Assembly (NCBI RefSeq): GCF_963921235.1 | Contig: NC_086097.1 | Span: 11,284,001 to 11,348,000, forward strand | Direction: 5' to 3' | DNA from: Mobula hypostoma | Lineage: Eukaryota | Length of the DNA stretch: 64,000 nucleotides | In this document: one piece after another, positions 1 through 64,000 of the stretch | Position numbering within the stretch: the first letter of the stretch is position 1 | Layout of the letters: the number at the start of each line of letters is the position of its first letter | Notes under the pieces: model-generated | What the model was told of the DNA's origin: nothing | Seen by the model: the letters and a program-made list of their open reading frames with translations, nothing else | Database searches by the model: none | Translations under genes and position numbers: made by a program

Positions 1-177
1 TTAGTGCACCATAGATACAACATGCAACATTTGCAAGATGCATACAAGATTTTACATGCAGTTCTCAGACAGTCCCTGTCAAATATGGAATCTCCAACAC
101 CAACATCAGCCTGAACATGAGAATGCCTCTGCATGTAAATCCCCTTTTAGTTCCCACAACTTATCAACTTGGAAATA

Positions 178-705
178 CATTCAATGGCCATTTTATTAGA
201 TACAGGAGAAGGACTCAGTGTGATCCCCTAATGCTGTAGCCCATCTTCTTCAAGGTTCAATGTGTTGTGCATTCAGAGATGCTCTTCTGCACACCACTAT
301 TGTAATGTGTGGTTATTTGAGTTACCATTGCCTTCCTGTCAGTTTGAACCAGTCTAGTCATTCTCCTCTAATCTCTCTCATTAGCAAGGCATTTTTGCCC
401 ACAGATCTGCCACTTACTGGATGTTTTTAGGTTTTCACATAATTTTCTGTAAACTTTAGAGACTGTTGTGCACAAAAATCTCAGGAGATCAGCAGTTTTT
501 GAGATACTCAAACCACCCATCTGGCACCAACATGGTCAAAGTCACTGAGATCATGTATCTTTCCCCCATTCTAATGTTTGGTTTAAACAAAAACTGGACC
601 TCTTAGTTATGTCTATTTTTTTTTGCATTCAGTTGCAGCTACATGAATGGCTGGTTAGATACTTGCATTAATAAGGTGTACAGGTGTAACTAGTAAAGTG
701 CCCAC
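178..705. mobile_element. Decayed non-autonomous Tc1-like element
   Basis: Starts after TA with cattcaatggccattttattagataca and ends with a degenerate inverted copy (tgtaactagtaaagtgcccac). Confidence 0.45.
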
Positions 706-1324
706 ATTAATTAGTATTCATTTCTGCTGAGTCTAAATCCCACCAAGCAGCAGCTTCTCTGCAATGGTTCATTGATGGAATTCAATGCCAACTTTTCAAG
801 AGCAATTTATGATTAGCTAATAAATGCTGACTCATCTAGCAATTCCCTTGACCAGCACATGAATCAACAAGTCTTAGAACCTTCACCTACACCAAGAGCA
901 TACTCAGAACATAAGAGCTCTGTAAAATAATTAGCAAGAAACAAAGTCTAGCTGATGCCACAATCTGAATGACTGACAGCTCTCATACCTGAGATATGCT
1001 TGTATGAAATACCATTCTCTTTGTCTAAGAAAGGGCTTAAAGCAAGGTAACTCTCGCTTGAAATTATGAGCAGAGCACTTTTAAACCGACATTTTACTAA
1101 TGCCACACAGTCAATATCTCTCAAAGGTGGTATAATCCTTAATTGAAAAATTAATGGTGTCGGGGCTGATAGTCTCACAAATAAACTGCAAACATACAAT
1201 TCATAATTATCATAATCAGTCAGGAGGCATGATGCCAATTGGATAGAGAGTTACATTATTCAAGGTGAGGATGTGCAATTTCTCACATCACCTCCAGAAA
1301 AGAATCTTATAAAGCACAAGAGTA

Positions 1325-1750
1325 GGTTGGCATAACTGGAGCAACACACACAAAATGCTGGAGGAACTCAGCAAGTCAGGCAGCATCTACGGAGAGGAAT
1401 AAACGGTTGACGTTTTGGACCAAGACCCTTCTTCAGGGCTGGAAAGGAAGGGGAAATAAGCCAGAATAAGAAGGTGGGGGGAGGGGATATAAACTGGCAA
1501 ATTATAGGTGAAACCAGGTGAGGGAGAAGGTGCATGTGTTGGGGAGGGGGGATGAAGTAAGAAGTCGGAAGGCGATAGGTGGAAAAGGCGAAGGGCTGAA
1601 GAAAAAGTAATCTGATAGGAGAAGACAATGGACCATGGAAGAAAGGGAAGGGGGTAGGGCACAAGAGATGGGCAGGCGAGGAGAAGAGAAGGGTGAGGGG
1701 AGAACCAGAATGGGGAGTGGAAAATGAGAGAAGGGAGAGGGGGGAGAAAT
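1325..1750 (-). mobile_element. Penelope-like element 3' region / pseudo-LTR with a degenerate hammerhead
   Basis: Same family as 37570-38063: purine-rich tract plus the gacgttttggaccaagacccttcttcagg motif. Confidence 0.75.
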
Positions 1751-1972
1751 CCAATCACACCCCCTGCTGATCAGAGGTTGTTCTATCGTGGTCTCACTAA
1801 CTCATTAGTCATCTGCAGGTTACTCTAGCAAAGCCCCTGAATGCTAAATTTTGCAACCTACATAAATTAAAATCTAAGTAATAGAACCAAATGCAAAGAT
1901 CAAGACCTAATGTTCATCTATAAAATGTTGTCATTTAAATTAGTTTGGCATAGGAATAAGTAGTATTTATTG

Positions 1973-2465
1973 CAGACATCCCAACCTGCAAAAACTCATT
2001 TCAGGGAGGTAGCACCATTTGCGAGAGACTCCTGGAACTTCCGGGAGAGGGGGGATGTCTGCAAAAGAGTAGCTCCTTGCTAGCCAGCTAGCTTAATTAA
2101 TGTTAGCTATACTAATGAACGAATGACACCTGTTAAACTCACCTCAACATGTCTTTTACAGTCTTAACCCACCATGGGCAATAGAAAAGTCACTGTTGCA
2201 AACAGTGCAGCGAGTAACACTGTCATTTTTTTGACCCTTATTCAGCAGGAGTACACTTTAGGGTAGTCTGGGGTGACATACGTTTTACATTTTCTTTTTT
2301 TGGAACACTCTGCCATGGTGCTCTCTCTCTCTCTCTCTCTCTCTCTCGCTCGCTCGCTCTAAAAAAAATTGGTTTCCGGGACATTGTATATAATTTGAGG
2401 GCATCAGGGAGCCACTATTAATATGCGGGAGACTCCCGGAACTTCCGGGAGAGGTGGGATGTCTG
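1973..2465. mobile_element. Non-autonomous DNA transposon (MITE), 11-bp TIR, 6-bp TSD
   Basis: TIR CAGACATCCCA / TGGGATGTCTG, flanked on both sides by TTATTG (1967-1972, 2466-2471). Contains an internal (CT)n. Confidence 0.8.
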
Positions 2466-3334
2466 TTATTGTGGGCTGATAAATCATAAAACTGCAGGAT
2501 TTAGATTACTCTGATTAATGTGGAGAGAATATGTCACACTTCACCTCACAAGCTCAGTTTTTCTTTTTTCCCTCTTTTTGTACTACTTATTTAATTTTAT
2601 ATGTAAATTTCACGACATATGCCAGTGATATTAAATCAGATTCTCATTCTGAAATGGGTCAGAGAAGGATTAGTGTAAAAATGAGTGTCTGATCGTTCAA
2701 AGTTGAAAGTTAATTTATTATCAAAGTACATACAGGTTACCATATACTACCTTGAGATTCATTTATACTACCTATTTTCTATGTTTCTATGTTTCTATTT
2801 TCTTGCAGGCATGTCCAGGAAAATAAAAAAAAACATAGAATTTATGAAAAACTATAAATAACAAAGACTGACAAATAACCAACGTACAAAAGCAGACAAA
2901 CTGTGTAAACGATAATAAATAAATAAATAATACTGCGTTATAGAGTCCCGAAAGTGAGTTAGTTCGGAACTGAGGTGAGTTAAGTTGTCCACACTGGTTC
3001 AGGGTGGTTATCTATGATGGTTGCAGTGTAATAACTGTTCCTGAACGCAGTTGGCGTGAACCCAATGGGATGAGGAACCTATTTCTATACTGTACCTCTC
3101 CATAACTCTATGCAACAAACAGAAACTTGGGCAAGTTGCTGGATTCTTCCAAAACACCTTCTCAAAAGTCAAAATCACTGCCAAGGTCATCGGAACCATC
3201 TCAGATGCTGAGACTTGGACTGTATCAGAAGCAATTCTCGTACCACCCTTCTCCTTTCCAGCTACAGCCTTCCCTACGTGGTATCCCATCAAAATACTGA
3301 AACAGTCTCCGTCTGCTTAGTTTTTGAACTTAAT

Positions 3335-3745
3335 GGGGTAAGGTAATTTACAAAGATGCTTGCAGGACTTGAGGACCTGAGTTGTTGGGCAAGTCTGAAT
3401 GGGTTTAGACTTTATTCCCGAGAGTGTAGGAGAATGAGAGGAGATTTGATAGAGGTATACAAAACTATGATGGGGTATGGATAGGGTAAATGCAAACAGG
3501 CTTTTTCCACTGAGGTTAGGTGAGTCTAGAACTAGAGTTCACGAGTTAAGGGTGAAAGGTGAACTGCATAAGTGGAACATGGGAGACTGGTGACAGTGTA
3601 CATGTGCTGCTAGTGGGAGTGGAGGATTTGGGTTCAATTTCAACATATAAGCGAAATTTAGATAGGTACATGGATAGGAGGGGTACTGAGGGCTATGGTC
3701 CAGTTGCAGGTTGCTGGGACAAGACAGATTAATAATTTGGTATGG
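3335..3745 (+). mobile_element. CR1 LINE 3' fragment (continues at ~4755-4815 after the Rex insertion)
   Basis: Encodes a decayed RRMRGDLIEVYK motif followed by CR1 3' UTR-like sequence. Confidence 0.75.
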
Positions 3746-3749
3746 ACTG

Positions 3750-4752
3750 GATCGTCCTCTTCGCTGCCGATCAACATTGGCGCACCTCAGGGGTGGTTGC
3801 TTAGCCCACTGCTCTACTCTCTGTACACACATGACTGTGTGGCTAGGCACAGCTCAGATACCATCTACAAATTTGCTAATGATACAACCATTGTTGCTGG
3901 AACCTCAGGTGGTGACGAGAGGGTATACAGGAGTGAGATATGTCAACTAGTGGAATGGTGCCACAGCAACAACCTGGCACTCAATGTCAGTAAGACGAAA
4001 GAGCTGATTGTGGATTTCAGGAAGGGTAAGGCAGAGGAGCACATACCAATCCTTATAGAGGGATCAGAAGTGGTGAGAGTGAACAGCTTCAAGTTCCTGG
4101 GTGTCAAGATCTCTGAGGATCTAACCTGGTCCCAACATATCGATGTAGTCATAAAGAAGGCAAGACAGCGGCTATACTTTATTAGGAGTTTGAAGTGATT
4201 TGGCATGTCAGCAAATACTCTCAAAAACTTCTATAGTTGTACCGTGGAGAGCATTCTGACAGGCTGCATCACTGTCTGGTATGGAGGGGCTACTGCACAG
4301 GACCGAAAGAAGCTGCAGAAGGTTGTAAATCTAGTCAGCTCCATCTTGGGCACTAGCCTACAAAGTACCCAGGGCATGTTCAGGGAGCGGTGTCTCAGAA
4401 AGGCAGCGTCTGTTATTAAGGACCTCCAGCACCCAGGGCATGCCCTTTTCTCACTGTTGCCATCAGGTGGGAGATACAGAAGCCTGAAGGCACACACTCA
4501 GCGATTCAGGAACAGCTCTGCCATCTGATTCCTAAATGGACTTTGAAGCTTTAGACACTAGCTCACCTTTTTAAATATACAGTATTTTTGTTTTTGCACA
4601 TCTTTTAATAATCTATTCAATATATATAATTGATTTACTTGTTTATTTATTATTATTATTTTTTCCTCTCTCTACTAGATTATGTATTGCATTGAATTAA
4701 CGTTAACAAATTTCACGTCACATGTCGGTGACAATAAACCTGATTCTGATTC
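3750..4752 (+). mobile_element. Rex1/Babar-clade LINE, 5'-truncated (RT C-terminal half and tail)
   Basis: ORFs 3695..4198 and 4205..4528: GAPQG.LLSPLLYSLYTHDC, YKFANDTT, LNVSKTKELIVDFR, ARQRLYF. Ends aataaacctgattctgat. Confidence 0.9.
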
Positions 4753-4982
4753 CGATTGGGTGAATGGGCTGTTTCTGTGCTGTACTATTCTATGACTCTC
4801 TGACTTTATGACTCTGTATTGGAAATCTGAATCAAAGACAGATCATTCTGGAGAAATTCAGGCAGGTCAGCCGAAGGGCTTGATTCTCTGCTGTAATGCT
4901 CTAAGGTACTTTCAGACTAATACCAGTCCTAGATATGCTTGAGCTCAAAATTACAGGAGGAAAACAGTTTACAAGATGTTAC

Positions 4983-5124
4983 CTTCACAAGTTATTGCTG
5001 TTGATGCCAATCCTAATCGTGTAACTGATCGATTAGCAATCAATCCTTCTTTAAGTCTGTGGACTCCTTCATTGCTGAGTGGATTCCGGCCAAGGTTCAG
5101 TGTTTCCAGGGATGTTAAATTAGG
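4983..5124 (-). CDS. PPP1R37: PPP1R37-family exon (142 bp): PNLTSLETLNLGRNPLSNEGVHRLKEGLIANRSVTRLGLASTAITCE(G)
   Basis: ctctgctag acceptor, G|gtaaca donor, phase 0/1, continuing the 44076 exon in frame. SLETLNLG.N...NEGV..LK.GLI.NRSV.RLGLAST motif. Confidence 0.93.
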
Positions 5125-5899
5125 CTAGCAGAGGAAACAATATAGAAAATGAAAAGTGTGTTATAACTTATGCCTGTTATGCCAAGGGCATTAGAGCTCA
5201 GTGGTTACATTACTGGTATCCAAAATCCTTGTCTATTCATCAAGAGATACAAGTTTGATTTTCACAAAAAAAAGCTGGGGAACTTGAATTCGAGTAATTT
5301 TAAAAATCTGGAATAAAATTGATTCTATCAGTCTTAGTAACTATGAAATTGCTAAGTTGCTGTAAAAACCCATTTTATTCACAAATGTCTTCCAGTGAAA
5401 GAAATCACTGTGCTCCTTTAGCCTGGCGACTGCCTGACTTCAGATCCACCAACATGGTTCACTCACAAATTTATCACTGAAATCAGCTGAGTGGGACAAT
5501 CAAAGAGAATAACTAAGCTGTGCGTGCACGGTTGATAAACGTTGCCCATGTCAGTAATAAGAAGAATGAGAGGAGATTTGATAGAGGTACTGTATACAGA
5601 GCTATTAGGGTAAACACAAGCTGTCTTTTCCATTGAAGTTGAGTGAGACTACAACTAGAGATCATGTGTTTAAGGTAAAAGAGGGAATGTTTAAGGGAAA
5701 CATGAGGGGGAACTTCTTTCCTCAGTGAGTGATATCAGAGATATCATTGCCAAGCTCAAATGGTTTCAATAAAACCAGTGATTTTCCAACATGCAATGGG
5801 CCAGATTTAGTATGGACTTGACTATGTCATCTGTTTGATGGATGATATCCTGTTTAGCAGCAGGTAGAGTAACAATGCATTAGGCAACCCAAGTCAGAT

Positions 5900-6680
5900 G
5901 TTGACAAGGAAGCGTATAGGAACATTAACCTTGCACTCACTGTTAGTAAGGCCAATGAACAGATAGTGAATTTTAGGAAAGCGAAGTCAAGAGAACACAC
6001 ACCAGTCCTAATCAAAGGATCAGTAGTGGAAAAGGTGAGCAGTTTCAAGATCCTGGGTGTCAACATCTCTGGATATCTAACCTGGGGCCAACATATTGAT
6101 GCAATTACAAAGAAGGCATGACAGCAACTATATTTTATCAGAAGTCTGAGGAGACTTGGTATGACATCAAAGACTTTCACAAATTTCTAGAGATGTATTG
6201 TGGAGAGCATTCTAACTGGTTGCATCACCATCTGACATGGAGAGGTCACTGTACAGTATCAGAAAACGGTGCCAAAAGCTACAAACTCAGCCAGATCCAT
6301 CATGGGCACTAGTCTCCTCAGCATCGAGGACACCTTCAAAAGATAATGCCTCAGAAAGGGGTATCCATTACTTATTTAAGGACCTTCATCATCCAGGACA
6401 TACTACCTTCTCACTGCTACCATCAAGGAGGAGGTACAGGAGCCTATAGACACACACTCAACACTTTAGGAACAGCTTCACCACCACCGCCATTAGATTT
6501 TTGAATGGACATTGAACCCATGTACACTACCTCAATTTCTTCCCTCCCTCTTTTTGTACTACTCATATAACTTATAGAAATATATTTCTTATTGAAATTT
6601 AGTTTTTATTATTACATATTGAAATATACTGCTGCCACTAAACAACATTTGCAGAGATATTAAACCTGATTCTGATGCTG
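5900..6680 (+). mobile_element. Rex1/Babar-clade LINE 3' fragment, decayed
   Basis: Homologous to 3960-4750 (FKILGVNIS..LTW.QHID) with the same aaacctgattctga tail. Confidence 0.85.
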
Positions 6681-6739
6681 AAATCCATATTTCAGTGATA
6701 CAGAATCAGAATGAAGCTAGCAAAATGTCAATTCCTGTA

Positions 6740-7215
6740 GAGATGGGTGGGATACCGAGGCTATTGAATTCATGTGCAAGGATTACATCCATCTGAGAGC
6801 AAAGCGAATGCTACTGTTAACACACGAGCTCTAAGCAACATGACAGAGCTTTGGTCCTCCTTGGCTTTGCTGAATTATTATGAATGTTTCCTTGCCAACC
6901 TGTCAACCTTGCTGCAGCCACTACACGAGTTATTACAGGAAGAGACCAGATGGAATTAGTCTCCACAGTGTGAAGCCGCATTTCAACAATGCAAGCACCG
7001 ATTTTTGAATCGCAAGTGGCTGGCACACTAGGATTCAGAGAAGCTTCTGAGAGGCTCTTGTGATGCACCCCTTAAGGAATCAGTGAATTCATCTTGCATG
7101 TATTACCTTCAGGTACAGATTACACAGTTCCTTTTACGTCCACATCCCCAATACCGTGAGGAGAATTTATACTCAAACCAAAAAAGAAGAACTGAGCATA
7201 ATCTTTGGGAGTCAA
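6740..7215 (+). mobile_element. Gypsy LTR-retrotransposon pol remnant (end of RT / RNase H)
   Basis: ORF 6774..6959 GLHP...LLNYY..FL.NLSTLLQPLHELL...WN, followed by decayed QCEAAF and CDA motifs. Confidence 0.7.
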
Positions 7216-7364
7216 GAAATTACCCAGTGGATTCACAGTGGTGGGTACTTAAACAGCCAGCTCACAATGATCAGCAGAAAGGAATTTATCCTAATTAGGA
7301 AGAGGGATTTATGAGAATGATAATCCGTCTGTGGTTAACAATGGAGATCAACATTAAGTGTAAG

Positions 7365-7725
7365 ATAATGAGGGGAGATTTGAGAGAGGTGGACAAAATT
7401 ATCAAGAGTATAGATAGGGTAAATGCAAGCAGGCTTTTTCCACTGAGAGTACAACAAGAGGTCATGGGTTAAGGGCAAATGATGAAATGTTTCAGGAGAA
7501 CATGAAGGGGAACTTCTTCACTCAGATGGTGGTGAGAGTGTGGAACGAGCTGCCAGCGCGTGTGGCAGATGCAGGTTCGATCTCAGCATTTAGGAGAGAT
7601 TTAGATAGCTGCGTGGATGGGAGGGGCATGGAGGACAATGGTCTGCGTGCAGGTCAATGGGACTATGCTGAATGATAGTTTGGAATGGACTAGATGGGTC
7701 GAAAGGCCTGTTTCTGTGCTGTATG
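7365..7725 (+). mobile_element. CR1 LINE 3' end
   Basis: ORF 7487..7675 NFFTQ.VVRVWNELP...F.R.LD. Confidence 0.8.
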
Positions 7726-7749
7726 AATATCACACTAATGTTAAATCAA

Positions 7750-9120
7750 AAACCGGAACATACAAATTGGCAAAGGATGTTGTTTGACCAGAGGACTGGG
7801 TATTTTTTTAGGAACTAGCTGTGAGAGATTGAAAAGTTATCGAGGAAGGAGAAAACTGATGAGGAGTAATATCAAAATGAGGAAATATAGAAGTATGAGG
7901 ATAGATGAGTAAGTGTAGGACCCCTGGAAGATAAGCCTAGGGAATTAATAACGGGAAAGAAGGAAATAGTTGACGTTGAACTAATTCTTTACTTCACTGT
8001 CAGGTTGTCAAGTATCCCAAAATAACAGATTAGTTTCAAACAGGACTTGAGGCAATCCAGATCATTGGGAATCAGGTTTTGCAAACACTGACAGGACAAC
8101 ACACAAAGAAATGATCACGACCTGATGGACTGCACCTAAGGGCTTCCATAGAAGGATCTATAGGGACAATGGATCCTTTGCCTGAAGTATTCATTGCATT
8201 CAGGGAAGATGCTGGCAGATTGGAAAATAGCAAATGTGGTCCCCTTGTTCACAAACAGAGGGAAGATGAGTGCAGGAAACTGTGGGCCACTAAACTTATT
8301 ATCTATTGTTGGCAAGACGCTGGAGTCAACAATCAAAGAAAAAATAGCTAATCAGTTAGAAAGCTTTACATAATCAAACAATATCAATATAGTTTTATGA
8401 ACGGTAAATCATATTTAACAAATTTGCTTGAGTTCCTTGCTAATTTTGTACTTCCAAAGCACCATTAAGAAGGCGACTAATGCAAACAGCACCAACACAT
8501 TCTCAATGATTCAGGAACAACTTCTTCAGCTCTGCCATCAGATTTCTGAATGGACATTAAAGCCATGAACATATATATATATGTGCGTGGGTGTGTGTGT
8601 GTGTGTGTGTGTGTATATACTTACTGTAAGTCATAGTTTTTTATTATTATGTATTGCATTGTACTGCTGCCACTGAATTTCACAACATATGTTGGTGATA
8701 TTAAACCTTATTCTGATTCCAATGAAACAAGAAGTAGCTTATTCAGTTGGCATTTGATGTGGTGCCACATAAAAGGCTAATGAACAAGGGAAGGGCCTCA
8801 TAATATTGAGGGATGTGTATTAGCATGGATTAAAGAGTGGTCATCATATGGAAGAAAGAGAGTTGGGATAAATAAGTCTTTTTCACGCTGGAAGTATGGT
8901 GTAGTGCTCCTGGGACTCAGAGAGACTAGTCCTCAGATACCCTTTATACTAGGAAAACAGGGCACCACAATTCCTATTGAAGCTTACCAATGACTTGAAA
9001 ATTACAAGGCATGAACATATGTGGAATAGCATATTGCAATGATGGTATCATAACTCTGCAAAAGGATAGAATCTGTTGGGAAAATGAATGAGAATGTGGC
9101 AAATGGTTTTTACTGCTGTT
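7750..9120 (+). mobile_element. Old, heavily decayed CR1 ORF2 fragment, interrupted by a Rex tail (~8490-8720)
   Basis: Remnants of W..ANV.PLF, GK.LE, S.LTNLLEF, AFD.VPH and G.VL.WI. Confidence 0.65.
8578..8618. repeat. (TA)n(GT)n microsatellite
   Basis: Directly visible. Confidence 0.9.
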
Positions 9121-9124
9121 AAGT

Positions 9125-9530
9125 GTCCTCCAAGAGGACTACAACTTTGTCATACGGTTTGCAGGCTTGTGTGCCTCAATGACTGAGCGAGCTATGTTGG
9201 CTGGAGTTAGGGCCTTGTGTTTTGGCTCTTGGTAGGGTTACCCATGCCAAACAGGTCAAAGGGTAGAGGACAGACTAGGAGCGGTTCACTGTTCCTCCAA
9301 GTTTGGGGGTTCAGTTTAGGACTAACAACCCTGAATGGTAAAACAAAATTGTTACAGAAACAGCAATGAAGATTCCTTCTACACCTTCTACATCTGTGTG
9401 CAATTCACTCTCCACCCGGGACTTGCATGATTGACAGTAGTGACAACCAAAAGGAGGCTACTGACATGATGAAGGAAGCCCTGAACACCACCAGAGATGA
9501 AGGACCTTCACTGCTGCCCTGAATGCCAGT
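9125..9530 (+). mobile_element. Short non-coding retroelement, probably RTE/Expander-related
   Basis: GC-richer block with ggtagggttacccatgccaaacaggtcaaagg, resembling RTE-clade 5' UTR sequence. Family assigned from recall only. Confidence 0.4.
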
Positions 9531-9554
9531 GGCCAGGGGTTCATCTTCAAATCT

Positions 9555-11330
9555 GGATAAGTATGCTGCAGTTGTTACTGACTTCATTAAAATCCGGGTG
9601 GATGAGTGTGTGCCAACGAAAACTTGTTGTACATTCCCCAAACCAAAAGCTCTGGATGAATCAGAAGGCTCACCATCTGCTGAGGGTCTAGATCTATGAA
9701 ACAAAGCACTACCAGATGTGCTCAACATCTTCTATGCCCCTTTTGAAAGGGAAAATATAACAACAGCTGTGAAGATCCCTGCTGCACCCAGTGACCCTGT
9801 GAGCTCTGTCTTGAAGACCGATGTTAGTTGTCTTTAAGGAGGGTGAACCCTCGCAAGCTGGCAGGCCTCAATGGAGTACGTTGTAAGGCTCTGAAAACTT
9901 GTGCCAACCAACTGACAAGAGTATTCAAGGCCATTTTCAGCCTCTCACTGCTACAGTCAGAAGCAACAATTATACCAGTGCCTAGGAAGAGTAATGTGAG
10001 CTACCTTAATAACTATCTCCCAGTAGCACTCCTATCTATGGTGATGAAACGCTTTGAGAGTTTGGTCAAGACTAGGCTGAATTCCTGCCTCAGCAAGGAC
10101 CTGGATCCACTGCAATCTGCCTGTCACCACAATAGGTCAACGGCGGACACAATCTCAATGGCCCTTCACACAGCCTTAGATCACCTGGACAATACAAACA
10201 CTTTCATCAGGATGCTATTCGTTGCCTACAGCTCAGAGTTTAACACCACAGTCCTGATCAATAAGCTACAGAACTTGGCCTTTGTATCTCCCTCTGCAAT
10301 TGGATCCTAGACTTCCTAACTGGAAGACCGCAGTCTGTGCGGATCGGTGATAATACCTCCTCCTCACTGACTATCGATGCTGGTGCACCTCAGGGATGTG
10401 TGCTGAGCCCACTGCTCTACTGTCTCTATACCCATGACTGTGTGACTAGGCATAGCTCAAATACCATCTATAAATTTGCTGATGATATAACCATTGTTGG
10501 TAGAATCCCGGATGGAGACAGGAGCAAGATAATCCAGCTAGTGGTGTCAGAGCAACAACCTTGCTCTCAACGCCAGTAAGGTGAAAGAGCTGATTGTGGA
10601 CTTCAGGGAGGGTAAAATGAGGGATCAGACGTGGAGAGAGTGAGCAATTTCAAGTTATTGGGTCTCAAGATCTCTGAGGATCTAATCTGGTCCCAACAAA
10701 TTGATGCAGCTATAAAGAAGGCAAGACAGCAACTATATTTCATTAGGAATTTGAAAAGATTTGGTTTGTCACCTAAAACACTTGAAAACTTCTATAGATG
10801 TACCATGAAGAGCATTCTGACAGGCTGCATCACTGTCTGGTATGGGGCGGAGGGGAATTAGCGACTGCAAAGGACCGAAAGAAGCTACAGAAAGTTGTAA
10901 AGTTAGTCAGCTCCATCTTGGGTACTAGCCTCTGTAGTATCCAAGACATCTTCAAAGAGAGGTGCCTCAGAAAGGTGACATCCACTATTTAGGACCCCCA
11001 TCACCCAGAGCATCCCTTCTTCTCACTGTTACCATCAGGAAGGAGATGCAGAAGCCTGAAGGCGCACACTCAGCGATTCAGGAACAGCTTCTTCCCCTCT
11101 GCCATCTGATTCCTAAAAGGACATTGAACCCATGAACACTACCTCACTTATTAAAAAATATATATTACTTTTGTTTTTGCACTATTTTTAATCTGTTTAA
11201 TATACATATATATTTGCTGTAATTGATTGATTGATTTTTCTTTCTATATGATCATGTATTGCATTGAACTGCTGCTGCTAACAAATTTCACGACACATTC
11301 CAGTGATAATAAACCTGATTCTGATTCTGA
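9555..11330 (+). mobile_element. Rex1/Babar-clade LINE with a frameshifted RT
   Basis: ORFs 9828..10310, 10337..10579 and 10631..10861 ([34 protein letters not shown]). Tail aataaacctgattctgattctga. Confidence 0.9.
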
Positions 11331-11349
11331 AAATGCACATGTTACTGAT

Positions 11350-11578
11350 GGCATGGTAGTGTAGCGGTTAGCACAGCACTATAACAGGTGCCAGTGACCC
11401 GGGTTCAAATCCTGTTGCTGTCTGTAAGGAATTTGTTCATTCTTCCCGTAACCATGTGGGTTTCCTCCCACATTGCAAATCCGTATGGGTTAATAGGTCA
11501 TATTGGTGTAATTAGGTGGTAGGGGGTTGATAAGTCAGAGGGGCCTGTAACTGTGTGGTATCTCTAAATAATAAATAA
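11350..11578 (+). mobile_element. tRNA-derived SINE (V-SINE/HE1-type)
   Basis: A-box tggtagtgtagcggtta, B-box gggttcaaatcc, central gtgggtttcctccca core, (taaa)n tail. Confidence 0.75.
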
Positions 11579-11599
11579 TAATACTAAAAATAACAAAGT

Positions 11600-11985
11600 T
11601 CAGAATCAGCTTTAATATCGTCGGCACATGTTGTGAAATTTGTTGACTTTGCGGTAGCAGTACATTGCAATAAATAATAATTGAGAAGAAAAGCCGAATT
11701 ACAGCAAGTATATATAAGTAGTTGAATGAAATAGGTATTGCAAAAGAAAAAGCAATAAAAAAGTCGTAGAGTTCATGGGTCCAATGTGCATTCAGAAATT
11801 GGATGGCAGAGGGGAAGAAGCTGTTTGCTGAATCATTGAGTGTGTGTCTTCAGGCTCCTGTACCTCCTTCCTGATGGTGCAATGAGAACAAGGCATGACC
11901 TGGGTGATGAGGGTCCTTAATGATAGACGCCAGCTTTCTGAGGCATCGCTCCTTGAAGGTGTCCAGGATACTACGGAGGCTTCCA
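11600..11985 (-). mobile_element. Rex1/Babar LINE 3' tail
   Basis: Reverse complement of the 10950-11330 tail region. Confidence 0.8.
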
Positions 11986-14114
11986 TGATGGAGTTTACTA
12001 AGTGTATGATGGTGGAGAACTCAAGAACCGTAGAAATCACTGAGAAGTTCAAGAATTGCATTAGTGAGCAGAGGAGAAGATCAATCCTAAATTCAAAGTC
12101 CTGAAGAAGGATCTCAGCCCAAAACGGCGACTATTTATTCATTTCCATAGATGCTTCCTGCTGAATGCCTCCTGTATTTTGTATGTGTAGCTCAACGCTG
12201 TATCCGAGAAATGGACAATCCAAAGCTGACATCTAAGGGGGACACCTTCAACATCCGGCAGTAATGCAGCTGAGGAAAGAACGGTCAGTACAAGCCTCAG
12301 GTCTAGAAGGATGATGAGAAAGTTCCACATCTGCTCGGACGATGATATATAAGACTTGTAACAGTAAATCCATTCTGCTTGCTGCGGAAATCAACACTGG
12401 AAAAGTGAACTGGGCTGGGAAACTCCACTTCACAAACAAGCTTATGAAAGATGTAATATCAGGTAAAGAAAGCACAACAGGAGGCAGTTCTCCAGTTATT
12501 ATTGTCTCAAAACTAACAAAACAACTCTGTTTATAACAACAATAAAATTAAGCCTCCCTCTGAGCACTCTGCCGATGCCAATTCACCCCCTCGTCCTGTC
12601 AAATCCAGCAACTCCCCCCAGCCACTTCTCTCAACTTCCTCAGAACTATTTTAATGAAAACATCCAATCATCAATCAAAAGGCTCCGTTGATAACTTGAC
12701 AATGTGAGAAAAACTAGTGAGAGCACGTGATCAAGCTGTCTGAAATAGCCACCTGGGGCCATTCACTCATTTAAAATTGGCGTTTCATGCTATCATCTTT
12801 TGGAGTAACTTCAGGACAGAAAGTTTTAACTTTGAACATTGCTATTTTGTTTTCAATCCTGGAATCATTTTTGTGAACCTCCTTTGAACTCTCTCCAATG
12901 TCAGCACATCCTTTCTCATCCAAGGGGCCCAAAAACTGCTCTCTGAAGCAATTCATACTCAAGCTCAAAACGAAGTGGCTAATTGCCAAGTTCCTTGAAT
13001 TTTATTTTGTAAAATTCCCATAATTCCCTGTTTATCAGTGTTGTCCTTCCACATCTGATCATTATGTCCAGGACAACAGGAAGACAATCTAGACTGTATT
13101 TTCTCTTTCAAACTTTGTGGAGCCAATCTTCTTGTCTCAGCTGTTTTCAGCCGATCAGAGTTAAGAAGCCAAGCAGCAAATAAACTGTCCCTTCGGCTAA
13201 CTGGTCTATGGCAACTGAGATTAGTCCCACTTAACCTGTGTTTGTCCCATAACCCTCTAAATTTTTCCTATCCATGTACCTGCCCAAGTATCTTTTAAAT
13301 GTTGATCATGTATCTGCTGCAAGCATTTCCTCTGGTAGCTCGTTGCATATACTGACAACTCTTCTTATGAAAAACACATGAGATTCTACAAATACCACAA
13401 ATCCAAGGTAATACTCACAAAGTACAGGAGAAACTCAGCAGGTCAGGCAGTGTCTATGGAAAGGAATAAAGAGTTGATGTTTTGGGTTGAGAATCTTCAT
13501 CAGAATTGTGTGAAAGTGTTGCCTCTCGGGTTCCTATTTATTCTCTCTCCTCTCACCCTAAACCTAAGCCCTCTAGTTCTTGTTTCCCCCCACCCTGGGA
13601 AAAAGACTCTGCTTGTTGAACCTGTCTATGCCCCTCTTGATTTTGTACATTTCTGTAAGAGAATAACTCATTACCCTGTCATTCTCTCTCTTTCTCTCTC
13701 GATGGTGAATGTGAGTCAAATGGTCCTCGAGTCAGGGGAACGCAGACAAGTGACACAGCATATTGTAACACTAAAAACAGTGAGCTGTTGATCTCCCCTC
13801 CCGCTGGTTGATGCTTTTGCTGGAGGAAGTGGGGGAAGGAGGAGGGGGAAGGTTGATTCTTCTCTTACTGCTTGTAAATGGGAGGGGCAAGGGGGCTTTG
13901 GGGTTCTGATGTTTTCTGCTATTCATTCTTTGGGGTTTTTTCCTGTTTTGTGCATGTCTGTGAAGACTAAGTATTTCAGGTTGTATACTGTTCACATTCT
14001 CTGATATTAAATGGAACCACTAATCCAATGAAAACAATCTCAGCCTGCTCAACTTCTTCCACAACCCAGTCCCTCAAGTCCCAATAGCATCCTTGTAAAT
14101 CTCCTCTGCACCCT

Positions 14115-14415
14115 TAAGAACAGATTAGTTCTATCTGTCACATGTACATCGAAACATCCAGTGAATATGTCACTTGCGTCAAATCAAATCAACGAGAGTT
14201 GTGCTGGACAACCCATAAATTTCACCACACTTCCAGCACCAACATAGTGTGCCCAAAACATACCAACCCTAACCTGTTCATATTTGGAATGTGAGAAGGA
14301 ACTGAAGCACCAGAGGAAACCCACAGGGTCATGTGAAGAATGTACAAACTTATCGCGGCAGCAGGAATCTTACAGGTAACACTACAATAGCTTTATGCTC
14401 ACCGCTACACTACCA
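14115..14415 (-). mobile_element. tRNA-derived SINE (V-SINE/HE1-type)
   Basis: Reverse-complement core gaggaaacccaca...tgtacaaact and A-box accgctacactacca. Confidence 0.65.
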
Positions 14416-15032
14416 GATGTAAAGCCTTACAGCTTAATAACCCCTTTCCTAATGCAAAGCCAAGATGTTCTTATGACTCAAAACTGTTTGTGAAACATGA
14501 ACTATGGAACAGCAAAAAAAATCCTTTCATTATTGTTGTCTTTGTGGAACTTTAGGATTAATTTGTTCACAAAAGATCTTGCTAGTTACATTAATGCTTG
14601 AAATGCCTGACCTAAAGGAGAAAACATATTCAATTTATATTGCTTTTCATGACTTCAGGATGCACTAAAACCATTAACTGGTTTACCATTGGAGTTTTTC
14701 ACTACTGCATACGATAGTCATTTTGTCCATGGAAAATCGTGACAACCAAACTGTGATGATTGTTGAATTATTAATACTGATGATGTTATAACAAGGAAGA
14801 ACATTGATCCAGAAGCAGCCTAAAAATCACTCACTTTTCATTTCACTGAGATCCTACTGAACAGGCAGAGGAGGCACTGGCAGATTCTGATTGACAACAG
14901 CTGCAGAAGCTAACCGTATATTGTAAAGGCCAGGATCAGGTTTAATATCACTGGCACATTATGAAATTTGTTGTTATGCAGCAGCAGTAAATTGTAATAC
15001 ATAATAATAAAAACTGCAAATTACAGTATATA

Positions 15033-15626
15033 CGTAAGGGTTTCTCTTTTATGTTAACTGCTAAGGATAATAAAGTGGCTTCTCTGTAGTGTTAACTGCT
15101 GAGGTAATGGGTTCTCTGTAGCAGTATGTTTGGGTTATAGGTAGAGATAACGGGACTTTGGAAATCAGTTACTAACCAATGGGCGAGATGTTATTCTTTC
15201 TTGTTTGTGTGAAAGCTGTTGGTTTTCGTGGGCTTTGGGCAGAAGGCGCGAGGGGAATGAAGAGAGGAGATGAGGAGTTGGTGGGCTGTCCAACCCTCTG
15301 GGCTCCGGCGGGAGCCGAGAGTCGATGACCATCAAAGGAAGAATCAGCGAAGGAAAACAGTGAGCTCCAATGAATTATGCATGAACTAATTAAATAAATT
15401 CTTGGTGCCTTTTATTTTATAGTTTGTTCCCTACTAGTCTCATAGTCCAAGTGTTATAAAATCTTATTTGTTTAACTGCATATTGTGTACTGTTTGTTAT
15501 TTCGGGGTACTGATTGACACAGGGAACACTTCACACAGCATCCACCTAAACAGGAGTTCTAAAGTTTGGCCGGGCAGGGGGGTTACCACCCCTGAGATCA
15601 TGCCACTGGGCAAAGCGAGTGTTACA
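15033..15626. mobile_element. Solo LTR inserted in the TA-rich tail of a minus-strand Rex LINE (14930-15830)
   Basis: Ends (c/t)gtaa...ttaca with tata on both sides. The host LINE tail resumes after 15630. Confidence 0.6.
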
Positions 15627-16048
15627 TATATATAGTTTAAAAAGTTGTTAAATAGGTAGTGCAAAAAGAGAAAAATAAAGGTAGTGAGGTAGTGTTCATG
15701 TGTTCAATGTCCACTCAGAAATCTCTTTGCCAAGGTGTAGAAGCTGTTCCTGAATTGCTGAGTGTGAGCTGTCAGGCTCCTGTACTTCCTTCCTGATGGT
15801 AGCAATGAGAAGAGGGGCATGTCTTGGCCAGTAGCTTAAACTTATTTAAAAGCACATGTTAAAAAAAAGAGCTAAGTCAATTAGGTTAAGGGATCATACA
15901 ATCAAATGCTGAGCAAACATACAAGGAGATCAGAATACACAGAAAAGATACATTCCAATGAGGAAGAAAAACTTTAAAGAGAAGACCTATCATTCATGTT
16001 CAATTAAAAATCAATTAAAGGAAATCCATATAAGATTTTACAAAGACA

Positions 16049-16588
16049 TGAGGGGTGATTAATAAGTTCGTGGCCCAGGGTAGAAGGAGTCAGTTTTAGA
16101 AAACCTAGCACATCTATTTTTCAACATAGTCCCCGCCTACATTTACACACTTAGTCCAGCAGTTGTGGAACATATAGATGTTGGACCTCCAGATAGTGTC
16201 CACAGCGGGGATGATTGATAAGTTTGTGTCCTAAGGTAGAAGGAGATGGCCTTCTACCTTAGGCGAACTTAGAAATCACCCCTGATGCGTTATTAACTTC
16301 AAATTTTCTGCATAATCATTCAAAGAGTTGAACTGCATGTGCATGTAACGAGAGCAGTATAACTCATCTCCTTCTACCTTAGGCCACGAACTTATCAATC
16401 ACCCCTGCTGTGGACCACTTTCTGGAGGTCCAAGATGCCGACTTCTATAAAGAAGGAATCCGTATGCTCCACGACCACTGGACTAAGTATGTAAATGTAG
16501 GAGGGGACTATGTTGAAAAATAAATGTGCTACGTTTTCTAAAATTAACTCCTTCTACCTTAGGCCACGAACTTATCAATCACCCCTCG
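16049..16588. mobile_element. Fold-back non-autonomous mariner derivative
   Basis: TIR (t/c)gaggggtgatt.ataagttcgtggcc and TA on the right. Encodes the mariner transposase C-terminus FYKEGIRMLHDHWTKYVNVGGDYVEK* (16443-16523). Confidence 0.85.
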
Positions 16589-17122
16589 TAGTAGCAGCTC
16601 AGAAGATTGGATGGAGTAAAAGTGAGCAATTGTTAAAATTAACAAGAAAAGAAAAACAAGAGGCCAAGATAAAGCTACCAAGAAAAAGAACAAAAAATGC
16701 AAGAATTCCTTTACATATTTTATGAGTTAACAAAGTGAGGGTTAGTCCATTAGAAAGAAAGTATCCAGAATGATGAAAAGCAAGGGAGTGACATATGGTC
16801 CTAAACTACTGTGCATCCTGGTAAGGAGATTTATTCCAGAAAGAGCTATAATTCGGGAGTAACCCAGGGAAACACAATCACTGGGGCAGTGGTACAGAGC
16901 AAATGTTTGGAGCTGTGGTCTGACAAGTTTTCAGACCACAGCGCACTTCATCCTTCATCTCAAAGGAGTAGTTAGTGCAACAGTTGATAACCAGGTTTTC
17001 ATTCCCTCGACTCGGATAAGGTTTCATTCAATTGCCAAACAGACAGAAAGCAGGAAACTATAGGCCAGTCAAGTTAAGTCCATGGCAGGGGAAATATTCA
17101 AAACCCTGATTAAATTTGCTTA

Positions 17123-17682
17123 GGGCGACATGGTAGTGTAGCATTTAGCACGATGCTATAAACAGATCAAGACATCAGAGTTGGAGTTCAATTCCAGATT
17201 TGTCTGTAAGCCGTTAGTACGTTCTCCCATTGACTATAGGGGATTCCTCCAGGTGCTCCTGTTTTCTCCCACAGTCCAAAGGTGTACCAGCTAATAAACT
17301 GTCCTAAGGATATTTATTTTTTGAGATACAATCTGAACAGGCCCTCTGCCCCTTCAAGCCTTGCTACCCAGCAACCCTCAATTTTAACCCTAACCTTATC
17401 ATGGGACAATTTATAATGACCAGTTAACCTACCAACTGGTACATCTTTGGACTGTGAAGGAAACTGGAGCACCCAGAGGAAATTCACAGGGTTCACAGGG
17501 AGAATGTACAAACTCCTTACAGACAACGGCAGGAAGTGAACCAGGGTCGCCGGTACTGTAAAGTGTTGTGCGAACCATTGCGTTACCATGCCACCCACTA
17601 GTGTTAAATAGGTGGGTCGCTGGATGGCACAGCTCGTTGGGCCGGAAGGGTCTGTTCTGCCCTGTATCTCCAAACAAAATGA
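17123..17682. mobile_element. Plus-strand V-SINE (17123-17300 and 17597-17682) with a minus-strand V-SINE (~17315-17595) nested inside
   Basis: Two A/B-box heads in opposite orientation. The 3' part of the plus copy resumes after the minus copy. Confidence 0.7.
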
Positions 17683-17962
17683 AGCAAATAAAAGTAAAGA
17701 CATTATGGCACCGCACTTGGATAAATTCAAGTCAACCACTAAAGTCTAAAAGGTTTTGAGAGAGGGTAACGGTGTTTGAGCAATTTATTGGAGTTCCCTG
17801 AAGAAATAATAAGGTTTGTGGATAAAGAGGAATTGAAGATGCACAATACAATTCTTTGATTTTCAGGTGGCATTTGAGAAGGTGCTGTACAAAAATAAAA
17901 ACCCCTGCAATTGGAGTAACTAAATTGGTGAAGGTAAAAGACTGGCTACTAACGGGATTGTG

Positions 17963-18360
17963 TGGTGGGGTGCAGATACATCTCTACCAAAGGAGGTGCT
18001 AGACATACTTCTCTCCACTAGCCTACAGGTCATCCTTGGGCAAGGTGTAGAACCTGCTTAAACCGCCCCCCGCCCCCGATCAGGCTCACATGAAGCCATG
18101 GGCCAGGTGGTGGATGGTCATATGAGCAGCTGGTGCATATCACAAGTCCTGGTTATGTCACCACTGACACCAGGCGGATAATTTCTTAAAAGTATTGATA
18201 ATGGCTGGGGTCACCCATCTTGTAAAGACACCGCCCAGAAGAAGACAATGGCAAACCACTTCTGTGGAAAAAATTGCCAAGAACAGTCATGGTACAGATG
18301 AAGGACCATGATCACCCATGTCACATGACATGGCATATTCTGATGAAGAGGATGATGATA
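17963..18360 (+). mobile_element. RTE-related short retroelement
   Basis: RTE-type 3' motif gaagaagacaatggcaaaccactt and a (gat)n tail. Confidence 0.5.
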
Positions 18361-18389
18361 ACTAGCAGGAAAATGAGGCTGGCAAGATG

Positions 18390-19505
18390 TAATAAGTGGT
18401 GAGAAGCAGAGTGAAACAAGGTTTTGTCTTGGCAGTGACCCTCTTTGGAATCTTCTCCATGCTCCTTCACAATGCTTTCGCAGACCGCACTGAAAGCATC
18501 TACCTTCGCATTAGAGATGATGGCAAGGTGTTCAACATCGCTTGTTTGCACTCCAAAACCAAAGATAGGACAGCCCTCATCCACAACTTGCTGTTCACAG
18601 ATGATGCAGCATTGACGTCACACACTGAAGGTGGACTCCAACAACTGATTAATCACTTCACCCCTGCCTACAAGGTGTTTGGGTTAACCATCAGTCTGAA
18701 GACGACAAACGCCATGGCCCAGGGTGCAAAATCTCCCCATCACCATTGATGGTTGCTCTCTTGATGTAGTCAACTCCTTGGATCAACCATCCCCAGCTCC
18801 CTGTCCCTCAAAGCAGAGGTGAACAGCAGGATTGCCAAAGATGCAGCTGTCATGGCCAGATTGAACAAGAGAGTGTGGAACAGCAGACAGCTGACAAAGA
18901 AGACCAAGCTGTGTGTGCACCAGGCATGTGGGCTCGGCTAAACTCCTTCTACTTACGCTGCTTCGGGTGCATCTTGCACAACTCCTGGCGGGGCAGAATC
19001 ACCAACACAGAGGTTGTGCAGCATCCATCCACTACTCAGCCACAGACCCCTCAGATGGTTGGGGCATGTCAATCTAATGGATTGGGGATGGATTCCCAAA
19101 GACATGCTGCATGGCGATCTGACCGAGGGTCACCGCCCACGAGGAAGACCATGGCTCCGCTACAGGGATGTCTGCAAGCATGTTATGAAGCTGGCAGCAT
19201 TGACCTCAACACATGGGAGGAAACAGCTGGAGGCCAGACAACAGGAGAGCCGCAGTCAAAAGTGGTGTACAACGTGCTGAGATAGCAAGGACCAACATGC
19301 TCATCAACATGACAGCCAGAAGAAAAGCCAGAGCTGCATCACCCAGAGCCCCTTCCTCCGTCACCTGCAGCCGCTGTGAGAAAGACTGTCACTCTGGAGT
19401 GGGGCTGGACAGCCACTCCAGAAAGTGCGAATAGCCCCAAGTCTACAACCCCAAGAACCATCAGAAACAGTGTCACACCATCGTCTCTCGAGATCTACAG
19501 ATGCT
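18390..19505 (+). mobile_element. RTE-clade LINE, decayed RT and C-terminal zinc-finger-like end
   Basis: VKQG.VLA.TLFGIF, LLFTDDAAL, FGLTISLK.T, LRWLGHV, R.RGRP.LRY.DVCK and C..C...CHS..GL.SH in ORFs 18396..19434. Confidence 0.88.
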
Positions 19506-21059
19506 GATAATACCAACTAAGGTCAGTGCTGGAGTTTCAATCTTTATTCTACAATTTATATAAATGATTTGGATGAATGCACCAAAGACATGATTACTAA
19601 ATTTGCTGATGACACATAGATAGATCGGAAATTAAATTGTGAAGAGGACATCAGGAAACCTTGAAGGGATCTAACTAGGTTAAGTGACTGTGCTAAGATC
19701 TGTCAGATTGAGTAAAATGTGTGAAATGTGATATTGTACACATTGCCATGAAAAATTTTAAAAGCATATGATTTAAGTGGTAAGAGATTGTGGGTCCCTG
19801 AGATGCAGAGGGGTCTGGATGTCAAGTATGATTTATAAAGTGATAGTATGCAAGTACATCAAGTAATTCAGAAAACTTAAAGAATGTCACCGTTAATTGC
19901 AATGCAAATTGAATACAGGAGTACAGTACTGGCATGTTAAATGAGACATTGTATGATCACACCTGGAGTACTGTGTGCTGTAGTGGATTTCTGACCTAAG
20001 GGAGAGTGTTGTTATGTTGAAAGTAGTGCAGAGGTAGTTTACTAGACCAAAACCTCAAATGTGTGGGTTTGTCTTACAAGGCAAGGCTGGATAAACTAGG
20101 CTTGTGCAATCTCAACTGGAAGGGTGATTCACTGAATGATAAAAAATACTGAGGTGTGTTGACAGGGTGATTGTTGAAAGAATATTTATTTCTGTGGCAG
20201 AATCAGAACTAGGTATCAGTCTTCAGAAAAGGAGCTTTGCCCATTTAAGACAGAGATGAGGCACAGTTGTTCGGGATAATGTGACTCACCCCAATACTAA
20301 ACTGTTCCCACAACATATGGACTCACTTTCAAGGACGCTTCATCCATGTTCTCGATATTTGTTGCTTACTTATTTATTATTGTTGTTATTTTGTTTTTTT
20401 TTGTTGTTTCTTTGCATTTACTTTGAATGCCTGCAAGAAAATGAATCTCAGGGTTCTACATGGTGACATACAGTATAAGTAATTTGATAATACATTTACT
20501 TTGAACATTGAACATGGAGGATTTTCCACTCTCAGAGTGTCATGAGTCTTTGAAACTCCTTTCCTCAAAGAGTGGCAAAGGAAGAGTCATCGAATACTTA
20601 TAAGCCAGAGGCACATAAATACTGGACAAGCAAAACAGAGAAAGGTTATGTAGGTAGAGAGGATTGTGGAGTTGGCATTACTATAAGATAAGCCATAATC
20701 TTATTAAATGATAAAACAGGATTGAAGGGGCTGCATTGCCAAATCTTGATTTTAGTTCAGATATTCATAAAGATGACATTAATTGACACAGGTTGCAAGA
20801 ACCAAATTCCACAGCCCGGGACCTTTTCAGGAGATATTCAGCTAAAGACAAAACACCTCATATTTACATCTGCACGAGTGGTCCACACCACCATGGATGT
20901 GAGGATAAAAATCACCAAAGTAACACCCAAGTCTGCACTGAACCTCACGGGCAGGCTAAATGTATGGAGGAGCTAGAAGACAAATCGCAGATTTTGTGAG
21001 ATCCATGTGGAAAGCATATGGTCTGTTTTAATAGTGAGTGAGTGAATTCTATTGTATTT

Positions 21060-21360
21060 TATTTTATTTGGAGAAATAATACGGAACAGGCCCTTCGGCC
21101 CTAATGAGCTTCACCGCTCAGCAACCAACCTCTTTAACCCTAGCCTAATCATGGGATAATTTACAATAACTAATTAACCTACTAACCAGTACATCTTTGG
21201 ACTGTGGAAGGAAATTGGTGCACCCAGAAGAAACCCACATGGTCACAGGAAGAACGTACAAACTCATTACTGTCGTCGCCGGAATTGAACTCCAAACTCC
21301 GACATCCCCAGCTGTAATAGCATCCCACTAACCGCTAACCATGACGCTACCTTGGTGCCC
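21060..21360 (-). mobile_element. tRNA-derived SINE (V-SINE/HE1-type)
   Basis: Same family as 17315-17595. Confidence 0.75.
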
Positions 21361-22693
21361 GAGTTTATCTAGCAGCAGACATATATTTTGCCCTTGTCGA
21401 ATTTCCATACCACTAGCTTTAACTCTGGAGTAGCAACAGAAACATTCAAACATTTAAGCTATTCCTACAAATTTCTGGAGAAGCAAAAGACCCCTATTGT
21501 CCAATTTCGAGAAAAACTTTGGAAAATTTTTCCAGGTTCACTAAATCAATGGAGCTAACTTGTGTGTTAGCTATTGACTGTAATCCTATGCTCCCCTAAT
21601 AATCTGCCTTTTCCTTCCTTCTCAGGGAACCTTAAAGAAAAATATCTCACTGAAACATATTTTGCAACATTTTCTTTACAGCCTGGCTATTTAAAAGTTT
21701 GTTTAGATGATATAATGATATATTAGCACAGTGTTTTTGTTTTCTTTCGGGAGGGGGTAGGGGTAAACCAGACTTTCCAGTCTTGGGCATTAATTGGAAA
21801 AAACAGGTTTTGAATAATTATTTTTGTGCACTAAATTACCACTCTAGAACTAATTACAGACATCTAATTTGCATTAAACTGGTACATGTGGAATATTTTG
21901 TTTTTGCGTGCAACAATCTACTCAGATTTACAGCCTATTTTCAGTATACTAACTTCTGAAAGCAGGGCAGGTGAGGCAAACATTACAGACAAAATCGGAT
22001 CAGAGATTGATAAATAGTTATCAATTCTAAATGTCACCACGTTACTCATCTATACGACCTATGTGTTTGTGCAAGAATTTGGATTATATAGAATCTCCTG
22101 TTGAATGAGAAGGTGCTTCATTTTAGTCGTGTAACCCCCTAGACACTTAAAAACCTTATATGCTGCTGTTATTTCCTGGGAGTAGTTTTAGTAGTCTTTG
22201 GCATCAGCAGGGGTACTCCTCTGCCTGGGGTGCTGGCTCATTAAACCATTCGCTCTACTCTAAACAGAGCCCATTTAATTAAACATAAAAATAAGAAGCT
22301 GCAAATGTTGCAATTTAAAATAACCAATAAGTGCTTGAAATACAGAGCATTGAGCTGTTACTTCAGATGTAAAACCTTCTCTGGGCACTTATCATCTTGT
22401 GCTACTTATAGCCACGTTATCAGCCCAGAACTTGTTGGGGCATTGATTCAATTTTCACCCTCATTCTTAAATTTCCTTTTCAACTGCTCCCATTATCAAT
22501 GCATCAGAGGGACTGCAGCTCTTTTAGGGTGTGACCTTTCAGTTGAAGTTAAACAGAAGCATGATCAGGACAACAAGAAATATCCCATGACACCTTTTAG
22601 AAAAGTAGTGAGCAATTGTTTCAGGACACTAGCGTAATACATGCAATTCACACACTAATAAATATTACCTAGTTCCTTAAGGTTGTTACAGCC

Positions 22694-22840
22694 GGGCTGG
22701 TGATAGGGACAAGCTCTCACTACCTATTCAATGCTCCCAATGGCGTGCGTCTCAAATAGCCTCTGCAATTAAGTCCACCTCCTGGCCTTCAAGTGTGGCT
22801 TAGCTACTAAGCCTGACAGAATTGTTTCTACTGACAGGAG
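22694..22840 (+). ncRNA. Candidate HDV-like self-cleaving ribozyme
   Basis: P1 GGGCU(22694-98)/AGCCU(22810-14) with a G-U at position 1; P2 CUCCUG(22779-84)/CAGGAG(22835-40); P3 GCC/GGC; L3 UUCAAGUGU; P1.1 UC/GA; P4 AGAA/UUCU; J4/2 CUGA. There are 10 extra nt between P3 and the P1 core. Confidence 0.5.
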
Positions 22841-23245
22841 AAGGGGCAAAGGCAGGTTGCTGGCACCTTAAAACCAGCCACTTCAGGCAGATGGGACTCA
22901 TCAGCCATGGTTGGCAGCTCATCGAGGAGAAGGAAAACTCTGATCTCAAACCTCTGCTGCCTTGAGGCTATACCCACTCATGGGGAAGGCTTTGGGAGTA
23001 AACGGTGAGGGAAAAATCCAGAACTGGAGTCCCTAAGGCAGTCCTACATTGAGTTGAATGTTGACTAGAAACTCCTGCAACACTGCTGGTACCAAACTGT
23101 ATTACTCTCTGCTGTTCGTTTGGGCTCATCAGATGCATGGAGAGGAGGAGCTTGCTACATGGGCAACAGCTTCCTCCCCATATCATAATGCCCAGGCTTG
23201 TGTATCTAAACAGCTAGGATGCATTATCCACAGAGAACTCTGACC
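22694..23245 (+). mobile_element. Short non-autonomous retroelement, probably RTE-related, with an HDV-like fold at its 5' end
   Basis: GC-richer block set in AT-rich flanks. The 5' 150 nt fit an HDV-like nested pseudoknot. Family assignment is inferred. Confidence 0.5.
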
Positions 23246-23649
23246 AATGGAGGCTCTCAAATATAAACTATGTAGTTGATAGTAGTTCTCCTCCAATTCA
23301 GCAGGTCATAATGTTTTGAGAGGATTATCCTGTGTGTTACTGTTCTTATTTTAGTCAGCCACCATCAATGGTTAAATGGTTCAATTTAATGTCAGAGAAT
23401 GTATACTGTATACAACCTGAAATTCTTACACTTTGCAGACATCCCTCAAACAAAAAAAACTCAAAGAATGAATGACAGAAAAATGTTAGAATCCCAAAGT
23501 CCCTGACACAGCAACAAAAGCATCAGCCCTCTCCCCACTTGCTCCGGAAAAGGCATCAGTCCCACCACCACCCACCATGCAAGCAATAGCGAGCCCCCAG
23601 AGACTATGATCTAGAGTCCATCAAAAACTACTGTCCAACCCAACACTTT

Positions 23650-24265
23650 TTTTAGATTAGATTATGAGGACACACAGTCCTCTTTTATTGTCATTTAGTA
23701 ATGCATGCATTAAGAAATGATACAATGTCCCTCCAGTGTGATATCACAGAAACAGAAGACAGGCCAAGACTGAAAAACTGACAAAAACCACATAATTATA
23801 ACACATAGTTACAACAGTGCAAGCAATACCGTAATTTGATAGAAGAACAGACCATGGGCACGGTAAAAAAAAGTCTCAAAGTCTCTCGAAAGTCCCAACA
23901 TCTCACGCAGACGGTATAAGGAAGAAAACTCTCCCTGCCATGAGCTTCCAGCGCCGCAAACTTGCTGATGCAGCATCCTGGAGGCACCCAACCACAGTCC
24001 AACTCTCAGTCCGTCCGAAAACTTCGAGTCTCCGACCAGTCCTCCGACACCGAGCACCGAGCACCATCTCTGCCGAGTGCTTCAACCCCAGCCCCCGGCC
24101 GCCGGCAACAGGCAAAGCCGAGGATTTAGGGCCTACTCTCCGGAGATTCTCGATCACACAGTAGCAGCAGCAGCGAACCAGGCATTTCAGAAGTTTCTCC
24201 AGATGTTCCTCCGAGCTTCTCACGTCCGTCTCTGTCAAATCAGGATTATGCACGGCCCCTATTTC
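23650..24265 (-). mobile_element. Unclassified young CpG-rich retroposed repeat with an (atcta)n-like tail
   Basis: Sharp GC/CpG-rich insertion. Its 5' part (aaataggggccgtg...tgatttga...ggacgtga) recurs on the + strand at 63955-64000. Confidence 0.6.
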
Positions 24266-26384
24266 CGACATCTCAACAGTTCTTCTCACTCACCAACAAG
24301 GGAGGGAGTGATATTGCTCCTACCATAGGGAGAGGGGAAGCCAACAGCTCGCAGTTTCAATGTTACAATCTGCAGCGTCGGTTATTCAAGTTCCCCTGAC
24401 TCAAGAGTCAGCAAACCCTCTCTCACCGTCAAGAGAAAGAGGTATGTGCACTCAGCAGGTTGAAAGCAAATGAATGTCCAAAAGGAAGAAACTCACCTTC
24501 CACTTTCTTTAAGTTTGGTTAGAAGTGAAGTATTTCTCTCTCAGGCAGCAGTGCTTAAGCTAATCATCTGGTAGACTAATCATTATCTGAGGGATCCTGT
24601 GCTGCCTTTATACGCATGAGCCAGTGGGGGTTAAAAAGAACGTACAATATTTGACAGTGAAGAGCTGTGGGATGTCTCAGGGATGGAGAATTTATTAGAT
24701 AAATGCAAGGGTTATGGTTTGAGACACATCTTGAGTATGCCTTTGCCAATGATTTACCACACCTCTTCCCTCTCCATCAACCAACTCTTCCAACCCAGTC
24801 TTGTATGGTGGTGGCAGATTCCAACATCAGCTGCCTCTGCCTCAAAGTCATTCAAAAACACACACTCATTAGTGTACATTTCAAAATGCTCAATACTGGC
24901 TGTTGTTCGATAATAAATATACAAGGATCCAACCCAGAACACTTGGTAGTCCTTCCCTGGTGGCAGTCATGGTGGAGGTAACGTCATCAGTTGTGTTTCC
25001 TGCACCAAAGTTGTAGATTGTCAGAGATATCACTGTGTGGCTGAAAATTATGTTAAGAACTCTACAACTCATTTATTCAATAGTTATTGCTTATTTGTAT
25101 TATTCTTTTCTTTTTGTATTTGCAAAATTTTTTGTCTTTTGCACATTGGTAATTTGTCCGTCTCTGTGGTGTGTAGTTTTTCATTTATTCTACTGTGTTC
25201 TTATTTATGTGAATGCCTGCAAGAAAATGAATCTCAGAGTAGGATACAGTGAAATATACAGTATTGTGCAATAGTCTTATATATATATATATATAGGATA
25301 AAATAGGAAGATGGTTGGGAAGCAGAAATAAGAGTACTTCACTTATGTTTAGCTCAGTAGTATTAGGTGTTATTTGGTAACAGGAAAGACATAATATACC
25401 AAAGTCTAATATAACAAAGACTTTTGCACAGTACTGTATGTACTTTGATAATAAATTTACTTTCAACTTTTTGAACTTTGAAAAACATTACTTTTCTTTT
25501 TTGTAGGCATTGTAAAGAAGTCAAATTTACCCAATCTCAATCCACTTTAAAAGCAAACTGCATTATAACTGCCTTGCAAACTCATTATCCACATTATAAA
25601 CAGCGCATTCTACCTAATGTGCTACATCTAGAAGGAGGATGTAAAAGATCCCACTGCACTTTTTTTTTAAAGAATGGAAGAACTGCACAATAAGAAGCTT
25701 TGTGTTCAATTCATTTCCTCGGAAAGCTTGCCCTGGGACCTATAGTTTTGAGATCTGTGGTAATTCTGAGATCTCTGGAAGAGCAAAGGAGTCTGAGAAT
25801 GATGGTTTGAAAAGTAGGTAATCTATCCTAGTTTAAAGAGACATTGAAAGATAGCCAGGTCAAAGAAAATGTTGCCTAGGATCAAATGATGTAGAAAAAA
25901 CAACAAATCAGGATGGCTCAGAGTAGAGACATCTGATGACTTGGACAGTACACAACAGCTGGTTGATCCTGTCTACTGAACAGCACACTCAATCATGTGA
26001 TGGTGCTCATCAATTTTTCAGTGCTAGTTGTCCTCTTGGCATGAAGTCAGAAAGTCACAAGTAAAAATCCATACCTGAATTTTGAACTCGAGGTGCAAGT
26101 ACATGATTCAATACCATCCTTTGCAGTGAGTATTGAACAAAACTGCTGATTTTCTGATTCACCAAAAAGAAAGAATTATTAACTCATAACTCATCTTAGT
26201 CCTGTCTGTCCTTGGTTTTCCAGTATGTGATTTGACTGTATAGTTAGTAAGAAAAGCAAGCCTGACCCCCTATTTTACTCCCTGTACAATCAAGACTGCA
26301 TGGTCAAATCCCGCTCTAACAACATTTGCAAATTTGTAGATGACACCACTGTTGTGAGCTGAATCTCAAATAACTGAGTATCGT

Positions 26385-27815
26385 TAGCAGTTTTGGGACC
26401 CTTATCTAAGAAAGGATGCGCTGACATTGGAGAGGGTTCAAAGGAGGTTAACGAAAATGATTCCAAGATTGAATGGCTTGTCAAATGAAGGGCATTTGAT
26501 GGCTCTGGGCCTGTATTCACTGGAGTTCAGAAAATTGAGGGATGACATCAGTGAAACCTATCAAATGTTGAAAAGCCTTGTGTTACGTACCCCGTAACTG
26601 GGTTGCCAAACCAGCAGAAATGGATCACTCAGTTGGAGTCTGGAGTACTAGAACTAAGAAAGTTTTATTAAAGAAACAAGCAACACAGTAATCGAAAGGA
26701 TAATAAATGCAACAGTTCAGTGATGATAAACACACATGTGCACAGAATTAAGATAACAGCATCAATCAAGCTCTATCGTTGTCTAGGGGTAAATGACCAA
26801 TTTCAAAATGACTCAAAGTTCAGTCCAGTTTAGTAGTTCAGTTCGCAGTAATCGTTGCCATGGCGGTGGACAACGTGGGGGAAGAGAGAGATAGAATAGG
26901 AACAACTCATCATTCAGAACGGCTTCACTCACAGACCAGCAAGATGGCTCACAGACCAGCGAGATGGCTCACAAACAGCTTTTGGGCGGGTCCTTGGTGA
27001 TGTCACCTGAGGTCACCGACTGTGACCCCTCCTCCAGATGCGGTCGATCCTCTGCAGTGAACCCGGCACCCAGGCAAGGGCAGACACACACCGGGTTCCC
27101 GCTGATCGTACCTTTCCACCCTGTGCGTTGTCCGGTACTTCTCACCACTCGTGAGAGGCGCACCGCTTCCAGGGTCTCGTTACCTCGGGTGGCGTGTGTC
27201 TGTCTTAGCGAACCTGTCCCTTTTTATCCCCCTGCTGGGGTATCGCCTGTCCATCACTTCAAACAGTTCAGGGTTCAAAGGGGGGAGCCGCTCCAGACAG
27301 CTCTCCCTCCCACATCCCTTCATTACACATCTCCAGACGCTGCTCCATTGTTCCTTATCTCTCCTTCCCCTGAGGGCAGGTGGCAGACCAACTGCTGATG
27401 CCACTGATGCTAGCCCAGGCCAGCAAACATCTTAATTTTATGTGTATTCTCGTAACACTTGATAGAGTGGATGTGGAGAGGATGTTTCCTAAGGTGAGCG
27501 AGCCTAAGACCAGAGGACGCAGCCTCAAAATAGAGGGGTGTCCTTTTAGAATGGAGACAAGGTGGAATTTCTTTAGCCAGAGAGAGGTGAATTAGTGGAA
27601 TTCTTTGCCACAGGTAGTTATGGAAGCCAAGTCTTTATATATATTTAAGGCAGAGATTGATAGATTCTGGTTTGGTCAGGGCATGAAGGGACACAGGGAG
27701 AAAGCAGGAGATTGGGGCTGAGAGGAAAATTGAACCAACCATGGTTCAATGGTGGAGCAGACTTGATGGGCCAGGTAACCTAATTCCCCTGCTATATCTT
27801 TTGTTCTTATGGTCT
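26385..27815 (+). mobile_element. CR1 LINE 3' end, interrupted by a solo LTR
   Basis: LERVQRR.T.MIP...ETYQMLKSL | DRVDVERMFP...FFSQR.VN continues across the LTR. A second copy of part of it lies at 12845-12945 (-). Confidence 0.85.
26581..27457 (-). mobile_element. Solo LTR (877 bp), 4-bp TSD CTTG
   Basis: TGTTACG...CGTAACA termini; CTTG at 26577-80 and 27458-61. Minus-strand AATAAA (~26664) and TATA-like gataaaaa (~27225) give the orientation. Confidence 0.88.
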
Positions 27816-28192
27816 CAAAGAAGTTTTTCACTGTATCTCAGCATATCTGACAATAATACATGTTTACCAATTTTAAAATGTGAAAATATAAGGATATGAA
27901 ATGAAAATAATTTTTAATGAATTACTTTAATTCTAAGAAACTGGCTAGGATTGTTATACCACCAAATCCAATTATCCTTACCTTATTTATTGAAATAGAT
28001 GTACTGCATATATTGGTAAGGGATTTAACATCAATTTAAAACTTCATTGACATCAGATCTGGCTAAAACTTCATTGAGAAAAAAATATACAGACATTTTG
28101 GATATAAAGGGCAGGCAAAACTAAGGGATCTTCACATAGTGTAGGGGAGCATTGGAGCTTTATAGATTCAAATGCCTTATAGCAAAGTGACC

Positions 28193-28625
28193 TAATGAAA
28201 GATAAAACAAGGTTAGATGGGAAAAAGATGCCTTCTGTTTTAGTCTAATCAGTCACTCTAAACTCTAAACCAGGAATTCTTTACACAATAGAATTGACTT
28301 TTGGGCTGTCCCCAGCACATTCTCTGACAGTGTTGGCCATTTTCACATTTTTACAATACATTTTGACGTTTCAATGTGCATGTAACAAATAAAGCTATTC
28401 CTTATTGCCATGGTGTGCACTGGCAATATGCAGAGGAAAGACAGACTCCGATGTAGAGACTGTGATGAAAATCTATTCATTATAATTCCAAAAGAATGCC
28501 AGTGGCTTGGCTGAGTAACGTCGTAAGAAGTAACATTCTCAAAACTAGGATCCTACGATTAGCACTAATCAAACATCCACTTAAATTATAAAAGTAACAT
28601 GGAATCCCTGAGCCAATCAAAATAA
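28193..28625 (+). repeat. Left arm of a diverged inverted duplication (partner 33742-34314)
   Basis: Continuous reverse-complement similarity, e.g. tattcattataattccaaaagaatgccagtggct vs agccactggcattcttttggaattataatgaata. Confidence 0.92.
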
Positions 28626-28864
28626 ACTTAACAAGCTTAAGCAGAAAACAACAGGAGACCACATTACAAAGAGCGAGTTGCTTGAGAAAAAAACACAAGG
28701 AACTCTAAACGACTAATGACTTTCTTTAAACAACAATTAACCAATTCAGCTGCTCTAAAAACCTGAAACGCTGCACTCTCTGGCATCCCACACAGGCCGA
28801 AGAACTCACTACACTTATCTTTATCTATCTGAATACAATACAAAATAAATAACAAAATAATTAA

Positions 28865-29440
28865 ATTGGGGGACCGTGTCTTCAAGCACCTCTACACCAT
28901 CCACTATAAGCAGGACTTTCTGGTGGCCAAACATTCTAAATCCCATTACGATGTCTCAATCTATGGCTTCCTCTTGTGCCAAAATGAAGCCACCCTCGGG
29001 GTGGAGGAGCAACATTTTATATTCCGTCTAGGTAGCCTCCAATCTGATGACATGAATATCAATGTCTCCTTTCTGTAAACAAATCCGACCCCCAGCCCTC
29101 CCCTTTCTCTAATCCCGCTCTGACCTTTCACTTCTTCTCACTTGCCTATTACATCCCCCAGAGTTCCCTTCTTCTTCCCTTTCTCCAATTGTCCACTTTC
29201 TTCTGTCAGATTCCTTCTTCTCCAGCCCTTGATCTTTCCCACCCACCTGGCTTGACCTATCACCTTCCAGTCAGCCTTTCCCCCCAAACCACCCCATCTT
29301 TTTATTCAGGCGTCTCCCACCTTTCTTCTCAGACCTGAGAAAGAGTCTCGGCCCGAAACATTCTTTTCCACAGATGCTGCCTGACCTGCATTTTGTGTGT
29401 GTTGCTTTGGATTTCCAGCATCTGCGGACTTTCTTGTGTC
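28865..29440 (+). mobile_element. Penelope-like element 3' end: GIY-YIG endonuclease C-terminus and pseudo-LTR
   Basis: ORF 28866..29078 GDR.F.HL...VA.H...EEQHFIFRLGSLQ...MNI, then a pyrimidine tract and a degenerate hammerhead. Confidence 0.85.
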
Positions 29441-32120
29441 TGGAACAAAATAATAGTCTTTGGTGATATAATTCACAATAACTCCTCACTGTGGTATCAA
29501 TCTGTGGGTAAAGAGGTTTATCCTGAGTTCTCCATTTTATATATCTTTGGGGACTACCTTTTGCAGGTGACATTTGGTCTTGCTCTTTCCAAGCAGAAAC
29601 ATTGCTTTTGTACATGTTTTATAAATATTATAACATTCAGCCTTCTTTTTTTCAATAAAGAGACCCATTTTGTTTATTCTTTACTTTTGTTTCAACATTT
29701 TTATGGTTATTTTAACAATAATTTCACTCCACTAGTTTGATTGAGTCAGAATTCAATATGTGTGACTGCAGGACATTTAGAATGTCTATGTATCTTACAG
29801 ATTTTGCAAAGATCTGGGTAGCTCCTCAGAAATACACTGCATAACTAAAATGACACTATCTAATAAACACAGAAAGCTCACCATATGTAACACATAATGT
29901 ACTCTTCTGGTGATGAGATTGAACTTGCTATTAAGCAAAATCTGGCGAAGCTCATTCAAAGCTCAGTCTCTAATTGGGCTGCAGGTCAGAATGACAGCTT
30001 AAAACATCTCTTCATTAAGTGTAATTGGTACGGTTGGTAAAATCATGTACGAGGCTGTAGACATTCTGAGGGAAGCTTCTCTTTGTCAACACCTAAGCCT
30101 TTGAAGCTAATTGAAAATCCAGGCAAAAGCTGCTTCAAACTTTTGGCAAATAAGAAAAGAAACGCTCTCAGAAGGCTTCCATTAGAGTAATAATGTGCCA
30201 TATTCCAGCTGATGGAAAACAATGCCTCACCCCCTTTTGCTCATTATTCGAGTTATTTGTTAAATAAATTCTCATAAAGTCTTAATTGAGCACATCTGCT
30301 GCACAGGATCTTCATTCGCAGAATGTTGTAAGCATGCTAATTACACAAACAGGGAAACACAATGGTGCAAACTTAAATATAGGTAAATGTCACCCCGGAG
30401 GCCTTTCATTTGAACCTGTATAAAGCACTACACCTGTGAAGAGAGGAAGGCTTCCTCAGACTTGCATATAAACCAGGGCACTCAGCAATTGTTAAAGCAG
30501 ATAGCAAGGCAGGTGAGGTAAAGTCAGTATTTCAACCTCTACTCAACTGTATCGTAAGATTTAATCTTTGTGCTTGCCAAATGTCTCACCACCACTGTGG
30601 CCTTGAACGTAACAGAACTTCGATGACTGCTGTGGGACTGCAACGCCACCATGGGAACATGGAAGTTAGGTGAACACGGAGTGGGACTGATAGAGAGTGG
30701 TGACGAGTGATGATTGGTTCTGATTTGGTGGTTCGTACTGGTGCTATGTATTGGTCCACATACCGCAGCATTTCATACCAATGCAAAAGGTATAAAATAG
30801 AGCAGTTGGGGGCCTTGGGAGTAGTTCTTTGAGACCTCACCTATGGGCTAGTTGTGAAGAGAGCCGTAGATTGAGTAGGAGCTGTGCTACAGTGAAAGTA
30901 TTTTAATGCTTGTTCTGTTCTGCCCAATAGAAGTAGTTTGGTAGTTCTAAGTAGATAATTGGAGTTTGTGTCTTTCAGCCTGACCTGGCAGAACCCAAGA
31001 AACAAAATATCAACCAAACTCAACATGGTGGGGAATAGGATGGGCATGGTGTAGTCGTAGTTATATTGGAATAAGGATCATAATCATTGTTTAGCTGGTA
31101 TTATAAGGACCATTGTCTTCAAACTACCAGCTAAACAATTTGAAAGCATGTTATAAGACAAGGAAGGATTACTAGTTTTAAAATTATTTTAACCTCTGTC
31201 CAAACGTAATTTACGTAGGAATGGACCATGCGCATTAAGTCTGCTTACTTGGACCTACATGCAGTAAGTGACCAGAAGTCCTAGTGTTTTGGTTCTATGA
31301 CAGATCTCTTCCAGATCCCAATTTCTGTCTGGAAGTCAGTAACGTATTTTATTCTCTGTCAGCAGTGAATGAGACCCAAAGCTTTCTACTGACACCTCCA
31401 GCATATTATTACAAATTATTTTCTACTTGTTAAAGTCCAGTACTTCCATTGAGACTGAATGTAGTATTGGCCTGCTAGTTTAGGATTAGGGACACAAAAT
31501 ACCTGTTAGACGATCCCAAGCCAGGCTGCGAAAGGAAAATGGTTGTGCAATACTCTTCGGCACATATATAAAGCAACGGAGCCTAAGATTTCTGCAAGAT
31601 ACTGTAGTAATTTTATGTATTGCACTGTACTGCTGCGGAAAAAATAAACCAATTTTGTGACCTATCTAAGTGATGATAAATCTGATTCTGATATGGGTCT
31701 CTGTTGTGGACTGAGAGTGGAAAGGGGGCAGGGAGAGGGGAATCATGGTTGGGAAAAGGGGAAGGGAGAGAAGAGGGAGCAGGGAGCACCAGAGAGATAT
31801 TCTGTATTGATCAATCAACCAGTTGTTTGGAATGAGACATCAGACCTTGCCTGGTGTCTCAGGGCTGGATGTCCGGATGTGCCCCCTCCCTGCTCCTGGC
31901 ACTCCTTCTCTGCCACCTGTCCCACATTCCCAGCATCCTTTGCTCATGCCAATTTTACAAACTCAGTTTCTGCTCCACATTGACAAATACAGCACCGTGC
32001 AAAGTCATGGGCACCCTAGCTATATGTGCCTAAGAGTTATGCACGGTGCTGAAACAGTCCCACAGCTGTCTCACTAGGAACTCTTGCTCTTCCACTGCAC
32101 TCTTGGCAGTGGAATTACAT

Positions 32121-32680
32121 GTGTTCATCCATCGTCGACGTCGATGAGGACCTTGAAACAATTATTATGGTGTTGAGACTAGCGCGTGATTTGGATTTAA
32201 GTGAGGGAGAGTTGCGCAGCGTCAGCCTCACTCTCTCTTCCCAATTCCCATCTGGGTCCACTGGCAAGACAGAGTCGAGACGGCTGGAGATGGGACTAGG
32301 CGCAGTGGATGACCAGGACGCCTTCTGTGTCTTGTCCTGCTCTACACGTTCCACGACGCTTGCAGAGGCCGCCTTCTTGACCGTTGGACCTTCCATTGGC
32401 CTTGTCCGCTCAATCCTCCGGAGTCTGTCTTCACATGCTGAGATAGACAACTCCCTATCTCACCAAGGGTTTGAGATCCGTCGGCTACCCTCACCTGGTT
32501 TAACCGGCTTGTCAAAGTCATTGCCCGGGGTGTGGCCGCTGTCGCATGCAAACAGCTACGGGGAGCCACAGGTGAGAGCTGAGTGCCAGGTGGGGACCAG
32601 AGGTGGACTAACCACCCTGAAAAGGACGCAACATGTTCCCCCACCAGAGGTGCTACCCCTCCCTGACACCCCATGCACCT
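32121..32680 (-). mobile_element. Short CpG-rich retroelement (RTE-type, non-autonomous), 9-bp TSD
   Basis: GAATTACAT at 32112-32120 and 32681-32689. gatg-type 3' end on the minus strand and an HDV-like fold at the 5' end. Confidence 0.7.
32487..32672 (-). ncRNA. Candidate HDV-like ribozyme, probably inactive in this copy
   Basis: P1 GGGGUGU/ACACCCC (7 bp perfect); P2 GCUCUCACCUG/CAGGUGAGGGU; P3 GGC/GCC abutting P1; L3 starts UCC with P1.1 GG. J4/2 reads UUAA where CNRA is expected. Confidence 0.6.
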
Positions 32681-32821
32681 GAATTACATACCTGAAGTCA
32701 GAACCACAGTTTCTCCTTATGTTGGTAGGACAAAAGACAAAAGTTAAGTTCAAGTTTATTGTCATCTGAATATGCAAGTGTACAACCTATTGAAACAACA
32801 TAGTGTACCTACAAAACATAT

Positions 32822-33086
32822 TGTCAGGAAATACAGAGGAGGCTTGGCCTAAAAGCAGAGCAGTGAAGGCGACTGAGCAGTAAACAATAACCTTACTAAT
32901 AAACTACAAAATAACAAGCCATGAGGGGACACAAAACAAGAGAGAACAGAAAGCAATCACAAGAAGCTAGGAGCAACTGGTTAAGGCCGGCATGTAGATG
33001 AGATTTGGGACTAAATAGGCTGCAGGTGATGCATCTGGAATGAGTGGCAGGTGAAGCCTACTAGGTGGGTGGAGACTGGCCTGACA
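32822..33086. mobile_element. Possible small solo LTR inside a minus-strand LINE tail
   Basis: TGTCAGG...CCTGACA termini interrupting a repeat also seen at ~52230-52530. No clean TSD. Confidence 0.45.
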
Positions 33087-33741
33087 CTTACATCACACAC
33101 AGCACATAAAGCAAAGTATAAACAGAGATAATAATAACATTTAATTGGAAATTCATATAGTGCGTGCAGCACTGGTAAACAGCAAAGAGCTCACTATTGG
33201 AGTGATAAGACCTCAGTACTGGCAAGGTGTTCATTAGTCTCACAACCTGGCAAACTTAGTCAGATGTTCCTGTACCTCTTTCCTGATGGTGGTGGGTCAA
33301 AGAGATTGTAGGGATCTTCAATAATGCTTCGAGACCTTTGTATGCAACACTCCCAGTAATTGTTACAAATAGGGGGAGGGAGACTCGAGTGATCATCTCG
33401 GCAGTTTTTACTATCCATTGTAGGGAGGTTTTGAGATTTAACAAGGTTGTTGATCCACCTAAAGGAGTAAAGCTTCCATGAAGGAAATGCACATGGTTGG
33501 CCCCCCCCGCCTTGTACTTTTGAGCATTTCTCATACTAAGAAAGGGAATATATTAGCTCTATAGACAGTGTCACTTAATTTGTTTCGTACAAATTGGGCC
33601 ACTTATTGCAATATTCACACAATAAAACTAGTCTATCATTCATATCCATGTCTTTAATCAGACAATACTGAGTTTAATTCCAAATCCTTTTTTTCTCCTT
33701 AATCTGTCTCATCTTCTGCTTTGAAAGTTACACTGGCCCTG

Positions 33742-34314
33742 TTATTTTGATTGACTCAAGGATTCCATGTAACTTGTATTATTTAAGTGGATGTCTGATC
33801 AGCGCTAACCGCAGGGTCCTAGTTTTGAGAATGTTACTTCTCGCAATGTTGCTCAACGGAGCCACTGGCATTCTTTTGGAATTATAATGAATAGCCTTTC
33901 ATCACAGTCTCTGCATCGGAGTCTGTCTTTCCTCCATATATTGCCAGTGGACATTGTGACAATAGCTTTCTGACGAAGGGTCTCGGCCTGAAACGTCAAC
34001 TGCACCTCTTCCTAGAGATGCTGCCTGGCCTGCTGCGTTCACCAGCAACTTTGATGTGTGTTGCTTGAATTTCCAGCATCTGCAGAATTCCTGTTGTTTG
34101 TGACAATAGCTTTATTTGTTAGATGCACATTGAAACCTCAAAATATACTGTACAAATATGAAAATGGCCAACATAGTCAGAGAATGTGATGGGGACAGCC
34201 CAGAAGTCAATTCTGTTGTGTAAAGAGTTCCCGGTGGAAGAAAATTTAGAGTGAGTGATTAGAATAAAACAGAAGGCATCTTTTGTCCATCCAACCTTGT
34301 TTTATCTTTCATTA
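33742..34314 (-). repeat. Right arm of the inverted duplication, containing a 128-bp insertion
   Basis: Reverse complement of 28193-28625, apart from the 33970-34097 insert and its TSD. Confidence 0.92.
33970..34097 (+). mobile_element. 128-bp Penelope pseudo-LTR insertion with a 16-bp TSD
   Basis: TTGTGACAATAGCTTT at 33954-33969 and 34098-34113. The insert starts at the hammerhead CTGACGA. Confidence 0.9.
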
Positions 34315-34762
34315 ACACGAGGAAATCTGCAGATGCTGGAATTTCAAGCAGCACACACAAAATGCTGGTGAACGCAGCAGGCCAGGCAGCATCTATAGGA
34401 ATAGGTACAGTTGACGTTTTGGGCCGAGACTCTTCATCAGGACTAACTGAAAGAAGAGATAGTAAGAGATTTAGAAGTGCGAGGGGGAGGGGGAGCTCCG
34501 AAATGATAGGAGAAGACAGGAGGGGGAGGGATGGAGCTAAGAGCTGGAAAGTTGACTGGCAAAAGGGATACGAGAGGATCATGGGATGGACGGCCTAGGG
34601 AGAAAGAAAGGGGGAGCGGGGAAGCCCAGAGGATGGGCAAGGAGTATAGTGAGGGACAGAGGGGGAAAAAGGAGAGAGAAAAAAAACCGAATAATAACAA
34701 TAAATAAATAAATACTCCCCTTCGTACCCCATCCATTATTTATTTATTTATTTGTTTGTTAT

Positions 34763-34805
<43 letters not shown>

Positions 34806-34840
34806 TTTTCTCCCTCTGTCCCTCTCACTATACCCCCGGT
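34315..34840 (-). mobile_element. Penelope-like 3' region, with a short inverted segment (34715-34835) and (CT)n
   Basis: Reverse complement of the 37690-38063 family. Confidence 0.85.
34765..34803. repeat. (CT)n microsatellite
   Basis: Directly visible. Confidence 0.95.
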
Positions 34841-34878
34841 TGTGAGCCTACAGAACTCCCTGCCACCACCTAGGTCTC

Positions 34879-35358
34879 ATAGAAACACAGAAACATAGAA
34901 AATAGGTGCAGGAGTAGGCCATTCGGCCCTTCGAGCCTGCACCGCCATTCAGTATGATCATGGCTGATCATCCAACTCAGAACCCTGTACCAGCCTTCCC
35001 CCCCATAACCCCTGATCCCTTTAGCCACAAGGGCCATATCTAATTCCCTCTTAAATATAGCCAATGAACTGGCCTCAACTGTTTCCTGTGGCAGAGAATT
35101 CCACAGATTCACCACTCTCTGTGTGAAGAAGTTTTTCCTAATCTCGGTCCTAAAAGGCTTTCCCTCTATCCTCAAACTGTGACCCCTCGTTCTGGACTTC
35201 CCCAACATCGGGAACAATCTTCCTGCATCTAGCCTGTCCAATCCCTTTAGGATTTTATATGTTTCAATAAGATCCCCCCTCAATCTTCTAAATTCCACCA
35301 AGTATAAGCCTAGTTGATCCAGTCTTTCATCATATGAAAGTCCTGCCATCCCAGGAAT
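34879..35358 (-). mobile_element. Young CR1 LINE 3' end
   Basis: ORF 34870..35361 has an uninterrupted IPGM.GLSY.ERL..LGLY..EFRRLRGDLIETYKI...FFTQRVVNLWNSLP, then a (tttctatg)n tail. Confidence 0.92.
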
Positions 35359-36114
35359 CATACCGCATGAAGCACCAGTAGCGTTATACTGTTTACTTTT
35401 TAACTTGTGTCATAAATGCACCTTATTATTTGTTAATTTACTGGTGGTAATATTACTTTATGTGTGAGTTATATGTTCTGTGTGTGAACCTTGGCTTGGA
35501 GAAACGTTGTTTCATTTGCAGTATAGGTTTGTACGGTTGAATGACAATAAACTGAACTTGAATGCCCCAGAAAAGCAAGGCAGAGACCACTTGTTCACCT
35601 TGCGTTACAAAAGACTTTGTTTTATTTGTTCTAACTTTCTTTTTTACGAAAATAAATTTATGTTTAATGTATGCTTTTCTTGTGAATGTTGCCTATCTGA
35701 TGCTCTACACCTAGACGCTGCCACAAGTAAATTTTTAATTTCACCATGCTGATGTATACTCAACTTTGAAATCTTTGTGTGATTCAACAACACTGTGCTT
35801 TATAATACCGCATTAAAGGTATTTTATAAATAGAATGGAATGTGATGAACTAAGTCAAAGCAGTGATAATGTACAAAATACTTAAGGGATGTGACAGGGT
35901 ACATGAGGAGATGATGTTTCTCATGGCTGAGGTACACAAACAAAGCTTCACAGTCTTAAAATAAGAAGAATTTCTTCTCACCTCTACCATTCAGGATAGA
36001 GATGAGAAGATATTTTTTCATGCAGAGAACAATGTACCTTTTAAGTTTTCTACCCACGAAGAGTTATAGTCAGCTACGGAGTATATTTGTGAGAGAGATT
36101 ATTAAGGCATTAAA

Positions 36115-37135
36115 ACAGAACAGAGCAGTACAGCACAGTACAGGCCCTTTAGCCCACAATGTTGTACCAACTTTTTATCCTACTCCAAGATCGCTCTAAC
36201 CTTCCTTCCAACATAGCCTCCCTGTTTTTATCATCCCTGTGCCTATCTCTAGAGTCTCTTAAATGTCACCTACTGTACGCATCCGCCTCCACCACCACCC
36301 GTGGCAGTGTGTTCCATGCACTCACCACTCTTGTAAAGAACTTACCTCTGGCATCTCCCCCCCCCCCCATATTTTCCTCCAATCACCTTAAAGTTGTACC
36401 TCTCATATTAGCCATTGCCACTCTGGGAAAGAGTTGCCAGCTATTCAATGCCTCTTATCATCTTTTACACTCCTATCACTTCACCCTTATATTCCTTCGC
36501 TCCAAAGGGAAAAGCTCACTCAACTTTTCCTCAGAAACCCCGCTTTTTAATCCAGGCAGATGTGATGTTAAGATAGGAAAGGGACTCTGAGATAAAAGAT
36601 TAGCTATAATGTCAATGAAAGGAGGAGTAGGCACAACGTTTTTCTATCAACCTTGTGCCTATTTAAGAGTCTCTTAAATATCCCTAATTTATCTGCCTCT
36701 ATGACCACTCCCAGCAGTGCATTCCATGTACCCACTAATGTAAAAAACCTACCTCTGATATCACCCCCTCATACTTTTTTCCAATCACCTTAAATTAATG
36801 CCCCCTCATATTCGCCTTTTCTGCCCTGGGAAAACATGTTTGGCTCTCCAATCCATCGATGCCTCTTATCAGTTTGTACATCGCTATCGTCATCTCGCAT
36901 CTTATCATGCTTCAAAGAGAAAAAGGTCTAGCTCGCTCGACCTTTTCTCATAAAACATGCTCTCTAATCCAGGCAACAGCCTGGTAAATCCCGACTGCTT
37001 TGACTTTGACTTTTGACTAAAGCTTCTACATCCTTCCTATAATGAGACTACTAGAACTAAACACAATAGTCCAAGTGTGGTTTAGCCAGGGTTTTATAGA
37101 GCTGGAAAGTTACCTCACGGCTCTTGAACTCAAAC
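36115..37135 (-). mobile_element. Two adjacent decayed CR1 3' fragments (~36115-36560, ~36640-37135)
   Basis: Mutually similar (aacttacctctg / aacctacctctg ... ccaatcaccttaa) and match CR1 3' ORF2 on the minus strand. Confidence 0.7.
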
Positions 37136-37242
37136 GCTTGAACATGTTTCATGTTCTAAACAGACAGGAAAGGAATGATTGGAGAAAATGATCAAAGGCA
37201 ACAGCAGAACTCAATATTGACTTTTTTCCCCTCTCTATAGAT

Positions 37243-37323
37243 CATGGGTTCCCAACCTTTTTTATGCCATGGACCCCTACCATTAAACGAGGGGGTCCAT
37301 GGACCCCTGTCTGGAAATCCCTG
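37243..37323. mobile_element. Tiny decayed hAT-like MITE
   Basis: catgggttcccaacc ... ggaaatccctg termini with internal ccatggacccc / ggggtccatgg symmetry. Confidence 0.45.
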
Positions 37324-37569
37324 CTGTTGATGGTGCTTGACCTGCTGAACATTTCCACATCTTTTGTTTTTTTATTTACTCTTACTAACAGTACTAGTGT
37401 AAAACAAAAACCACCCGAAACAAAGAAAAGTCCAAATCAATATAACCGATCCCACATTCTTTAAAAGGAACTATGTAGTCAATGGTAAATTCTTGTTCAA
37501 TACTTTAAGGGTATTGCCCCAAGAATCTGCTCTGTAAACCCAAAATAATCAAAATAGATCATCCTCTAC

Positions 37570-38063
37570 TGTAAAGATGAAGCCGCACTCAGGTTGGAGG
37601 AACAACACCTTATATTCCATCTGGGTAGCCTCCAACCTGGTGGCATGAACATCGACTTCTCTAACTTCCGCTAAGGCCCCACCTCCCCCTCGTACCCCAT
37701 CTGTTACTTATTTTTATGCACACATTCTTTCTCTCACTCTCCTTTTTCTCCCTCTGTCCCTCTGAATATACCCCTTGCCCATCCTCTGGGTCCCCCCCCC
37801 GTCTTTCTTCCCGTACCTCCTGTCCCATGATCCTGTCATATCCCTTTTGCCAATCACCTGTTCAGCTCTTGGCTCTATCCCTCCCCCTCCTGTCTTCTCC
37901 TATCATTTTGGATCTCCCCCTCTCCCTCCAACTTTCAAATCCCTTACTCACTCTTCCTTCAGTTAGTCCTGACGAAGGGTCTCGGCCTGAAACGTCGACT
38001 GCACCTCTTTCTACAGATGCTGCCTGGCCTGCTGCGTTCACCAGCAACTTTGATGTGTGTTGC
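37570..38063 (+). mobile_element. Young Penelope-like element 3' end
   Basis: Encodes CKDEAALRLEEQHLIFHLGSLQPGGMNIDFSNFR* (GIY-YIG C-terminus), then a pyrimidine tract and an intact hammerhead core. Confidence 0.88.
37964..38001 (+). ncRNA. Minimal type I hammerhead ribozyme motif
   Basis: Stem I (U)AGUC/GACU(G); core CUGACGA 37969-75; stem II AGG/CCU; GAAA 37989-92; loopless palindromic stem III ACGU; GUC cleavage triplet ending at 37996. Confidence 0.8.
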
Positions 38064-38344
38064 TAAAATAGATCTCTGCACTGTTTTGCTGTGGGATCTA
38101 TTCTCCTGCTGTTGGACAGTAAAATGGACAATTACAGTTTTATTCTGACTTCCAGAAAAGAATAATAATATACCGACCAAAAACAAAACTTGTTAATTTA
38201 CAGATGAAGGAATCGCTAATATAAAATCATTGTGTGAACCACTTGGACTCATTGACAATCTGGTTTGAAGTACTCTGTTAATGCAAGTAGTTCAGCACTG
38301 AAGCATAGATGTCAGCACAAAGCTTTACAGTGATTACTAATCAG

Positions 38345-38615
38345 AGATCAATTTCTTCCACTGCCTGTAAGGAGTTTGTACAATTCCCCTCGTGACTGTG
38401 TGGGTTTCCTCCGGATTCCCCAATTTCTTTTCATTGTCCAAAGACGTACAGTTAGGGTTAGTGAGTTGTGAGCACGCTATGCTGCCGCTGGAAACGTGGC
38501 AAAACTTGTGCACCAGCCAGCACAATTCTTGCTGATTGATTTGAAGCAATTGACGCGTTTTACCGTATACAGTATTTCAATGTTCTGATGTACGTGTGAC
38601 AAATAAAGTTAATCT
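38345..38615 (+). mobile_element. V-SINE-type SINE fragment
   Basis: ctgtaaggagtttgtac...gtgggtttcctccgg core and a tgtgacaaataaag tail. Confidence 0.65.
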
Positions 38616-40403
38616 TTCTTTATCATTTCTTCCTTCTTTTTTAACATGTACTCAGGTGTAAGGAACTTATAATTTCCCATTGTCTTTTGACTTTATCTGA
38701 CTTTTGCCTGTATTACCTATTAATCTCGGTTCATGTTTCTAAATTTCACACATGTAGGCGAGATATTAAAGTTGATATCACTCTCAGCTGCACACAGAGA
38801 GGTGAACAGGTTGGGGCGTGTCCTTTCAACCCCCATTAAAAATGAAGAAACATTATTAGAAGGAAAAAACTTACATGAAATAAATAGATTCTTGCTTTAA
38901 AAAGGATTCTTTAATAATACGAAGAACCTTGTCTGGTTTTTGCACTGGAAGCAGGAGGCCTAACTGTTTATAAGGATAATAAATACCTTAGTAACACTTT
39001 ACAAGTGTCATCGTTTGAACTCAATTGACACTTCAAGCTAATTACAATAATCACAGCTTTAAGAATGTCTGCTTATCTCTCCTAATCACATAGTACAAGG
39101 TTGGCCTTTGACGCTTTTATATGAAGCATGTATTATTTAATCAAAATCTTCACAGGGAAATGGCACCCGTACGGAAGAGGGCTGCTCTTATTTTGTGTTT
39201 CTATGTGCAAGCCTTGCAATTTAATGTTAAAAAAAATCAGCCCTGGGTCTTTAATCTGTCTCCCTTCTACCTTATGTATTGTCAGATTACATGGTCGTTT
39301 TTACCTTATCAATGAATATTTTTAGCTGGAGAGCGGATACTGTCAAAGATTCTACATGACTGTCGAGGCACAGCAGGGGGTTCTTCCAATATATCGTTGA
39401 TGAGCTACTTTCTGGCAGTGGCGATATCACCCAAATTACAGTACTTAGCGTTTAATTGCATGAGGTCAGAACCAGAGGCTTTTTGTCACAGACAAGCAGG
39501 TTGTGTGATTAATCAATCAGGCTGGAACAAATGGGGAGATCAAACTAGTATCTAAAATCCACAGAACTGGCATCAGTGTATTGACATTTGTCAAATTATT
39601 CATGAAGGAAATCCAAAGAATTTAGTGCAAGATATTCAAAGATTGAACACATTGTCATTTAATTGTATTTTATTGCTCCTAAATTTGATGCCACTGTAGT
39701 TCGATTTGGAGCGGAATAGTATTGAAATGTTCTATGATGAATTTAACCAGCAGGCAGCCAAGAGCGATAGAACAGAATAGGGGGATCTTTAATTAAGACT
39801 GGAGAAATTCACAAAGTGACGAATAAAGCTCACCATTTTTTGTAATTAAGCAGAAATACGAGGAAAGCAGACTTAGTCCTTTCAGAGAATTTGGAGTGTA
39901 TTAATAAAAGAAATGAAGACAGATTGTTTGGGCCCTTGTTTCAGTTACTTTACTCAATTTCCGACCCAAAGGCTGCTGTCAAAATAATGGTGATGCTGAT
40001 AGCCCTGACTGTTATTTAGTGTGCAAATGGAACAGCGGTTTCAGGCAGAGAATAAATCTGGACACTGAAAAGTCGCTCTGCAAGCTGCAATGCCCCTTCT
40101 GCTACAATGCATTCAGTGACATTAGGATCCTGTACTTGTGCTACTGATACAGTTACTCACCAGAGAAAGTTAAGTCAAATGAAGTCACTTCAAGTGTAAG
40201 CTCCCTTTTAACAACATAATAAGTATTAATTATTCCCAATCAACCTCGCTGCACTGAAAATTAACCATTACAATTGTAGTGTCTCATTTCTTAAGGTTTT
40301 ATATTTTTGTTGAAGAGTAAAATAAAATTAAAACTTTATAAAAAGCATTCTATTTCACTTCCTTTTCTTCTCTCTCTCTCTATCCAGTGTTCTACTTCCA
40401 CGC

Positions 40404-40484
40404 CCAATGTGACATTAAACTCACACAAAGTCCCGGAGGATCTCAATTGCTTAGGCATTTTGTGTGAGTTTAATGTCACATTGG
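40404..40484. repeat. Perfect 26-bp inverted repeat with a 29-nt spacer
   Basis: CCAATGTGACATTAAACTCACACAAA (40404-29) / TTTGTGTGAGTTTAATGTCACATTGG (40459-84). Confidence 0.95.
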
Positions 40485-40494
40485 TCAGGTAGCA

Positions 40495-40935
40495 TCAGAT
40501 GGCTGTGGACCTGTACCTAATGGAATTCAGAAGAATGAGGGGTGACCTCATTGAAACCTACCGAATGTTGAAAGGCCTCAACAGAGTGGTTGTGGAGAGG
40601 ATGTTTCCTATTTGGTGGGGGAGTCTAAGACCAGAGGATACAGCCTCAGACTAGAGAGATTTTTAGAAGTAAAAGACAAAGTCAAACAGAAATGCGAAGG
40701 CATTTCTTTAGCCAAAGAGTGGCAAATGTGTGGAATTTGTTGCCATAGGCGGCTGTGGAGGCCATGTCGTTGGGTATATTTAGGGTAGAGGTTGATTAGT
40801 CAGGGCATGAAGGGATACAGGGAGAAGGCAGGAGACTGAGACTGAGAGGGAAAATGGATTAGCTAAGATGAAATGGCAGAGCAGATGATGAGCCAAATCG
40901 CCTAATTCTGCTCCCATATCTTATGGCTTTATGGT
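40495..40935 (+). mobile_element. CR1 LINE 3' end
   Basis: EFRRMRGDLIETYRMLKGL...FFSQRV.N.WNLLP and a (tcttatgg) tail. Confidence 0.85.
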
Positions 40936-41459
40936 CATCTATGGAGAGGAATAAGCTTTTGACATTTCAGGCAAACCCTTTATCAGGACTCTATGGAGAG
41001 GAATATGGCTCTCCAGTATCTGCAGAATATTTTTTTGTTTATGACATTAAACTTACCTACAGTCTGTGCACTCTTCATTTTGCAATCTTTCAATCTGCTC
41101 AATTAATGAGATTATGGCTGGTCCGCGAATGTGGATGTCCAGAGACCACCAGTATTTCCCTTATACATAATCAACAGCCGAGACAAAGAGCTTGCATTAT
41201 CAGCAACTTGCCACATTAAATATCTCAGAAGGTTAAACCGACCAAGGCAAGCGTGCAGAAGGGTAGCAATTACTGATAACCTTGTCACAATGATGACCAA
41301 TCAGAAAGAAATTTACTAATTGGGATATTGCAGTGACAAAGGTTGGGAATCAAAAGAACACAAGAAAGTAGAGGCAGTAGACCTCTCGGCCTCTCAAACC
41401 TGCCCCATATTCAGTGTGATCATGGCTGATCTATGCTGGCTTCAAGTCCTCTCTTTTAT

Positions 41460-41735
41460 TAGAGATACTATGTAAAACAGGCTCTCCAGCCCAACAAGCT
41501 GCACCCCTCAGCAACCCACCTATTTAACCCTAGCCGAATCACAGGACAATTTACAATGACCAATTCACCTACTAAATGGTAAGCCTTTGGACTGTGGAGG
41601 GAGACCACAGCACCCGGAGGAAACTCATGTGCTCACAAGAAGAATGTACTGTACAAACTTTCTTACAGAGGATGCCAGAATTGAACTCCGATGTCCCGAG
41701 GTGTAAAAGCATGCACTAACTACTACGCTACCTTG
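41460..41735 (-). mobile_element. V-SINE-type SINE nested in a minus-strand CR1 3' end (~41355-42090)
   Basis: Same family as 21060-21360. Confidence 0.7.
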
Positions 41736-42212
41736 GCTGTTCTGTGCCAAATCCCCATAACCCTCAATTCCTCAAACTTTCAAACATTTATCTATCTCCA
41801 CCTCAAATATAACACCATCACTCCTGGAGGCAGAGAATTCCACAAATTTACTAACCTCTGAGAGAAGAAATGTTGACACGCTTCTCAGTTTTAAATGATC
41901 ACCACCTTACTCTGGAGCTAGAGCACAGGAGTGAAACCATCTTTCTTGTCAAAACCTCTCAGGGACTTAAATGTTTGAGTAAGGTTACACCTCATTTTTC
42001 TAAAGTTCATGGAATTTAGATTCAAATTGCTGACTGGTTTTGAGAGGACAACCCTCTCATCTGAACAACTAGCCTGGTGAATCTCCTCCAATGATACTAT
42101 ATCCATCGAGGAAGCCTGGATATGCATCAGATCCCTGGTTTCACAGAAGTCAGGAATCAGTATTCTCAGAGTGGTACTTGAATCAGAAACAGGTTTAATA
42201 TCACTGGCAATG

Positions 42213-42757
42213 AAAATGCTGGAGGAACTCAGCAGGCCGGGCAGCACCTATGGAAAAGAATAAGCAGCCGATGTTTTGGGCCAAGACCCTTCATCAGGAC
42301 TGGAAAGGAAGAGGAGAAGGCAGAGTCAGTAGGTGGGAGGGGGACAGGTGGAAGAAGTACAAGGTGGCAGGTGACAGACAAAACTTGAAAATGGGGAAGG
42401 ATAAAGTAAAGATCTAGGAAGTTGATCAGTGAAAGAGATAAAGGGCTGGAGATGGGGGAATCTGATAGGAGAGGACAGAAGACCATGGAAGATAGGGAAG
42501 GGTTCGAGCACCAAAGGGAGGTGATGAGCAGGTAAGGAGATAAATTAAGAGAGGGAAATAAGAATGGAGAATGGTGAAATGGTGGGGGGGGGGGGCAATT
42601 ACCGGAAGTTCAAGAAATTGATGTTCATGCCATCAGGTTGGAAGCTACCCAGATGAAATATAACATGCTGCTCCTCCAACCTGAGTGTGGCCTCATCCTG
42701 GCAGCAGAGGAGACCATGGACTGACATGTCAGAATGGGAATGGAGAGTAGAATTGAA
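42213..42757 (-). mobile_element. Penelope-like element 3' end
   Basis: Minus strand encodes FNSTLHSHSDMSVHGLLCCQDEATLRLEEQHVIFHLGSFQPDGMNINFLNFR, then a degenerate hammerhead. Confidence 0.85.
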
Positions 42758-42785
42758 AGCTGTGAATACCAGAAGCTGCTGACGC

Positions 42786-43213
42786 TGTAGTGTGACCAGA
42801 TGCTATAGTTTTGAAGACAGTATTATCCATAGTTATAAATATTAATTGTCCTCTATGTTAGCACGTAAAATACCAAATAAATGTATTGTGGATTTGACTT
42901 GTACTCCTAAAGGCTGTGAGTACCAACCCAGACTTGTTGGCGTCAGGAAGAAAGGATGAAGTCAGAAGGTGTGATGTTTTGTATGTGGCTTCAAAAGGAA
43001 GCATTGTCTATGCATTGTCTATAACTTTGTAAGTAGCGATTGCCTTTTGTGTTTAGCATATAAATATCGAGCCCATATTGGGCTAGCAGACCTTTCCACT
43101 GAAAGTGTCTCCGTCCGTATGATGCCTGCTGTACCTTGTTGTGTCGAATAAAGAAGCTGCTTTGTATCTACCAGTGACTCTGTCTCTCTGGTGATTTCAT
43201 CCACGCCACAACA
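42786..43213 (+). mobile_element. Possible solo LTR (left boundary uncertain)
   Basis: AATAAA at ~43147 followed by a U5-like end cacaaca; tgtagtg is a possible start. No TSD found. Confidence 0.4.
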
Positions 43214-44075
43214 CTACTAACTGTTATATTTTTGGACTGTGGGAGGAAACAGGAGCATCCAGAGGAAACCCACACGCTTCACAGGGAGAAGGTACAAACT
43301 TCTTACAGGAGGTACCGAAACTGAACTCTGAAATCTGGAATGTCTCGAGCTTTAGTACCATGCTGTCCACTACGTATCTGTTCGTTTAAAAAAGTTGCAG
43401 GGTTATAGGGAAAGCCCAAGGAAATAAAACTGATTGTATTGCTTCACAAAGACCAACTGCAGGCACAAATGGGACAAGTGCAGTGATTATATAATGCTAT
43501 TTTATTGTTAACATTAGTGACTCAGCATGCAGGATAAAGAACATGGGAGACGAGTCATTCAGAGCATAAGCTTTGGCATAGATTTGTGAGCTGATATGGA
43601 TAATTATACAATTTTGCACCATAAATTCATGATAAATGCTTCATTGACTAAAGCAAGCAGCAACCATTGGCTTCACTTCTTTACCTTACACTACTCACGG
43701 CTTCCTTTTCAGAAAGTCAATCATATTTCATTTATCACCGCAAAACAAAGGACTACAATAGAATGGAGCAGCACAGTAGCATAGCGGTTAGCACAACGCC
43801 TTACAGTACCAGGGACCTAGGTTCAATTCCCAGGCCAGAAGGGCATACTCTGCACTGTATGTCAATAAAAAGTCATTAAACATATCCACGAGGATAAGAC
43901 ACAAAAAATAAGCGGTGATATGAATGCCATCACATTGGGTTTCACATTGTTTCCAGATCTTAAACTCAGAGTTCAAACTTTTGCCACTTTGAACTCCTTA
44001 GTCAATAAACATTCCTACAATATATGATCTATAACTGCAATACTATTGCTGTTTTTTTTGACTCCGTTAACTTAC

Positions 44076-44188
44076 TAGAATGGCAGCTAAGTGAGTCATT
44101 CCTTTGTGAGTCAGTTTGTTGTTCCAAAGAATAAGTGTTTTCAGTCCTTGCTTCTGTCCTTTAAGACCTTCACAGATGTCCTCCAGTC
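44076..44188 (-). CDS. PPP1R37: PPP1R37-family exon (113 bp): (G)LEDICEGLKGQKQGLKTLILWNNKLTHKGMTHLAAIL
   Basis: tttctag acceptor, CTA|gtaagt donor, phase 1/0. ICEGLK...GL.TL.LWNN.LTH.GM motif. Absent from the ORF track; found by reading the minus strand. Confidence 0.93.
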
Positions 44189-44450
44189 CTAGAAACAGAT
44201 ATGACTTATTAACCTTTGTTAACCTTACTCACAATGTTATGTACTTTTCAATCTTGTATGTCATGGTCTGATCCGTTGCTGACAGCATATGCAGTACAAG
44301 CAAGGATGTACAAGAGCTTCAAAGTTTTAGGAACAGCTTCTTCCCCTCTGGCACCAGATTTCTGAACAGGTCCATGAACACTACCTCAGTATTTTGCTCT
44401 CTCTTTTACACTACTTGTTTGTATATATACTCTTTACTATAACTTACAGT

Positions 44451-44662
44451 AACACACACAAAATACTGGAGGAACTCAGCAGGTCAGGCATTATCTATGA
44501 AGAGGAATAATGAGGAACATTTTGGGTGAGACCTTACATCAGGACCCTAATGAAGGGTCTTGGTCTGAAACATCAGCTTTTTATTCTTCCTCATAGATGC
44601 TGCTAGACCCGCTGAATTTTTTGTGTTGTTCTGGATTTCCAACATCTGTAGAATCTCTTGTA
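44451..44662. mobile_element. Fold-back pair of Penelope pseudo-LTR fragments
   Basis: A minus copy joined directly to a plus copy at the hammerhead region (~44545). Confidence 0.7.
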
Positions 44663-44908
44663 TTTGAACTTAATGGTAACTTTTTATGTATTGTACTGTG
44701 TTGTAGATGCAAAACAAAAAGAATTCATGATATAGAGTTTTGTATGTCAGTGGTAATAAACCTGATTCTTCAGTAAATGCTGTCACTGAAAATTCAGTAG
44801 GAATTATTTGTTATTAACTGGCCTACAGAGTGTTGGACAGCTCTCTCTTCATGGCATAGTTTTCCACAATAATTTGAAACATTTGCTCATTTACGCTTAT
44901 CCTTTATG

Positions 44909-46027
44909 CAGTGGATTCTAATTGATTGGGCCATCAGTTAATCGGGGGCAGCGGCTTATTTGGGACCATTCTTAAGCCTGATTTATACCTGTGCGTACGG
45001 GCTATGCCGTAGGCCTGATTTATACTTCTGTGTAGCCCTATGCCGTAGCGAGCATGTGTTGTGTCTACGTCGCTCTGCAATTCACCGCCAAAACGCTAGT
45101 TGGCGGTGGGATTTCTATGCCACTGTGTTGAGCTTCTCTTGAGAGACATGGACGAGGAAATGCATTTCAAATATTTTCGGATGTAGGCAGGTAGATATGA
45201 TGATTTGGTTCAACGTCTCCAACCATTTATTTCGCCTCAGTGTACAGTCATGGTGGAGGAAAGCAACCACAAGTGCGATGCTACCAAGCAGACCAATCAC
45301 GGATGTTGCGGTCAGCGTCGCCACGACGTCTGAGTTACTTTTTTGGGGAGGTGCACGTCATCCTACAGCGTAGGGTACGCAGTATCTATGGCGTACATTT
45401 GACACAGAAGTATAAATCAGGCTTCAAAGAACAAAGACTAAACAAGAAAATAGCTGGAATTTCCTTTGTTTATTTGGTATATTATGCCACTTTATTGGGA
45501 CAGCCTTCTGTTGCCGAACAGTTTTGAATTTGTGACAATCATGTGCATTTGTATGGCTGTTAGATACTACACCATGCTTATAGTGAGCAGTTATTAAATA
45601 GCGTTGCATGTGCTTGTGTTTTCCATTCAGGCTGATGAATTTTGATTCAAAAAAACAACTATTTTTGATGATTTTATGATTATTTTTTGAAATTTAAAAA
45701 CTTGAACCCTTGCCAAAATGCCTCAAGATTTGACACTTGCCAAAAAATTTACAATTAGCGGCTATGCCGATATTGTTCATTTACATTTAATCAAAAGAAC
45801 ACAGCAGTTTACACTGGATGGATTCCTCTGTGTTCTAATTTGCACTCTATTTCATATAAATACAGAATTTATTGCTCAGTTAAACAGTAGTTTGGCTTTT
45901 TTAATACTACTTTTAACTGTTTTGTAGTTTTTAACTATTTCCATGAAACTTCAGCTAATAGGGGCAGCCAGTTAAATTGGCCAAAATGTACTGGTCACGG
46001 TGTGTCCCAATTAACTGGAATCGACTG
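44909..46027. mobile_element. Decayed Tigger/pogo-like non-autonomous element hosting a Harbinger insertion
   Basis: Inverted termini cagtggattc..ttgattggg / cccaattaactggaatcgactg with sub-terminal ggggcagc repeats. Confidence 0.6.
44975..45423 (+). mobile_element. PIF/Harbinger-type deletion derivative
   Basis: TIR AGCCTGATTTATAC / GTATAAATCAGGCT with TTA/TCA flanks. The internal remnant DEEMHFKYFRM*..YDDLV.RLQP resembles a Harbinger transposase N-terminus. Confidence 0.75.
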
Positions 46028-48985
46028 TTTTAGTGCCACACGTTCAGCCTTATTGATCCAAGTTTCAGCATAGAGAGTGGGAAGACCAGAATTAGGAAGA
46101 TTATACACTTTAATATGTGGCTAAGGACTTGGTGTAGGAGAGAGGGTATAAGATTTTGGATCATTGGGTTCTCTTCCAGGGAAGGTGGGACCTGTACAGA
46201 AGGAATGGTTTACACCTGAACTGGAGGGGTCTAATATCCTAGCAAGAATGTTTGTTAATGCTTCACGGTGAAGTTTAAACTAGAATTGCTGAGGAATGGG
46301 AAGCAGAGTGTCAGAACAGTCAGTAGAGAATTTGTGGAGGCAGATGTTGTTAAGTCTTCAGACAAAGTTCGGAATCGAAAGGTTGAGCATGGTGCGACTG
46401 GTGTCCTGAGCTTTCTCTACTTAAATGCAAGAAGTATCACAGGAAAGGCTGATGACAGTGCTGAAGATGAGGTAGCTGGTTTACAAACAGAGGCAAATGT
46501 GCAGTGAAGTGAGGCTGTAGATTAGGCAAAATTTCAATCAACAAGGCAGACACAATCATAAAGGGTGAATACAGGATTGAAGGTGTTATATTTGAATGGG
46601 TACAGTACATGGAATAAGGAACTTGTAGCACGGTTACAGATTGGGCAGTATGATGCTGTAGGCATCACTGAATCATTGTTGAAAGAAGATTATTGCTGGG
46701 AGCTTAATGTTCAAGGATACGCATTGTGTCAAAAGGATAGGCAGGAAGGCAGAGGAGGTGGTGTTGCTCTGTTGGTAAAAAAATGAAATCAAATCATTAG
46801 AAAGAGGTGACATAGAGTCAGAAGGTGTTGAATCTTTGTAGATAGAGTTAAGGAACTGAAAGAGTTAAAAGACCCTGATGAGAGTTGTATACAGACCCCA
46901 AACAGTAGTAAGGGTGTGGCCTACAAATTACAATGGGAGATAGAAAATTTATGCCAAATGGGCCATGTTACAAAGACATGGGAGATTTCAAAATGCAGGT
47001 AGATTGCGAAAAGCAGGTTGATACTGGATTCCAGGAGGGGGAATTTCTAGAGTGCCTACGAGATGGCTTTCTAAAGCAGCTCATGGTTGCTCAGCTATTC
47101 CGGATTGGGTGTTGTGCAATGAACCAGAATTGATTAGAGACCTTAAGGTAAAAGAACCCTTAGCAGCAAGTGATCCTAATATGATCGTATGAACCCTGAA
47201 ATTTGAGGAGAAGCTAAGCTCAGATGAATCAGTATTACAGTGGAGTAAAGGGAATTACAGAGGTATGAGAGAGCAGTTGGCCAGAATTCATTGGAAAAGT
47301 GCACTGACAGGAATGACAGTGGAGCTACAAGGGCTGGAATTTCTGGAAGCAATTCAGAAGGCACAGGTTATATGCACCCCAAAGGGGAAGAAGTATTCTA
47401 AAGGAAAGATGACACAACCATGGCTAACAAGAGAGATCAAAGCCAACATAAAAGCCAACGAGAGGGCACATAACAGACCAAAAACTAGTGGAAAGTTAGA
47501 GGATTGGAACGCTTTTAAAAAACAGCAGAAAGCAATTTAAAAAGTTATTAAGAAGGTAAAGATGGAATATGAAAGTAAGCTAGTCAATAATATTAAAAGA
47601 GAATACCAGAAGTTTCTTCAGATACAAAAAGTGTAAATGAGAAGCGAGAGTCGATATTGGGGACTGCTGGAAAACAATGCTGGAGAGGTAGTAATGGGGG
47701 AGAAGGAAATGAGTGAAGAACTGAATTTTGCATCAGTCTTCACTGTGGAATACACAGGTTGTATTGTGGAAGTTCCAGATGTCAGAGGTCATGAAGTGTG
47801 TGAAGTTACCATTACTAGAGAGAAGGTTGTTGAGAAATTGAAAGGCCTGAAGGTAGATAAATTACTTGGACCAGATGGTGTACACCTCAGGGTTCTGAAA
47901 GATCACTAGATTCTGGAATGGTTCCGGAAGACTGGAAAATTGCAAATGTCTCTTCACTCTTCAGGAAGAGAGAGAGGCAGAAGAAAGGAAACTGTAGGCC
48001 AGTCAGTGTGACCTCAGTGGTTGGGAAGATGTTGGATTCGATTATCAAGGATAAGGTCTCAGTGTACTTGGAAGAGCATGATACAACAGGTGGTAGTCAG
48101 CATGGTTTCCTCAAAGGAAGATCTTGCCTGACAAATCTGTTGGAATTCTTTGAAGAATAGCAAACAGGATAAACAAAGGAGAATCGGTTGATGTTATGTC
48201 CTTGGATTTTCAGAAGATCTTTGATAAGGTACCACACATAACGATGCTTAACAAGCTACAACTCTGTGGTATTACAGGAAATATCCTAGCATGGATAAGG
48301 TAGTGTGTGATGGCAGGATGCAAAGAGTGGGAAAACAAGGAGGCTTTTCTGATTTGCTGCTGGTGACTAGAGGTGTTCCACCGGGGTTTGTGTTGTGACT
48401 GGTTCATTTTACACTATATATCAATTATTTGGATGATGGAATGTTGCTTTGTTGCAAAGTTTGCAGACAATATGAAGATAGCTGAAAGGGCAGGTAGTTT
48501 TGTGAAAGTAGAAAGGCTACAAAAGGACTTAGACAGATTAGAGAATGGGCAAAGAAATGGTAGATGGAATACAGTGTCAGGAAGTGTATGCTCATGCACT
48601 TGGGTAGAAGAAATGAAAAAGTTGACTATTTTCTAAATAGAGAGAAAATACAAAAAAAATGAACACAAAGGGGCTTAGGAGTACTTGTGCAGGATTTCCT
48701 AAAGGTTAACTTGCAGGTTGAGTCTGTGGTAAGGAAGGCAAGTACGATGTTAGCATTCATCTCAAGAGGACAAGAATATAAAAGCAAAGATGGAATGCTG
48801 AGACTTTATAAAGCACTGCTGAAACCTCACTTGGAGTATGGTGAACAGTTTTTGGCCCCTTATCTTGGAAAGGATGTGCTTTAACTGAAGAGGGTTCAAA
48901 AGAAGGTTCATGAAAATGATTACAGGATCGAATGTCCTATCATATGAAGAAAATTTGATGGTCCTGGCCCTGTATTCACTGGAAC

Positions 48986-49809
48986 TGTCATGGTCTGGTC
49001 CGTTGACTCCTCATTTCAGTTAATTTCCTTTTCCCCATGTTCTCCCGGGCTCCTTGATTAGGGCACCTGATCCTCACCCGAACCAGCATCATAGAGACTC
49101 TGGCTTACATCTACTGGGCGCTCGACTGTCACCTGAGCCAGTGCTGCAATGCACGTTCCTGGCCACCGAGAATAGTGAACTCTAAGTTACTTCAGTGCCT
49201 GGGGTTGCTTTGGGAATTCTGTCCCTTTATGTTCAGCTAAGTGATTGCCAGCCGTTTGCCGCTTCACGTGCTACTCCGAGCCAAGACATGAATAGTCTTT
49301 CGTTGTTGGTTTTGTTGTCTCGTGTCCAGCTGAGGATTGCAGGCTGTTTGCCGCTACCCCGAGCCAAGATACAAGTTGTCTGTCTTTGTTTGGTTTGTCG
49401 TCCCGTGTCCAAGTTCGAGTCCCAGCTCCGTGTCTGAGTATGAGTCCAAGTCCAGGTTCTGTGTCTGAGCCCAAGTCCAAGACCAGGTTCTGCGTCCGAG
49501 CCCAAGTCCAAGTGCAGGCTCCATGTCTGAGCCCAAGTCCAAGTCCAGGCTCCATGTGCGAGCCCAAGTCCAAGTCCCGGCTCCATGTCCGAGCCCAAGT
49601 CCAAGTCCAGGTTCCGTGTCCAAGTCCAAGTCCAGGCTCCATGGCCGTGTCCAAGTGCAGGTTCCTCCAGTTTGTTGTCCAGCATTTACGCCCATGGAAG
49701 CATCTAATCCTCGCTCTCCGGCCTTCCTGGTATCTATTAATAAACACACTTCTGTTAATGTTACCTCCGTGTCCTGCACTTGGGTCCGCTCCCTGCGCTC
49801 TTTGTAACA
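48986..49809 (+). mobile_element. Solo LTR (824 bp), 5-bp TSD GGAAC
   Basis: TGTCA...TAACA termini; GGAAC at 48981-85 and 49810-14; AATAAA at ~49739. The CR1 sequence resumes exactly afterwards. Confidence 0.88.
49400..49662 (+). repeat. Minisatellite inside the LTR (~25-31-bp unit gagcccaagtccaagtccaggctccatgt)
   Basis: About 8 visible imperfect tandem units built from ccaagt hexamers. Confidence 0.9.
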
Positions 49810-50504
49810 GGAACTCAGAAGAATGAGGGGTAACCTCATTGAAACCTATCAAATGGTGAAAGGTCTTGATAGAGTGGATGTGGATTGGATGTTTCCTGTG
49901 GTGGGAGAGTCTAAGACCAGAGGACACAGTCTCAAAATAGAGGGGTGTCTTTTTAGAATGGAGATGAGGAGAACTTTCTTTAGCCAGAAAGTGGTGATTC
50001 TGTGGAATTTTTTGTCACAGGCAGCTATGGAGGCCAAGACTTTATGCATATTTAAGGCAGAGGTTGATAGATTCCTGAATGCTCAGGACATGAAGGGATA
50101 TGGGGAGATGTCAGGTGACTGGGGCTGAGAGGAAAACCGGATCAGCCATGATGAAATGGTGGAGCAGATTCAACAGGCTAAATGGCCTAATCCTGCTCCT
50201 ATATCTTGTGGTCTTATAAGTGATCTTCATGTTCATATGTAGAAAACTGCTACAAAGATTCAGCAGAATTTCAAATATAAAGCATTGTAGGTACATATTG
50301 CTCCCTGGAGCTTAACACAAGCTCATTAACTAATGTGCCATAAATAATACCCATCAGAGTTGCAACACACTGGAAAACATGGAGCTAGACACAGCATTAA
50401 TGCACTAAGTGACTGAAGGCACCAAGTTTCCCTCTTGACTCAGCAGTAGGATTTTCATCGCTGACTCAAGAGAGTTTAAGAACAACTCTAACAATTTCAT
50501 AGTA

Positions 50505-50679
50505 AACATTATCAAAAAACATATATGTCACCATATACTGTTCTGAGATTTACTTTCTTGAAGGCATACTTAATAAGTCCACAGAATAATAACCACACCG
50601 ACTTGGGTGTACAACCACTGTGCAAAAGACAACAATCTGTATAAATACAAAAATAAATAATAAATAAATAAATAAATAA

Positions 50680-50711
<32 letters not shown>

Positions 50712-51040
50712 ATAAAATCGAAAACATGAGGTGAGGAGTCCTTGAAAGTGAGTCCATAGGTTAGGGAATATTTCAATGATGGGGTAAGTGAAGTTGGGTG
50801 ATGTTATCTCCTTTGATTCAAGTGACTGATGGCTGAGGGGTAATAACTGTTCCTGAACCTGATGGTGTGAGTCCAGGGGCTCCTCGACCTCCTTCCTGGC
50901 GGCAGCAACAACAAGTGAGCATGTCCTGGGTGGCGGGGGGTCCCTGCTGATGGGTGCTGTTTTCATGTCGATGTGCTCAATGGTGGGGAGGGCTTTACCC
51001 GTGATGGACCGTGCTGCATCCATTACTTTTGGCTGGATTT
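50505..51040 (-). mobile_element. Rex/Babar-related LINE 3' end with a (TAAA)n(TAGA)n microsatellite at 50652-50715
   Basis: ORF 50550..51023 A.SITG..LP.IE.I...; same tail family as 20280-20510 and 25050-25470. Confidence 0.7.
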
Positions 51041-51309
51041 TACATTGGTGTTAACATTTGAGCAGGTAACGTAGGTTGGCACCTAAATGCATTACGGAGG
51101 GAGGTGTACAGGGTGTGCATCTTGATGAGTCATTGTAATATTTGTAATCAGCCTGTGATCTGCAGTTGTGCTGTCACTGTCACAACACTGAACTGGACAA
51201 AGATGGGTAGAACAGATAACAGTCACATGATGGCTCAAGAGCCTGGTTCTGTGCTACAAGTCTCTATGAGTTGTTTTGGCTTATCTGAAAAAGCACGACA
51301 AGTATTTAC

Positions 51310-51465
51310 CTGTGTTGAAGATACAGTTGTTTTTAAGGTCTAATAATTGTATGGTACAATTCACCTGCAACAGATCTCGCAGGTGCATCGAGTCTTGAAC
51401 ACAGTTCAGGTTGTTGTCTGCCAAGTAAAGCTCCCGAAGCACTTGGTTCATCTTCAGGGCACACA
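51310..51465 (-). CDS. PPP1R37: PPP1R37-family exon (156 bp): (V)CALKMNQVLRELYLADNNLNCVQDSMHLRDLLQVNCTIQLLDLKNNCIFNT(G)
   Basis: Lies within ORF 51281..51586. ccctcag acceptor, G|gtaaat donor, phase 1/1. ALKMNxxLRELYLADN is characteristic of PPP1R37. Confidence 0.93.
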
Positions 51466-51545
51466 CTGAGGGAAGTGACATGGAAAAGAACAGATTTAGT
51501 TGCACAAAGTGTGGGAACAGCAAATGAAATCCCGAAAAGACTATC

Positions 51546-51803
51546 ACACACGCAGTGCCGGAGGAATTCAGTGGGTCAGGCAGCATCTATGGAAGTGAAT
51601 AAACATTTGACGTTTTGGGCCGCGACCCAACTCTCCTGACGAAGGGTCTCAGCCCAAAATATTGACAAGTCCTGATGAAGGGTCTTGGCCCTAAAGATTG
51701 ACTGTTTATTCATGTTGATAGAGGCTGCCTGACCTGCTGAGTTCCTCCAGCATTTTGTGTGTGTTGCTCTGGATTTCCAGCATCTGCAGAATCTCCTGTG
51801 TTT
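51546..51803. mobile_element. Fold-back Penelope pseudo-LTR with two tandem hammerhead-derived units
   Basis: Minus copy 51546-51628, then cctgacgaagggtctcagccc (51635) and cctgatgaagggtcttggccc (51671) head to tail. Confidence 0.75.
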
Positions 51804-52214
51804 ATCAAAAAAACTATAGTCATTCTTGGAATCCAATTAATGCAGCAACCAATTTGAAAACATCAAGATCCCGAAAATGACAATGTAATGATAGTGAAGC
51901 AAAGAACAAGATCAAGCATGGATCAACCAGTACCCATGTATGCTCTGTAGCTGTGCTCATTTTTTATAGTTAATCTGCTCCCTGTGACCTCAAAGCTTTG
52001 GTTCTGCAATTTTCCTGCAGGGGAAGTTGGCTATGAATGACATCTAGTCTTCCAGAAAATGGAGCCCAAGGCCCTGTTCCCAGCACCACCCTGATGGCCT
52101 TGAAGAACAGAGAGTTTTAAACACGGTCAAAATTGATTTAAATTGTGAAATTTTAAAATTATTTTAAAACATTAAACACACTATGAATTTAAACTAAATA
52201 CTTGCACAGACCTT

Positions 52215-52985
52215 GAATCAAGTTCACGTTTATTCTCATTCAGCCATACACATGTAAGCCAATAAAGAAAACAAATGTTCCTCTGGACCAAGGTGCACAA
52301 CACAGTACATATAACTCACACACAACACATAAAGTAATATTACTACAAATAAATTAACAAATAATAAGATGTATTAATATCACAAGTTAAAAAATAAAAG
52401 CTATAATGATATGGGTGCTTCATACGTGGTGAGAACTGGGTTCTGGCAGGGAGTTTAGTTGTCTTATTGCCTGGGGGAAGAAGCTGTTTCCAGTCATAAA
52501 AGTCCTTGGCTTAATGCTATGGTAACCCCAGCCTAATGGCTGAGGGTCAAATATAGATTGTCGGACAGATGGGAGTGGTCAATGCTTAGGACACTGTGTA
52601 CGCAGCGCTGCTGGTAAGTATCGCAGGTGTGTGGAAGAGAGACCCCGATGAAGGTGATCACATAAATGGAGCTGCTCTCAGTGCACCAGCATTGGCTGAC
52701 ATACAGAATAGGGGCCAGGTTCAAAGTACATCTCGATTCTTTGCTCAGGAAGTTGCAGAACACCACTGTATCCAACAGATCCCCTAGTCTTCTGTACTGG
52801 ACTTCAGTGTGCTAGCACTGAAGCCTGTAAGGCACTGCAGCAGGTTGCTGATCTATCTGCATGGCTCGGCCCTGTCCACTCTTGTGATGTTAGTAGAGAG
52901 ATCAAGATCGGCTAAGACACCAAGAATATCTCCCTCGAACTTCCTTGACATATGACAGTGTATTGTTGATGGCCAGCTGCGAAGT
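52215..52985 (-). mobile_element. LINE-derived repeat (same tail family as 32745-33420 and 35360-35565)
   Basis: Shared aataaa...aacttga tail and cacacaacacataaag segment. Confidence 0.55.
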
Positions 52986-53774
52986 CAAAATGTGATTTGA
53001 TTCCGACATCTTGTCTGAAAGATGTCACCTCTGACAATGTAGGCCACCCTCTTGTTGCCCCAAAGCGTCACCTGTGCTCTTGAACAGACAAATCCTGCAA
53101 GTGAGGAGAGAAAGTGACAAACTGACCCTTGGCTGGCGATGAATTTTAGTTCATTGCGTAACATAGTCACATACTACTTCTTTGTGCATAATTTGAATGA
53201 AGTTATTAACCAAAAGGATAACAATTGCAGTAAAATACCACAATAATTTTTACATGCCCGCACTAAATAGTGCACTGCTGACGTTAATTATATTCCTTAA
53301 TGTTCTAACTTACTCCTTACATCTTACAAAGCCATTTGTTTTTATGATTTGATTTGGAATTCAAAGAGATTGATTTTTTTATGATAAAAATGCAAGAAGA
53401 TAATCTTAACCATGCAGCTTTGATTTATATCCCTATATCTATGATGTATCGTCCCATCTCAGCATCCTACCCTGAGTCAGTCAATTTGGATTGGTTAGTT
53501 TTACGCTCAGTGTTGATATCAGGAACTGGTACATCAAAGGTCTGTCTTGAGCATAATCTTCTATCCAGCCAGGATCTCAAACCCATCCTTATGTGAACAC
53601 ATTTTGTTTTAGAGCCATAGAGCACTACAGCACAGAAACAGGCCCTCAGCCCATCTTGTCTGTGCTGAACTGTTATTCTGCTGAGTCCTGTCAACCTGCA
53701 CCTGGACCATAGCCCTCCATACCCGTCCCATCTATGTACTTGTCCAAATTTCTCTTAAATTTTGGCAGAACAAA

Positions 53775-54040
53775 TGCATGGTGATTAGCATAATGCTTTA
53801 CAGTACAGGTGACCGGGGTTCAATTCCCCCCCCACCACCCCAGTAGGGAGTTTGTATGTTCTGTCGTGACTGCATGGGCTTCCTCCAGGTGCTCTGGTTT
53901 CCTCCCACAGTCCAAAGACTGTGGTAGGCTGATTGGTCATTGTAAAATTGTCCCGTGATTAGGCTAGCATTAAATTAGAGGGTTGCTGGGCAGTGTAACT
54001 CAAAGGGCTGCTCTGCACTGTATCTCAATAAATAAATAAA
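53775..54040 (+). mobile_element. V-SINE-type SINE nested in a minus-strand CR1 3' end (53615-54190)
   Basis: B-box ggggttcaattcc, core ggtttcctcccacagtccaaagac, (taaa)n tail. Confidence 0.75.
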
Positions 54041-54267
54041 CAGATGACAGAACTGAAGCCACATCAACCACTTCTTCTGGCAGCTCATTCCACCCTCTAA
54101 GTGAAGAAGTTCCCTCTCAGGTTCCCCTTCACCTTTCACCTTTAACCTATGGCTTCTAGTTCTAGTTGCAGCCAACCACAGTGGAAAAAATCAGCAGATC
54201 AAAATTTCCTTGATCTGATAGCAGTCTGATTACCCTGAAAGACACTCAGGTTAAATTAAAGTCTTAC

Positions 54268-54418
54268 CTAACAGCATCAGTGAGCGGCCACTCAACCTGG
54301 CATTATCCAGTCGTAAGACCTTCAGATGATGGTTAGCTTTCAGTCCTCGTGCCACACAGGAGACTGTGTTGTCCATCAAAGGGATTCCAGATGCCTCAAA
54401 CTCCTGCAAGCTGTTACT
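54268..54418 (-). CDS. PPP1R37: PPP1R37-family exon (151 bp): SNSLQEFEASGIPLMDNTVSCVARGLKANHHLKVLRLDNARLSGRSLMLL
   Basis: ttcctcag acceptor, G|gtaaga donor, phase 0/1. Open frame with LRR LxxLxLxN pattern and the LSGRxLMLL motif of PPP1R37. Confidence 0.92.
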
Positions 54419-54489
54419 CTGAGGAAATTAAAACAGTCATTTTATTCAAGTTATCAAAATGGACTCAAAGTAGACTAAAATAAAGAGTA

Positions 54490-54690
54490 AACACAAGATA
54501 TTCTGCAGATGCAGGAAATCCAGAGCAACACACACAAAATGTGAACTCAACAGGTCAAGCAGTATCTCAGCAGAAATGAATAAACAGTCGTCATTTCAGA
54601 CTGAGACTGTTCTGGGCCTGAAAACTTGACTGCTTATTCACTTCCATAGATGCTACTGACTTGTTGAGTTCCTCCAGCACTTTGTGTAAA
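54490..54690. mobile_element. Fold-back Penelope pseudo-LTR pair
   Basis: acacacaaaat..gaactcaacaggtc...aataaacagtcg / ttgactgcttattc...acttgttgagttcctccagcactttgtgt. Confidence 0.7.
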
Positions 54691-55892
54691 ATAAAGAGTG
54701 TTTAAGATGTTAATGCCGGCAGATGGATCTATCGAGCTGGCATTATCAAGGAAATTTTTTTATCTGTTTTCCGAATGCTGGTATCACTGTAAGTATCTGC
54801 ATTTATTGCAACAAACGATCTGGAGGAATCAGGGTTTCGACCCAAAATATCGTCAATTCCTTTCTTTGTACAGATGCTGCTTGACCTGCTGGGTTCTTCC
54901 AGCAGATTGTTAATAGCTCTAGGTTCCAGCATCTGCCATCTCCAGTGCCAGCATTTATTACCTGTCCCTAATTATTCTTGAACTGAATGATTTGCTAGGT
55001 CTCTCCACTGGGCAGGTAGAGTAGGCCATGATGAAGTTAGTCTCAATTAGGGCTGAAAAATGCCAGATGGAATTTAATGCAGACAAGTGTGAGGTTTTGC
55101 ACTTCGGTAGAACTGAGCAGGTTAGGTCATACACTGTGAACAGTAGGGCACTGAGGAGTGTGGTAGAACAAAGGGATCGGGGGATATGGATCTGCGGACA
55201 CGATGCTCATAATTCATTGAAAGTGGCGATGGGAATACCCATGGCTCGGCATGGACTAGATGTGGCAAAAGGCCTGTTTCTGTGCTATGACTCTATTAGG
55301 TAAAAATGACAGAGAAACACACACAAAGTGCTGGAAGAACTCAGAGGGCTGGGCAGCACCTATGGAGAGCAGTAAACGATTAATGCTTTAGGCCAAGACC
55401 CTTCATTGGGACGTCAGGATTAAAGATAACAGAACACTTCTCGCTAAAGATATTAATGAACCTGCTGAAGTTTGATAGTATGCTGGTAGTTTCAGATCTA
55501 TTAATTGTAGTAAGAATTTTATTTCAGGTTTGTTTTAATTAGCTATATTTTAATGAACACCACTGAGGAATTCAGACTCACGTCTCCAGATCATCAGTCT
55601 TGGCCTCCGGAGTGCAAGGTTAACAGCACTTTTTTATATCTGCCTCCTCAGCTAATGTACAAGTGGTTTCCCTGGGAACAGTGACCTTCATTAAAAAGGT
55701 TAGTTTGAGTTAAGTTTTTACTTACTTTTCTGTACTTCATGTTATATTTATATTTTTAATTAATATGCAGTAGTTTAATGCATTTCTTATCTAAATGTAT
55801 TATTTATGTTTTACAATTATCTTTTAAACAATTAACACCTTTTAATTATTTAAATCCACTGAGACTATTTTTAAATGGCTCCAAATATCAGA

Positions 55893-56085
55893 TGCAACAC
55901 AGACAAAATTCTGGAGGAACTCAACAGATCAGGCAGCATCTATGGAAATGAATAAACAGTTGACGTTTCAGGCTGAGACCCTTCAACAGGACTGCCTGTT
56001 GCATAGATGCTGCCCAACCAGCAGAGTTCCTCCAGCATTTTGTTTGCTTGGCTCTGGATTTCCAGCAACTACAGAATTTCTCATG
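55893..56085. mobile_element. Fold-back Penelope pseudo-LTR pair
   Basis: ctggaggaactc...gcagcatctatg / catagatgctgc...gagttcctccag. Confidence 0.7.
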
Positions 56086-56157
56086 CACCGTGTATCAGAT
56101 CATGTCTTTGACCATTATAAACAGTCAAAAGCCATCAGTGGTGCTGGTGGTGGGCAA

Positions 56158-56677
56158 AGATGGAGAGGGCCCAGAGGAGGTTCACAAGGATCACTCTAGG
56201 AGTGAAAGGCTTATCATATGAGAAACATCTGATGGCTCTGGGTCTATACTCGCTTCAATTCAGAAGGATGAGGGGGGATCTCATTGAAACCTTTCGAATG
56301 TTGAAAGGCCTAGACAGAGTAGATGTGGTAAGGATGTTTCCCATGATGGGAGAGTCTAGGACAAGAGGGCACAGCCTCAGGATAGAGGGACGCCTTTCAA
56401 AACAGAGATGTGGAGAAATTTCTTTAGCCAAAGGGTGGTGAATTTGTGGAATCTGTTGCCACATGCAGCTGTGGAGGCCAGGTCATTGGGTATACTTAAG
56501 GCAGAAATTGATAGGTCCTTGATTGGGCATGGCATCAAAGGTTATGGGGAGAAGGCCGGGGAGTGGGGTTGAGGAGGAGATAGAAAAAAAGGGTCAGCCA
56601 TGATCGAATGGCAGAGCAGACTCGATGGCCAGATGGCCTAATTCTGCTTCTATGTCTTATGGTCTTATGGTCTTATA
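56158..56677 (+). mobile_element. CR1 LINE 3' end
   Basis: ORF 56160..56441 ER.QRRFTR...GLSYE..L..LGLYSL.FRRMRGDLIETF and a (tcttatgg)n tail. Confidence 0.9.
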
Positions 56678-57679
56678 GTACTACCTCACTGTCTGATACC
56701 TGAAGCCTAGTCACCAGTTGAAGCCTGCTCCATGTACAATGCAGCAGCAAGGGCAGCAGCGGGAAGCAGCATGGTGATTGAGTGTAGGTGGTGGTGTTGT
56801 ATTAGATTGTATGTATAATTGTTATTTTCTTTGCAGATTAACTTTCTCATGATAGCTTGTATTTTATGTAATTAAAATTCAAAGAACATATATGTCACCA
56901 TATACAACCCTAAGATTCATTTTCTTGTGGAGATTCTCAATAAATCCATAATAAAATAATAACCATAATAGTGTAAGGTAATGTAAAGGATGGACACATA
57001 AGCATAATTGAGTTTCAACCACCGACACTTTAAGGTGACGTAATGACATGAAGTTTTTTTACCATGCTCAATGTTCTGTGTTTGGTTGACAATAAAGGAA
57101 TTGTTACAGTTTCCCTTAAACTTCAAACACCTCTGCCATTTTATTTACGAAAACTGCAACAGAATCACTGAAAGACCATACCAACTTGATTAACTCTTAT
57201 CTCCAAATATGAATGGAATGTCTTATTTATGGTATAAAAAGAGCTGAGCACATTGGCCTGCCATCTTTATCTCTTTGTTCTTAGCTATTAGACTTTTGCT
57301 GCTCTGCATTTCCTATTCTTTTGTCCCCTCAGTGCTTAATGTAATGGTAGTGAAACAAGAAGCCTCTTTCTTTACTTTTGAAAGGACCTCAGATCAATAA
57401 CATCAGAATCTGACAGTGGGACGGATCAGCTAAAATCCTACCCCATGTTGGAGGAGACATCGTACAGGACAGAAGAAATAGTCACATAGGTATCTTCAAT
57501 GAGCTTGATCAGGACAAAATTGATGATTAGTGATGGACCCCAAATTAACACAAGAGACTGCAGATACTGGAATTCAGAGCAAAAAAATTGCTAGAGGAAT
57601 CCAGTGACTTGAGCAGCATCTGTTGAAGGGGTGGATGTTATTTTTGAAGAAAACACTTCAAAGATATCATCAAAATGAG

Positions 57680-57990
57680 CCAGAGAAATGCAACATTACA
57701 TCTAAAATCAGGGAAGACATTCCAATCAGTAGAAACAGCTGGAGGAAATCTGTTCGAGGGAGAGCTGTGCTACATGAGAACGAGCTCCACTGCACCAGAG
57801 AACAATCAGCAGCTGTGAAAGGAGATTCTGAACAACTAAAAGACTCAACCACTAACGTTAGCCCCCACTGACTCTTGCCCACTCTGCAGCAAAATATGTG
57901 GATCCTGGATCGGTCTCTACGGGCACCTGAAGACCCACCAATAAACAACCCCTTAAGAAAACACCATACCCAACTCGAGTGATGGCAAAC
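57680..57990 (+). mobile_element. Decayed RTE LINE 3' fragment
   Basis: R.SWRKSV...E followed by CPLCSKICGSWIGLYGHLKTH, a zinc-finger-like end as at 19360-19430. Confidence 0.55.
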
Positions 57991-58354
57991 AGGTGGCAGG
58001 AAAGGAACTGTTGATACTTTGGATCAGATCGCGCTGGTAATAAAGAGGATGGGGTGGTGGGTGGTAGGTGATAGGTAGACCAAGGAAGGGTAACAGATGA
58101 TTGGCAAAAAGAGCTGGGGGTGGGGTGTGGGGTGTAAAGGATGGAGTTCAGAGAAGGTGAGTAACAGGTGAAAGCAGACATTTGGGCAGAAATTGGTGAA
58201 AGAAATGAGATTGCAGTTGAGTGACACAGTTAGCTTTTAAACTTAAATGAACAACAAAACAATTGTTATGTGGCTGTTGGAAGCAAAAATGTCTGCAAAA
58301 CAGTCCATGAATTTCAGCTCCTTCACAAGTTAGAAGAAACTATAGCTGTAGGTC

Positions 58355-58625
58355 TTGGGTTAAGGAAGAAAGGTGAAAAGTTTTAGGGGAGGGGAGACTT
58401 CTTCACTAAGAGGTTGGTGAGAGTGTGGAACGAGCTACCAGCGCAAGTGGGGGATGAGAGCTTGATTTCAATGTTTAAGAGAAATTTGGAAGGGTACATT
58501 GATGGTAGGGGTATAGAGGGCTATGGTTCTAGTGCAAGTCGATGAGATTAGGCAGTTTAAATGGTTTTGGCATGGACAAGGTGGGCCAAAGGGCCTTTTC
58601 TGTGCTGTCCCTTTCTATGACTCTG
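58355..58625 (+). mobile_element. CR1 LINE 3' end directly beside the 58657 exon donor
   Basis: FFT.R.VRVWNELP...FKRNL; same subfamily as 7365-7725. Confidence 0.8.
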
Positions 58626-58656
58626 TGACACTCAATATATGCTGTAGTGCTGCTAC

Positions 58657-58776
58657 CTTCTGAATCAGCTGAGCTGCTGCCATCCAGCCTCTTGTTCCAA
58701 TGTTCCTGCTGAAGGAAATTCTGAGGCAGAGTGCTGAGTCATAATATTTCATCATATCAAATAGTGCAGATGCCCC
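58657..58776 (-). CDS. PPP1R37: PPP1R37-family LRR protein, first exon in window (120 bp): GASALFDMMKYYDSALCLRISFSRNIGTRGWMAAAQLIQK
   Basis: Hand translation; tttcag acceptor and AAG|gtagca donor, phase 0/0. Closely resembles the PPP1R37 segment GASALFDMIEYYESATHLNISFNKHIGTRGW as I recall it. Confidence 0.9.
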
Positions 58777-59434
58777 CTGAAATCACAAGAGTCACAGTAA
58801 TCAGAGACTTAAACTGCCAAATGTCTTTCATCTGCTAAACCACACTTTTCTTTGGGAGAACGGAAATTTGAATGTTACATTTCACTGTGGTAAGGGATGT
58901 AGAGACATGACCCAATAGCACTGACCTCTTCTGACCTGTTCCAAGTTAGCATATTTCAATCAATGCAAATGGAAAGCTGGAGGTTTAAATCTGGGGCAAA
59001 CTGCTCTCGACTGGCTGGAAGAAACTGGAGTAAAACACACAATGCTGGAGGATCTCAGCAAGTCAGGCAGCATCCATGGAAATAACAAACAGTTGAAATT
59101 TCAGACCAAGACTCTTCTTTAGGATCAGAAAGGAAGGGAAATAGCTAGGAGATGGGTGAAGCCAGGTGGGTGGGAAAGGTAAAGGACCAGGGAGGAAGGA
59201 AACAGACAGAAGAGGAGAGTGAATCAAAGGTGAAAGGGAGGGAGGAGAGGACTCTGGGGTGGTGACAGGCTAGTGTGAAGATATAAGAGGCCAGAGTGAG
59301 GAATAGTTAAGAGTCCCTAGGTTATTTACTCTTTCTCAGAACACATCCTTAGAATGGACAACTAAACCATCTGCTCAAAGCTGACAATGTCTTCCTTTGA
59401 AAATGTTACTGAAGGTCCTCAGCCTCAACAATTA

Positions 59435-61180
59435 ACATAGAACACAGCCCCCTTTTTTTTTATCCTACTCCAAGATCAATCTAACACTTCTCCCCTTCAC
59501 AGCCTACCATCTTTCAACCATCCACATGCTTATCTACAAGTCTCTTCAATGTCCCTACTGCATCTGCCTCTATGACCATCCTTGGCAGTGTGTTCCTCGC
59601 ACATACCACAATCTATGTAAAAACCCCTCCCTCTGGCATCTCCCCTACAATTTCCTCCAATCACCTCTCGTACTAGCTACTGCCACCCTGGGACAAAAGG
59701 TTCTGGCTGTTCACTGCATCTATGCCTCTTATCATCTTATACTTCTCTATCAGATCACATCTCAGCCTCCTTCACTCTGAAGAGAAAAGCACTAGTTTGT
59801 TCAGTCTTTCCTCATAAAACATGTTCACTAGTCCAGGTAGAATCCGCTAGGCCTCCTCTGCACTCTCTCTGAAGACTTCACATCCTTCCGACAATGAGGC
59901 GACCAGTACTGAACACAATACTTCAAGTGTAGTGTAACCAGATTTTTATAGAGCTTCAACATTATTTATTGGCTCTTGAACACAATCTCCCAACTAATGA
60001 AGGCCAACACACAATACGCATTCATAACCACCCTATCAACTTGTGTTGCAACTTTGAGGGCTCTATCAATCACATCTATGGATGTGAACCCCAAGATCTC
60101 TGTTCCTCCACAATGAACAGCCCTGCCATTAACTGTGAGTTCAGCCTTCAAGTTCAACCTTCCAAAGTGAAGTGCTTCATATTTTTCTAGATTGAACTCC
60201 ATCAGCCACTTCTCCCCCCAGCTATGCATCCCATCCACATCCTGCCCATACCCTGCTGTAACACTTGTGGTAGCCAAGTCTCTGTAATGGCCTCAATGTC
60301 ATTGTTCCGTATACTGATTCATGCTCTAAATTAATCATCCTTGTTCCTGATATTTCTTGTATTAAACATATTTCAATCCATGTAACTGACTGCATTTGTG
60401 CCCTTTCCATAGCCTGTCCTGTACAGTTTACACATTGCAACTACCTTTACACTAACTGTTCCATCCTCTGACCTAACACTCTGGGTCCCATCCTCTGCCA
60501 ACCTGGGTTAATCCCTCCCCAACAGCTCCAGCAAGCCTATCTTCAAGGTTATTGTTCCTGAGAGTAGGTATGACCCATCCCTACTGTACAGGTTATACCT
60601 TTCCCAGAAGAGATCCCAATGATCCAGAAAGCTGAAACCCTGCTCACTGAACCAGTTCTTCAGCCACATATTCAATCTGCCAAATCATCCTATTCTTACC
60701 CTCACTAGAGTGTGGCACAGGCTGCAACCCAGAGATGCTTCTTTTCAGCTTCCTTCCTAGCTCCCTATATTTACTCTTCAGAACTTCATCCCTCTTGTTG
60801 TTGTTACCATCATGACTTCTGGCTGCTCTCCCTCCCCTTTAAGAGTGCTGTGAACCCAGTATGAGACATCCTGATTCTGGCACCGGAGGGCTAACATATC
60901 ATCCAGGAGTCTCTTTCACATCCACAGATTCTCCTGTCAGTTCCCTACTACATCTGCTCTCCTGTTCACCCCAATTCCCCTCTGAGCCACAGAGCCATAC
61001 TCAGTGCCAGAGAACCGGTTGCTGCAGCTTTTCCTGACAGGCCATTTCCCCCCACCCCCAACGGTATCCAAAAATGGTAAATTTATTATTGAGGGGCTTG
61101 TTTGTTCCCTTTCCCTCTCCTGACGCTCACCCAGATACCTGCCTCCTGCAACTTAGGTGTTATTGTCTCCCAGTAGCTCC
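59435..61180 (-). mobile_element. Decayed, internally deleted CR1 LINE pieces
   Basis: ORF 59966..60277 W..KWLMEFN..K.E.LHFGR...VDRVV..AY..LAFI. An ORF1-like remnant (GFSFLDHWDLFWE..NLY..DG) lies at ~60570-60640. Confidence 0.7.
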
Positions 61181-61234
61181 TAACAACTTCTATTCAATTA
61201 TCTATAGGTCATTCACTTCTACTTCCCCTGCACA

Positions 61235-62625
61235 AGATTCAAGATTCAAAATTTTTTTATGCAATTCCAGTAGACAAAGTGTAAAGAAGAATTGCTACTC
61301 TGTCTCTGATGCAGCACAATAAATCACAATAAGTTAAAGGATATGATAATAATAAAAACACAATAAATACATACGAGGGGTGATTGATAAGTTCGTGGCC
61401 TAAGGTAGAAGGAGTCAATTTTAGAAAACCTAGCACATTTATTTTTCCTACATTTACACACTTAGTCCAGCGGTCGTGGAGCATACGGATCCCTTCTTTG
61501 TAGAAGTCGGCGTCTTGGACCTCCAGAAAATGGTCCACAGCAGGGGTGATTTATAAGTTCGTGGCCTAAGGTAGAAGGAGAAGAGGAGAAACTTCAAACT
61601 TTCTGCATTTTCACTCAAAGAGTTGAACTGCACGTGCATGTAACGAGAGCTGTATAACTCATCTCCTTCTACCTTAGGCCACAAACTTATCATCACCCCG
61701 CTGTGGACCACCTGAAGGTCCAAGACGCTCTCGTTACATACAGATGCAGTTCAGCTCTTTGAGTGACAATGCAGAAAGTTTGAAGTTAATAACTCATTTC
61801 CTTCTACCTCAGGCCACGCACTTATCAATCACTCCTGCTGTGGACCACTTCTACAACGAAGGTATCCGTATGCTCCACGACCACTGGACTAAGTGTGTAC
61901 ATGTAGGAGGGGACTATGTTGAAAAATAAATGTGCTCGGTTTTCTAGAATTGACTCCTTCTACCTTAGGCCATGAACTTATCAATCACCCCTCGTAAGAT
62001 AGCTTATATACATACATCGATTGATTGAATGTGCATGAAGTGACTCTAGGCACAGGAATGTCTGTACACAATGTGACTCTGACAGGAAGTGATAAAGTAG
62101 TGATGGTGGGTTAGTGAGTGGAGTTGTTGATCAGCCTTACTGCCTGAGGAAAGTAACCGTTTTTGAGTCTGGTGGTCCTGGCATGAATGCTGTGTAGCCT
62201 TCTCTCTGATGGGGGTCCATGAGCAGAGTGGATGGGATCATTCATGATGTTACTGGCCCTTTTCTGACACCTTTCTGTATATATGTCCTTGATGGCGGGT
62301 CGGCTGATGCTGGTGATGTACTGTCCGTTGCAGTAGTTTCCATACCATGCAGTGATGCACCTTGTTAGGATGCTCTCTACTGTGAAGCTGTAGAACGAGA
62401 TGAGTATAGGTGTACAGAGTCCAACTCTCTTCAGCTTCCTCAAAAAGTAGAGGTTTTGGTGAGCTTTCCTGAATGTGTTCTGGGACCATGAGATGTTGTG
62501 CAAGATGTGCACCCCCAGGAGTTTGAAACTGCTTGCAGATTTCACTGCTGTGCAGCCAGCGTGTGAGCGGTGTGAGCTCTCCTGAAGTCAATAATCTTCT
62601 GCTTTGTCTTGTTGACATTGAGGAA
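61235..62625 (-). mobile_element. Rex1/Babar LINE 3' part hosting the mariner derivative
   Basis: ORF 62111..62545 SFKLLGVHI...LYFLRKLK...FY..TVESILT.CIT.WYG...RTTRLKN.YFPQAVRL; (tcttgaa)n tail at ~61235-61250. Confidence 0.85.
61374..61994. mobile_element. Fold-back non-autonomous mariner derivative, TA TSD
   Basis: TA-CGAGGGGTGATTGATAAGTTC ... GAACTTATCAATCACCCCTCG-TA. Both arms encode the transposase C-terminus (ORFs 61257..61538 minus and 61744..61929 plus: FY.EGIRMLHD.WTKCV.VGGDYVEK). Confidence 0.92.
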
Positions 62626-63364
62626 GAGGATATTAAGAAGAACCTAGTCTGTAATGAGCTGCAACCAGATGCATTTCTACAGATGCAGTCAGCAGGGACA
62701 CTGGAGGTCTCCTTGACTTCTTATTTTGTACAGGAGGAGCACACCACTGCCCAGCGATCCATTCCCGCTGCTCGACTATGCAACAATAAAGAAAAGGAAA
62801 TGACAGAAACCTTGACCTAGTCTCTGGCTTTTCTTGCAGAAGCCTCTTGAGAGATACCCTCAGGTCCTCACTCTAACCTTTCCGCTCACACTCTTTCTGC
62901 TCCCTCCTTTGCAATGAGCTGGCAAGTCGCCATGAGTAATCCTCTAGGCAAAGGTCAGTTAGGACCTACCTGGTTCTGACAAGATGAATCTTTATGCTTT
63001 TTTGCAACAATGGTTCCATGAGTCACATTAGAACGATTGTGGTACTTTTATCCAATCCAGTCTCTCTGGCATTCCCTTCTGAGGAATGTGTAGAGGAAAG
63101 TGGAATTTGTATAGACAAGTAAGATGATCAGTACAGACGTAATGGACAGAAGGATCAGTTTCTCTGCTGTATAAATCTTATGACCCTATGGTAAACCTGC
63201 TGGTCTTTAAGTGTAGCTTCATTCGGTTTGAGTAGACAGAATAGCTTTGTAATAATATTTGGTGATGGAAGATGAACAAAATTAATCAAGAATGTTACCC
63301 AAGATATCTTGATTTTCCTTGTGTGAAATTTTCGGATTATTGTTCTCTGCAGCTGTTTCACTGA

Positions 63365-63552
63365 TGCTATACTGCATTACACCCATATTACCAATTAACC
63401 TACAATCTTTGGAATATGGGGGGAAACCAGTGCACCCAGAGGAAACCCACAGGGTCATGGGGAAAATACTAAAGCACTTTACAAACAATGGTGGGAATTG
63501 GACCTGGATCACTGGCACTGTAATAACATTACACTAAACACAATGCTACTAT
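63365..63552 (-). mobile_element. V-SINE-type SINE
   Basis: Reverse-complement core ggaaaccagtgcacccagaggaaacccaca. Confidence 0.65.
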
Positions 63553-63879
63553 GTCGTTTGTACGGTACCAAAGTTTATAGATTTTGTAAGATCACACAGT
63601 TTGTGGATTTCAAGACACGTCCTCAAAGGAAGCTGCTCAGTGAGATGCTGCATTTCAAACAAGCTTTTGATATGTCCCAGAGAGTGGAGACAGTGATCGA
63701 ACAAACACAAGATTTACAGTGAAGGCCCAGAGTGTTAATAAGATAGGCTCAAGTCATGCTGGTCTGTGGGAAAGAGACGAGACACATGTAGGGGAAATAT
63801 TATCATGTCTACTGAATGCAGGCGCAAGGGGTCAGTTGTACCAAGGGCTTTTATCAACAGAAAAGCAAGACCATGACAA

Positions 63880-64000
63880 ACCCGGCGGGAGGAGAAGAGA
63901 AGCAGCGCGCCACGCGTGCGCAGCCCTCAGATGAAAAATGATATTGTAACTGTTAAATAGGGGCCGTGGACAATTTTGATTTGATGAAGATGGACGTGAA
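63880..64000 (+). mobile_element. 5' part of the same unclassified repeat family as 23650-24265, cut by the window edge
   Basis: aaataggggccgtgga...tgatttgatgaagatggacgtga matches the reverse complement of 24220-24263. Confidence 0.6.

Follow-up and report, generated by a model that had tools for sequence, protein, structure and literature searches.

The element at the locus

The window, by which we mean the whole 64-kb stretch of Mobula hypostoma DNA that was analysed, carries on its minus strand a retroelement copy of 560 bp (32121..32680), whose extent was set by aligning the family together with its flanks and which is without the family's first G. The 9-bp word ATGTAATTC adjoins the start of the element directly as the 5' TSD (32681..32689, minus strand) and recurs as the 3' TSD (32112..32120, minus strand); it occurs exactly twice in the 64-kb window, flanking element ends that the copy alignment had set independently. 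Positions preceded by e are nucleotides counted from the first G of the family, the window coordinate being 32682 - e, and all the features of the element given below lie on the minus strand.

Reading 5' to 3' along the element, the first GGGGUGU word, here decayed to AGGUGC (32675..32680), is the proposed true 5' strand of P1, with the predicted cleavage site just 5' of it. The second GGGGUGU word (32662..32672) is likelier to be the 5' strand of the stem that closes J1/2, a P1.2-like role that is favored by the MFE fold, by RNAalifold and by the 78.7% of cells that are paired. The J1/2 peripheral domain (32580..32674) is closed by pairing of 32662-32671 with 32581-32590, and it is followed by the P2 5' strand GCUCUCACCUG (32569..32579), the P3 5' strand GGC (32565..32567), L3 (32537..32564), the P3 3' strand GCC (32534..32536), the P1 3' strand ACACCCC (32527..32533), the GG of P1.1 (32525..32526, its partners being the CC at 32562-32563 in L3), the P4 hairpin (32505..32520), the catalytic position of J4/2 (32503) and the P2 3' strand CAGGUGAGGGU (32487..32497). 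P2 was placed by sequence reading, helix evaluation and descriptor, P3 and the 3' strand of P1 by sequence reading and descriptor, and L3 by sequence reading and helix evaluation. L3 itself consists of UCCCCGUA, then a hairpin (32538-32556) and then a G; the hairpin has a GCUGU/ACAGC stem and its loop contains the palindrome GCAUGC. At the other end of the copy (32121..32177) lie a decayed 3' stem-loop and a tail of the RT-recognition type, of which only ...GAACAC is left in the window.

All of the pairings listed in an earlier, sequence-only reading of this DNA are present where it had placed them, both when the minus strand is read and in the output of an independently written descriptor script. 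These are a P1 of GGGGUGU at 32672-32666 with ACACCCC at 32533-32527, a P2 of 11 bp (32579-32569 with 32497-32487) in which two pairs are G.U or U.G, and a P3 (GGC 32567-32565 with GCC 32536-32534) that abuts the 3' strand of P1 directly. L3 (32564-32537) begins UCC, as was also claimed, with its two C's opposite the GG at 32526-32525 and the GCUGU...ACAGC hairpin inside it.

Read on the minus strand, position 32503 is U in the window copy and C in the family. P4, whose family form is CGGCUU-CGAC-AAGCCG, carries two damaging changes, C to U at 32520 and G to A at 32518, and in the region of the first word a family majority of G,G,G,G,T,G/A,T compares with C (from the TSD),A,G,G,T,G,C in the window. 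Having lost the catalytic C along with two pairs of P4 and the greater part of the first P1 word, the window copy cannot cleave, which agrees with the earlier description of it as dead. It departs from the family majority at 30 positions, as compared to 6-30 for most of the other copies.

Taken by itself, the fold of the window copy is not beyond chance and is weak evidence. Its MFE is ordinary (z = -0.87), and Rfam gave no HDV-type match on the window region at the gathering threshold or at E values up to 10. A permissive descriptor (L3 of up to 40 nt, J1/2 of up to 110 nt, C not required) matched on average 3.3 loci in each dinucleotide-shuffled window (128 kb, counting both strands), and a P2 of at least 9 bp was matched in 5 of 30 shuffles; in the real window the same descriptor had one unrelated match, at 19018 on the plus strand. 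As the window copy alone is within chance, the case depends on the family evidence, and at the family level the fold is far beyond chance.

A young, high-copy family

The window copy is a member of a young, abundant, ~560-bp non-autonomous non-LTR retroelement, here called family 1, which is present in the genome in thousands of copies. A search of the genome assembly (3.48 Gb) returned 4420 first-look candidates, and the 40 that were scored were all 93-95% identical over ~558 bp; genome copies align to query positions 22-27 through 579 at about 94-95% identity. Fifty-eight distinct family-1 copies were fetched. With an exact match of at least 7 nt as the criterion, TSDs were found in 33 of the 58, at lengths of 7-13 bp, and none at that stringency in 9, while the script missed the 3' anchor in 16. 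Tails in family 1 end in (CAA)n or (CAAC)n, and the combination of variable TSDs with a simple-repeat tail indicates target-primed reverse transcription by a LINE enzyme.

The sole open frame of the element has 113 codons and runs out through the 3' end, and there is no RT gene; the frame has no Pfam family above the cut-off (best E = 0.03, DUF746) and no longer homologues. In its dispersed copies, TSDs of variable length, simple-repeat tail and absent RT gene the element is SINE-like, and the copies, TSDs and tails uphold the earlier view of the locus as a short, TSD-bounded, non-autonomous non-LTR retroelement. Near-identical copies of the element are also present in Logan contigs of other organisms, these contigs being of uncertain kind; aligned to the element, they revealed no point at which molecules start.

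The start of the element and the duplicated P1 word

Full-length copies open with GGGGUGUAU-GGGGUGUCAGG, so that the P1 word GGGGUGU is present twice. Of the 33 TSD-bearing copies, 22 have a TSD that ends between -1 and +3 nt of e1, and in these the putative ribozyme module begins at the first base of the element, much as retrotransposon-borne HDV-like ribozymes begin at that base or a little upstream of it; starts at e10-11 are found in only 2 of the 33. In the MFE fold and in RNAalifold alike, the second word pairs with CCUGGCACUC (e92-101), closing a J1/2 domain of ~90 nt that folds in isolation at -40.5 kcal/mol. The duplex energies are -15.3 kcal/mol for the 10-bp closing stem of J1/2 as compared to -11.8 for P1. 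With P1 placed at e1-7 both helices can coexist and the cut would fall at the first base of the element. Since the copies start at the first word and the second closes J1/2, the cut site predicted from these alignments and folds is most likely e1, and a cut at that position is needed if progeny are to inherit the ribozyme that processes the 5' end.

The predicted site is 9 nt upstream of the G1 proposed in the sequence-only reading (32672). That position does lie 8 nt inside the 9-bp TSD, as had been noted, but as G1 it is most likely wrong, full-length copies starting 9 nt upstream with another GGGGUGU; the second word was picked because the first is decayed in the window copy. If that register were nevertheless the true one, the second GGGGUGU would be P1, the cut would fall at e10, a 9-nt leader would be removed and the 5' end at e1 would be made otherwise, for instance by transcription initiation. 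All of the family-1 copies seen retain the second word unbroken, and in the older family described below it is intact in 34 of 44 copies as compared to 20 of 44 for the first word. The few copies that start at e10-11 also suit this register, and the strict descriptor introduced below takes e10 as G1 as readily as e1. Progeny of an RNA cut at e10 would, however, lack e1-9, whereas 31 of the 33 TSD-bearing copies have their start upstream of e10, and in e1-14 the two families are free of family-level differences. The second word is moreover required for the closing stem of J1/2, the more stable of the two duplexes, and this stem keeps its pairing through the changes between the families. The two helices form together only with P1 at e1-7, and a J1/2 helix that pinches P1 and P2 together is described as the activating arrangement of large HDV-like ribozymes (PMC4908430). 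We regard a cut at e10 as quite improbable, and the cut at e1 is assumed in what follows.

One feature of the first word fits this assumption less well. A is present at e6 in 16 of 55 family-1 copies and is partly linked to C at e426 (p = 0.0035). A6 is a heritable variant, and as it puts an A.C mismatch into the proposed P1 it counts against a ribozyme; within a leader removed by a cut at e10 it would be harmless. In addition, P1 and P2 face competition from a nested alternative helix formed by UGUGGCU and GGCCACA.

Comparison with an older family

A second, older family was found through a loose end at e77, where contigs from another run had been aligned to an intact family-1 copy. A 21-nt word from this family 2 has 2099 genome matches at no more than 2 mismatches, and 44 copies were fetched. 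Family 2 has the entire 5' module from e1, duplicated word included. If the core is defined as P1, P2, P3, L3 with its hairpin, P1.1 and J4/2, and differences of the CpG-decay type are left aside, the majorities of the two families differ at 2 of 80 core positions as compared to 37 of 180 in the rest of e1-260, the core being ~8-fold less changed than its surroundings (Fisher p = 5e-5). The two core differences are at positions 4-5 of L3, CC to AA, and leave unchanged the CC that would form P1.1. The hairpin in L3 has zero non-CpG differences between the families and is supported as a conserved feature. The stretch e197-260, which lies downstream of the module, is fairly well conserved too.

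Changes that preserve pairing are found in two parts of the module. At the P4 pair e163-e176 family 1 has G-C where family 2 has C-G (cells GC 15, CG 11, UG 6, UA 5), and the P4 pair e166-e173 goes from U-A to U.G between the families. The inner helix of J1/2 likewise changes between the families, 16 rows having A-U and 39 having G-C, and the closing stem of J1/2 stays paired despite changes in both strands. In P1, P2, P3 and P1.1 there is no covariation between the two families; these parts are identical in both and so are uninformative either way. The compensatory changes that the sequence-only reading had called for in P1, P2 and P3 thus neither turned up nor were contradicted, covariation being confined to P4 and J1/2. 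Over a 60-row alignment 81% of cells are paired as compared to 34-45% with the partners slid, and none of 500 shuffles reaches the observed value, though one control of this pairing test favors any structure derived from these same sequences. With 11 representatives (3 family-1 copies, and the 8 family-2 copies nearest their majority) RNAalifold recovered the J1/2 stem, P2, P3, the L3 hairpin and P4 and left e1-10 free, and on all 60 noisy, decayed rows it recovered only a 7-bp J1/2 helix. A third family was also considered, on the basis of a pattern search with 68 matches as compared to 6 in the control, and was rejected as these look like mutated copies.

The distribution of conservation also bears on how the element might be transcribed. 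For instance, the head might be a degenerate Pol III promoter of the tRNA or 5S type, with e1 as the transcription start: the genome does have a tRNA-like SINE with the same 3' tail, and faint words resembling A and B boxes can be seen by eye at e27-40 and e67-78. ARAGORN finds no tRNA in the intact copy L016, however, which led us to reject a tRNA-derived head, and neither the window region nor any of three whole loci has an Rfam match to tRNA, 5S or 7SL at an E value of 10 or less. Conservation peaks at e103-195, whereas the candidate boxes are in the most diverged stretch. A Pol III head is, we believe, very improbable. No promoter of the element's own was detected, from which we infer that it is transcribed inside longer host transcripts.

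Relation to known HDV-like ribozymes

In the window copy and in the intact copy L016, P1, P2, P3, P1.1 and P4 follow one another in the canonical 5'-3' order with the 3' strands of P3 and P1 abutting, which supports the proposal of an HDV-like double pseudoknot at the element's 5' end. An unpaired C at the start of J4/2, right after P4, is carried by all 29 of the other family-1 copies first examined and by 35 of 44 family-2 copies, and so a C that had been predicted from a copy with U is indeed what other copies carry.

L3 departs from this picture. In HDV-like ribozymes L3 is a single-stranded loop of ~7-8 nt, of which bases 2 and 3 form P1.1. Here the first 8 nt, UCC(CC/AA)GUA, fit such a loop, and the 19-nt hairpin and one G then bring the total to 28 nt. 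To our knowledge a 28-nt L3 with a helix falls outside every HDV-like descriptor, and a helix in L3 could be incompatible with the active site. As a short L3 is not found, we set the element apart from the plain HDV-like members. Narrow literature searches, which covered titles and the starts of abstracts, returned no report of a helical insertion in L3 of an HDV-like ribozyme.

Rfam searches of three whole loci gave no HDV-type match at E values up to 10, the five sub-threshold matches being to unrelated families in the flanks, and RF00094 has no match over the whole genome. With the 106-nt core of an intact copy the sole match among 4227 families was RF02682, the HDV ribozyme of F. prausnitzii, at a sub-threshold 13.2 bits (E = 1.7) as compared to a gathering score of 44. 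In this match GGGCAACGG...CCGGCUAA is aligned to the model's AGGCAACGg...cCGGCUAA, so that the two have GGCAACGg...cCGGCUAA in common across P1.1, the base of P4 and J4/2, and the half containing P1, P3 and L3 is unaligned because of the L3 hairpin. A strict descriptor (7-bp P1, P2 of at least 9 bp, CC/GG P1.1, P4 of at least 6 bp and C in J4/2), which was written after the element had been seen, had 1 match in 1551 window shuffles; it accepts the intact copy L016 with G1 at e1 and at e10. The window copy fails it, as is expected of a dead copy.

Alternatively, the 5' module might be a conserved structured RNA with another job, which does not cleave and whose likeness to HDV is partial and incidental. 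It could, for instance, be a platform for the protein of the partner LINE, a translation or stability element for the downstream frame or, as DNA, an internal promoter. Several of our results sit comfortably with such a module: none of the Rfam models attains its threshold, L3 is not canonical in form, the covarying parts, P4 and J1/2, back hairpins only and not the pseudoknots, the A6 variant was amplified despite the mismatch in P1, the permissive HDV descriptor is readily satisfied by chance and e197-260 is likewise fairly conserved. A non-cleaving module would, however, require several coincidences, namely the C at the predicted catalytic site in all 29 of 29 copies, P3 and P1 in canonical order and abutting, a CC/GG P1.1 and a GGCUAA junction as in RF02682. 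It must also explain why the module starts at exactly the first base of the element, why the core is so much less changed between families than its surroundings and why the strict descriptor is so rarely matched in shuffled windows. We think a non-cleaving module unlikely, and we consider it probable, on this comparative evidence, that the predicted HDV-like ribozyme is a real one that processes the 5' end of the non-autonomous retroelement it heads.

Two departures from the textbook HDV-like ribozyme are then apparent, the conserved hairpin on the 3' side of L3 and the duplication of the P1 5' word to serve the stem of J1/2.

A proposed route to new copies

HDV-like ribozymes process the 5' ends of R2, RTE and L1Tc retrotransposons. 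For the Mobula element the anatomy, the starts of the copies, their tails and TSDs, the conservation pattern and the covariation in P4 and J1/2 are observed, and to these we add by inference self-cleavage, a cut site, co-transcription and a partner LINE. The first ~195 nt of the element would specify a large self-cleaving ribozyme of HDV-like type, with P1 made by e1-7 and e149-155, a J1/2 domain of ~90 nt behind a 10-bp closing stem (e11-20 with e92-101), P2 by e103-113 and e185-195, and P3 by e115-117 and e146-148. L3 would be made up of UCCCCGUA, the 19-nt hairpin and G, P1.1 of C119/C120 with G157/G156, and P4 of e162-167 with e172-177, and the catalytic C would be e179, followed by UAAAC. 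Embedded in a longer transcript, this nested double pseudoknot would cut just 5' of the first G of the element and so give the RNA an exact 5' end. The reverse transcriptase of a LINE would recognise the 3' stem-loop and (CAA)n tail, and the RNA would presumably be copied to new sites by target-primed reverse transcription, with TSDs of variable length left behind.

Much of this scenario has precedents, for 5' HDV-like ribozymes of non-LTR retrotransposons are already known, as are non-autonomous derivatives in which they are retained (NARTc and the R2 deletion derivatives). In T. cruzi the non-autonomous NARTc is reported to have the same HDV-like ribozyme head as its LINE L1Tc, and cleavage by Pr77 of L1Tc/NARTc is placed at the first base of the element (PMC3383444, PMC3185411). 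Pr77 as described there is compact, at 77 nt, and doubles as a promoter, as compared to the ~195-nt module of the Mobula element. For R2, a 5' HDV-like ribozyme is described as freeing the RNA from a co-transcript, and non-autonomous, internally deleted R2 copies as keeping the ribozyme and the 3' end (PMC3774820; PMC3414825). The J1/2 loops reported for R2 ribozymes are 216-498 nt long, and the P1.1/P3/L3 core of R2 is given as 15 conserved nucleotides (PMC3774820), in contrast to the helix-interrupted L3 of the Mobula element; R2 is also site-specific in 28S rDNA, whereas the Mobula element is dispersed with TSDs of 7-13 bp. There is also a likeness in build to drz-Agam-2-1, with which the Mobula element has in common the double-pseudoknot core and a long J1/2 insertion closed by a helix beside P1/P2, and ribozymes of this type are associated with the processing of non-LTR retrotransposons (PMC4908430). 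Unlike drz-Agam-2-1, for which a P1.2 helix is known, the Mobula element has the 19-nt hairpin in L3, and the 5' strand of its closing helix nearly repeats P1.

This leads us to a more specific proposal, to which we would give even chances: that the element carries an active HDV-type ribozyme with a strictly conserved L3 hairpin and a P1 strand duplicated for an activating J1/2 stem, that this ribozyme stands in for a Pol III promoter in heading a SINE-like element, and that thousands of copies arose from self-trimmed read-through transcripts. If true, this would be a natural build that search descriptors with a fixed L3 would miss, and a clear case from a large genome of a high-copy non-autonomous retroelement that sets its 5' end by RNA self-cleavage and not by an internal promoter. 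Most HDV-like ribozymes have been discovered by means of descriptors in which L3 is held to a few nucleotides. A ribozyme that works with a helix in L3 would widen the known fold and suggest that many relatives have been overlooked, and for structural biologists it would serve as a natural experiment on the tolerance of the active-site loop. If the module does not cleave, the element is an ordinary repeat with a structured 5' region.

The partner LINE and the tRNA-like SINE

A LINE with the 3' tail or head of the element was not found in searches with RT, with the C-terminus and in flanks. Among the RT matches listed, the most abundant family is L1-like and unrelated to the element; the best 150 RT matches are all of this one family (ORF1 339 aa, ORF2 1264 aa), which we rejected as the partner as it has no similarity to the element. 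The search with the C-terminal 47 aa of the element gave frames of 59-300 aa and no long LINE frame among the 150 matches listed, and no tail-bearing LINE fragment is present in the window or in the fetched flanks. The element has a tail of 42 nt in common with a tRNA-like SINE of the same genome. A ribozyme-headed element and a tRNA-headed SINE on one tail would make a natural comparison of two ways of launching a SINE. One copy, L053, is a chimera in which the first ~520 nt of the element are joined to the tRNA-like SINE with its 42-nt tail, one TSD surrounding the whole, and together with the common tail this chimera suggests that one reverse transcriptase uses both RNAs.

Coding capacity of the element and the top-scoring reverse transcriptase family

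The young, high-copy element of about 560 bp contains an open frame of 113 codons (frame 0; window 32121-32459, minus strand, and positions 1721-2059, plus strand, of L016, the locus with an intact copy), which is free of stops and reads on out through the (CAA)n tail, while the remaining two frames have several stops apiece. The triplet at window 32396-32394 is ATG in the window copy and in the copy at locus L026, and ACG in that at L016. The 113-codon frame matched no Pfam family above the cut-off, and no longer homologues of it were found. A reverse transcriptase search of the genome gave 332,531 first-look candidates, and among the best 150, which were scored, the top-scoring family was an L1-like LINE in which ORF1 (339 aa) and ORF2 (1264 aa) are both open (L061; G000:C40:77476400-77483400, minus strand). 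Long open frames occur in many of these 150 copies.

A chimeric insertion was observed at L053:1421-2125 (plus strand), where the first ~520 nt of the element are joined to a tRNA-like SINE. The junction falls within the 3' stem-loop of the element, and a single TSD of ~10 bp flanks the whole chimera. The SINE carries a B-box-like GAGTTCGAATCC and ends in a 42-nt tail that is the same as the element's; ARAGORN called no tRNA at L053:1421-2125. This chimera looks like the product of template switching between two RNAs served by one reverse transcriptase.

Sequence variation and distribution

The first GGGGUGU word has A rather than G at its sixth base (e6, window 32676) in 16 of the 55 young copies, and this A shows partial linkage to a change at e426. 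It marks a subfamily that has spread even though the A would introduce a mismatch into P1. Near-identical copies of the element (for instance, a 205-nt contig with 4 differences from it) are present in contigs of runs X1, X9, X10 and X11, which are labelled as four different organisms, and the family is therefore common to related species or labels.

Within the L3 hairpin loop lies the self-complementary word GCAUGC (window 32543-32548, minus strand), in which the sole difference between the young family and the older one falls at a CpG. This word could allow a putative loop-loop pairing of two RNAs.

A second match to the permissive HDV-like descriptor (window 19018-19175, plus strand) has a P2 of 6 bp and an AT-rich P1.1, and we regard it as part of the chance background expected from the shuffles. 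The flank of one element copy holds a long near-perfect inverted repeat (L026:1109-1229), which matched the miRNA precursor model mir-2131 with E = 2.3e-05, well below the gathering score, and is probably merely a palindromic repeat.
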